From the human T2T-CHM13v2.0 reference genome, Homo sapiens: 64,000 nt of DNA. The stretch is taken from NCBI RefSeq assembly GCF_009914755.1, contig NC_060937.1. One strand, 5' to 3'. The position numbers were made by a program, and so were the translations under genes. The notes below the pieces were generated by a model, which worked only from the letters and a program-made list of their open reading frames with translations, was not told where the DNA came from and did no database searches. Positions 1 through 64,000 of this stretch are shown piece by piece. Position 1 is the first letter of the stretch, and each line of letters begins with the position of its first letter.

Positions 1-129
1 GAAAAAAATTCTTTACCCAAAGAAGAAATATTTTTACATTTTTATAAGTTATCTGTTATTCATATTGCAACTCTATACTAAGCACTGGTTTTTCTTAATA
101 TTAATTAGATAACCAGAGTGGTAAAATAG

Positions 130-1902
<1,773 letters not shown>

Positions 1903-4106
1903 TTAAAATATATTGTTTCACCTCTTTTCTTTAGCTTCCCCAGCCTATCCTTCCAAGGTAAGTCCTGAGCAAACCTTGTTTTGATTTGATTATAGAGGTG
2001 AAAGCTTTATTGCAATTAAGTAAGTGCATCACAGAGTGTTCCAGACATTGAGACTCACTTAGGAAGCTCCTGATCTGTCTGTAAAGGTCAATGCAATGGG
2101 AGTTGTAAAGAATAAGCTAGGTGCTATCCATGTTGGCAGATCTTAGGAAGGAGACATCTGTCCGAGGACCCAGGAACTACTTTTGGAGGTAACAGAGAGG
2201 GAAGAGTGTGAGGTCATGGGAGGTGGAGGTGCTTAACCTCATGATCCTGCATGATTTATGTGGCCAGGGAAGTTGAGGTATGCACAGCCCCCTTCAGCAC
2301 TGGCTGGTCAGGCAATGAGCCTCTTCATGTGTAGGGTCTGGTACAAACAAACAGCAAACAGCACTTCACCTGCATGAGGTCCAGCGAAGATAAAGGCAGA
2401 TGGACTGGGAGCATGGCTTCATGACCAGGAACTGCTCTGGGGAAGCCATTTCCCAGCTAGAAAGGTGAGAGGTGATTGTGACAAGTAAGGGAGCTGATGG
2501 TGTAAGGTGTAGTTTTGAGCAAACTCTGTCCGCTGCACTCTACCTCACCATCACCTCTTCATCTGTCAGCAAGTACAGCAATGGGCTGGGATGTTGTGGT
2601 TCTAGCAGTTCTACAGGTAAAGGCTCAACGGGGAATTTGTATTTGGCTCTGGGCTCTGATGAAGATGAGGCAGGATGGTTGGGCTGATAGCCTGAGCAAC
2701 CCCACTGACTAGCTGTGTGGAGGAAATACCTCTAAATTGATGTGCCCGATTCCACAAGTGTATGGGATTTTTAGACACTGATTTTCTGTTTGTTCTGATT
2801 TCACAAAGTCAGAAGGTGGTACCTCATAACAAAAAGGGAGATGGAAGCCAATAGGTTCTGTTGACAAATTACATTTGATTGACATACAAAAAATTGCCTG
2901 AATTTTAGTCTCATGTGTTTATGAAACAATGAAGGGAACTAAATTTGGAAAATGTCACCCTCCCACCCTCCCAACCCCAACATTTTGTATATCTTTTCTT
3001 TCCAGCTTTTTTTTTAAATGGCAAAACCTTTCATTTGCTATATATCTAGCTATGTATTTAGTTGTTTGCAGAGCTGAGTAAAGTATTCATGATATCATTT
3101 CTTTCTAAAGTGAAGCATAGCATTCTTTTAAGCTGCATATCAAAAGGTAAACAAGTAGAGAAACTGCTCCTTTGAAGATTCTGCATGAGTCTGTTGCTAG
3201 TTAAATTTTCCTTGCAGAAATCAAACAGGGTTTCCTGTTGCATGTTTACCAAGCCCCCTTTTGTCCATAAAGTATAAAACGCAGGGCTGCAATTTTCCCA
3301 TTTGTTAATTTTTCCCATTGAGCCCATTCCTTCCTTTTAAAATATATTCTTTTTTTCTAGTCTACCTCATTTAGCAGTGAATATGGAGGATTACAAACAT
3401 TCTTGTTAGATATAAAACATTCCAGGAAATTTAATTTCTTTAGTCATGGATTTTAGCTGTAATGATACTGCACATTTGTATAACATCCCTGCGATGAGAA
3501 ATGTGAACCCCTTATTCATTATCTGGAGACAAGCATTATTATTATCATAATTTTGCATCCTGTGTAACTGAGTCACAGGAAATGGACCAGAAATAAATCA
3601 TACCTGGAGTGTAATTTGCAAAAGAACGTAGGAAAAAAGTAGGATGATTGCATCGTGCCTTGGACACTTGCACCCTGGAGTACAATGCAGCTGGTTTACC
3701 ATTTAGAGAAGACAGGCTCTCGATGGCTTGGATGTGGATGGGAGGAGGTGGGAGGCAGTGAAGGCATGTTGAGGGTTGCCGCTGATGTTGGACAACACTA
3801 CAAGTCATTCCCTTATGCTTTTATGATACGCCTATATCCTCAGTGTAGCCTGTCCGTGCAGCCCCCAGCCACATTTCCCTAGGCCTGGAGCCCTGCTGGG
3901 TGCTGAGCCCAGGCACCGCTGCTTCTTGGGGGTTGCCTCCGAAGTCCATGTGAACCAGTGTGGTCTTGAACCTAGGTTGAGTTGCTCATGGCCCTTTGGA
4001 CCTGGCAAGTGTCTGAACCATACCTCTGGTTCTATCATCATGCTCAGAATCCTTAGTGGTCCAAGCCTGCACCCCCAGGAATTTTCTCTCATCAAAATGC
4101 TTCCAG

Positions 4107-4415
4107 GGCCGGGTGCAGTGGCTCATGCCTGTAATCCCAGAACTTTGGGAGGCCAAGGCAGGCAAATAGCTTCAGCCTAGGAGTTCAAGGCCTGGGAAAA
4201 ATGACAAAACCCCATCTCTACTAAGAATACAAAAATTAGCTGAGTGTGGTGGTGTGTGCCTATAGTCCTAGCTACTCAGGAGGCTGAGGTGGGAGGATGG
4301 CTTGAGCTGGGGAGGTCGAGGCTGCAGTGAGCGATGATCACAACACTGCATCCCAGCCTGGGTGACAGAGCAAGACACTGTCTCAAAAAAATAAAAAGAA
4401 AAGAAAAGAAAAAAA
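4107..4415 (+). mobile_element. AluJ
   Basis: ggccgggtgcagtggctcatgcctgtaatccc...gaggtcgaggctgcagtgagc with J-type diagnostics, small internal deletion, A-rich tail. Confidence 0.9.
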
Positions 4416-7257
4416 ACTCTGCTACCAAAAACAGAGCTGATATTTTTGAGAAAAAAAAAAAAGAAACTAAAAAGAAGCCATGAAGTGAAGGATCCACCTA
4501 TGTGTCTTCTGGGATGGGTAAGTCAGTCTCCCCAACAACTCCCTCCCACTCAGAACGTAAAGCAGGATTCCCTGCCACAGTTTCCTCCACCTGACAGGTT
4601 TAGGAACAGCTGGGTCCACTAGGGAAAGTAGGAGAACTGATAGAAGTAGCAAAACAGAGACGGTGCCCTGACTCTCCTACTCTGGGCTTGGACAGGTGGT
4701 GTCCATGTTCACTGTGGGTGGGGCTTTGAGTTCTGGAAGTTTACTGTTAGTGCCATTGGTGTTTATTTCTTATTTCAATGTAGAAATGAATGAATGAGTT
4801 CCGCTCTAGCAAAAAGTGCCTGTGATCTGAAATAATTAGTCATCACAATCAGAGAGAATGCTATGTGACTAGTAAATCATACAATTGAGGAATTGCATTT
4901 AAAAATTAGAGTTATCAGGAACACCTAAAAAGCTGTCTATTCAAGTAAGCCCCTGGAGCTTTGATAATTATCAGGAGGCAGAATGTAACCTCCTTGGCTT
5001 ATTCTCGAAGGGATGCTGCCACAATTCGGTAGTAGATTCACATGCCATGAGTTTATAGGGAGTGTGTTGAATTTTGAGGGGCTTTTTCATTTGACATTTA
5101 TACAATTAGCCATGGCTTTGGCTGGGGTGTTAAAAAAGGCAAGTAGGAAATCACCAGAAACAGGAGAACTTACAGATATGTTGCCTTTTTTGGTGTATGT
5201 GGAACATAGTACGAGAAACTCTCATGGGAACTCTGAGGAAGGAAACATACCATGTCTGTCACTAACCAGGGAAAAAAAATGTCACTGGGCCAGTAAGCAT
5301 TAAGCAGAACAATAAGAACTTCCTGGTGCCAAGAGTCAGGACAAATGTGTGAAAGGGAATGAAGGGACATTACCATACTGAGCCTTTCACAGGAAAATGC
5401 TAAATAAACCGAGAGATGCTTGTCAATATTTGGATAAGGAAACATGTCTCAGTCTGATTTTTAAGGCACGCTACAAAAAAAAAAATCTTGAGAAACTTTG
5501 TACTGTATTCACAATATCAACAAAAATAATACACTTGGAGTCTGGGGTGGCCATTCTCATGGTAATGAATGTGTTTCAACAGTGATCTCCTATTGTGAGC
5601 CTTGGAGCTGCATGTCTCCAGGCTCTAGGGAGGCACGGATGGACACCGCCCCCACATTGTGGCCACAGCGTGCCTTTGTGAGCCTCAGCTGTGAGCTTCT
5701 CAAGTCCTCAATGGGCAGGCAGGGCACACTGAATTAGGACCCATTGCTGCTTCATTTATCCACGACACAATTTATAAACAGCAAGTATATTACTTGTTTC
5801 ATGTTTTATTTGTTAGGTCATTTCTAGCAAAAGCTGAGCACATGCACCCACATATAGGGCAGCTGTGCCTCCAGTCAACCCAGTAGGAAGAAAATTGCAA
5901 ACATTGTTGAAATAAAATTGGGTGGATGGTTGCTTTCAAGGAGCACAGCCTCCCACCTGCTTTCCTGAACTAACCGTGGGGAGCAGTTGGTTGCACTCTT
6001 ATCAGTTTTGCTGGTGCTTCTCTCTTCTCCATTTCGACCATGCTTTTAAAAAAGGCATTTGGATCTGGAAGGAAAAATGCAATAATCCAAATCTTTGGCC
6101 TCGGGTTTTGAGAGGTGTCTGTTATACTAGGAATCTAAAAAGGAAAGCAGAGAAATTCAATTGAAAGAAACAAAAAACCAGCTTTCTCCTTTCTCTTTAG
6201 CAATAACAAAGGAAGGAGAGAGAGCAAGAGTGAGAGAAGGAAATAAGACTCTTCTATTTTAACACTTTAGTGTATAATGGCATATGAATAATATCATTTT
6301 TCTGCCATTTATTCAGATGTGAAGGAACTCAGTGAATAATAATAGCTGCTGTCAAAGGTATTTATATTTAAAAGGTCTTTATGTAAAAAAATTTTTTTTT
6401 TTGTCAGGACTGATTTTTCTCTGAGAGGATCCCTCTATCTCCTAGCAACCAATATGGCTATCTTTTTGAATAGCTGCTGCGTGTACAGTGGGTGCATAAC
6501 CTTTATGTGGAAGCATTTGCAAATTTAGCAGTCAGGACTCATATGAATTCAAAGCAAGTTGTGAAACTGATCTCAGACCCAGACTTGTGATAGAAGTCTC
6601 AGGGGGTCTCTTCTGTTGGCAAGACGAAACACATGTGATGGGCACGATCCCCTTCCTGTGTCGACTGCATGTTCTGCAAATGATAAACGGCCCCTTAAAT
6701 AACCTGTTCACAGAACTTTTATCTATTTAAAAAGAAGAAAAACAAGCTAACCTGAGGAAACCCAAAGATTCTGCTTTGCAAATTACCATCCTAATGGAAA
6801 GATTCTATCTCAAGAAAGAAAATGTCTAGAAGTTTATTAAAAAAAATTAAAGAGTAATGGAAACATCTGGAACTCAGTCATCTCTTTTGCTTCTACGTTT
6901 TGATTATTTGTAATATATTAATGTCATTTTCATTCCTTCTAAATCTTACAACAGGGACTTTCTGCATGTTCAAAAAACATTGGCTAAAGTTCCTAATCTC
7001 TCTCTGAGATAAACATTATAATAAACAGATTATAAATAAATAAATTCATAGAATGAGAAGAGATAGAGACAGAAACAGAAACCATTTCTTGTAATTTCTA
7101 GTCTACAAGGCTGTGTTTAGCAGTAGAATATTATCATTAAATTTTTTTTAAAAACAATATTTGTCTCCTGGAGGCATGCACCCTATTAAAATGAGTATAT
7201 GGTTTTAAAAGAAGAACATTTACATAATTTCAAAAGCCTTCAAAAATGAACTCTCTA

Positions 7258-7561
<304 letters not shown>

Positions 7562-8009
7562 GAACTCTCTAGAACCAGACTTCCGCGTGTGAAGTGCTCA
7601 GAGAAGGCACAGAAATCTCCGGCATTCATCAGCACATGGTGAGCGTGAAGCTGCCCGCTGGTGCCACCACACACTGCTGCTCTTTGTTCTCTGTCCCACT
7701 GAAGGTTAACGAAGCTGTCTTTAGGCACAGCTGTGAGGTCGGCAAGATTTGTCATCAGAGAGTCCTCTTCCCGCTTTTTATTTACTCTTTCTCTTCTTGC
7801 CTTTTCAGACTTTCACCTCTCTTTACCATCCAAACAGGAAACATTCAGATAACCAGATATGACACTTGTCTATTTACAGAATTATTTAACTTTCATTTTC
7901 TTTCACTTGCCTTCCACGTAACTATGCATTTTAAGTCTCTTCGTGGTTCCCAAAAAACCTTGTTCCCCTTATTAAAACGTTTTCAGGAATCTGTAATAGT
8001 CCCTGAAGT

Positions 8010-8235
8010 ATTTGGAGTGCTTTACAGCCTCAAAGGGACTTTCACTTTATCTCATTGATCTTCACAAGGACCTTGTCTAGGTATATGTTATTTTTTATTA
8101 ACACCACCATTTTCATACCTAAGGAAATGGAGCTTTGGAGAGATTACCTGACTTGCTTGAGCTCATAAAACTAATACAGACGGTGCAAGGGTTCAAGAGC
8201 AGGTCAACTTTGTAGAAATCATTTGCTCTTCCCCT
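8010..8235 (-). mobile_element. MIR
   Basis: Reverse complement of the MIR core (ccattttcatacctaaggaaatggagc...acctgacttgcttgagctcata). Confidence 0.7.
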
Positions 8236-8504
8236 TAGATCACAATACTTCTCAGAAAGCAGTTGGAAAGGTACTCCTGGAGGAAGACATTTGGTGAAAA
8301 ATGACACCAGGCCTACTGTAAGATTGCAGCTGGAGTGAACCCTGAGTTAGTCCTTAGGGGGTCGCCAGGAAGTCAGGGGGAAGGAGATCAAGTTGCTTCC
8401 TACTGACACCACTTATGTGAGGAGGTGCCTACCAGGCAGGCTCTTGGGGCAGAGGAGTCTGTATTGCTTCATCCCAGGCTTCTTGTTGGTCCTGGAGCTG
8501 GTCC

Positions 8505-8692
8505 TGTAGTTGAACAGATCTCTATCCTCAGACTAGTGACACCAACATTATCTGCAGGCTTAGAAATGCAGAATCTTGGACTTCGCAGACGGACAAGGTC
8601 GGAATCTCTGAGGAGGTGGCCCAGGACTCTGTGTTAGTATGCCCTTCCTCCTCCGGGTGATTCTCTGCCACATTGCGGTTTGAGAACCACTG
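8505..8692 (+). mobile_element. MER5A (hAT-Charlie MITE)
   Basis: ttagaaatgcagaatcttgg...ggtgattct...tttgagaaccactg terminus. Confidence 0.8.
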
Positions 8693-9128
8693 CTGCAGAT
8701 GGCTGCCCTATGTTATGTCTGACTAACGGGAACCCTCGTTCCCAACGTCTAAAGTTGTCACCCTCAAGAGCTTCTTCCTTCCTCCTAGATCTGGATGTAG
8801 CTTCTTTTCAAGAAGAATTTATTTTCTCTTAGTACTTGAAATTGATGATATCTTCTCAACTGACTTTCTAAAACTCATTGATTTTGTTCGTGTCATCTTT
8901 TATCTTTAATGTGACAGTTCTAACTACGCATTGAAGCTTAAGGAGTTTCTAGGTTTCTGAAAGATATTTTTACCTTTTCAAAATAGAAATGGAAAAAGAG
9001 AAGAGGGTATTTTTGGGAAAAGAAAAAGGAAGAATTGCATAAAATAAATTAGAAAGGAAAACATTTGGAAATGTATGTTAGCTATTGATATTGATTTGTT
9101 CTGGGAGTGTTCTGCAGTTCTTATACAG

Positions 9129-9191
9129 GATGCAAAAGGATGCCGTATATGAGGCGATCATAATCGCAAAGCTGACTTTGACTGTCTTCCT
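9129..9191 (+). ncRNA. Candidate penultimate exon of a spliced lncRNA
   Basis: Acceptor ttcttatacag| at 9128 (alternative ctgcag| at 9117) and consensus donor cct|gtaagt at 9192. Unique, CpG-retaining sequence with no ORF. Confidence 0.45.
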
Positions 9192-9663
9192 GTAAGTACG
9201 AGACAGTGGACAGTGGATCAATTCAGCTAAGAATCCAGTTAATTCAGAGATAAAAGTCTGACTGGTTATTTGGGGCTGTTAAGTCAACCTGCCCACCTGA
9301 CCGTGCATGAGATATTCCTTTTTAATGAAATATTTTGATATCCTAGAGATTTTTAAATTACATCCCTGTTAATTATTTACATCTACAGCATGGGGAAAGG
9401 TGGATTTATTGTCATTTGCTAGCCAAGCTCTATGTATGCTTTAAAAAGACACCAGTCCTTTCAATTTTTAGAAGACATTGTATGTTATTCTTCTGAGCCT
9501 TTATTTAATCCTAAACACACATGTGTACACACATACCCTCAGATAAACTGTGTTTTTAAGCAAATGTGTCACCAAGCTTTGTTTGAGACTATAGACGAAA
9601 ATAAGACATCCTTCACATTGTGTTCCTCCCGCTTGAAAGCTTTTCTTTTATACATTTGCACAG

Positions 9664-9942
9664 GGTGAAGCCAGATGGGAGTGCTGAGCTTCAGGGAGCA
9701 GCTACGCAAAGTTAATTGTGCTCAGCAAAGTCTTCTAGATTAAGCGGTCGCTCCAATAAAGTTTCCTGATTCTGTCCAGAAATCCTCAACTCCGACAATA
9801 AGAAGTGGGTTGAGGGGCAATTTGAATACATAATCAAAAAGCATATAATTGAAGATTGAACTTGAGCTATAGCTTCATGTATTGTCTCTGCGTTGTTCTA
9901 TTTTAATAGTTGCATATGGAGACAATAAAGCTACATGACAAA
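9664..9942 (+). ncRNA. Candidate terminal exon of a spliced lncRNA (tentatively recalled as the CASC15/LINC00340 3' end; unverified)
   Basis: Acceptor ttttcttttatacatttgcacag|ggtgaag. AATAAA at 9755-9760 and 9924-9929, upstream TGTA, CA at ~9940 and a downstream GT-rich tract gtctgttgttaagttt. Gene identity is from memory only. Confidence 0.55.
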
Positions 9943-9960
9943 TAGTCTGTTGTTAAGTTT
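9924..9960 (+). terminator. Polyadenylation signal (AATAAA + CA + GU-rich downstream element)
   Basis: gacAATAAAgctacatgaCAaata-gtctgttgtt has canonical spacing. Confidence 0.6.
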
Positions 9961-11075
9961 CAATGCTTTCTCTCTGATTCACATTCATTCTCTCTTGTCA
10001 GGTTATCAATCCCATCCCCCAAATTTTCTCCTAATTTAGAGTACTTGAAAAAATACATTTTTCATTTATAACTAACTGGCTGTCTGACTGAAAATAGCAG
10101 AGCTGCTACTAAAAACTTTTTCTTAAGTAGCTCTTCATTTGAAGAGAAGAGGAAATATTGACTCAACTAGGTTAGGAAGATACAGAATGTCGTTACCTTT
10201 ACATGATACGTTTTATTTATTCCTTCTTAGGAATCATTTCCATTTTATTTTTAGTTTGCAGACAAGCTTCCTATTGACTTCACTGCTATCTCTTCATTTC
10301 TTAATGTAGGCAGTTCTCTGGACATTTTATGAAGAAAAGTTTTATCTTGATTTTCAGACATCCTAAAACTCTTTTGTTTTGAAGAAATAATTCAAAATAC
10401 TTCAAGTAAAATGCATTCATTGTAGTATTCTACCTGATTATTTATCATTATCAAGGCTGTTTACAGCTTTGACCTTCTTTCATTAATGTGCTATCCTGCG
10501 ATGCAAACTTACAAAATTCCTTGTTTCTGTTCCTAAAATGATGATGCTGGATATGGAGAAAACTTTCTGGGCATGAACAAGAATTAAAATAAAACAAAAC
10601 ACTTCAAAGATCTGAAAGAAAGATCAAGGATTTCTGCCATATAATGTAATTGTGAAATTGTTGAATCACACAGTTTAGAAAGGAAGTAAAACAAAAACAA
10701 AAACCAGCCCTCTGGTGCTAGACAGAAGTCAACCTCACTGTTTGAATCACATGGTTTTCCTTCCCAATTTTTAGAATCCCAGAGGTAGAATTTCTGCAGC
10801 TTCTTCGATAGCCTTTGTTCTTGTTATCTTGCTCAGTAGCTTTTGTCCTCTACTTCATAGAAATATAAGAACGATATCACTGCTACTATCAGGATTTGGA
10901 ATGTTTCTAGACCAAAGAAAACCCGATTCCTTATTTCTTCATGGCTCCTGCAGAGTCGAGGCCAGAACTTCTGGTACTACTGTAAGGATTACAGGAAACT
11001 TGCAACTACACCCTCTTCTTAATCTCAGTGAATTACTCCATGGAGTCACTGGAAAATCACTGTTGGCACTTTCTT

Positions 11076-11461
11076 TCCCTCTCTCCCTCCCTCCCTCCCT
11101 CCCTCCCTTCTCTCTCTTTTCTTTTCTCCTTTCTTTTCTTTCTCTGTTTCTCTCTTTGTCTCTTTCTCTCTTTCTCTCTTCTCTCTTTCTTTTCGGAGTC
11201 TCGCTCTGTCACCCAGGCTGGAGGCACAATCTTGGCTCACTGCAACCTCTGCCTCCTGAGATCAAGCGATTCTCCTGCCTCAGCCTCCTGAGTAGCTGGG
11301 ACTACGGGTGCCCACCACCATGCCTGGCTAATTTTTCTATTTTTAGTAGAGATGGGATTTCGCACGTTGGCCAGGCTGGTGTCCAATTCCTGACTTCAAG
11401 TGAGTGTCTCACCTCAGCCTCCCAAAGTGCTGGGATTGCAGGCTGAGCCCCCGCACCCAGC
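11076..11461 (-). mobile_element. AluS/J with tail expanded into a ~120-bp CT-rich low-complexity tract
   Basis: Alu body 11192-11461. Degenerate TSD cactgttggcactttct before and cattgttgaccctttct after. Confidence 0.9.
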
Positions 11462-11930
11462 ATTGTTGACCCTTTCTCTCTCTACTCATCTTTCTGGGCA
11501 CCTTTCTAATCTGTTCACTTCATTCCAGCCCTCACTGCCTTCTTATCACTGCCTTTGCTTAAATTTATGAACCCGTATGTCTTTCTTGATCTAAATTAAC
11601 TCCTCTGAATATATCTTCCTGTCCTAGAGCTCTTCATTGGCACCCTTTTGCTCTAAGGATAAATTCCAAACCCTATAACAGGCACAAATGACCCTGCATG
11701 CTTGGTTCCCTCGTCAACCTCATCTCTACCTGAAAAGCTAGTGTCGGTGCCGCTCCCAGGGGCCTCCGTAGCATCCAGCATTTTCTCCGCTGTAACAACC
11801 AACACTTTGTGTGGTCCTGCAGCCTCCAGTCAATTCTGTGAAGACCGGCAGTGTCTTATTTACTGACATATTCTCAGAGCAAGTCTTGTCACCCAGACCA
11901 TAGTAAACCTGCAGAAACCACCAGATGATT
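11462..11930 (+). mobile_element. L2 fragments
   Basis: ctctaaggataaattccaaaccct, cagtgtcttatttactgacatattc: L2 3' region motifs. Confidence 0.55.
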
Positions 11931-12329
11931 GGTATAAAAAGAATGGTCGCATTTGGGTGATGAGGGATGGTTTCAAGGATGATCTGGGACCTTGTGCATC
12001 ATACATTTATCATCATTAAAAGATAAAAGCTTAAAAGATACCTATTGGACTACTACAGTAATATTTTTATTTGGTTTTATTTTAGTGTGTTCTCCCATTA
12101 TTGTGATTAAATTCTTTGACAATGGACCATGATGATGCAAGCTGGGCTGGGTATCATTCCTGCAGCCCAGTGAAAGCTCACACAAGAATGAAATCCACAC
12201 CAAAGTGAAATGTCCATGAAACATGGGGAAAAGAAAGCCCTGCACTTCACATGACTAATGCTAGAATCTTCCTTGAATTTACAATTAATGGAACACAATA
12301 AATGTCCTTAATTGATATGGGCACCTATC

Positions 12330-14170
12330 CTGAACTTACAGGTGGCAGGATGTTGGGGGTATCAGGAAAAGCTTTCTAGAGGAAGGGATGGTCAGGTTGA
12401 ACTATGAAGGAAGAGTAGGGCTTAGACCTGCAGTATTGTGGGGATCAAAAAGCCAATGTCCTAGGCAGACGAAGCATTATGTAGGATAGTATGAAGTAAG
12501 ATGTGCTTGAGAAACACATCTAAAAGAGTGAGGAAATTGGTGTGAGGAGGTAAAGGTGAGATATCAGGATGAAAGAGTGAACAGGAGTCAGATGATGCAG
12601 GCCTGTGAGCTGCTCTGAGGAGGTTTGGATGGGATATTTAAATAACAAGGAGCACTTGAGGGATTGTAAGCAGCAGAGGGCAATGTCGTGTTTGTGTTTT
12701 AGAAAGATAATTCTAGAAAATGGAACGGAAGAGGCAAGAAGAGAAGTGGGGAAAGCAGTCAGGAAACAGAATTCTCGAGAGAGACAGTGGTGAGCATATG
12801 CAGAATGCAGGGTGGAGTCTAGAGGCACTTAGGAAACAGTGAATGGGACTTGCTGATTGGCTGGGTGGGGGGAGATGGAAAGAAATAGCCAAAAATCAAG
12901 GTGCTGCCCCTGTTCCTGGCAAGGACAGGTGAGTTGATAGTTATATTATTCACTGAGATAGAACAGGTCTCATACTGGGCTTTGCTGAATTGGAAGTGTT
13001 AGTAGAACTTCCAAGTAGAGACATCCATTGGACACTTGGGTGTAAAGGTTTGAAGTTTGGAACCTCGTTGGTGGGAGATTTAGATTAGTTAGTCATTAGC
13101 AGAGACAGTTATTGACACTCTTGGAATAAATGAGAGCAATCAGTGACAGTGAGTAGAATGAGAAGAGAAAAGAGACAAGGACAGAAAGTTGTAATATTCC
13201 AATGTTCAAGAGGCTCATAGCAGCAGGACTGTGCAAAGGAGGCTGAGGAGGAGCAGCTGGAGAGGCGGCTGGGAAGCTAGGAGTGTTGAGGGGCTGGGGA
13301 TCAAGAGAACCTTGAGAAGCAGGAGTGGCCAATGACACAAGTGATGCCAAAGGTCACAACAGTGACTTTTGTGGAAATGATTTCAGTAGAGAAACCAAGG
13401 TGAAAGGCAGACTGTGGTGGACTGAAGACAAAATGGAAGATGAAGAAGATGATGAGGCAAACGTAGACAATAATTGCTGATGACACAGATTTTTATTTGC
13501 CAGAGAAAGAGATGATTTTGAGGTAGTTCTTTTACCCTTTCTCTGTTTCTTTGTTTCTTTCAGTGTGAATGGTTTATGTTTTTAAAAGTTGTTGACACAG
13601 ACCTGATAAAACATGGGCATTTGAAGGCATGGAGTAGGTGGTGGCTGCTCATGATTGTGTGGGGAGGGCAGGCTCAGGTGTGTATCACACAGATAAGGTG
13701 CCTGGTGAGGGGCACACCCACACTAAGTTTCAGCCTTGGTGCAGCACTGAATGAGCGCAGAGGAAGGGATGCCTTTTCATAATTTATGTTTTTACAAAGC
13801 TGCCCTAAATGCTTGCAGGACTATGGTGGAGGAAAGTGGCATTTAGTAATTGATTGAATGAAGTCTTGAAGACACGTAAAAAGTAAAGTCTGGAGGACAG
13901 GAGAACAGGGCCCTAGGAAGGGGGACGCATCTTCCCAATAAACCAGAAAAGAAAGAAAAGGATGTGTGCCATTGTACACAAGAAGCCTGGCTTAGTATGA
14001 GAAGTTGGGAGAATTTCTCTTTTCTCATATCCATTTTCTCTGTGAAGAAAGAAGAGACAGATCATCTGTTGAGAGAATGGGTCAGAGGAGGTTTGAGGAA
14101 AGTTGAAAAGTTTTGAAACAGCTTCTATAGTGAGTTGGGAAGGGGGCTGATTATAAGAATTGCCAAGTTC
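12330..14170 (-). mobile_element. L2 (long degenerate fragment)
   Basis: Purine-rich L2 reverse complement (gagggattgtaagcagcagaggg...tttagaaagataattctag; ttggaagtgttagtagaacttccaagtagagacatcc). Confidence 0.65.
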
Positions 14171-14307
14171 CTACTGTGCCATTCAATTTTACTATCATAA
14201 CATTCCACAACATTTCAGTTCCTTACATGGTTTTGTCAAGAAAATGTAGCATTTTGTAGGAGGAAGTTTTTTTTTCTTAAATTAAACATGTTTGAAATGT
14301 TCGTTGA

Positions 14308-15104
14308 ATCACTGATCATTAGAGACATGTAAATCAAAATCACAATGAGCTACCATTTTACACCAGTCAGAATGACTACTATGAGAAAGTTAAAAAACAA
14401 CAGATGCTGATGAGGTTGTGGGGAAAAAGGAATGCTTTTACACTGCTGGTAGGAGTGTACATTAGTTCAACCATGTGGAAGAGAGTGTGGTGATTCCTCA
14501 AAGACCTAGAGGGAGAAATACCATTCAATCCAGCAATCCCATTACTAGGTGTATACCCAAAGGAATATAAGTTATTCTATTATAAAGACACATGCATGTG
14601 TATATTCATTGCAGCACTATTCACAATAACAAAGACATGGAATCAACCCAAATGCCCATCAATGATAGAATGGATAAAGAAAATGTGGTATTTATATGCC
14701 ATGGAATACTATGCAGCCACAAAAAAGAATGAGATCATGTCCTTTGTAGGGACATGGATGGAGCTGGAGGCCATTATCCTTAGCAAACTAAGGCAGGAAC
14801 AGAAAGCCGAATACTACATCTTATCACTTGTAAGTGGGAGCTAAATGATGACAACTCATGGGCACATGGTGGGGAACAACACACACTGGGGTTTATCAGA
14901 GGGTGGTGGGGGGCGGGGGTGTGAGGAGGGAGAGAGCATCAGGAATAATGTTGATGGATGCTGGGCTTAATACCTGGGTAATGGGATGATCTGTGTAGTA
15001 AACCACTGTAGCACATGTTTACCTGTGTAACAAACCTGCACATACTGCACATGTACCCTGGAACGTAAAATAAAAGTTGGAAGTATAAAAAAAGGAAAAA
15101 AAGA
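14308..15104 (+). mobile_element. 5'-truncated L1PA (about PA11-13) 3' end
   Basis: ORF 14596-14844 is the ORF2 C-terminus (TWNQPKCPSMIEWIKKMW), followed by 3'UTR and A-tail. TSD gaaatgtt(c/t)gttga at 14294-14307 and 15105-15118. Confidence 0.92.
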
Positions 15105-17355
15105 GAAATGTTTGTTGAGCCTATATATGGTCAAATTCTCACCAACATGGGACTGTACTGATTCACTTTCTTATCTCTGCTCCTCAAGCCTAAACAGCAC
15201 AGGGCAGCAGCCCATGGCTCTGACGGGGCAGCTCTCTTCCTGTTTACCATCGTGGTGGACTGCTGCTCTCTTCCAAGTCAGTCTAATGAGATACAATGAG
15301 TCTCGGGAAAATACTAGGAAACTGGAAATTTGAAAACAAGAAGGTCGAGTGACATGAGAACTCTCTAGATGATGGATTCTGAGAAAGTGAGAATGCTGAC
15401 TTGGAGTTCAAGAAAGGGCTGAGAAGGCTGAGAGGAAATCCTGAAACGGCCTCCTGGAAATGGGTCTGGCTGTGCACCGTGTCCAGGACTTTCCAGCTTG
15501 CTGTCTACAGATAGTTCCTTGCCTCAAGCTTTGAGTAGTCTATTTCTTTTTACGATGATGGCAAATTTGTGGGCAGACAATCCCCAATCAAGCTTCCGAC
15601 CCCTCATTAATTTGTAATATGTTCAATTGTTGCCACTAAATATAAAACGATTTACCTGCACTTAGAAAGGAATTGGCTTAATACACTGCATGACCACAGG
15701 GCATTGTCTATTCCATTTCCCCCTGGCTGTCTTTCCCTTTCAAACCTTCACGCTGCTGTGCATAAAGGGAGTACACAACAGGCAATGCCCACCTCGCCCC
15801 AGCAATCCCTGGGAGTAGCGGTTTCAATCATCAGGTCCCTTTCTTTCATTGCCCATGTGATCCCTCCCTCCACCCTTTCACCGTTTAAAAGAAATGAAAG
15901 GAGCAAATCTAAACATGAGTTTCAAGCTATTCTTGTACCAGGAACAATATATTCTTAAGCACTACATGCATCCTAGATTTGTCTCGATGTGGTCCATTTA
16001 TTTTAATTTGGGACTGTCAACAGAAAAGAAAAAAAAAGAAGTAATTAAACTTGTGACTAGCATGGAAAAACATTTTAGGTCCTAATGCAGCGGCGTGATC
16101 CCACCAGTTTCACCAGATTTCTTCTACTTGTCAGATCAAAGTCTCAACTCCTAAAATTCAGCCATGCTTTGATTAATTACTTCATACAATGACTTTGCAA
16201 ATTATAGTTCTATGTGATTTATGTCATTTTTAGCTTCAATCAGATTTTTTTTTTTTTGGTTGCTCTATTCACAGAGCCAGTCAGCCTTCACCTTGGAGAA
16301 AGCATGTTTTAAAATTGCATTACAGTGTTTTGTGCTCCAAGAAGAGTGAGACATAAGAGTTTTCAATAATATGTTGCAGCTTAACGAGAATGTAGGAGAA
16401 ACCTGTTATACCAGTTGGAGATCAGACTTGAAAAAATGGATTTCCTTCCTACTATCTCCAAGTTTATTGGCTGTGCTTCCCCCCTTTTCCTTATATGCCT
16501 ACATTTCTCTCCCCGACCTGGGTCACTTACATAAGAAATATAAAGCATTAAAAGAAAAGAATAGAAATATAAAACATTGCTTTTAGGCTTCTTTCCCTAT
16601 TTTCCCCCATCTGCAATTTCTAGTTTAAATAAATAAGGCTGAATTTATTTGAAATTATTAAATTGGTTCTCTCCAAAATTAGACAGTAGATGGAATGTCT
16701 TTTAGGAAAAGTGCAACACAATTTGTGGTGTGTCCTTTTGAATAGGAGACAAGAAAAAGCTCCTCCATGCTCTGCTAGCTCAGATTATTCATTGAAAGTA
16801 GAAAAAATCTCCTGTCCTGAACCCGAAGCCACCTGAGTCTTTGCTTTTCGGATGTGATTTCAGGTAGGGCTGACAGCTTTGTGGTCTTTGTGCTCTTAAA
16901 ATATTGATTTAGTGAGGGCTGTGCTCACGTCCCAAGGAGTCTGAGGTTTTGGTTTTTAAAGAGGTGGGGGGCAGTTCATGGAGTAGGGCAACTGCATTGA
17001 AGACTGAAAATGCAAAGTAGGAAAAAAACAAACAAACCAAAAGTGACAACCTTACAAGAGATTGTCACCAGCTACCCAAGCAGACTCAATGCACGTTTAC
17101 AACTCACAGCTGTGCATATTTCCAAATGAAATAAACCAAGGAACGTGAGTTGCAATAAACATAAGTCGGCACAGATAGCCTTGCATTCATTTTTAAAATA
17201 AAAATCCCACAACCGTGATATAAACATTATAAATATTAATATTTCCCTTCTTATTGAAAACGATAACTATGACAGAATTATTATCCATGAGGCCAAAAGA
17301 GAATAATATTGCCAAAAATCTTAATGAAATTTTTGTATTAATATTATGAAAGTCA

Positions 17356-17797
<442 letters not shown>

Positions 17798-17849
17798 AAA
17801 ATAGAGGGAACAATAATCTATAATTCGACCTTCCTTATACATCTACTCT

Positions 17850-18420
17850 AGTTTTTTGGGTGCATTTCTTTCCAGTCTCTATTTCTTAAGCATAGATTAA
17901 CTTTTACATTGCAATCAGAGTTTAAATAGGTTTTTGTTCATTATTTACCTCCTATTACATCATAAATACTTTTTATATTACTCTTAGACTGCATAATGTT
18001 TCAAGTGAATACACTATAATTTACTTAACCATTTCATGGTTTGCAGTTATTTATTTTTTTCTCAGTTATTTAATATTATAAACAATGCTGGAATAAACAG
18101 CTTGGGACATGTAAGAATTTTAGGTTCATTTCTTAGACTAGATTCCCAAAAGTGCAATTACTGGGTCAAAGTTTTTGATGTATTTACTGCCAAATTATTT
18201 TCTATCAATTTATAATGTCAAGAGCAATATATAAAATATCAGTCTTATACAAGTTGGCAGACATTTTATTATAACTTTAAAAACAGTTTGATTCATTTAT
18301 TGATGAAAATACTTTTCTTCAATCTTTATGTGTTTGGTTTTCCGCCAGGGTCTGTATGTTTCCAATACAGACTCACCATTTGTCATTCTGCCTCCCTGAG
18401 TTATCTATTCATCCTTCTGA
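17850..18420 (-). mobile_element. Old L1M fragment
   Basis: aacaatgctggaataaacagc...gattcccaaaagtgcaattactgggtcaaag matches the L1 3' reverse complement. Confidence 0.65.
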
Positions 18421-18429
18421 TCTAGCTGT

Positions 18430-19681
18430 CACTTCCTTTATTCATCCCTTTCCTTATCATCTTGAGTGATTAACTCCTAACCCTCATCTTACTGACATAT
18501 TGGAGTATTACTTTCTTAAAACATCATCTTCCTTTGTCTCCTCTCACACCACCGTCTCCTGTTTTCTCTTCTCTTTGTCACCTTCTCTCAGTGTATTTCA
18601 AAGAATTGGGATGTCTCTGTTTGGTACACTATTCTCTTCTCACTTGCCACCCTCTTGCTAGATGATTCCATCCTTCCCTGTGGCTATGAATACAATTCAT
18701 ATGTAGACGACTTATATATGTTCAGCAAGATCTGTCCTCTGACTCGTATTTCTAATTATCTACAGTAGGTTGCAAATGAAACATCTCTAAAATAATATCG
18801 TTAAGACCAACTTCTTAAATTTCACCCCAAATTTATTTCTCTCTATTTTCTCCATCTGAGAAGTGGCATTCCCACTCACTGCTGCTCCAAGGAGACATTT
18901 CTGGGCCCTCCCTTCCTTCTTCTGCCTGTGCAGGTTCCTCGCTGCAACCCTGCCTCCGAACCTGTCTGTTTTCTTCCATCTTCACTGCCACCTCCATAGT
19001 TTAGGCCATTGAAATTTATGTGGACTATCACCAATTTTAGCTAGCTTCCTCTCTGCTCCACATTCCTTTTGTCATTATGCAGCCAGAAGGTTATTTTAAA
19101 AACAAAATTAGATTGTGTGTCTCTCCCTTGCTTATAATTCTTCAAAAGCTTCCCACAGCACTTGAAATAAGACCCATATTCCTCAATCAGGCCTGTAAGA
19201 CCAGGAATGATTTCCCCCCAGCTACTTCCATCAACTTCTCTCTTGCCATTCTTACCTCTCAACTGTCCAGCCACATCCATCGCCCCTTCTCGGACATGCC
19301 AAGTACCATCCTGCGTCTGAGCCTGAGATGAGCCTGGATCACGCATTCCCTGATTCCTTACCTGGATCTCTATGTTTCATCTGTCAGCTCTTGCTTTAAT
19401 GCCACCTTCTCAGAGAGAAATGTCCATGATTTCTTACTGAAGACATTTCCGCAGACTTTTAATTTCTGTAATAACATTTGTTTCCTTGATAACCCTCAAA
19501 ACAGTTTGAAATTGTACCTTTCAGCACTTTGTTTGCTCATAAATAAGCAAATATTTGCCTCCCACTCTGAGCTGTGAGCTCCACAGGGTCAGGGATCCTG
19601 TCCATTTACACCACTGTACCCCAGCACTGACAAAATACCTGGTACAGCACAGCACTCAATGCATAGTTACTGAATGAATGT
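18430..19681 (+). mobile_element. L2 3' portion
   Basis: Ends ctgtgagctccacagggtcagggatcctgtc...cactcaatgcatagttactgaatgaatg, the L2 tail. Confidence 0.8.
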
Positions 19682-19689
19682 TCACCAAC

Positions 19690-20340
19690 AGCATTTTACT
19701 TTATCTTTTGGACAGTAGGGAGGCACTGTAAGATCTCAACTGTGGGATTGGTATTTGGCAAGAAGAATGATGATGGGTCATTTGGCAGAAGCCTGGAGAA
19801 TGGGATGATAGAGGGGCATAACTGGAATGCAAGTGAACTAGTTAGGTGCCTGTTGGAATCTTGAGACTAGAGATGAGGAGAGTCCACACTAAGGAGATAA
19901 GATGTCCAGCACACTAAGTACAATGCTGGGTGCAAACTCAAGAGTCCATTCAGTTTGGCAACCAACAAGCTTTCTTTGTAAAAGTAGATTTACGGGGTCA
20001 ATAGGGACAGCCGACACATTGCTTAAGGTTGCAGGCCGGAAGAGAAGCCTGACACCAGCAGGTATGGAGATCCTTGAGGAGCTAGGCTGTGAGAGAAGGA
20101 CAGGGAGGGGGATAAGAGGAGAGGAGTGTGGGATTGAGGGTGGGATTTTAATTTTAAAAGAAACAACTTGCGCACACACTCTTATTTTGTAGGGGGCACA
20201 AATGGAATAGAGAGGGAGAAGGTGGATATGGAGGAGGGAAAGAGGCCAAGAGGTGAGCAAGCCCAGTTCTTTGCATGCTGTGTGGAGCGTGGGTGGAAGT
20301 GCCAGTCTTGAATGGGAGAATGGGAAACACTTGCTTTCCT
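19690..20340 (-). mobile_element. L2 fragment
   Basis: tggacagtagggaggcactgtaagatc...gagactagagatgaggagagtc: L2 reverse-complement motifs. Confidence 0.5.
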
Positions 20341-22319
20341 TTGAGACGGAAGAAATGGTGATGGTGGGTGCAGAAACAGCTAGGTTGTCAGTGTCGTCAC
20401 TAGCAAGGTTCTTATCCTTCTAGCTTCCATGTAAGCTCCTTGAGGATAGGGCATAATTTTAGGATTCTTTGGCATCTTCCCAAATACAGACCTAATTTCT
20501 GGGCACAGAGGAGAAGTCAGTCCAAGGTAGGTGATTATGTGAGGTAGGAATTTAACCCCATGAGGCATATTCACACAAATTTGTTCACACCGGCTTGTGT
20601 GGTTGACTTCCTGTTACTCCAGAAACCACTTATAAGCCACATGCGTAACATCTTTAACCAAAGTGCCAGGCTTTCACCCTGCTGTCATCGCACCATCCCA
20701 CTGCTGCAGCACTCTCTATCCCACAGCTGGGCAGCACTATGAGCCTCACTGCATCCAAACCTGTCTCCAGTCCACTGCCCATACTTCACAGGAGAGACTG
20801 GTGTGCCCTCCTTTTTCTTAATTCATTGATGTATGAAGAGCAACAACCTGTAAAGGGAATGGTGGCTTTGCTCCTCTCACACCAGTGACTACGATGTGTG
20901 ACTGTGGCCTCATGTCTGCTGCCTACCAAGACCTTTCTACATTGCCTCGTTGGTACTTTTCAGCTTCTTGGGCACAGGATCAAGTTCGGGGGGCAGGGCA
21001 GAGCCAGACACAGCCAGGAGATTTAGCAAATCTCTGTGTCTTCATGGTCCACTGTACAAATGAGTCCAGGGTCTAAAAAAGTAATCAGCTCACAGATGTG
21101 TCCATTGAAATGGAAGAGACCACCAGTGGCAGCCTACTAACAACTACCTCTAGGCTCTTTATGCCGATGGCTATGAACTTTCTCTCACTGGGACATTTGT
21201 TAACATGGAAAGAAGTCCAAAATACATACTGGCTCAGTCTAACTCCCTCTGTGCTCCCTACGCTCCAGCTTCCTGTTGAAGAGAGGAGAATTTTGTTCCC
21301 ACTGTGCAAGTCATTTTATCTGGATTCAATCTACTGAATTGTGCTTGGTGACCACTATTTAATCTTGATTGGGTATTATTACTGGCAGCACAGCCTCAGG
21401 AAGGAAATAGCAGCTTCAGGAGGAAAGATTATTTAAATGATATATTTCAGCAAAAATACATGTATATCTGTATTAATATATAATCTTATATTTCATAATG
21501 CATAGAAATAATAGATAATATATTTTATATATGTATGTATCCTATTTCTTTATGTCTCTTAAACTCAGAAATATTCTTTCCTGTTCTTTACTTGTTTACA
21601 GGTAGACTTTTCTGGAAGACCCAGACCTCGAGTTGGAATGGGGAGAACACTTAAACACTTGATGTGCAGACATCCTGAGCTTCAGCTGATCTTACAAGCA
21701 CAAAGGTCTTTTGTAGGAGGAATGTACCTACAAATGTCTGAATCGTCTAAAATATCAGAACTTATAAGTCAGCATTTTCATATAAAAGTGAATTAGAAGC
21801 AGTTTGAGAATGCAGTGCTAATTCATATATGCATACATTCATAACTTGCATAAATATGTTAAAAGTTGTTTGGAAATGTGACCCAATGACATGGATCCTA
21901 CTTCTAGACTTTTGAAAATATCTGCATATGGTTCTTATCCTTTAGCACTAACATGACACATATAAACAGATGTAAATAGCTAAAAGGGGCCTGTAAGCTA
22001 CTTTGTAAGCACGGCAGGCAAATACTTCACCAAACTTCTTGGCATGGTGAATATCACCTCTGCCTACCTACACTGTGGGTGAAAGTCCTTAGACCTTGGG
22101 TTATGATGTAAGTCATGGATCTCAGAATTAGGAAGGATATCTGAGGAACTTAGCAGAATGATTTAATCAGTGTCAAGGCAACTTCTTCACCTTTTCAGAG
22201 TAGTGGTCACCCAGCCTGTTGGAATATGCCCCTCCAAGTGTGCTGAAATTTACAGAGATGATAAGAAAAAAGTTAATATGGGGATAACTATTGTTAATGT
22301 TTTGCTTATTTCCTTCTAG

Positions 22320-22640
<321 letters not shown>

Positions 22641-23009
22641 CCTCCTTCTAGTCTTTTAATTATAGATTTACAAACTTGTGAATATATAGTGTGTAGTTTT
22701 GTTATCTTTTTTCTCCCAATAGTACATCATAGGCATAGCTCCTGACCAACATGAGCTGTGTAAGGCCTGCCTTGCACTGCCTTCTGCTGTGTGAATGAAC
22801 GAATAATTTATTTACCTACTCTCCTGATGTTTGATGTTAACAATATTTTACCACCATAAATAATGTTGTTACAGACATGCTTGTGCCTGAATGTCTATGC
22901 CTATCTCTATTTCCTTAAGATAGATCCTGAGAAGTGGAATCAATTTTAGTGTTTTAAGGTATCATTTATTAACAACTTCTAGGAAGTGTGTACCAAATTT
23001 TAGACCTAA

Positions 23010-23381
<372 letters not shown>

Positions 23382-23553
23382 TGTTACTTTGATGGAAACT
23401 GAATGATACTCTGTTTTGAAACCATATGTCTCTGTTGATATATGTGACAGTAATTGTCATTATTCATCTGAAATTTTTTTTATTGGTTTGTTGATACTCC
23501 TTGTTCATTTTTTTTAAATTAAAATAATGGTATACATTTCCCTGGTCCTATCT

Positions 23554-23731
23554 CAGTCATTCTCAACCCTGGCTGTGCACAAGAATCACCTGGGGTGCTT
23601 TTAATAAGTATACGAATGCCAGGCCCCTTCCCAGCGATTCTGGTTTCACTGGCCTGGATTGGGGGTACTGGCATTGGTATTTTTTCAGTTCCCTAGGTGA
23701 CTTTCTCTGCATCCAGAGTTGAACACCACCA
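23554..23731 (+). mobile_element. MER5B/MER5A1-type MITE
   Basis: cagtcattctcaaccctggctgtgcacaagaatcacctgggg...ccagagttgaacaccac. Confidence 0.8.
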
Positions 23732-23824
23732 ATCTAGACTCTCCAGATAATAACCCGCTGCCTTCTTATGTTCTCCTGCTTAACAAATTTATAGATGTTT
23801 ACATTTCTGACAATAAAATCTAAG

Positions 23825-24080
23825 CACGGGTTGCAGAGAGTTTAAGGTATGTACTCAGATGCTAGACTGCCTGGGTTTAAATCCTGCCTTTGTCCTTTGT
23901 AAGCTATCTCACCTTGAGTGAGTCGCATTATCTCTCACTGCCTCGAGTTTCTGTGCTGTAAACTGAGATTAATTTATAGTGTGCACCCTATGTCTTTGTT
24001 AGAAAGATTAAATTGGTTGGTATTTATAAAGCTTATACAACAATGCCTAGTACGTTGTAAGCATTAGACGAATGTAGCCA
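23825..24080 (+). mobile_element. MIR
   Basis: gctagactgcctgggtttaaatcctgcc...gcctcgagtttctgtgctgtaaa. Confidence 0.8.
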
Positions 24081-25300
24081 GTTTTTTCCTTTATCGTTTC
24101 TTTTGTTGGTTTTAGTCTAAGAAAGTATTTTCCTTCCCTAAGATCAGGTAAATATTGGTGTGTATTCGCTCCCAAGTTGCGTGTTTTATTTTTTTCTATA
24201 TCGATTTCATTGCCTCTGAGGTCTGTACTTCTCTCTGTCCTGGGATGAAGTTGATGTAGAAAGAACAAGCCAATCCACTGGGGCCCCAAGAGGCTGACGT
24301 TCAATCTCTCTAACCCTGCATTCCACCTCAACCACTTATTCCTGATTTCAGGAGACCAACAGAATTTGGTTTTGGGTGTTGTTGCTTAACTTTCAACACC
24401 CATGTAAAATGACTCTGGTATGTACTTCGTTGTATGTTTTAAACTCGTTCCTCTGCTTAACTTGGGCCTTATCATCTCGTATTTGTCTGCACACCTCTCT
24501 GGATCTCAAAGACAGACCAACTGTCAAGAGGCTACAAATTGCTGATGATGACAGATTCAACATACCTCTGTAAAAATCAAAGAGAGAGAATATTATGGCA
24601 GGCACACGAGCACAAGTTGATGCAAAATGACCTACGACCATCATTGTCAAGTATTTTACTTCCGCGGTATCCAGAAAAGGTGATTCATGGTATGAAGATG
24701 AGAAGTTTGATCGTGGGATTTTGAAATGAGCCTCAACAATGATATGAGAAAGCACATCTTGGTAGCTTTTGTTCTTTCCCTGATTATCACCTCCTGCTCA
24801 CACAGTCATTTCTTCCTTCAATTCTCCCAGATGTTGGAAGTCAACCTCATTGTTTCGGTTCATGAATTATATTGTGCAATAAGTTAAATGAAAGGAGTTG
24901 AATTGCAACAAAAACAACAGTAAAATTTTTATGAATTTCACTTTAGGGAAGAGTATAAACATCTTCTTTGTTTTCAACTTATCAATTTTCAATCAGCTTT
25001 TTAGGAGCAGCCTTTCCAACTTGCTTTTAGGAATGATAGTATCAGCAAACACAGGAGAAAGACGCTGTATGGGCCAGCAGCTGTAAGACGCCAGGATATT
25101 GGAAGTTTCAGCTGGTATGTCTGAGTCACGCTCAGTTTTGTGGTCCCTGTTTTTATTTCCCAAAATACTTTAATAGTGACAGAGGTTATTGAAATGTATG
25201 GCTATCCTAAAAGTACCAGGAGACTTGATCCAGTTTTACAAGGCTGGAATATTTGCATTCTTTGCATCTTGTAAATTACAATCACCAAATGCTTCTATAG

Positions 25301-25737
<437 letters not shown>

Positions 25738-26100
25738 GGAGATATATGATTTTTAAAACCATAAATGCTCATATTTGCAAAGGAGCTGAGAGATCTAATA
25801 CTAGGATTTAAGTCCACTGCTGAGTTAAAAGCCTGGCATAGGAGAATGTTTGTTGAATGAATGAAAAGTTATTTGCTATATGGAACAGCAGTAAATATAT
25901 CATCTGGGTCGCTGACTTATGTACTACCATTGCTTTAGTTAGGTCTAATATCCCATTTAAATTAAAATACTGGACTGCACTGTATTATATGTTGAGTCAG
26001 ATTTCTCCCAGTCATAATAGAAGAACTACTGTAAGTTACGTTAATACTTGGAAACCACTTGAGTACCCTTTAGTGCAAAGAGACTGTGCTGATTAAATTT

Positions 26101-27000
26101 CCGCTCACGTAGCTTCTGTAAGTCTTTACCCCACTCCCAAGAAGGAGTTTGAGCCTTAGGAAACCCTGGCTCCCTGGATTCTCTTTCCCGCGGGATGGGC
26201 TAATGATGGGGGTAGGGTGGGAGTAGAGCAATTATTTTTCGCCAACTCCAACCACTGCAGGAAGACGCCGGCTACAGAGGTCACGTTTCTCTTGTTTACT
26301 GGCCGTGGACATTTCTGTTGCGTAGTTCTTTTGTTTTCTCTGGGTGTAATCTCTGTTGCACATGGAGTTCAGACAATGTAGATGACCCTGTCGTCCACGG
26401 ACAGAGTTCTCCGTCAAGACATTGTTGCCCCTCACTGGGCCAAAGTCCCATTTTAGTACGAGAGAAAAAAAAAAAAAGAAACAATGGAGACAAATTTAGA
26501 CACTGATGGGAAAAGAAAAGCAGTGCACTGTCCACCCCAGCCCTAAGAAGCTGCACCCACCAGGTCATTTCCTTTCACCTTCTCAGGGATTCCCAGCGAC
26601 GCAGAAGCGCTTGTGTGTGCCAAAGCCGAGGGCAGATGATTCACATGTGGCTGACCCTTGCCACGTTAAGTTCATGTCCCAGGAGAGCCTTCTAAAAAAA
26701 AAACTACACTCCATGTTTCCAATCAGAAGCAAGATTAATCTCTCCGTTAAAATCTAGACGGGATCATTATCAGCTTTATTTTCCCACCCACTCCTGGCCA
26801 GCATTAAACCTTGCGCCAGATGCATCTTAGCACATTCCATATTCACCAGCCTGTATCCTCTGACGGGGGATAAAGCGGCCTCTGCTGAGCCCATTTTTCG
26901 CTTCTTGGTCCCATTCTGAAGGAACAGCTTCATCTCATGTATTCGTGTGCTCTCTGCTCCCCCTGACTCTAGACAATGTAAATGGACTCGGTGATGGGAG
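26101..27000. promoter_or_regulatory. CpG-retaining unique segment (candidate enhancer or weak CpG island)
   Basis: About 27 CpG counted by hand in 900 bp of non-repeat sequence, well above the flanks. Confidence 0.45.
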
Positions 27001-28715
27001 GAGGCATTTATCAGCATGTGAGATGGATAAGGGTGTTTGAAGGTATCCGCACTGTGTACTATTCGTGCTGGGATGTATGTGTCTACTCTAGAGACCTAGA
27101 TAGTAAATGTAACAAGCACTAAGACTGCAATCTCCTCTTGCACTGTCTAGTTAATGAGCTGTGAAACCAGACAGATGCGGCTGTAAATACGTAATACTAT
27201 TTCACATGGGAATAATGTCTGGTTTGAAATCATCTACCACATCACTGGAAGATCTCTTTTTAGCTGGTCACTGAGTGTCATCGTAAAGTGTTTAATAATT
27301 ACTTACATATTTAGTGGGAAATTCCTTATAGGTGCATATCATCGGCGTTATCACAAATACCATATACATTCCATTTTCAAGCAGTTTTAAAATCTCATAC
27401 ACAGGTTCTACACAGGTATATAAGGCATAATTATTAGACCATCTATATGTACTAATACCCTATAGTTTACTTAATTTAAGTGGATGCAACTTATGGAGCA
27501 CAACTTTTCAACCTGCAAGCTTTTCTTCTAGTTTCAGTTCCTGAGGGCGTCATTTCCCTCCATCATGTCTCCCCCGAAGTCTCCACTTTTTAAACTTGTA
27601 AGAAAGGGAATGTGACAGCAGAGAGGAGAAAAGTAGCAGGGAGGAGAAAAGGCAGCAGAGAGGAAAAAGTAGGTAGCAATTAGAGGTACGTGAATTGAAG
27701 GAGGGAATTGTGAAACCAGGGCTGAGAAAAAGAAATCCAATGTTGACTCGTTTCTTTTTAATCCCGAAGAAAAATGCAGCTGGTTTATTGTAAATGAACA
27801 TGCAGTTACCATGTTTGAAATGGTTTAAATATAGAGAAAATAAAGGGCGCATGCGAAGGTACAAGTGCACACTCTTGCATGGCTTTTTTATAATTTGCCT
27901 AAAATACAACTTTCTAGTTTCCCAAAATACACTATCCCACCAAAGATCTGGACATCTTTTGCCACAGAACTTCACACATTTCATTTGATAGGTATTCAAA
28001 ACACTATAGGATGAAAACCAGAATTTTTAACCTTTGAATCTCTCCATTTCTCTCTCCTCAATACCTTGTGCAGCATTTATCTGGTTCTGGCCTAACAGAA
28101 TCTCACCAGGACGGCTCAGAGCTCTCTGCGCTCGGCAATGCCTGTCATCCGGGTCAGCCCCACTCTCTTATATGTCTTCCCCTGCATCCTCCTCCCCCGG
28201 CCCATCTCATTTCCTATCTCTGTTCTTCTTTACTTTCCCCTTGCTATGTTTCTCTCCTTGGTTTGTATTAAACCCTGTAACTGGTAATTGCACTATTTGG
28301 TGCTGAATGTTTAGGATGCAAATGGAAATGAGGAGGTTGCGTCACGGTATATGAAGCAGAGTGATGCCGTGCAGTGAAATTAGGGGAGGCCATGTAGAGA
28401 GGGTTCCACACAGGCAAGAAATTTATACTGGATGTTCTTTATATTCCCTAAGGGAGCGACTAAAGACTTTATAAAGGTAAAAACGATTACATATTAAACT
28501 TTTCATTGTCTGTTCTTTTGATGCCATGCCTTCCTATTTACTTAGTGAACATATGGTCAGTTCGGTGACCCCTCTTGCTCGTGATAGGATGCATACAACC
28601 TGGGGCAAGAGCCTGTATTTGGTCCCCTGTCTAAATTGTCTCCTTAATCGTGGGGCTTCGTCGTCACAGGACCAGACAGAGCCGCCTGTGAAAGACTGGA
28701 AATGAGAGTTTCAAA

Positions 28716-28933
28716 CAAGGTTTCTCAACTGCAGGTGCTAGTGACACGGGGCTGATCATTCTTGACTGTGGAGTGTCCTGTGCACTGGCGGATGTTCAGC
28801 AGCAACCCTGATATCTACCCACTAGATGCTATAGAATTCACCCCCACACCCACCATGTGAGAATCGAAAGTGTCTCCCTACTTTGCCAAATGTACCCAAT
28901 GCAGGAAAATCAGACCCCATTTGAGAAGCGCTA
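28716..28933 (-). mobile_element. MER20 (hAT-Charlie)
   Basis: caaggtttctcaac...tgtcctgtgcactggcggatgttcagcagca...tctacccactagatgc...ttgagaagcgct. Confidence 0.85.
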
Positions 28934-28944
28934 GGTTAGGATCT

Positions 28945-29355
28945 TATAGCATTCATGACCTTCTTCCCACTCTTGACCACATCACATTGTTCTGCTTCAG
29001 AACATTTGAACTACCACGTCCTCATCCTGGACTTAGCTTCCCCAGAGCTTTACACACCTCACTTCCTGAAATGGTTCTGCTCAAAAGTCACCTCAAAAGA
29101 TGGTGGGGAGATCTTCCCCAACCATCCCTTCTTAGATAATGTGTTCTCCCCTCACCAATCCTACCTTCTCTCTCTCCTTAACCTGCTGCATTTATCCCTA
29201 CGTGCGTTTATCTTATATTCTTGTTTGTTTGTGTTGGCTTCACTTACTAGAACTTAAACTCCTCGAGAGCTGAAACTTTCACTTGTTCACAAATGTATTC
29301 TGTGCAATACCTGCCATGCGGAATGTGGTCTGCATATTTGTTGAATAAACGAATG
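28945..29355 (+). mobile_element. L2 3' end
   Basis: actagaacttaaactcctcgagagc...atatttgttgaataaacgaatg. Confidence 0.7.
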
Positions 29356-30109
29356 GCTGCTGAATCTGAGCCACCAATCCTGCTGCAGACAAATCCAGAA
29401 TCTGAGCCTGCCTGTTGAAGAGATGCACGTGAGGGAATTTGCTCATGTCCAAGGCTCGAGTGCCCACAAATCTTTCAGTTTCCATTCATTTATCATTGGT
29501 TAATACTATGAATTTTTCCCACCATGGAAGATTTATTTTAAAAAAATACGTTCTCACATTCATGGTGAATAAGTGTTTGGTGTTTAATCTTTCTTTCCCG
29601 TGGAAAACAACATTGTGAGACCATTGTTCTTCCCTTTTCCTTTTCTAAATCATTATCAAGATGTTAAAGGAAGTGATGCTAGTCATTCAACCAATGATTC
29701 CTTCCCTGAGTCAAATTTCAGATCTTTAATTTTAAGAAATTATATGTTACATAATTTTAATATATTATACATATATAATTTTTAAAATTAAAATAATGCA
29801 TGTACACATTGTTTGCTTTGCTTTGCTTTTTCTTATTGAGCTGGTTTCTACCCTGGAAGGAAATGAACTGTTGAAGCAAACTGGTGCCAGATGTGCTGGA
29901 ACTGAGTGTTTACTTGCATCAAGAATGTCCTTCTCATAGAGGAACTATGGTTTTGCAAAGAGCCTCAACATTTGTGTGGACCCTAGGGCACAAGCGTTCA
30001 AATTGTTGAAATGTCACATTCCTAGACAGGAACATGTAGTGGATTCAGGTCCCCTTGGAGCATTTATCATCTAGGTGCTACTCTTACTGTCCCTTGAAGG
30101 AAGTATGAT

Positions 30110-30365
30110 TTTATTGTCAGAGAGAGGGTCTATAGGTCAGTCAAGTTGGGTTCAGATACAGCCTCCGTCATCCACTAACTGTTTTACCTTGGTAAAGACA
30201 CCAAATTTGCAGGCCTCAGTTTCCTTATCCATGAAATGAAAATAGATAGTTGTATCTGCCATGCAGGACTGTTGGATTATTAAAGGAGATCATCCTCATG
30301 AAGCCCAGGAACAGTGCCTGCAATGTAGAAAGTTTTATAAACTGGCAATTTTTGTTGTTGTTTTA
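30110..30365 (+). mobile_element. MIR
   Basis: gcctcagtttccttatccatgaaatg core. Confidence 0.75.
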
Positions 30366-30634
30366 ATGCAGTTTAATTCCAGTTCTGAGCGAAAGAAATC
30401 CTGTCAATACTGGCTGGGAATATTTTCTGGTTCAACTATGCTCAATTCTGGCCTATTCTATGCAGGAAATGGGAGAAAACAATGAGTTCTAATTTTTTAT
30501 TTAAAAATAATATTTATGTTACTCCTCATTTATATAAGTAATATTTATTCATTATAGAAAATTTGAGAAATAAAGAAGAGAAAAAATGAACTTCAAATTT
30601 TCAACATTTATGTGTTGAATTTAGTGATGTCTTT

Positions 30635-30641
<7 letters not shown>

Positions 30642-30674
<33 letters not shown>
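30642..30674 (+). repeat. (TG)16 microsatellite
   Basis: Counted directly. Confidence 0.95.
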
Positions 30675-30676
<2 letters not shown>

Positions 30677-30769
30677 ATAAGTATGGACAAAGAAAGTTAA
30701 CAAACCTATATATCCTTAACAAAACCTCATTTATTTGTTTCTTTTTTACATTATTAGTAGCTGTTCTGT

Positions 30770-30772
<3 letters not shown>

Positions 30773-30805
<33 letters not shown>
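30773..30805 (+). repeat. (CA)16 microsatellite
   Basis: Counted directly. Confidence 0.95.
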
Positions 30806-30807
<2 letters not shown>

Positions 30808-30984
30808 ATACAAAATAAATCACGCCTGTCCTACCATCCTGAGGCCACACGGTCAGGATTTTTCTCACACATAAGTCCTAGATTTGTTTTGAAATCCAGT
30901 TTTTATATTGTGAATTTCTTCACAATGGAAATGGGTCAAATGCAGAGAACTGCCCTAAGTGACTTTGAAAGAAGTCATATATGA

Positions 30985-31200
30985 GGTACTAGTGAGATGA
31001 ACTCCAGCTTGTAATGAGGCAGTACTGGGTTCCAATTCTCCCTCCAATGCTGACTGACGGTATTTAACCTCCTCAAACCTCAGTGTTTATACTGGTGAAA
31101 CAGAGACAATAATGGATCGATTACATAGATTACATATCAAAACCAGGTAAAGTGCCCTGCTTAAACCGAGTACACAATATGACCTTGCTTGTATTGTTTA
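30985..31200 (+). mobile_element. MIR
   Basis: tttaacctcctcaaacctcagtgtttatactggtgaaac core. Confidence 0.6.
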
Positions 31201-31619
31201 CTTCACTTTCCTACTACATTCAGGGTCCCCAGCCTGGCAGCAAACCCCAGCGGGCTTGTGCCTCATCAGCAGAGAGTCCACTCCTCCACCCTCCTCCTTT
31301 CCAAGGGAGGTTTGGAGGGGTGCTTCCAAATGTTATGGTGAAATTCTGAATTTGGGGGTCCCCAGATATGAATATTACCTGCATAAGAGCTGAGAACACT
31401 AAATTGGTGATCTACAACTCAGAGTGGGAAGGAGTAGGGAGGTTGGCGATTTCTAAGCTGCTGGAAAATGAAGGTGTAAGGCTGAGCTCACTATTTATTA
31501 CAACTACCGGCTGGAAACCAGAGCTGAGGTTTTGTTGACCTCCCAGAGTCAACAGCTCCAACCCTGCCCTTTATTGAATTTTCTGTATTGGAGTCTTTCA
31601 TTTATTTTTTAAGATCTGT

Positions 31620-32151
31620 TCTTTTTATTTTAGTTATTATTATTATTTTGGAGATGGGGGTCTCAGTATGTTACCCAGGCTGGTCTCGAACTCCTGGGCT
31701 CAAGTGATTCTCCCACCTTGGCCTCCTGAGTAGCTGGGACTACAAGCACATGCCACTTGTATTAGTCCATTCTCACACTGTTATAAAGAATTGCCTGAGA
31801 CTGGGTAATTTATACAGAAAAGAGGCTTAATTGGCTCACAGTTCCACATTGCTGGGGAAGCCTCAGGAAACTTATAATCATGGCAGAAGGCAAAGGAGAA
31901 GCAGTCACCTTCTTCACAGGATGGCAGGATGGAGTGAGTGCAAGCAGGGGAAATGCCAGATGCTTATAAAATCATCAGATCTCGTGAGAACTCACTCACT
32001 ATCATGAGAAATGCACTGTGGAAACTGCCCAATGACCCAGTTACCTCCACCTGGTCCCACCCTTGACACGTGGGGATTATGGAGATTACAATTTTGGATG
32101 AGATTTGGGTGGGGACACAAAGCCAAACCATATCACCACTGCACCCTGGCC
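31620..32151 (-). mobile_element. FLAM_A monomer split by a THE1D LTR
   Basis: 31649-31757 plus 32141-32151 rejoin to ...actacaagcacatgccactgcaccctggcc. Confidence 0.8.
31758..32135 (-). mobile_element. THE1D-like solo LTR
   Basis: tgtattagtccattctcac...aaaccatatca. 5-bp TSD ccact at 31753-31757 and 32136-32140. Confidence 0.92.
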
Positions 32152-35100
32152 CTGGGTATCTCATTTAAATAAATAAGATTCTTTAGCTAAAAAAAAAAAA
32201 AAAAAAGTTCAGAAATAACAGCTGTAAACAATATTATTGTTATAAAGAATTTCAGAAACTTGAAAGCATTTCTTTTGTGAACTGTTTAATAACGTTCATG
32301 GATATTGTCGTCTTCTGAGTCCTTAGATGATGTTCCAATATGCTGTCTGCCTGGTATTTTTTTATAGATCCCATTAGAGTTCACCCTCGCTCTCTATGTT
32401 AATATCATTTGTGTGTGGTTTTGACTATATTTCTTTTTTAAAGAAGGGTGGCTTTAACTATACCTGGTGTTTTCCAACATTTATGTGATTGGCTCTTTTG
32501 GTTTTCTCCCTTTATCCTCTTTGATGATGCCAACGGACACTTTGGACAAAAATATGAGACATGTGTTTTTGGAAAAAGTTGTATGGTATAGAAGAAAATT
32601 TTATGCATGAATACTATATGAAAAAAAGCATGGTAGCATCCTATGACACCATCTCGATTCTGTAATATTTAGTGATCTCTCAGACTTACAGTACACACGC
32701 ATCTTGTACTTTACAGATGCAAGTACTCAGTAAACTGGCTTTTTGGACAGAATGAATTAATCATATCACTATAGAGTGGGATTTTGACTGACTCACATGT
32801 TGTTTCACAGACCATTCAGTATTTTTCAAATTTTCTGTAGTGAATATGCAGAATTGTTGGAAAAGAATATAATTTTACAGAGATCTTTTCTAATTCCCCA
32901 GATAATTAAATCACAACTACATTTCTTAGAAATCATGTCTATTTTATTCATGGAACCATGCTTTTCATAACACCTAAGTTCTTTTTCTCACATCTGCTTA
33001 AGGTCTTTGCTAGATTAGAAACAACTAGAGGTCAGAAATGAAATCTTCTGCTCTTGTTAAATTACCCCTACTTAAGAGGTGTTCAAAATGTCAGGTGACC
33101 TACTCAGCTGTGTCAGAATGAGAACAAAGATGATCAAGTATTAATAAATAGCTCTTCCCTCAACCCATCCAATTTATAGTATCTGTTGAAATCAATCCTC
33201 CACTATAATATGAAAAAACAAAAAAAATTATAAAATCCACTTTGACCAAGCTCTTATTAAATCGATAGTAGTGATATTGATGTGGTAAAAGTTTTAAGCA
33301 TGAAAAGAAGTGATGGTCTGATTTTTTTTATCAGGATACTAAAATATATACAATTCTGGCATTTCCGACATTTAATTCAGAGAATTTTATTTGTATGCTA
33401 CAGCTAGATAATAAATAATTAAACTAACTTTGATATATGCCGTACAACATAGTTAATTAAATGCCAACAGCACCTTTTAACCTCAAAATATGTTTTTCTC
33501 TCCTTAGGTCCTGTCTTGGTGCCTAAAATTCTTACCAAATTAAGGCAATATTTGTGGGGTTAAACTCAACATCTGTAGTAGGCTAGTAGGCTGCTATTAA
33601 AATGCAAATACAGTTCATGAGACGGGAACCATTAATACATTAGCTTCTACTAATATCTTAAGCTTGATACAAGTATCAGATTAGTTCATGGACAAGGCAA
33701 GAGCAACACTGTGAGCATAGGGAAAAGAAAAGACAAATTTTAATGACACCACAGAAGGAATCTGGGACACAGAGAGATTGCTATAGCTCAGATGTGGTTG
33801 GAGAATTCTGGGTAACCAAGGATCAGCATAGACCTCTGGTTGGTTAGAGACCTCAAAATGCTTAGGTTCCAGAGCCTGAAGATAGTTTTCTCAGTAAGAG
33901 GCATCACGGACTCCCCATAGGCAGATAGATGCACACACATTTCTGTCTTGCTACAGGGCAGCCTGTTTCACAATTCCATGTTGTTACAGCTGTTCTCTTT
34001 TTTGGAACAGAACTGGTCTATTGTGGAAAGTACCAGAGACAAGGATATGTGGTCAGTGCTTTTTCTCAAGCCCAAGAAATGCAAAGTGTTAACTGGAGTA
34101 GGCGGAGTCTCTGAGTCCCAGGGCTTCTTTCTGCACCTAGTGAGAGAACAGTAATACTCCTCACTCCTCCTTACACACAAGGAAAATTCCTCCTGGAAGA
34201 ATAAGAGGTGCGCCAATTTGCTAATATACAGCTACCAGTAATGTTAACAATACTCTCCAAGTAATGAAGTAAGATAATATGACCAAACTGAAACCTCAGA
34301 TGAACTCCCAGGAAAAGATGTTCATGTGTCGGAGAGAAGCTGAAAGTTGTTGTGAGAGCAACTTGGCAGAATCTGAAGTATACACAGAAGAGCTGAAGGT
34401 GCTTCTTAAAAGAGCAATGCTAGCTGGGGAGATGGAAGCACAAAGGAGGTTTTAATCATCAAGTGACTCTGAGAAAGCATCAGAAGAAAGAAAAAGCGTT
34501 TTGAGTAAAATAGAATACGTAGACACACACTGACGTGAATGCCCAGTCGAGGGGCAGATGAGAGTCACAGCTCCCACTCCCAAATGCAACCTCATCACAA
34601 AATCACACCTGAGAGAGCAATGGGGAAATGACGGTTAACCAACCAATTTTCTGATGTCTACCCTGCAGGGAGCTGTATACTTTCTTTTGTTTTCTTCACG
34701 TTGGGTTGCTCTTAAATCAAATGCAGTGTTTCAGCTATTGCTAAGACGCTGGACATATTGTCTGGCAAATGAACGGGTCCTTTGCCAAGTAACCGGAGCT
34801 CACTCTTGCTAAAGGAAGAACATTGTTCACTAAAATAGTTTCTCTTTTGATGCCAAAGGAAATCGAATTGTAATCAAGGGCTGAGAACGGACTGAAGTCA
34901 TCAAGGCTGTCTTGCTTCAGATTTGGCAAACTTACATGTTCCCAGGCTTATGAAATATAATTTACATTTACAAAAGGGAGAGGCTTCATTACACTGGAAA
35001 TTTGTTTTAAATAATGCCGAAGTGAACCACTGATGGAACAGCCAGCATCAAAATCCATGGTGGCTCCCACGGATCCGCAGGATCTACCAGGCGGCACAGA

Positions 35101-35461
35101 TAAGCAGGAATTTAGGTTTTGTTGAAAGAACCCAACAAAGAGAGAAGGCCTCTAAGTAAATTATGAAGCCTTTCTATTAATATCACCATGTTGAACTATC
35201 TCAGAGACACCACTGTGGGTTCTTGTTTTTGTTTATCTGGTTTGGCTCTTATTTTTGTTTTGAAGGCAGTGGGTATAGGAGTATATAGAGTGAGAGGGCA
35301 TACACTTTTATTTGTAGATCCATGATTTCCTCGCATTGCCCTAATGATTTATTCAAATTTCAAGTAAATCTCATTTAATTCACGCACCAAGGTTTTGAAG
35401 TTACACTTGCTACATTTGAGGAACCAAGAATTAAGGCTTATATGGTTAAATAATTTACCCA

Positions 35462-35878
<417 letters not shown>

Positions 35879-38223
35879 CTATGCTTGATATAAAGGTCAA
35901 GAAAGGAAAAAAATTGAGTGAAAATTCTTTATATCCACCATTGAGTTTTCCTCGAGAGCTGTCATGTCCAGAAAGGCCACTTTTGCCCTTATAAAATAAA
36001 GCAGAGAACTGAGGCAATTTATTCACTGCCTCCAAATAATCTTTCTCTGTCCTGTCTTTTGGGGAGCATAGGGCATTAGGTTGGCCTCAGTCATCTGCAG
36101 GATGCTGCTCCATTTTCCTTTGCCTTCTGGACATGGCCATAAGCAATCATAGTGACAGCAATACTTTGAACCAAATAACACAGTGAGTCAAGTAATTTGT
36201 CTTGAATAGATAAGGCTTTGGAATATGCAAATTTAGAGATCATCTTCCAGGTCAGGTAACTAAATTCCCACACCTGGTAAGAATAGAGAATGTAAAACAC
36301 AGAAAGTAACAAGAATTTCTTATCACCTGCTATATACAGAGGAGAAGGCATTTCCAGATTTTAGTGATGAATCCAGTGATATCTAATTTTTTAAGTATTT
36401 ATTTTTGTATAAAAAGTAGCATTAATTTTTGTAAAATGGAAAATGATGGAGATGATTGTTTTCTTTCGTCTTTTAAAAATGATAACCGGTTGGCCTCTAA
36501 ATCTTTTAAGTTAATGTAATATTCATCAAAGTGATAAAAAAAGGTTAACTAATGCAATTATTAGATTATGTGGAAGTCACAGGGTATGCTACAAGCTTGG
36601 GCTTATCAGCTCCAGTTTTATTTATTTCTTTTAATTTAACTAGATTTCATTTAGCACTGTACCACACTTGGAGACATTATTCACTAAGCTAAGAAAAGAC
36701 AACAAAAAATGCCTTGAGGACTAATGGGCCAGGATGTTTTGGTTTAATATCATAACAAGTTTCTATATGGAGCCGTTTTGCTCGTTGGCATGGAGTCATG
36801 AGTGTCCAATGCACGCTGCCGTTAAACTCAGTCCTTTACATAAGCGTCTGACTGCCAAGCTGTCCTCTGCCCTTCACCCGGCAGCTTTGGAGTATTTTGG
36901 TTAGCAGAGCCAATGCACTTTCCTCCACATAAAGGGAATTACGATTCCACTGGAGGCTCAAAGGGGAAAATTAAAGTCATCAAAAAACTCTGATTCAAGT
37001 AGGCATTTTCCTTGAAAATGTGAAGCACGCTTTGATTCACCCCCATCTCTTGCTGAGGGTGCTACAGAGGAGATGCGTTTGGCTCTCCATCCGAGAGGAA
37101 TCTTTTAGGTTGGTTAATTCCACCCTCCACAAAAACAAAGGGATACAGTTTTTTGGCAGAAGGAGGTGAGAAGAACATGCAAAGTAGGGCATGAAATTTA
37201 AACAGGAATTCTCTGCAGCTGTTGTCAAATGGAATAAAAACAGCGTCACAAAGAAGGCAACTAAGGAAGCAGAGGTTAAATGTGAAAGAGCCCAAACTGG
37301 TGATGGTCCGAGGGATGCCTAGGTAGAACCGGAACCACTCAGCTTCCTTCTGAGGGACACCGCTGACCCCTCCTGTTGGAGGAGGCCCTGGACCACGGCT
37401 GCTGGCCTTTGATCAAACGGCAACATCCTCTGAGCGTGCACCCCTCTGCCAGGCCTGGCAGCTTCTTGGAGAAGAAGATGAGTAATTTTTCCTTAATGAT
37501 GGAAACATTCTCTCCATGTCTTCTTTCAAAGTTTATGGACAATGATTGCATTTTATGATAATGAGAACAAAGTGCATCACTGTGAATGTGAGGAGTATTT
37601 TCCCCCTTGGCAAAACAATTGTTTTACACCTTTCCATGTGTTGCATCCTCGGGAAAGACACTCTGGCATAGATTTCCCCAAAGAAAATCTTTGTTCAGAT
37701 AAACTTTAATAATAGAAGAGCATACTTGAGAAACAAAAACCCTCACTGTTTTTAGAAGTCCTTTAATAGCTTTAATGTCTAACCAAGAAAGAGCCGGGAA
37801 ACTCTACCATCACAAGCAGATATTTGCTAGGACTTTTTTTCTTTGAGTTTATTAAATAAAGATTAGCCCTATAATCCTAAAATGTCCCCACAGTTAAGCT
37901 GGTGGTTGTTTCCCATTATACAGGCAGTAGTGTGATAGTGGTTTTACTGGATAATGCCATTATTATATATTTTAAAATACAGCATAGTATCATTATTGTT
38001 TGTATTCACAATCAGCACCTGGAGCCATAACCTGTCTTATAATCATTAGAATTCAAACAGTTGCAATAGCACTTCCTTTGAATCATGATCTAATACGAGA
38101 AACAATACAAGGCAAATAAATAGATTTCCTCCTCTTGGGCGACTTGAATATTCCCCATTGTGTGTGTCTTCACTGGCATTGAAAACTGGGAAACATTTGA
38201 CAAAAGGTTTCTCTCACTTCCAG

Positions 38224-38351
38224 ATTAGAAGTCTCTTTCTCACTATTCTTTGTCTCTCAGATAAGTTCATATACTTTTCCCCCTTTTCAACTAAGACCAT
38301 GACTAAGTTCAGAGGGTCTCACCACCTAAGTGTGCAGCAATTGTTGGATTG
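38224..38351 (+). ncRNA. Candidate non-coding exon
   Basis: Acceptors ttctctcacttccag| (38223) or ttctttgtctctcag| (38260) and donor ttg|gtgagt. Confidence 0.35.
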
Positions 38352-38551
38352 GTGAGTGGTGTTCCGGACTGGTGGGGAATCCCTTGTAAATGTCAGTTTG
38401 CTATTTTCATTGAATGGATTGGTTCATTTTGGCATCTGTGGTTGAACAAAAAGATGAAAGTCGAGGGCCAAGATATGGACTTTGTGTATTGTTATTGGGC
38501 CACTAAGAAGTAAGAGCGTCAAATGAGCCCTGTTTTCTGTTTTGCCTGCAG

Positions 38552-38821
38552 GGGAAAACTTCCTGCCCTCCTTCCTGAGATCAGAGAGACGAGTTTTCAG
38601 GAATCCCTCCCCAGGGTTTGCCTGTGTACTCTGTGCATGGTGGAAGTGGAGAAGAGTGATCCAGCTTCCTTCAGTGGGACCCTCCTCACCCATCCTGATG
38701 GGTAGATACAAGATGCCGCCATAGGGGCTGCCCTCGGACAGAGCCAAGGAGAACATTGACTCATTCGTCGTGTGCAGACCTTTGCGGAAGATGCCGATGT
38801 GCTCAAGGCATGCTCCTTCAT
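38552..38821 (+). ncRNA. Candidate non-coding exon
   Basis: Strong acceptor ctgttttctgttttgcctgcag|g, GC/CpG-richer body, moderate donor cat|gtgagg. Confidence 0.35.
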
Positions 38822-39029
38822 GTGAGGGGTGACATCACTGCCTAATTTACACTCATGCCAGGCCTAAATGACCTCATCACAGAAAGGCGATTGTCTTGGC
38901 TCCTACTACATGGCACAATTCTTTTCCTGAACATTCCTGATCATACTCTGTGCACTTCCTCATCCCTGCCTTTGTTATTTCCCCCTACCCCTGGAACACA
39001 GTTTGACAAACATCAATTCCATTTTCTTG

Positions 39030-39091
39030 TGAAGGCAAGTTAATTTTCAGACTCTCAGTGTCTTCATCTCTAAAACGAAGGGTTATCTGTG

Positions 39092-39150
<59 letters not shown>

Positions 39151-39335
39151 TTCCTCATGGGTGTCTGGAGGGGAGCTGAAATGAAAGGGTGGAGGTATCT
39201 GGATCCCAGGGCTGCTTCCTTTTATCTGCCCTACATATTGCTAAAATCGCTTTTGAAAAATAGGCCCCACTGCTTTTAAATTACTGAACTAGATAGTATC
39301 GCAGGCTTCTTTGGCTATAAAATTCTGTGATTCTA
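39030..39335 (+). mobile_element. MIR/MIR3 hosting the CTG repeat
   Basis: ggcaagttaa..ctcagtgtcttcatctctaaaa before the repeat, cctcatggg..gaaatga after it, and a MIR3-like tail aaattctgtgattcta. Confidence 0.55.
39092..39148 (+). repeat. (CTA)1(CTG)18 trinucleotide repeat
   Basis: Pure CTG run 39095-39148 (54 bp). Confidence 0.98.
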
Positions 39336-41390
39336 GCATTCCCGGGAGTGAGGATTCAAACTGACCTGCAAGGATAATCCTAAGGCATTCAGCCTTCAAA
39401 GCCCTCAGCGCTGCCTCCCTAACCCTTATGGGAACTTCCATGGGACATCCAGGGTCATCTGACATCTGATTTCATTCTAGCTTGCAGCCTTATCTTTTCA
39501 AATGGCTTGACAATGTAGTCAAACTAGACCCTCTCTAAATTTCAAACCAACTGATACTTTCTGCTCTAGGTCTTTGTTGATACTATACTCTGCTCAAAAT
39601 CATATGCATCCTACAAGATTCATCTCAAAAACTAAATATTATATCTACCACACTTACCGTATTTTGCTATGTGGTATTCTTGTTTGTTTGTTTTCTGAGT
39701 GAACAATTCAGGAGCTGTGAGTACATTCACAGCCTTATGCAACCATCACCACTACCTAATTCCGGAACATTTTCATCACCCCACAAAGAAATCCTGGGCC
39801 CATTAGTAATCACTTCCCATTCTCCCCTGTACCCCGCCTCTGGCCACCACTAATCTACTTTCTGTCTCTGTGAATTTGTCTATTTTGGACATTTCATATA
39901 AATGGAATTATACAATGTGTGACCATGTGTAAGGATTTTCTCACTTATCATGATGTAAACTTTGAAAAAGTTTCATCCATGTTGTTGCATGGATAAATGC
40001 TTTACTTTTAAAATTGATACTATTTTATTGTATGAATAGACCATATTTTATTTGTTCATTTATCAAATATTTGGGTTATTTTTAATTTCTGGCTATTGTG
40101 AATAATGCTGCTATGAATATCCATTCTGTGAACATATATTTTCGATTCTCTTGGGTACCTAAGAGTGGAATTGCTGGGTTATGTGGTACCCATGTTTAAG
40201 TTTTTGAGGAACTGTCAAACTCTTTTCCACAGTTGCTGAACCATTTTACATCCCCACTAGGAATGTAAGAGAGTTCTGATTTTCGTACATCCCTGACAAC
40301 ACTTTTTATTTTCCATCTTTTGAATTATAGTCATCATAGTGGGTGCCAAGTGGTAACACATTGTGATTTGGTTTGCATTTCCCTAATGACTACTGATGAG
40401 CATCTCTTCACATACTTATAGGCTAGTTGCATATCTTCTTTGGAGAAATGTCTGTTCATATCTTTTGGCCATTTTAAATTGGGTTATTTGTATTTTTATT
40501 GTTGAGCCATAAGGTTCTTTACATATTCTCTGTGAAAGAAACTTATCAGGCTTATCATGTACAGATATGTTCTCCCATTGTCTGGTTCATATTTTCACTT
40601 GCTTCATAAAGTTATCTGATACATAAAAGTGTTTAATTTTTATGAAGTCTAACTGATCCTTTCTTCTGTTGCCTGTGCTTTGGTGTTATATCTAAGAAAC
40701 CATTGCCTAACCTAAGTTCATGAAGATTTAAGCTTATAAGTTTTCTTCTAAGAGTTTCATAATTTATGTCTTACATTTATGTGTTTGACTTCAGTTAAAT
40801 TTTTTAATATCATACAGAGATCCAACTTTATTATCCAGAATGTGGACATACGGTTGTCGCAGCACCATTTATTGAAAAGACTGTTCCACATTGAATATTC
40901 TTGGCACCCTTGTTCATAATCAATTAATTACAAATGTAAGTGTTTATCTTTGGGCTGAATTCTTTTCCATTGATTTATATGTCTATCTTTATGCCAATAC
41001 CTCAACTGTCTTATTTACTATACTTCTGTATTAAATTATGAATTTGAGAAATGTGAACTCTCCAACTTTGTTCTTTGTTTTCAAGATTGTTTTGGCTATC
41101 GTGGTTGCCTTGCATTTCCATATGAATTTCAGGATCAGTTTGTCAATTTCTACCAAAAAAACCAACTGGAATTTTGATAAGCACTGCCTTGAATTTGTAG
41201 ATCAAGTAGGAGAGATTTGCATTCTGAACTATATTGTCATTTGATTCATAAACATGGTATGTGTTTCTCTTTATTTAGATTTTTATGATATCTTTCAACA
41301 ATGTTTCATAGCTTTTAGTTTATAAGTCTTACACTTTGTTAAATTTACTTCTAGGTATTTTATTTTTCTGATGGTGTTTGAAGTGGAATA

Positions 41391-41674
41391 CCATTGATCC
41401 TTAAACAACATGGGTTTGAACAGTGTGAGTCCACTTGTACTCAGATTTTTTTTCAACAAATACTGTTGGCCCTCTGTACTGACAGGTTTTTGCCTTCACA
41501 ACCAAACACATTGAAAATACAGTATTCATGTGATGTGAAACCCATGTATATGAAGGGCCAATTTTTTTATATCCATGGGTTCTGCAAGGCCACTGCAACA
41601 CTTGAATATTTGTGGATTTGAATATTCACTGGCAGTCCTGGAACGAATCTCCTGCAGATACCAAGGGACAACTG
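41391..41674 (+). mobile_element. TcMar-Tigger MITE (MER8/Tigger2-3 type)
   Basis: Terminal repeats ccattgatccttaaacaacatgggtttgaac ... ataccaagggacaactg, TA at 41389-41390. The host L1 rejoins across it. Confidence 0.8.
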
Positions 41675-43816
41675 CAGTTTTCTTAATTTCACTTTCAGAT
41701 TATTCACTGTTAGTGTATAGAAATACAATTAATATTTGTATATTGATCTTGTGGCTTACAAACTAGCTGGTCTCATTTATTAGTTCTCATGTCATCTAAA
41801 GAATAGAGATCGTTTTACCTCTTTCTTTCCAATCTGGATGCTTTTTAAATCTTCCTGCCTAATTTTGCTGGCTAACACCTCCAGGACAATGTTGATTAAA
41901 TGTGGCAAGAGTAGGCATCTTTGTCTTATTTTTCATCTGAGTGATAGAACTTTAATTTGTTCACAGTTAAGTACAATGTCATTTGTCTTTTTTCGTAGTT
42001 GTCCTTTATCAGGTTGTGGAAGGTGGAAGTTTTCTTCTGTTCCTCTTCGTTAAATGTTTCATCATGGGAGAAACTGTCCAGTGCTTTTTCTGCTTGTGTG
42101 CTTTTTTCATCTTTTATTCTGTAATATATTACTTTGATAATTTGTATATTGAACTAACCTTGCATTCCTGGCATATATTTCATTTTCTTCATGGTGCATA
42201 ACCCCTTTAATATGATGCTGAATTGCATTTGTAAGTATGCTGTTGAGGATTTTTGTGTCTATGTTCATAATGGATACTAGAGTGTGATTCTCCTTTCTTG
42301 TCATATCTTTGTCTGATTTTATTATTAGGGTAATATTGGCCTCAGAGAATAGTTGGGATGTTTTCTTTCTTGTTATTTTTCAGAAGATTTTGTAAAGGAT
42401 TGGTATTAATTCTTCTCTAAATATTTGGTATGATTCACCAGTGAAGGTATCTGGGCTTGCACTTTTCAAGTGCAAAATTTCAAGGGAAGAGATTAATGGT
42501 ACACACTTCAAGGGAAGTATTAGAATTTCTAATTCAATCTCTTTACTTGCTATAGATCTATTCAAATTTTCAATTTCTTTAATGATGTTTGGTAGTTTAT
42601 ATCTTTCTAGTAATTTGTCAGTTTTATTTAGTTGCCTGATATGTTTGTACAGCTGTCCATAATATTCTCTTATAATCTCTTTTATTTCTGTGAAGTTGAT
42701 AGTAATGACTTTTTTATTTTTTTATTCTCAGTTTTAATTATTTGATTCTTATCTCTTTTTGCTTTTTTAGACTAGCTAAAGGGTTGCTAATTTTGTTGCT
42801 CTTCTCAAAGAACCAATTTTTGGTTTTATTGATTTTTTTATATATTTTTTTCTGTACAGTCATTTACTTCTGCTGTAACTATTACTATTTCCTTTTTAAG
42901 TTTCCTATTATTTTACTAGTTAAAGTGAAAGGTTTTAATATTTACATGAGATTTTTAGTCTCTTTTAATGTAAGTATTTATTGCTGTAGATTTTCTTCTA
43001 AACTTTGGTTACACCCTATAAATTTTGATGTCTTCATTATCATTCTTCTAAAAGCATTTTATTATTTCACTTATGATTTCCTCTTTGACCAGCTGGTTAT
43101 TTAGAAATATGTAGTTTAACTTTCACATACTTGTGAATTCCCCAAATTTCCTTCTGCTATTTATTTCTAATTTCATTCAATTGTGTTTGGAGGGTATATT
43201 TCACATGATTTCAATCATTTTAAAATTATCAAGACTTTTTTTATGACTGAACATATTACACATGCACTTGAAAAAAGTGTGTATTGTGCTGTTATTCGGT
43301 AGACTGTTGTATGGAAGTCTTTTAGGTTTAGTTGGGCTATAGTGTTTTCAAAATCTAGTATTTCATTGTTGACCTTCTGTCTAGTTCTTCTATCTGTTAT
43401 TGAAGTCTTAAAATTATTTTTGAATGTTTATTTGTTCCTTGAAATCTGTTAATTTTTACTTCATGTATTTTGAGGCTCTGTTGTTAGGTGCATGCATGTT
43501 TATAATTGTTACTTTTTCTTGATGTATTGATCCCTTTATCATTATAAGTTTTCTCTTCCTGTAGTATCAATTTTTAAGGCTATTTTGGCTGAAACAGAAA
43601 CTCCACCTTTTTTTGGTTACTGTTTACATGATATATACTTTTCCATCATTTTAATTTCAACATCTTTGGTTTTTTTTATCTAATGTGTGTCTCTTGAAGA
43701 CAGGATATAGTTAGATCTCTTTTTAAAAATTAATTTTGCCTGTCTCTGCCTTTTGACTGGTATTTAATCCATTTTCATTTAGTGCAATGGCTAATAAGAT
43801 AGAATTAATGCCTTCT

Positions 43817-44216
43817 TGTATTAGTTTTCTAGGGCTACCATGAGAAAACACCACAGACTGGATGGCTTGAACAACAAAAATTTATCTTCCTAGAGTTCTG
43901 GTTGCTAGAAATCCAAGGCAAAGATGTGGGTAGGTTTGGTTTCTTCTGAGGCCAGTCTTCTTGGCTTGCAGATGACCATCTTCTCTGTATGTCCTCACAT
44001 GGTCTTTCTTTCTGCATACACAACCTGATGTCTCCTTTGTGTTTCCTAATTTTTTCTTTTTATAAAGATACCAATTAGATTGGGTAATGAGAACCTATCC
44101 TAATTGCCTCATTTTAATGTAATCTTTTTTTTAAGTCATATCTCCTAATACTGACATACTGAGGGTTAGCATTTCAACACAGAATTTTTTTAGAGAACTA
44201 GATTCATTCCATAGCA
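43817..44216 (-). mobile_element. MLT1B-like solo LTR
   Basis: tgtattagttttctagggct...cacagactggatggcttgaacaac...cattccatagca. Confidence 0.85.
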
Positions 44217-45370
44217 TTGATATTTTGCTGTTTGTTTTTTTATATGTCTGATGCCTGTTTTGTTCCTTGATTCCTCCATTACTACCTTTTTTAATGTTAA
44301 GTAGATATTTTGTGTGTACCATTCATTCTTTCTATCATTTTTATTCCATTTTTGAGTTATTTTCTTAGTGGTTTCCTGGGGATGACAATTTATTTCTCAG
44401 TTTATAGCAATCTAGTTCAGATTAATAATTTAATTTCAATTGTATGCAAATGATATCATTACACTATGTAAACACATCAACATAGTTTTATAATTATTGC
44501 TTTAGGCAATTGTCTTTAAAATCATATAGGAGAAAAGAAAAGTTATAAATAAAAATAGATTTATATTGTCTTTTATGTTTACCTATGAGTTACCGTTATT
44601 GATGCTGGTGGTCTTTATTCCTAATGTGGTTTTGAGTTACTGTATAGTGCCCTTTAATTTTATCTTGAAGGATTCCTTTTATTATTTCTTGTAGAGCAGG
44701 TTTCTCCTTCATTTTTGAAAGAGAGTTTTATTGGATACAAAATTCTTGGTCAAAATTATTTTCTTTTTACCACTCTGAATATTTATTACCACTGCTCTGG
44801 CTTCCATAGATTCTGATAATAAACCCTGTTAATCTTATTGAGAATCTTTTATATTTGATGAGTCATTTCTCTTTTGCTGCTTTCAAGTCTTTTTTTGTCT
44901 TTGGCTTTCAAGAGTTGGATTGTTGAAATGATGTGTTCGTGTGTGGATGTCTTTAAATTTATTCTATTGAAGTTTGTTTGCTTCCTGGATGTGTGTATTA
45001 ATGTTTTTCATCAAATATGGGAAATTTTTAGACATTATTTCTTCAAATTATTTTTTCCTGCCCATTTCTTATTCTTTCATTATTCTGGAACTGCCATTAT
45101 GCATATGTTGGTAAGCTTTGTGATGTTGCACAGGTCTGTGAGGCCCTGCTCATTTTTTTATTATTTTTTTCTCTCTGTTCTTGCTCTTCAGACTGGATAG
45201 TCTTATTGACCTATCTTCAAGTTTGCTGATTCTTTCTTCTGCCAGAAATCCACTATTGAGCACTTTAATACGTTTTTCATTATAGTATTGTACTTCCCAG
45301 CTTCAGACTATCTACTTGGTTCATATTTTTTATTTGGTGAGACATCATTACCATAATTTTCTTCAGTTTT

Positions 45371-45674
45371 GTTGTTGTTGTTGTTTATTTGTTTTGAGAC
45401 AGGGTCTCACTCTGCCACCCAGGCTGGAGTACAGTGATGATGACAGCTCACTTCAGCCTAGACCTCCCGGGCTCATGCAATCTTCCCACCTCAGCTTCCT
45501 GAGTAGCTGGGAGTACAGGTGTGTGTCATCATGTCCAGCTAATTTTTGTATTTTGTGGTAGAGATGGGGTTTTGCCATGCTGCCCAGGCTGGTCTTGAAC
45601 TCCTGGGCTCAAGTGATTCTCTTGCCTTGGCATCCCAAAATGCTGGGATTACAGGCAAGAGCCTTCATGCCCAG
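45371..45674 (-). mobile_element. AluJ
   Basis: J-type body with (TTG)n tail. TSD ttttctt(c/t)agtttt on both sides. Confidence 0.9.
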
Positions 45675-46361
45675 TTTTCTTTAGTTTTGTTAGACATGTT
45701 TTTATTCAGTTATTTGCTCATACTTATAAGTTGACTTCAAATTTTTGTCTAGTAAGTCCAACATCTGGGCTTCCCCAGGGAAGGTTTCTAATGATTGCTT
45801 TTTAAAAAATGTGTATGGGCCATATTTCCTGTTTCTTTGTGTGCCTTCTATATTTGTGTTGAAGACTTGATATTTAAAATAATATAATGTTGCCAATCTG
45901 GAAATTGGAACCCCCCCACCCCAGGGTTTGTTCTTGTTGCTATTTGTTTAGTAACTTTCCTGGGCTAATTCTTTAAAGTCCGTATCCTTTGTCATTTACG
46001 GCCACTGAAGTCTTTGGTTAGTTAGGTTAGTGTCAGCCAATGATTGGATTGAGATTTCCTAAAATGCTTTGAGCCAATAACGATCCCAGCCTTTGCCATG
46101 GGACTCTCTGTGCATGTCGGGGCATGGCTTCAGCACTCCAGGAAGAAGGTCACCACTCTTTGAAAGATTTTACTTTCTGTTTGTGCAGGCTCTCGAGGTC
46201 CTCCAGAGGTGAGATATTAGGGCCTTCTCAGATCTTTCCCAAGCCTGCCCACTGTTCTGCACACGCACATGGCCTTCTTCCTTCCCAGGAATATGCCAGA
46301 GTTTCTCAAAATCTACATACATCTCACTCACCAGGTTTTCCTTTAAGATTCTTCCTCAGAA

Positions 46362-46385
46362 TGATCATGGTATCTCCCCTGGCAG
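46362..46385 (-). pseudogene. U1 snRNA 5' fragment (antisense) fused to L1
   Basis: Reverse complement of 46362-46381 is CAGGGGAGATACCATGATCA, U1 nt 13-32 (20/20). It extends to nt 9 with one mismatch. Confidence 0.75.
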
Positions 46386-46668
46386 CAAACTATCACAAGG
46401 ACAGAAAACCAAACACCACATGTTCTCATTCATAGGTGGGAGTTTAACAATGAGAACACTTGGACGTAGGGCGGGGAACATCACACCCCGGGGCCTGTGG
46501 TGGGCTGGTGGAAAGGGGGAGCAGGGAGGGACAGCATTAGGAGATATACCTAATGTAAATGACGAGTTAATGGGTGCAGCAAACCAACATGGCACATGTA
46601 TACCTATGTAACAAACAATGCACGTTGTGCACATGTACCCTAGAACTTAAAGTATAATTAAAAAAAAA
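46383..46668 (+). mobile_element. 5'-truncated L1PA5/6-like 3' end
   Basis: cagcaaactatcacaaggacagaaaaccaaac...tagaacttaaagtataat plus polyA. TSD aagattcttcctca at 46345-46358 and 46669-46682. Confidence 0.93.
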
Positions 46669-48714
46669 AAGATTCTTCCTCATTTGCCCCAACCATATCA
46701 CTGCTTAGGCAGCCATAATGTAAGGCAATTTCCAGTAACTATTTTCAGGAAATGTTCTGGGGAAGAGACTGCTTGCAGTGAGCTTGTTCTTACTGTCAAA
46801 TAAAGACGAGCCTTGCAAGCCAGTGTTCCCATGGAACTTGTAAATAGATTAAACATGGACAATGCTCTAGAAATGGGGCTTTGGGGATTAACCTCAAACC
46901 CTTTCTGCACTATCTAGCGGCTTGTTTGCTGCTGATTTTTGTGTCTACCATGATTGCAAGGCTGTTAGTTTTCAAGGCTACTGCAGAGTTGGAGAGTAAA
47001 GGATAGATAGAAAGAGAGAAAGTAAAAATGTCACAAAGCACACTGTTTAGCTCACTGTTCAAGATTCAGCTGTCGTTATTAAATAAACATTTCTCAGATT
47101 GTTGCAAGTCTTTGGACAACTTCTACAGTTCTAAAACGCTGACGTGGATCATTTGGTCAGTGTTCTCTTTGCTTTTATAGAGGAGGGGATTTTCAGAGGT
47201 CCTTATTCAGTATTCCTGAAGTGACTCTCCTTTGTCATATTCAATGTGTTCACATTAGCTTGTTTCTACTAACTCACCCCATACATTAGTCCAGTGCTTT
47301 TTATCTTTTCTAAATGCCAAAGCAGCAATAGTGGATCTTTTGTGTTTTGAGTCTATACTGTTGGGACTTGGGGTATAAATCTCCTTGGTAGAGCTTCTTT
47401 GGCAAAGAGTTAAGGAAGGAAAGCAGAAGCCCACTGGAGTGCAAGCAGGTTTTGTCCTTGGCTTCAGCTCTGGAACTCACAGTTTTGGTACCTGATCAGT
47501 TATTAACTTTGGGCAGAAGCCTTGTGGATAATGTGACAGACAGACCGTATTCTTCCTGACACAGCTGTAAGCTCTGTTTGCTGTTTCAGCACCCCGCCAT
47601 CAGACTCCGGAGAGTTCTTCCACATGTGCGTACACAGGGAGAATGGAGCTCATTCGTGTTAAATGACGATATTGTTATCATAATAATCAAAAGACAAATG
47701 AAGGCAAAAGCTATTTAATAATGGGAGTAGATGGCAAAAGAAATTTTCAAAGAATACTGCTCTATTATTTCTACATTTTAGCAATAATATGCAAACCCAT
47801 ATAGTGTTATGCATGGGGATTGAATCTAATTAAATTGTAAAGAGCAATCCTCATGTTGTGTGTTATGTAAGCCGTAAATGACAATCAGAGGTGCCAGGAA
47901 AGCCATTCCCTGTCCCTTTTGCACAAGTTAAAGCATATAATGAGAAAAAACAAAAGAATGAACTGATATATCTGTTTCCAAATTGCTTTTCTAATATATG
48001 ATTTATTGAGGAGTTGAGTATTAGCCTTTTATATCTTGAGACATACTTACAATGGGAGAAATTAATTTGCTTATTTACTATTTTTATCTGTATGTGTGGA
48101 GAAAATAGTTGCATGTTACCAGAGATATGCCAATTTTAATTCAAAATACTGGAGTAAAAATATTAAAAACTAAGTTTTATGTACCATCATTTATGCTTTT
48201 GATAAAATGACTTTTGCCCTGTGGTTCTTTAAAACCTGGAAAACATTTTTCTAAAGTAATTTATGTGTCTTTCTAATTTAAGGTGAACTGTCATATTAAA
48301 AACAGCAACAATGAAAACACCTTGCCAGTACCTTCCAGCTTTCAATTTAGATACTTTTCAAGAACATGAATATGCACTCTTTTCTACACCACCTACTGGG
48401 AGCACCTGCTCTGTGTGTGGCACCTTGCTATTCCAGGCACTGAGAGTGCAATAGCAAGCCAAACTGTTGGTTTCCTCATGGAATTTTAACATATAGGAAG
48501 AAGCAGCAGGGCAAAAAAGTATATTGCAACAGGCTGTGCTCTCTGAGGGCTATTGTTTTGGAAAGACCCAGAAGTAAGCAGGGTACAAAGGGATGAGAAG
48601 AAAATACAGCAGGGTTTTCTACAGGAAAACACCTAAAAACCTAGACAGTTCCATGGGACATGGGAAATTAGGCAGAGATGGAGCAGGCATGTTCCATGGA
48701 ATAATTTATTTTGG

Positions 48715-49210
48715 AGTTCTGAAGCTGCACTGCCCAACAGAAATATAATGTGAGCCCCATGTGAGCCCCAGTCATTGTATTTTTTAAAAGTAGAAATGAA
48801 ACTAGTGAGATGATGGTAAAAATATGTTTTATTTAGCCCAGTACATCCAAACTGTTACCATTTCATCATACAATTAATGTAAAAAATTATTAATCGGTAT
48901 TTTACACTTTTTTATGGATGTTCTCAAAATAGGTATTCTTACAACACATCTCAACCCTTACACTTAATTCTTATTGGAAATAATTGGTCTATGTTTAGAC
49001 TTTATAAAACTAACCATTGCAAGTTATATTCACTTGCTCTAGTTGTTTCAAACATTTCAAGTTTTCCAATAACTGGATGAAGTATCATCGGTTTTTAAAT
49101 TTAAGTGAATGAAAATTAAATAAAACTTGAAATTCAGTTTCTCATTCATACAGTTCACACATTCTCACCAGGGACACTCTTGAGTACTCTAACTGGACAG
49201 CTCAGGTCTG
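48715..49210. mobile_element. hAT-Charlie relic (MER3/MER33/Charlie1-like)
   Basis: gcactgcccaacagaaatataatgtgagcc ... aaattcagtttctcattc ... ctggacagctcaggtct ends. Confidence 0.7.
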
Positions 49211-50893
49211 GAGAACAACCTGCATAGGTCACTGCCATGCATTGGTGACATGCCTGGCTGACACTGGGCAGACAGTATAATGTTTGCTGAATTAGATTCA
49301 ATGAAGCAGCTGAGACCTATAGAGGCTAAGTGACAGGGTCAGCATCCTCCAAATAATAAAAAGTAATGAGGATAAACTAGAACCCAGACCTCTTACCAAC
49401 TCATGAAACCTTAGAAGAGTGTTTAGTGCTTGAGTTTCAGAAAATAAATTTCAAAAATTTGGATCACAGGGGATTTTCTGAAAATGTTTCCAAATCTACT
49501 TAAGTATTGAGTTTGGAAAGAGAGAAAGAGAGAGAGAGAGAAAGAGAAAGACAGAGAAGAGGAAGAGTTCAGATAACAAGGGGTGCCTCTATTTACTGTT
49601 AAAAGCTTGGAAATGTGGTAATCATAGACTAAAGGAGCGAAGTGCTTTACTTGGCCTCATTTACCCACAGAGCATAATGATGGCCCTGGAAAGTATCTAA
49701 CTCAAGAGTCTGGATGAATTTTCTTTTTCAAAAATAAAAGTCTGCAGAAGTATGCAAGAGTGTGTGACAGTTGTTCAGGCTCAGAGCTAGAGCAGAGGCA
49801 AATGACCCTGGGTAGGGTGTTGGGGTTTGGGCAGCTGCCTTCAAGAGGGGTGATTGGAATCCAGCTTGCTGGCCTCCTTGGGGAGCAAGTAGGACCCAAT
49901 CTCTCACCCATCCTTGGTTACAGAGCTTTAAGAGATGGAGGAAGCCACATTTGGGTTGGGAGTCTTTTCTGGGGAAGGATATGATTAGACTAATGAAATA
50001 ATGGAATTAGGCTTATTTGTCTTTCCTACAGTGAAAAAGTTGATTCTATTCAACTTATAAGGTATTGCTCTCCTTATTTTTTTTTCTGGAGGGAGAGGAA
50101 AAGAACAATGGAGTAAGTACAATATTATTGGCTAAAAATAAATCTTTTTGGCTTAACTTATTTTTCAGTTTGATTAAAACATTAAGTTTTCATCACAATT
50201 GAAATGAAAACAATTAGTGGCAAGACACTCCATTTTAAACAAGTTTTACCTGTTTGAAATGAACTACCTTATATAAAGCCAGTCAAATTTTTTAAAAAGG
50301 ACTGTAAGATTATTGCAGGGTCATGTTCATTTATTTATTTAGCTTTGGGAATTTTGCAATTAGAAAGAAAACATCACCGTTTCACAGACAGATACATCTG
50401 CAAACAAACCCAAGACAAATGACATCTACCATTGGGGTCATGTCATCACTCTGTCCCCCCCAGGGTATGTCCCCATAGGAGGCCATATGATGAGCCCCTT
50501 CAGAGGGACCAACCTGCTCTTGAATCACATTTTTTCCAAACTTTACCATTTTCCAAGCTTCACTGACACACTGGTTCAGCTTTCTAAGACAGTATTTTGA
50601 TAAGGCAGATGGGAATGAGTTTTGAAGAGACTCTAATATAGACTAAAGAAAAGTAGTATGATTTTCAGCATTGTGGAGCCCTTGGCTGGTTGAAGTTGAG
50701 TGTTTCATTTGGGAGCAGGGTTGCATACCCCCAAAATGTGTAAGTCATCTTGACCACTGATGTGTTAAAATCTACTCTAATCGTCCCTAAATGACCATTG
50801 ATGAGAATAGGAGGTGCTTTTAATGAAAATTTGACACATATTGGGAGGCTGACATGAGTAATTTTTGCTAGTAGCCATAATCTTCATAAGTTT

Positions 50894-51347
50894 TATCAAC
50901 CTAAATAACAAACAGAGGCTCTCTAAAAGAAAAATGATGTTTATTTGGCAATAGGTCACAGCAGTGGGAATACATGTTTCATAGTAAACTGCATATTCAG
51001 GGAGGTAAAGGAACACAAAAGATTGTAAAGAAAAAGTGAAGAGTGTTACGTAATTGTTTTGAAATTATTGTCCTTGGTTACATGTATCAATAATAAGGGT
51101 GGTGCCAGTCCAAGATTGCACAGGCAGTGGCTGGGCTGATGTCCTTAAAGAAGAACTTTTTGTGTAAGGTTGTGGTGGCTTATGTGCAAGATTACAGTTG
51201 TTTTTGCAGAGTCTTTGATAATAGTTTTGTTATTGGGCATGCAAGCATGAGAACCCTCTCGTTCATAGCCTTCTCTGGCTCTATTTGTCTTTTTTTTTTT
51301 TTCAATTTAACACAAGTAACTCTATTTTGATTCTGACAACTTTCACA
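50894..51347 (-). mobile_element. MER31-like ERV1 solo LTR
   Basis: Reverse complement begins TGTGAAAGTTGTCAGAATCAAAATAGAG and ends ATTTAGGTTGATA. Possible 4-bp TSD gttt/gctt. Confidence 0.8.
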
Positions 51348-52593
51348 GCTTCCTCAGTATGCTCCTTTATCCTCCCCCATTAAACAAGCACACATTTCTT
51401 CAACCTTTTAAATGAGTATTTTGATTTCTACCATGAGCTAAAAATAACTGAATGGCATGCACTTAAAATAAATGGTTGTCTCTTTAGTATAATTAAAGAG
51501 ATCAGTGTCATCCAAAATCCTCATTTATTTCAAGGAAACCTAGACAAAATCATCTACTTAAGTAAGGTAGAGCCTATAGATTGAATTAATTTGCTAATAT
51601 GGTTTTAGAATGATAAAAATTCTAAATTTAAAATTGACAGGAAAATCATCCTTGTTAATGCTTACCAAAGTAAAACTGTTTTACAGAGAAACTTTTACAA
51701 TTATGAATGCTTGAATTTTTAGTGGAAATATGCATGCCTAATTGCAATTATGGTCTATACGTATTGAGATAAATGTGCATTTTTGCCACGTAGGATTTGC
51801 TTCTCTTATATCTGAATTGTGTGTGGTTTTGATGAATTTTCCATTCTGCCCCAGCCTGACTCCTCAGATGAGGCCAGGAGCCAGAGTAGCAGGCCAGCTG
51901 CTGGATTCGCCTTCAGCCCACGTGGATGTGTTTTGAAAGAGCCAGCCCCCAGGGTTGGGCAGAAGGCTTCAGGTTTTGTGAGCCAGAATGCACCTTATAA
52001 ACATACAGAGATAAAATGATGCCATCTCTGTTATTACAGTGTGTGTTCTTAATGCTGTTTTTTTTTTTAATGTTGTATTTATGAGGGACAGAGAGTAAGA
52101 AAGCCTGCATGAAAAAGAAATCTAAAACAAGACATTGTCTTCTATACCATATTGAGCAAGCAAATTCTCACTGCATTTCTTTTTATTTAGAAGCACAAAA
52201 TTTTACTTGATGATGGATAGACATAAGCACTTCATAACTTAGAAAATTAGGACACTTTGGAATCTTTATTGAAGCAAATATAATCTTGAGTTTCATGAGA
52301 CAATGGGTAAAATTATGCTTTATACACAAAATAGACATGGATACAATAACACATCCTTTAACCAAACTCTTCAAAGAACAAAGTGTTCCACATAAATGAA
52401 TTTTCTTAAAATGAAAGGTTTTCTCTTTGAAACAAAATAATCTGAGAAAAATGTTTCATTTCTTTATTTTTGTTAGATATCAATTTATGAAGGTAAATGC
52501 ACTTCTCAGCTACTTAAGCAGAAATGCTCAACATTTTTAAACTTTACCTTGATGAGTTAGGAATATTTATAGAAAATTCTAATGCTTTTAGTA

Positions 52594-52775
52594 CAGTGTA
52601 TCTTAGAGGCACATAAGAACAAACTTGGAGATTGTCAAAAATATGTATTCTTGGGACCCATCAGAAACTCTTATTCGGTAGAGTTGGGTGAGTTTCAAAA
52701 CTCTCCATCTGTAACAAGCTTTCTACCTGATTATCTTCCAAGTGGTCATCAGAGTCACACTTTAAGAAACCTTGA
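52594..52775. mobile_element. MER5A-like MITE (degenerate)
   Basis: aacaagctttctacctgatt...cacactttaagaaacc. Confidence 0.55.
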
Positions 52776-52900
52776 CTTTCCGAACATTATTTCAAAAATG
52801 ACAATAATCATAACAACCCGATCTCTCATTGTCAGGCACTGTTCTCCATCCTTCTATAAATTAGTTTATTCAACACTTCACAGCGGTAGGTACTCTTTTC

Positions 52901-53219
52901 TTTCTTTCTTTCTTTCTTTTTTTTTTTTTTTTTTGAGATGGCGTTTCACTCTTGTTGCCCAGGCTGGAGTGCAAAGGCACGATCTCGGCTCTCACAGCAA
53001 CCTCCACCTCCCAGGTTCAAGCGATTCTCCTCCCTCAGCCTCCCAAGTAGCTGGAATTATAGGCATGCACCACCACGCCCAGCTAATTTTGTATTTTTAG
53101 TAGAGACGGGGTTTCTCCATGTTGGTCAGGCTGGTCTTGAACTCCTGACCTCTGGTGATCCACCCGCCTCGGCCTCTCAAAGTGCTGGGATTACAGGTGT
53201 GAGCCACCACCGCCCAACC
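52901..53219 (-). mobile_element. AluSp inserted in a MIR (-, ~52800-53380)
   Basis: gtttcactcttgttgccc; tttctccatgttggtcagg. 16-bp TSD ggtaggtactcttttc at 52885-52900 and 53220-53235. Confidence 0.95.
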
Positions 53220-53699
53220 GGTAGGTACTCTTTTCACTCCCTGTTTTCTGATTTGAAACTTGGAGCCAGAATGATTTCAATGTCTCACCTGGGTCACCTG
53301 GTCACTATGTGATGAATTGGCCTGAGTTCAAATGCAGCCTGCCTGACTCCATGGCTTAACCATACTGTTATACTGCACAACTTAGATGTCCAGAGATAAA
53401 CATTTCTCAATGTTTTATAGATTTGTTGCTTCTATTCTCCGTGCCAGATTCTGTGAGTGTGTGTTAAGGGTTACGTTTTCTAATGGGAGTGTGTGGTATC
53501 AGTTAGGCATGATGGATTCACCCGGGGCTGAGGGGCTGGAATAACTCCTGCTGCTAGAAAACTCACTCGCCCTCCTTTCACTTCCTCAGCTATTGATCCC
53601 AATCAATTATGCATCAGGAAACCCAATCACCATCTGCGAAAGAAGTGGCTCCATCACATAAGCAACTAGACTTTCAGCGGCATTTAAAAATCATCCTAT

Positions 53700-54600
53700 T
53701 TAATGAGTCATTTTTCTAAGCATGATATTAACATGGGCTCATTGTGGAAGATCTGGAGAAACTGGGAAGTATCATAGAAAATATAATTTGCAAACTGGTC
53801 AGAGAGAATACTACTGACATCGAAATCTCTTTAAAATAGTTTCTATATATTTAAACATAAACATGCCAATACAGATTTGTGTGTTTATATGTAAATATGA
53901 GGGCATTATTTATACATTTAATGGTATAATCTGTATTACATTGTTTTACATAATGGGGGTCATACCGTATATAACACTTTGCATTATTCATTCCTCACTT
54001 AGTACTATTCTGTGGACATTTTCCTAGGATATGAAATATTTTTGAAAATATTTTTCATTAAAATTGCAGGCATAATTTTCAATCATGGCCATGTTTTAAA
54101 TTTGCATAAATTGGGACCTACTTTTGAACACATCTTGTTTCCTTTTTTTAGCTATTATAAATTGTTAAATAGTGCAGGGAGAAATATCTTTGTGTATAAA
54201 TTTATGTCCACAGTTTGAATTGTATTTTAAAATAGAGCTCTGGAAAGGAAGTTACTTTGTTAAAGAGGACAACATTCCTTAAGGAAGTAAATAATTATTT
54301 TTTACATTACATTTCAGAACTGCTACACAACGTCTATGTCCATCACTAGTATATGAAAGAGCTGACTTATACACACTGAATATTCTCATAAAATTAAATA
54401 TTTGCTTATTTAAATAATCTGTCTTTTGTAGTTCTTTGATTACTTCTGTAGTTTGTATTTTTTCCTTTATATTACTTAACAATTAGTTTTTCCTTTTGCA
54501 TGACTTGTCTGTACTTGTTGTTCTTTTTATCATTTTAAAACCTATAATAGCTTTTTATATGTAAGTTTTAACCATGTTTTCTATAAACTTTCTAAAGGAT
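53700..54600 (-). mobile_element. Old L1ME fragment
   Basis: aaatagtgcagggagaaatatctttgtgtataaa...tttgattacttctgtag. Confidence 0.55.
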
Positions 54601-55097
54601 GTTTTTCTAGGATTGAGAGAACCAGCTTCAGGCTCTTGAATTTATGATAGCATTTCTGGGTGTTCAGAAGGATTCTGACTTATTTCTGGGCTCTTGGTTT
54701 TGCTAGAAACAGTTGATGCTAGTAAAAAAACGATTTCCATAAATGCATGCTACATTTTCTGTTTAAGTAATAAATGTAAGCTGAATTGATGCTTTGTTAA
54801 AACAGTTGCTTTTTTAAGAAAGCAACTTTATCAATGATATAAGATAAATTGGGTTTTTAACTTCTTTTTATTTCAATTGTGTATTTCAGCCTCTGTCTAT
54901 TATGTGTCAAAAACAGAATCCCAATTTTTGATATGGAATATCAAGTTCAGAGAGGTATGGCCAGGATATCTTCAAGTATCCATCTACAATGTTTTTACTT
55001 TTTTATTACATCAATGTTCTTATTTTCCAAATAGTAATACATATTACATACCTTCACATTTTCTGACAACTGAAATATATGTTTTAATAGTATGATT

Positions 55098-55397
<300 letters not shown>

Positions 55398-55785
55398 TTA
55401 TTTAATCTTTTATAAAGCATCTTACAGAATTATTTCTAAATAAGTATAGAAGAAATAAGAAATATACCCAGGTTCAAAGTTGCAGTGGAATAATTAAGAA
55501 CAGTTGTTGGTTTAGACTGACTTTCAGAGAATTAAAATAATACACCATGAAACCATACAGTTAACTTTGTAATTAAAAACACTTTTCTTTATTCAAAAAA
55601 TGATTATTTTATTGTAGAAAGAGAAGAAGCTGACTAGCCAAATTCCAAAGAATCTAAAGAAATTCTCACTGATTCCAATTTTACAAATGGATCTGAAAAT
55701 CTTATATGACTGGTTCTTCTACTTAAAAAAATAAAAACGCAAAATAAAGTAAACATATTTTTTTTTAAATGTGAGGTAACATCGA

Positions 55786-55963
<178 letters not shown>

Positions 55964-57069
55964 TAAAAATATTTAAATTAGAAACAGAAAAAAAGCAAAA
56001 AAACAACTTTCTATGAAGTAAATTAATTCTTGTTCTTAAAAACCACATGCAACATAATAAAAAATGCAGAGATTTTAATAAGTCCACTTCTGGCACTCAC
56101 TGTCCTAAGTCAATAAACCTGGTGTCCAAATAAGTAACCACGAGCCCTGAGCACCTGGTTAATTTCCTCAAAGTAGCAAGTGGCTATTCATCGTCTGAAA
56201 TCATACCTCCTTTACTCAAATGTCTCCTGTTAGCTACGTCCAATTCTTTCTCAAATCTTTATCAAATCCTCACTGATTTATGACCTTGACAGGATTTTGT
56301 GGGTAGCTGGGAGCATCTGGTCAGCCACCCTTTCCTCTCCCAAACTACAGAGGCAGAGAATGGCGCTGCAGCCTCCAAATGCAAAATGCAAAACCCTTGC
56401 ACATTGACAGGGCTGCTCCCCATGTATATTCATTACTCACACTCAATTAGAGACCCAGAGAAGGCGGAAAAGCGGGCCTTACCTTGTCAATCTCAGAAGA
56501 AAACGTCTTGTGAACGTTCCATCATGTTTCATTAGGTCGATTCAGCCAAGGGCAGGCCCATTTTCCCTTTCCCACCCGGCCCTCCCTCTGACACCAGGCC
56601 TGTCATCACCAGCTGCCACTGTTCCAAGGAAATTTTTGGTGGGAAAAGGGGGCATAGAAAGACTCAAGGTAACAATAATTGTTATATTGCAAATCTGAAG
56701 ATGTTCTTCCCGCAGCAGAGCTGTGTACAAACCCCACATGTGTGTACTGGGCAAAGCGATATTGTCCTCACTCTTCATTGCTGGTGTTCACACAGCATGG
56801 CACAGGCTTGGCACATGTCTGGAATGTGGCATTTCACTCAGGATCTATGGCATTTGTAGCAACTTATGTGGCTCAACTATTCCTGTCTCTCCCCTTTGTG
56901 TCGTGGGCATCTGGTTGTGCCACCATCTTCCTCAGCTGCACTGGATGGATGGATGAAGCTTGTGGGGAGGGGTTGTTTGTGAGCAGCACCTTCAGGCAAA
57001 ACCCCAGAGTTAACTGGGACAGGAGGCAGGAGAAAGGGGCACTGAAGGGAGAGCTTTTGGGGCAGGCAG

Positions 57070-57445
57070 AACACAGGAAGAATCAGGTCTAGTATTCAAT
57101 ACTACAATAGGAAGACTGTGGTTATCAATAACTTAGGGTAGGTTTCAAAATAGCTAGAAGAGAAGAATTGTAATGTCTCCAACACAAAGAATTGTCAATG
57201 TTTGAGATGAGGGATATACCAACTACCCTGGATTGATGATTACACATTGCACACATGTATCAAAATATCACTTGTGCCCCAAAGGTGTATAGTTATTATA
57301 TATGAATAAAAAACAAAGGAAATGGAAAAAATTGTGATGATGGTTGCCCAACTCTGAATACATGAAAAGCCATTAAACTGTACACTTTAAATGGGTGAAC
57401 TGTATGATATGTGGATTATATCCCAACAAATCTGTTTTTAAAAAA
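57070..57445 (+). mobile_element. L1MA 3' end followed by an L1MB-type tail fragment
   Basis: ttcaaaatagctagaagagaagaattg...caacacaaaga; then ttaaactgtacactttaaatgggtgaactgtatg. Confidence 0.75.
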
Positions 57446-59000
57446 TAAGAAAACAAACAGGAGGGAAAGAAGAAAAAGAGAAAGGAGAGAGGAGAGAAAA
57501 ACCTGCTCTTCATCTGATGGTGGACATAGGGGTGGGGACAAATACTAAGTGCATCTCCGGGTGGGCTGCTTGTTTGAAAATCTGATAAAAATGGGTGTCT
57601 CCACTCTCTGCTTCCTTCCCACTCCCTTCAGTGAACTCCTGGGCCATGCCACTCCCCAGCAAATGCTCTCCCAGCTACAGAAATCAATCTCCTATCCCCG
57701 CCTTCTTCTTTCTTTCTTTTCTTTTCTTTTTTTTTTTTTTTAGCTTGGCTTACCTTCCTGTCAACTGCCCTATTTAAAAAAATCAATTAACTAATCAACT
57801 AATTACTCAGCAATTATGTTTTGCTTTTTGACTCCCTGTAGCGTGCTCCTGCCCTGATCCTATATGGTAGTAGCTCCTGATTGTAGGAATGGGCCATTGC
57901 CTCTCCACCTCCCCAGGAAGATCTGTTGGGGGCAGAGGGTGGTGTCTGGAGTTGGGGGATATAGACTGATGTCAAGGCTGTGCATAGCCCATTGTTTCAA
58001 CTGGCTTTTAGTCTTGATATGTAATTTATTTTGATATATTAAACAACATTTTAAAATGCATGAGATTTTTATGTTTGTAAAAAGGGGACAGGGGTTTAAG
58101 GTAAATGAATAGTACTGAAGTACGGAATTGGAGCAAGCCAAACGGAGAGTACAGGGAACAAAAACCTGGAGCAATTCTGGTGAAACTGGGAACTTTACCC
58201 ACAACAACTGTAACTACTTCATTGTTTTCTGTGCACAGTTATGCCCAAGAATCAAGGCTGGTTATTCAGCTTCATGTAAATAGCATTCCCCTTGCCAGTG
58301 TTTACACTAAACTGAGCAATACTAAACATGGAAAATCTTTGTATCATGATTGTATTAATTCTACCAAAAGGGCTTTATCTCTCTACATTGCACACTATCC
58401 TTATGATAATCTTCAGAAAATGTTAAAATTGTGTCAGATTGTCTTTTTTATGTTAAAATTTAAAACATTTATTATTGAAGAAAAATAATAATTAAAAATA
58501 CATTTAGAATTCAAGATCTAGAAATATTTTAAAAAACTACTCTCAGTAATTTAACAGAGTTTGTAAGGCAGAGTTGACTTTGTTGAATTCTTAGGTTTTG
58601 CAACGTGAAGACGAGATTCGTTAGCCTTCCCATGAAAATAGAAGTATGCGTTACATCAGCAGTTCTAGTCTGCTCCCAGCTGAAGGTCAGCTCCACCTGT
58701 ATGCTGCCCCAGCTCCTCTCCAGAACACTCATCATACACCAAGACTTTGATGAATGTACTTTTAAAAAGAGAAGTGCATGCTTGGCTGGAGGGAAGAGGA
58801 TGACAGCGGCTGGGCAGCTAGAATTGGAGCCAAGACAGGCCAGGCTGACAAAGGGCAGCTGACATGCACTGGGAATAAACACGGTAGCCTGGGTCAGAGG
58901 ATCCATCTGCTGCACAGCTGCAGGTGCAAAATGCACATTCATGACTCCTGCACCGCCTTCCTGCACCCTTGGCAGGTGAATGAGGCCAGCCCTGGGCCAG

Positions 59001-59352
59001 TGTATTAGTCCGTTTTCATGCTGCTGATAAAGACATACCTGAGACTGGGAAGAAAAAGAGGTTTAATTGAATTTACAGTTCCACGTGGCTGGGGAGGCTT
59101 CAGAATCATGGCAGGAGGTGAGAGGCACTTCTTACACGGTGGAGGCAAGAGAAAATGAGGAAGATACAAAAGCGGAAACCCATGATAAACCCATCAGATC
59201 TCATGAGACTTATTCACTACCATGAAAACATTATGGGGGAAACTGCCCCCATTCAAATTATCTCCTACCAGATCCCTCGCACAACACGTGGTAATTATGG
59301 GAGTACAATTCAAGATGAGATTTGGGCAGGAACACAGAGCCAAACCACATCA
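59001..59352 (-). mobile_element. THE1C-like solo LTR
   Basis: tgtattagtccgttttcatgctgctgataaagac...aaaccacatca. TSD gccag at 58996-59000 and 59353-59357. Confidence 0.92.
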
Positions 59353-60210
59353 GCCAGTGTTGGGGCAGAGGGCATACAGAGGCTGCCCTGACCTGTGCTC
59401 TGATTCTGTGGGTGGTTTTGCACCACAGCGACAGTCTGTTTTGTTAGTATGCAAAAGAAACACAGAGGGGAAAGGGGCTCCTTAATATACACGTTTGTTA
59501 TTTAATTGTTTGTTAAAATATAATAGGTCAAATCACCATTTCCAAGACAACAATGACATTCAAATGAAAATCAAATCAATCAGGATCTATTGAGGCCAAT
59601 AATGTACCTGGTTACTGGGAGTAATGAAAAGATGATGGAGATATTGATTCTGCCTTCAAGAAGCTTACAGTTTAGTGGCAGAGGTAGGACCTAAATACAT
59701 AAAAATCTTGATGAAAATAACACTAAATGCTTAGTGACATTTTAAAAGTATGTTTACACAGTCCCTGATTTAGGAACTGTCTAACAGGAACATCTAACAG
59801 ATTTCTTGGTGCATAAACCCTTCATCTTACTGTAGAAACAATTATCTGCCCCAGAAATTCTTGGAGAGCCCAAGGTGCTCCACGGAGGCCCCCCAAACTC
59901 CCTTGACAAAATCCTGGGGTCCTGGAAGAAGCTTTTGGAGTCCTGCAAAAGCTTAGGGAAGGAAGTTTTGGCCTCTGTTGGGGACAATGTGTTTCTGGTA
60001 TCCCAAATTGAAACTCAGAGAACACGTTCATATAGAAACAACATAAAAATAGGTGACCAGGTAAATAATAGGTGACAGTGTTAGGTTGCAATTAAATCAC
60101 AATTTGTGCTAAATAGATATTTGCAAGAGTAGAACATTTTTGATGCTAATTTTGTTTAAAAATGTGTTCAAAGTACCATATACCTGACTTCTTTACAAAT
60201 ACACTTTCCA

Positions 60211-60497
60211 TCCCAGCACTTCGGGAGGCCGAGGCGGGTGGATCATGAGGTCAGGAGATCGAGACCATCCTGGCTAACACAGTGAAACCCTGTCTCTACT
60301 AAAAAATACAAAAAATTAGCGGGGCGTGTTGGCGGGCGCCTGTAGTCCCACCTACTTAGGAGGCTGACGTAGAAGAATGGCGTGAACCCAGGAGGCGGAG
60401 CTTGCAGTGAGCCGAGATCGCGCCACTGCACTCCTGCCTGGGTGACGGAGCGAGACTCCAGCTAAAAAAATAAATAAATAAATAGATAAATAATAAA
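60211..60497 (+). mobile_element. 5'-truncated AluY
   Basis: Starts at tcccagcact (lacks ~28 nt including the A box). Perfect 16-bp TSD acaaatacactttcca at 60195-60210 and 60498-60513. Confidence 0.95.
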
Positions 60498-61454
60498 ACA
60501 AATACACTTTCCAGAAATCAGCCAATGCGTGAGCCAGGGCTGACCACAAAAGAGATGTCATAGGGAGTCCTTGATTAGTTGCCAAATTAATAGCACTGAT
60601 GTAAGTTGTTATTATGGCTCAGAGGCAAAAATATCTCTCTTACACCTAGGATAGTCAGGAAGAACCAGGCTCCGAGATCTGGGGGATGAAGGATCTAAGG
60701 TACTGGACCTCTCTGCTCCTGATGGTTAGAATGGGTAGAGTGCTTCTAGCCCTCCAGAACCAAGAGGAAAAAGGATTTGCAAAAATCGTTGCAAGTCAAA
60801 GAGAGGGATTTCCCTTTCAGGCAGGGTCCTTTTCATTCCACCTGACTTTTTCCTTTAAAAATGCATCCAGTTAAAGAAGAGCAAAATTCAAACAGCAATG
60901 ATTAAGGACCAACGTCTAGTTTAGGAGGCGAGGGACACAGAAACAAAATTTTGTATTGAAAATTAATATGTTTCCCATAAGCCAGTTGATACATGTATTT
61001 CCTAACACTTCTTACATTAAATATTAATTAACTAGAATAATTATTAGCTTAAACTGTTTGGGCCAGGTCCTCTCTAGTTTGTAAATTACTAACTGGTTAT
61101 GAATCATAGATTCAGGGACCGCCTCACTTCTTTTCAGCATCTTTCCTGGATACCTAAGGGCCTAAGAGTTAACACGGCACCCCTCCGCCTGCCGACCCAT
61201 GGAATGATCCCCATCCAGGGCAGAACAGACACCCTCAGTTTCTAATCTAGGGGTGCTCTCCTCCCCAGGAGCCCTGAGTCCTCTGTAAGGAGCAGGTTTA
61301 CTCATCTCATCTATTAAGAAGACAAGAGAGCACTTTCCAGAAGATCCCAGCAGCCTGGCACTTCACTCTCACATCACAGCGCTCTGTCGGAAGGATTTTT
61401 TTCTGAAAAGGTGCTTCTTATCTTGTTTTCCTTTGAAACCTCTTCAAAGGGGAG

Positions 61455-61620
61455 CTCTGACCCAGGCGGGTGGTGGAGATGTGAGATAAGTCCTGCTTCA
61501 CGGCGCGGAGTTGTGAGTTGTGAGAGAGTGCGGGCTCAGGGCGGCGTGAGCTGGACTCCAAGCTAGCGGCTTTGCCGGCACAGCCTGTTCTTTAAAAACA
61601 AACAAACAACCGGTCAGTGT
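61455..61620. promoter_or_regulatory. Small GC/CpG-rich unique patch (candidate promoter, enhancer or CTCF site)
   Basis: 10 CpG in ~160 bp, with GC-box-like aggcgggtgg and agggcggcg. Confidence 0.4.
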
Positions 61621-61754
61621 CACCACTTTGAGTCTCTTCTGGATTTTTGAGGTGTAATTCCTCATCAGCAGCTTTGAGGCAACTTTTTTTTTCTTCAATC
61701 AGGGCTGGCTCTTTGAAATTTGTTGACTGTGTTTTGATTTTAAAACTTTATCTC

Positions 61755-62199
<445 letters not shown>

Positions 62200-63809
62200 T
62201 TACAGTTTATGTTTATTGGAAGTAGATCTTGAAAGAAATATTTTTAGAGGATAAAATCCTAACATATTGTCAGCATTGACTTATTTAGCTATATTGTATA
62301 GCACAGCTAAGGGACAGTGAGAAAAAGTAGGTTGACTGGCTATCTGTGATAGCATTTGCAGGTTATATCACAAATGATCACTACTCTGCTACATCTTGGA
62401 AATGCAGTTTCTTCGGTAAATATGGAATGGTTCTTTAAGGTTGAATCTATTCATTCTTTTCAGCTCTTACCACAGAAAAGTTTTTCTGCAAGGAAAGTAT
62501 TTCTAGAAGATGGCCAACTTTATTCCTATTAGCAGCCAACATTAGAAAAGAAATGCAAATGTGATTGCATCTTGTTACTTGGTAACTGGAAGTACACACA
62601 TTTGGGCCGGGAAAACGTATTTGACAAAAGGATCCATTTTGGCGACTCCCCTCCCCCTGACTGGCCTGCTGCATGTACTCGTGTGTCACATTCAGTCTTA
62701 TTTTGAGTTGAAGGATCTGCGGAAAAGTGTGTGCGGCTGATTCCCAGTTGGGAAAAGCTCATATTGCAGAGCCCTGGGATGGTGTTTCTTACAGTGTGGC
62801 CCATGGGGTTCTCAGAGAGCTGACAGAGGAAGCTGGCTTAGGCCAAGCCGCAGCTCTAATGAGCTCAGCCTTCTCTGGTGCCATAGCTGGGAATCCTGTA
62901 AGATAGATAGACGTGATTGCTTACACTTTCTTCTCGTGAAAAAAAAAAAAATTAGAAAGAGAACCCTGGGCTTTTCTGGACGTGATGATTAGTAAAGCAA
63001 CAAAGTCTAATTCTCACTGCAATTTTAGTGTTTTTTGTATGGCTTAGAGAATTTGGCAACATCTCAGTAAGTGGGACTAATTGGAAGCAAGGCAATACTA
63101 AATTGGTCCACACAGAGCCTCACAGCAACCTTACCCCAGGAAGTCTCTTGCTTGAGTAGAATTTGGAAGTACTGGGTGTTTTTTTTTGTTTTGTTTTTTT
63201 TTGTTGTTGTTGTTTTTTGCTGCTTTTGCAGTATTAAAATGAGGCAAGACAAGCAGGTGGACACATCTCAGAGTTCTGGGTCAGGCATGCCACCATCGTA
63301 TAGGCAGTGAAAACCTGTCCCAGTAAAAATGTGGATTGAACAGGAACGAATCCAGAAAGGAATTGGTAGGCCTGATGTGTTTTTACAAGGTGTTTCAAAT
63401 TGATTGGTTAATCCTCATGGCATCTGGAGTGTGGAACTACAGAGAGAAGCCCCACAGAGGCTTCAACTAAACTGGGATTAGAACTCAGCCAGAGTAATTA
63501 GTCCACTAAAGCAAAGAAAGCAGAGAGGGAATTTCTTATATTGTACTTGGTTGATAGATTTCAAGTGATGCTTCATTTAGGGGAAAATAAATTTTGAGGA
63601 TTTTAAGCCCAATTAAGGTACAACTTTGAGACTGCATTTTGAACAAGATAAGCAGAGTGGCCTCTGAGTCTTCATGATGTGATTCACATAGAAACATTCC
63701 CCATTTCTTTATATTTATCTGGCTTCTAACATCGTTTAAGGATGAACTCAAATGGTGTCTCCTTTGTGAAGTCTTTTCTGCTTATAAAAGTAGTTATGAC
63801 TTGCTGCTA

Positions 63810-63935
63810 AGCATTTTAGTTGTCATCCTTAGAGCAACTCTGTGAATACTTTAAAGATAAAAAGAGCTGAGAGTTAGAAAAATAAATTGCTAGTGAATGT
63901 CAGAGTTAGAATTCAAACTCATGAATGCTGAGTTA
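63810..63935 (-). mobile_element. MIR
   Basis: gagctgagagttag...gtcagagttagaattcaaactca. Confidence 0.55.
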
Positions 63936-64000
63936 ATGCATGTCTTGTGAAAAACCAGTTTCCTCCTACCCTATAGGTAATTAACCTACCCTTTGCTTTC

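What the first reader, a model, noticed from the sequence alone, without database searches (positions are those of the whole stretch)
46345..46682. Inverted U1 snRNA / L1 chimeric retro-insertion inside one target-site duplication
Seen: a perfect 14-bp TSD (aagattcttcctca) at an L1-endonuclease-like site (ttt|aaga) brackets 3 unassigned nt (gaa), then tgatcatggtatctcccctg, then a sense L1PA5/6-like 3' end with polyA. The 20-mer is the exact reverse complement of U1 nt 13-32, and the next bases (cag) are shared by antisense U1 and the L1 start, a microhomology junction. Known: snRNA/L1 chimeras are mostly U6 in the same orientation as L1, and 5' inversions arise by twin priming on the L1 RNA itself. 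Inference: the second-strand nick primed reverse transcription internally on a different RNA (U1), i.e. twin priming in trans. This is a rarely described structure, short enough for repeat annotation to miss, and it would be a fossil of U1 association with the L1 RNP.
Basis: partly seen in the sequence, partly recalled or inferred. Interest (0 to 1): 0.8.

Follow-up and report, generated by a model that had tools for sequence, protein, structure and literature searches.

The report
Tiny backwards U1 piece on L1
An old, 5'-truncated L1 insertion carries a 20-24 base backwards copy of U1 spliceosomal RNA at its front end; this is a real but very small example of a kind of snRNA/L1 chimera that has already been described.

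Summary
The exact 14-bp repeat AAGATTCTTCCTCA (46345-58 and 46669-82) brackets one L1-type insertion. It holds a 277-nt sense L1 3' end (46383-46659), an A-tail, and a bottom-strand nick site TCTT/AAAG. Bases 46362-81 are the exact reverse complement of U1 snRNA nt 13-32, and 23 of 24 bases match through nt 9. Against a full-length L1 on both strands this filler scores no better than shuffled sequence.

- A G at 46382 interrupts the claimed "cag" overlap.
- The "unassigned" gaa is assignable. AGAATGAT (46358-65) is the reverse complement of the L1 bases that directly precede the sense L1 start.

Best reading: the top-strand nick primed reverse transcription briefly on the L1 RNA, then jumped through a 4-nt overlap into the apical loop of U1 stem-loop I. 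It copied U1 towards its 5' end and joined the first-strand cDNA.

The kind is known. Doucet et al. 2015 described inverted, 3'-truncated U1/U2/U5/U6-L1 chimeras made by twin priming, and Law & Burns 2026 catalogued more. This locus is absent from the Law & Burns Table S2 and is shorter than the Doucet length cut-off. It is a new small member of a known kind. No orthologous empty site could be checked.

The parts
46341..46348 (-). L1-endonuclease-like first-strand nick site. The bottom strand reads 5'-TCTT/AAAG-3', with the nick between the complements of 46345 and 46344.
   Evidence: Read directly. Resembles the TTTT/A consensus quoted in PMC4476161.
46345..46358 (+). 5' copy of the target-site duplication, AAGATTCTTCCTCA.
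   Evidence: only two copies in the window; 0 of 100 shuffles gave 2 or more.
46358..46365 (-). Inverted L1 micro-segment AGAATGAT, the reverse complement of L1 ...ATCATTCT, the bases that directly precede the sense L1 start. Only 46359-46361 (gaa) is unique to it. 46358 is shared with the TSD and 46362-65 (TGAT) with the U1 tract.
   Evidence: 30 genomic L1 copies read ...CATCATTCT|CAGCAAACT. ATCATTCT lies at offset 0 in 21 of 30 copies, with only 3 other occurrences in 30 x about 1.8 kb.
46362..46381 (-). Antisense U1 snRNA nt 32 to 13, 20/20 identical. It starts inside the apical loop of stem-loop I (loop = nt 28-37).
   Evidence: score 20 against a shuffled maximum of 12; 37 exact places in the genome; reversed-pattern control 0.
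46382..46385 (-). Possible continuation of antisense U1 to nt 9. G at 46382 mismatches U1 nt 12. CAG at 46383-85 is shared with the L1 start and marks the junction microhomology.
   Evidence: the 24-mer differs at one base from U1 genes. (27-mer scores 22 against antisense U1).
46383..46659 (+). Sense, 5'-truncated L1 3' end (277 nt), equal to positions 5745-6025 of a full-length genomic L1.
   Evidence: 19/269 = 7.1% from the majority of 30 L1PA copies.
46660..46668 (+). Short poly(A) tail (9 A, with 2 more shared with the TSD).
46669..46682 (+). 3' copy of the target-site duplication.

Best explanation
This is one L1-mediated target-primed reverse transcription event, old to judge by about 7% divergence.

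Steps shown or directly read:
- ORF2p nicked the bottom strand at TCTT/AAAG.
- First-strand cDNA was made from the L1 poly(A) tail up to ...CAGCAAACT.

Steps inferred:
- After the staggered second nick, 14 bp downstream, the top-strand 3' end ...CCTCA annealed to the same L1 RNA directly upstream of the point the first cDNA had reached.
- It was extended by 3-7 nt (GAA[TGAT]).
- The short nascent cDNA then switched template through the 4-nt overlap TGAT/AUCA onto the single-stranded apical loop of U1 snRNA stem-loop I (nt 29-32).
- Reverse transcription ran down the 5' arm of the stem to nt 13, or to nt 9 if the G at 46382 is a later substitution.
- The two cDNAs were joined at or next to the CAG overlap.

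The result reads: TSD, 3-7 nt of inverted L1, antisense U1 32->13(9), sense L1 3' end, A-tail, TSD. It has no function. It is a molecular fossil of how the 5' end of an L1 insertion was resolved.
For: 1. Single event. An exact 14-bp TSD, an EN-like site and an A-tail are present. The junction 30-mer is unique in the 3.1-Gb assembly.

2. U1 origin. The match is 20/20, and 23/24 when extended. The exact 20-mer occurs at 37 places with a reversed-pattern control of 0. Of the other 36 places, 21 are among the full-length U1 matches and 15 were fetched and carry U1 sequence. Against a 6,040-nt L1 on both strands the 24-nt filler scores 10, against a shuffled mean of 9.8 and maximum of 13.

3. Strand logic (inference). 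U1 RNA is sense, so only the top strand, read 5'->3' from the TSD side, can be its cDNA.

4. Cis start. AGAATGAT at 46358-65 is the reverse complement of the L1 octamer that abuts the first sense L1 base. That octamer sits at offset 0 in 21 of 30 copies and is otherwise near-absent: 3 other hits in 30 x about 1.8 kb. For a fixed register, chance is about 4^-7.

5. Entry point. U1 nt 29-32 lie in the loop of stem-loop I (nt 28-37) in the Rfam consensus structure. The same loop is where 13 isolated 3'-truncated U1 fragments end (nt 32-36), among the 35 U1-bearing loci I fetched.

6. Published precedent for top-strand priming on snRNAs: PMC4476161 section 6 and PMC13174262.

7. Age. 7.1% divergence predicts about 1.7 substitutions in 24 nt, so one mismatch at 46382 is unremarkable.
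Against: - Only three bases (gaa) are unique to the inverted-L1 reading. The other bases of the octamer are also explained by the TSD (A) and by U1 (TGAT).
- I looked at the abutting register because twin priming predicts it. With a tolerance of about +/-100 nt, chance rises to roughly 0.01-0.02.
- None of the 4 comparator inverse snRNA/L1 chimeras shows such a micro-segment: the chr8 U1/L1PA3 locus L049 and three U5/L1 loci, L087-L089. In the three U5 loci the TSD abuts the antisense snRNA directly.
- G at 46382 is explained by neither U1 (C) nor L1 (T).
- No orthologous empty site could be examined, and the right flank has no paralogue.
- The enzyme that did the copying (ORF2p or a repair polymerase) cannot be read from sequence.
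Confidence: 0.5

Rival explanations
1. Direct twin priming in trans, as the first reader and Doucet et al. 2015 propose. The top-strand 3' end primed straight on the U1 stem-loop I loop. The three bases gaa are untemplated or otherwise unexplained extra nucleotides, and their match to inverted L1 is coincidence.
For: - This is the published model for all described inverse snRNA/L1 chimeras.
- The start at nt 32 falls in the same loop as the other U1 truncation points.
- All 4 comparators lack any inverted-L1 piece.
Against: - It needs a 3-nt filler that happens to continue, in exact register, an 8-nt match to the L1 bases abutting the sense segment.
- There is no direct microhomology between the TSD end and U1 at this junction, whereas such complementarity is reported for the published cases.
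Confidence: 0.28
2. The tract is filler captured or copied during end-joining of the L1 5' junction. It would be either a pre-made U1 5' cDNA fragment (the species that also gives the isolated nt 1-32..36 U1 pseudogenes), or a microhomology-primed templated insertion made by a repair polymerase using U1 RNA or RNU1 DNA. That Pol theta makes such insertions is recalled, not looked up. In this reading ORF2p did not extend the top-strand nick.
For: - A short 20-24 nt tract with 3-4-nt overlaps on both sides is what microhomology-mediated joining gives (inference).
- U1 5' cDNAs ending in the same loop clearly existed and integrated: 13 isolated fragments.
Against: - All 13 isolated fragments, and the chr8 chimera, reach or nearly reach U1 nt 1, whereas this tract stops at nt 13/9.
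- The orientation and the abutting inverted-L1 octamer follow naturally from primer extension from the TSD side.
- Nothing in the sequence calls for a free cDNA.
Confidence: 0.17
3. The U1 match is not U1-derived. It would be chance, a mutated inverted L1 segment, or part of the pre-insertion host sequence.
For: - Inverted L1 (AGAATGATGGTTTCC...) shares TGAT, GGT and CC with the tract when gaps are allowed (by eye).
- An old L1-like stretch lies about 1.1 kb upstream.
Against: - The identity is 20/20. There were 0 hits for the reversed control in 3.1 Gb, and 0 of 100 window shuffles gave a hit.
- Against L1 on both strands the score equals the shuffled mean.
- The tract lies inside the TSD, so it is not host sequence.
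Confidence: 0.03

Closest known systems
Inverted, 3'-truncated snRNA/L1 chimeras formed by twin priming (Doucet et al. 2015, Mol Biol Evol, PMC4476161, Fig. 1 and section 6; 7 of their 30 repeat-associated snRNA copies, including one U1/L1)
   Same: - The snRNA piece is antisense to a 5'-truncated L1 and lies at its 5' end, inside one TSD.
- The EN consensus is seen only in the L1 orientation.
- The snRNA is truncated at its 3' side within a single-stranded loop.
- The top-strand priming model is the same.
   Different: - The U1 piece is only 20-24 nt, below their analysis cut-off of more than 25 nt.
- It also lacks U1 nt 1-8/12.
- Three bases (with overlaps, an inverted-L1 octamer) sit between the TSD and the snRNA, instead of direct TSD/snRNA complementarity.
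chr8 U1/L1PA3 chimera of Law & Burns 2026 (PMC13174262, Table S2, U1 sheet: hg38 chr8:69222667-69222710, U1:8-49, antisense). In this assembly it is L049 (G000:C8:69652179-202); I equate the two by position and structure.
   Same: - Antisense U1 5' domain fused to the 5' end of a short sense L1 3' end.
- It is the only other inverse U1/L1 junction among the 35 U1-bearing loci I fetched.
   Different: - There the U1 tract runs to nt 1 and starts further 3' (about nt 33-49).
- The L1 is much younger.
- No inverted-L1 micro-segment is visible.
Antisense U5/L1 chimeras (Law & Burns Table S2, U5:6-46 and 9-40; Doucet sequences 3, 4, 6, 7). Examined here as L087, L088 and L089.
   Same: - Inverse orientation within a 14-18-bp TSD.
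- The snRNA tract starts in a loop and stops a few nt short of the cap (nt 5-9).
   Different: - A different snRNA.
- The TSD end abuts the antisense snRNA directly in 3 of 3.
Classical L1 5' inversion by twin priming (Ostertag & Kazazian 2001, as cited in PMC4476161; the original paper was not read)
   Same: A top-strand primer anneals to the L1 RNA just upstream of where first-strand synthesis ends. The inverted piece here begins exactly at that place.
   Different: The inverted L1 piece is only 3-7 nt before the template changes to U1. Usual inversions are much longer (recalled).
U6/L1 chimeras by template switching or RtcB ligation (PMC4476161; PMC6789731, search listing only)
   Same: An snRNA joined to the 5' end of a truncated L1 within one TSD.
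   Different: In those chimeras U6 is full-length and in the same orientation as L1. Here the snRNA is a fragment and is inverted, so first-strand template switching onto U1 RNA is excluded by strand logic.
Isolated 3'-truncated ('tailless') snRNA pseudogenes (Doucet 2015 Group III; Denison & Weiner 1982 as cited there)
   Same: The same internal initiation zone on U1: 13 isolated fragments in this genome end at nt 32-36 in the stem-loop I loop.
   Different: Those insertions consist of the snRNA piece alone between TSDs and reach nt 1. Here the piece is an appendage of an L1 insertion.

Membership tests
Inverse (twin-priming type) snRNA/L1 chimera (Doucet 2015) | snRNA piece and L1 lie together between one pair of target-site duplications | tested here: met
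   An exact 14-bp TSD at 46345-58 and 46669-82 encloses both.
Inverse (twin-priming type) snRNA/L1 chimera (Doucet 2015) | snRNA in opposite transcriptional orientation to L1, located at the L1 5' end | tested here: met
   U1 nt 13-32 is on the minus strand at 46362-81. L1 is on the plus strand from 46383.
Inverse (twin-priming type) snRNA/L1 chimera (Doucet 2015) | Cleavage site fits the L1 EN consensus when read in the L1 orientation; poly(A) at the L1 end | tested here: met
   Bottom strand reads TCTT/AAAG. The A-run is at 46660-68.
Inverse (twin-priming type) snRNA/L1 chimera (Doucet 2015) | snRNA 3'-truncated within a single-stranded segment | tested here: met
   The tract starts at nt 32. 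The Rfam consensus structure puts nt 28-37 in the apical loop of stem-loop I.
Inverse (twin-priming type) snRNA/L1 chimera (Doucet 2015) | Complementarity between the insertion-site end and the snRNA at the junction | tested here: not met
   Three bases (gaa) separate the TSD from the U1 tract. The 4-nt overlap (TGAT) is between the inverted-L1 octamer and U1, not between the TSD and U1. Doucet report this as supporting evidence rather than as a strict criterion.
Inverse (twin-priming type) snRNA/L1 chimera (Doucet 2015) | Single insertion event shown by an empty orthologous site | not testable with these tools
   No primate genomes are on hand. The search for paralogues of the right flank found only the locus itself.
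Classical L1 5' inversion (twin priming in cis) | An inverted L1 segment, derived from L1 RNA just upstream of the sense segment, lies between the 5' TSD and the sense segment | tested here: inconclusive
   AGAATGAT equals the reverse complement of the abutting L1 octamer. Only 3 nt are unique to it, and the rest of the filler is U1 rather than L1.
U6-type sense snRNA/L1 chimera (first-strand template switch or RNA ligation) | snRNA full-length and in the same orientation as L1 | tested here: not met
   A 20-24-nt fragment, antisense.
Isolated 3'-truncated snRNA pseudogene | snRNA 5' fragment alone between TSDs, with no retrotransposon attached | tested here: not met
   277 nt of L1 plus an A-tail share the TSD.

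The most novel reading that the evidence does not exclude
The junction is tripartite: inverted L1 (3-7 nt), then antisense U1, then sense L1. It would be a fossil of a template jump made during second-strand (twin) priming. The top-strand primer started in cis on the L1 RNA exactly where first-strand synthesis stopped, then hopped by 4-nt microhomology into the U1 stem-loop I loop. If so, cis and trans twin priming are two outcomes of one reaction. Short 'extra nucleotides' at L1 5' junctions, too short for repeat annotation, may often be copies of abundant nuclear RNAs. I saw no description of such a cis-then-trans junction in the two papers read (PMC4476161, PMC13174262) or in the listings of the searches.
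Probability: 0.45. Interest if true: 0.45.

Novelty: new member of a known kind. Interest (0 to 1): 0.3.

Why it matters
In itself it matters little. The locus is intergenic, old and without function.

Its value is as evidence on how L1 insertions are finished. It adds a second inverse U1/L1 junction in the human genome to the single one catalogued. It shows that published catalogues miss events shorter than about 25 nt. One used a length cut-off; the other took RNA-repeat names from RepeatMasker, which I infer would not flag 20 nt. Its first bases suggest a template jump from L1 RNA to U1 during top-strand priming.

If sub-threshold fillers like this are common, a scan of L1 5' junctions against abundant small RNAs would give a larger natural data set on second-strand synthesis, the least understood step of L1 integration.

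Tried and rejected
1. An Rfam scan of 45800-47200 at E<=10 gave no U1 hit, only three chance-level hits. The piece is too short for a covariance model, so U1 was taken from the genome instead.

2. Inverted or sense L1 as the source of the 20-mer is rejected. The score of 10 equals the shuffled mean.

3. A U1 variant with C at nt 12 as the source of the G at 46382. Only four degenerate chrY U1 pseudogene copies carry it (84-89% identity to U1). There is no evidence of an expressed variant, so this was dropped in favour of a later substitution or an untemplated base.

4. A pseudo-empty site from paralogues of the flank. The right flank (46669-46960) matches only itself.

5. Four L1 copies fetched as possible full-length references turned out to be about 0.4-2 kb fragments. 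They were replaced by copies found through the ORF1 Pfam family.

6. A search for further tiny antisense U1 pieces. The 16-mer gave 46 places, 3 of them new. Two are ordinary 3'-truncated U1 fragments. One (L085) is a 17-nt match with no L1 beside it, which may be chance.

7. A test of whether inverted-L1 micro-segments recur in other inverse snRNA/L1 chimeras. The answer was 0 of 4. The chrX U5 case and the U2 cases of Law & Burns were not located.

9. The supplementary table of PMC4476161 could not be searched fully. Files 1 and 2 were unreadable, so I cannot say whether their U1/L1 case is the chr8 locus.

10. The L1 subfamily (L1PA5/6) and the host 'L1M' were not determined. The only relevant result is a 60%-identical old L1-like stretch at 44701-45239 on the minus strand.
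Full report
**What is in the sequence.** The stretch 46340-46700 reads as follows:
- ...ccttt, then AAGATTCTTCCTCA (46345-58).
- gaa (46359-61).
- TGATCATGGTATCTCCCCTG (46362-81).
- G (46382).
- CAGCAAACTATCACAAGG... running to ...AAAGTATAATT (46383-46659).
- An A-run (46660-68).
- AAGATTCTTCCTCA again (46669-82), then tttgcccc.

The 14-mer occurs only at these two places in the 64-kb window, and 0 of 100 shuffles gave two hits. On the bottom strand the site reads 5'-TCTT/AAAG-3', close to the L1 endonuclease consensus. The stretch from 46383 aligns in sense to positions 5745-6025 of a 6,040-nt L1 taken from the same assembly. It also aligns to 30 genomic L1PA copies. This is an ordinary 5'-truncated L1 insertion, with 24 extra bases between the 5' TSD and the L1.

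**The extra bases are U1.** I took U1 from the genome itself. The Rfam U1 model found 42 matches. One gene copy (L004 1501-1664, 175 bits) was read.

- Bases 46362-81 are the exact reverse complement of U1 nt 13-32.
- Extended to 46385, the match to antisense nt 32-9 is 23 of 24. The mismatch is G at 46382, where antisense U1 has C.
- In local alignments the 24-nt filler scores 20 against antisense U1, and the 27-mer scores 22. 300 shuffled fillers gave a mean of 7.0 and a maximum of 12.
- Against the full-length L1 on both strands it scores 10, where shuffles gave a mean of 9.8 and a maximum of 13.
- In the whole 3.1-Gb assembly the exact 20-mer occurs at 37 places, and the reversed-pattern control at 0. 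Of the other 36, 21 are among the full-length U1 matches and 15 were fetched and carry U1 sequence.
- The 30-mer spanning the U1/L1 junction is unique.

**The "unassigned" gaa.** All 30 L1PA copies that share the window's first 46 L1 bases read ...GGAAACCATCATTCT|CAGCAAACT, with occasional substitutions. The reverse complement of ATCATTCT is AGAATGAT, which is exactly window 46358-46365. That octamer consists of the last TSD base, gaa, and the first four bases of the U1 tract.

In the roughly 1.8 kb of L1 held for each of the 30 copies, ATCATTCT sits at offset 0 from the junction in 21 copies and occurs only 3 times elsewhere. Its reverse complement occurs once.

The filler therefore begins with the inverted L1 bases that directly abut the first sense L1 base. 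That is the register classical twin priming predicts. Only three bases are unique to this reading. For the fixed register, chance is about 4^-7. With a tolerance of about +/-100 nt it is roughly 0.01-0.02 (my arithmetic).

**Where U1 was entered.** The Rfam consensus structure puts nt 1-11 single-stranded, nt 12-15 in the central helix, nt 16-27 in the 5' arm of stem-loop I, and nt 28-37 in its apical loop. The U1 tract starts at nt 32, and the TGAT/AUCA overlap (nt 29-32) lies wholly in that loop.

The same loop is a recurrent end point of U1 retro-copies in this genome. I fetched 35 U1-bearing loci that were not among the full-length matches (classified). Thirteen are isolated 5' fragments ending at nt 32-36. 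Several of these are flanked directly by 9-14-bp repeats (L046, L051, L052, L054, L062, L065, L083). Only one, L049 on chr8, is an antisense U1 piece fused to the 5' end of a sense L1.

**Strand logic (inference).** U1 RNA is sense, and its cDNA is antisense. The antisense tract is on the top strand and runs 5'->3' from the TSD side. If U1 RNA was the template, the tract was made by extending a top-strand 3' end, that is, from the second nick. First-strand template switching, the route to U6/L1 chimeras, would have given sense U1.

**What is known.** Doucet et al. 2015 (PMC4476161; sections 6 and 8 read in full, other passages by search):
- They describe U5, U1, U2 and one U6 piece that are 3'-truncated, inverted relative to L1 and inside one TSD.
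- The EN consensus is visible only in the L1 orientation, and truncations fall in single-stranded loops.
- They draw the model of the snRNA being recruited at the top-strand nick (twin priming). This accounts for 7 of their 30 repeat-associated copies.
- They analysed only copies longer than 25 nt.

Law & Burns 2026 (PMC13174262; passages, Table S3 part 1, Table S2 part 2 and searches):
- They catalogue 253 chimeras of known types.
- They note that 5S and tRNA pieces are mostly truncated and antisense, and attribute antisense pieces to twin priming.
- Their U1 sheet has 4 rows. Three are a duplicated sense U1:3-78/L1PB4 event in the MHC. One is the antisense chr8 case (U1:8-49, L1PA3).
- No chr13 row appeared from the U1 sheet among the chr13 rows shown (first 30 of 60 occurrences, which ran in sheet order from 5S to U6), and the 4 U1 rows are on chr6 and chr8.

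The present locus is thus an uncatalogued, very short member of a described class.

**Comparators.** I examined the chr8 U1/L1PA3 locus (L049) and three antisense U5/L1 loci matching Law & Burns rows (L087, L088, L089).
- In the three U5 loci the TSD (14-18 bp) abuts the antisense snRNA directly.
- In none of the 4 is an inverted-L1 micro-segment visible.
- The snRNA tracts stop at nt 9, 5, 6 and 1. Stopping short of the cap, as here at nt 13 or 9, is not unusual for the class.

The cis-start feature is therefore peculiar to this locus, and it remains an inference.

**Age and the mismatch.** The L1 piece differs at 19 of 269 aligned bases (7.1%) from the column majority of the 30 copies. This is in the middle of the range of those copies, 4.7-11.2%. 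The 30 copies were chosen for identity to the window's first 46 L1 bases, so the set is biased and mixes subfamilies, and the subfamily was not determined. At 7%, about 1.7 substitutions are expected in 24 nt. The G at 46382 may therefore be a later change, in which case U1 was copied to nt 9 and CAG is a 3-nt junction overlap. It may instead be an untemplated base. A U1 variant is unlikely, because only four degenerate chrY pseudogene copies share the base.

**Mechanism and odds.**
- Best reading (0.5): top-strand priming began on the L1 RNA where first-strand synthesis stopped and made 3-7 nt. It then jumped by 4-nt microhomology into the U1 stem-loop I loop and copied U1 to nt 13/9, and the product was joined to the first cDNA.
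- Rival 1 (0.28): direct priming on U1, with three unexplained bases.
- Rival 2 (0.17): a captured U1 cDNA, or a repair-polymerase templated filler.
- Rival 3 (0.03): the tract is not U1.

Shown: the anatomy, the U1 and L1 identities, the loop position, and the rarity of the words. Inferred: the order of events, the enzyme, and the single-event status. The last could not be checked against an empty orthologous site, because no primate genomes are on hand and the flank has no paralogue.

**Verdict.** The small addition here is the inverted-L1 start. It is a new member of a known kind, of modest interest.

Noticed in passing
L045, L046, L050, L051, L052, L054, L062, L063, L064, L065, L076, L083, L084 (positions about 590-635 in each locus): Thirteen isolated U1 5' fragments (nt 1 to 32-36; some 100% identical to U1) all end in the stem-loop I loop. 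Several have 9-14-bp direct repeats immediately on both sides and no A-tail. They fit the known class of 3'-truncated ('tailless') snRNA pseudogenes and show a sharp internal-initiation hot spot on U1.
   Followed up: partly
L040-L043 (G000:C24, four places near 18.7, 19.0, 25.1 and 26.7 Mb): Four degenerate U1 pseudogene copies on the Y chromosome (84-89% identity to U1) share a C at U1 nt 12. They are the only other places in the genome with the window's exact 24-mer, or that 24-mer with one mismatch at a different base.
   Followed up: partly
L085 600-616 (G000:C9:119192331-346): A 17-nt exact match to antisense U1 nt 32-16 with no further U1, no L1 beside it and no obvious repeats. It could be chance (about 0.4 expected genome-wide for a 17-mer, my arithmetic) or another very short U1-derived filler.
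   Followed up: no
window 44701-45239, minus strand: A 60%-identical match to positions 1244-1781 (the ORF1 region) of a young L1, that is, an ancient L1 remnant about 1.1 kb upstream of the insertion.
   Followed up: no
L049 541-640 shown on the reverse strand (chr8 U1/L1PA3 chimera): Upstream of the perfect antisense U1 nt 33-1, the next 16 or so bases resemble U1 nt 34-49 only with a 2-nt insertion and two C-to-T differences. The likely TSD end (AGAAAAA) overlaps the U-rich 3' arm of stem-loop I. The start of that tract therefore looks error-prone or microhomology-primed.
   Followed up: partly
L1 copies L010-L039, the 11 bases GGAAACCATCA upstream of the junction; U1 nt 17-32: By eye, all 11 L1 bases GGAAACCATCA can be laid in order on U1 GGAGATACCATGATCA with three gaps. 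This loose likeness between the two templates might ease a template jump. It was not tested statistically.
   Followed up: no
L088 986-1010 (chr8 U5/L1PA4 chimera): The short L1 piece of this published U5/L1 chimera seems to carry an internal deletion of about 20 nt between two short similar words near its 5' end. This was judged against my recall of the L1 3' end, not against an alignment.
   Followed up: no
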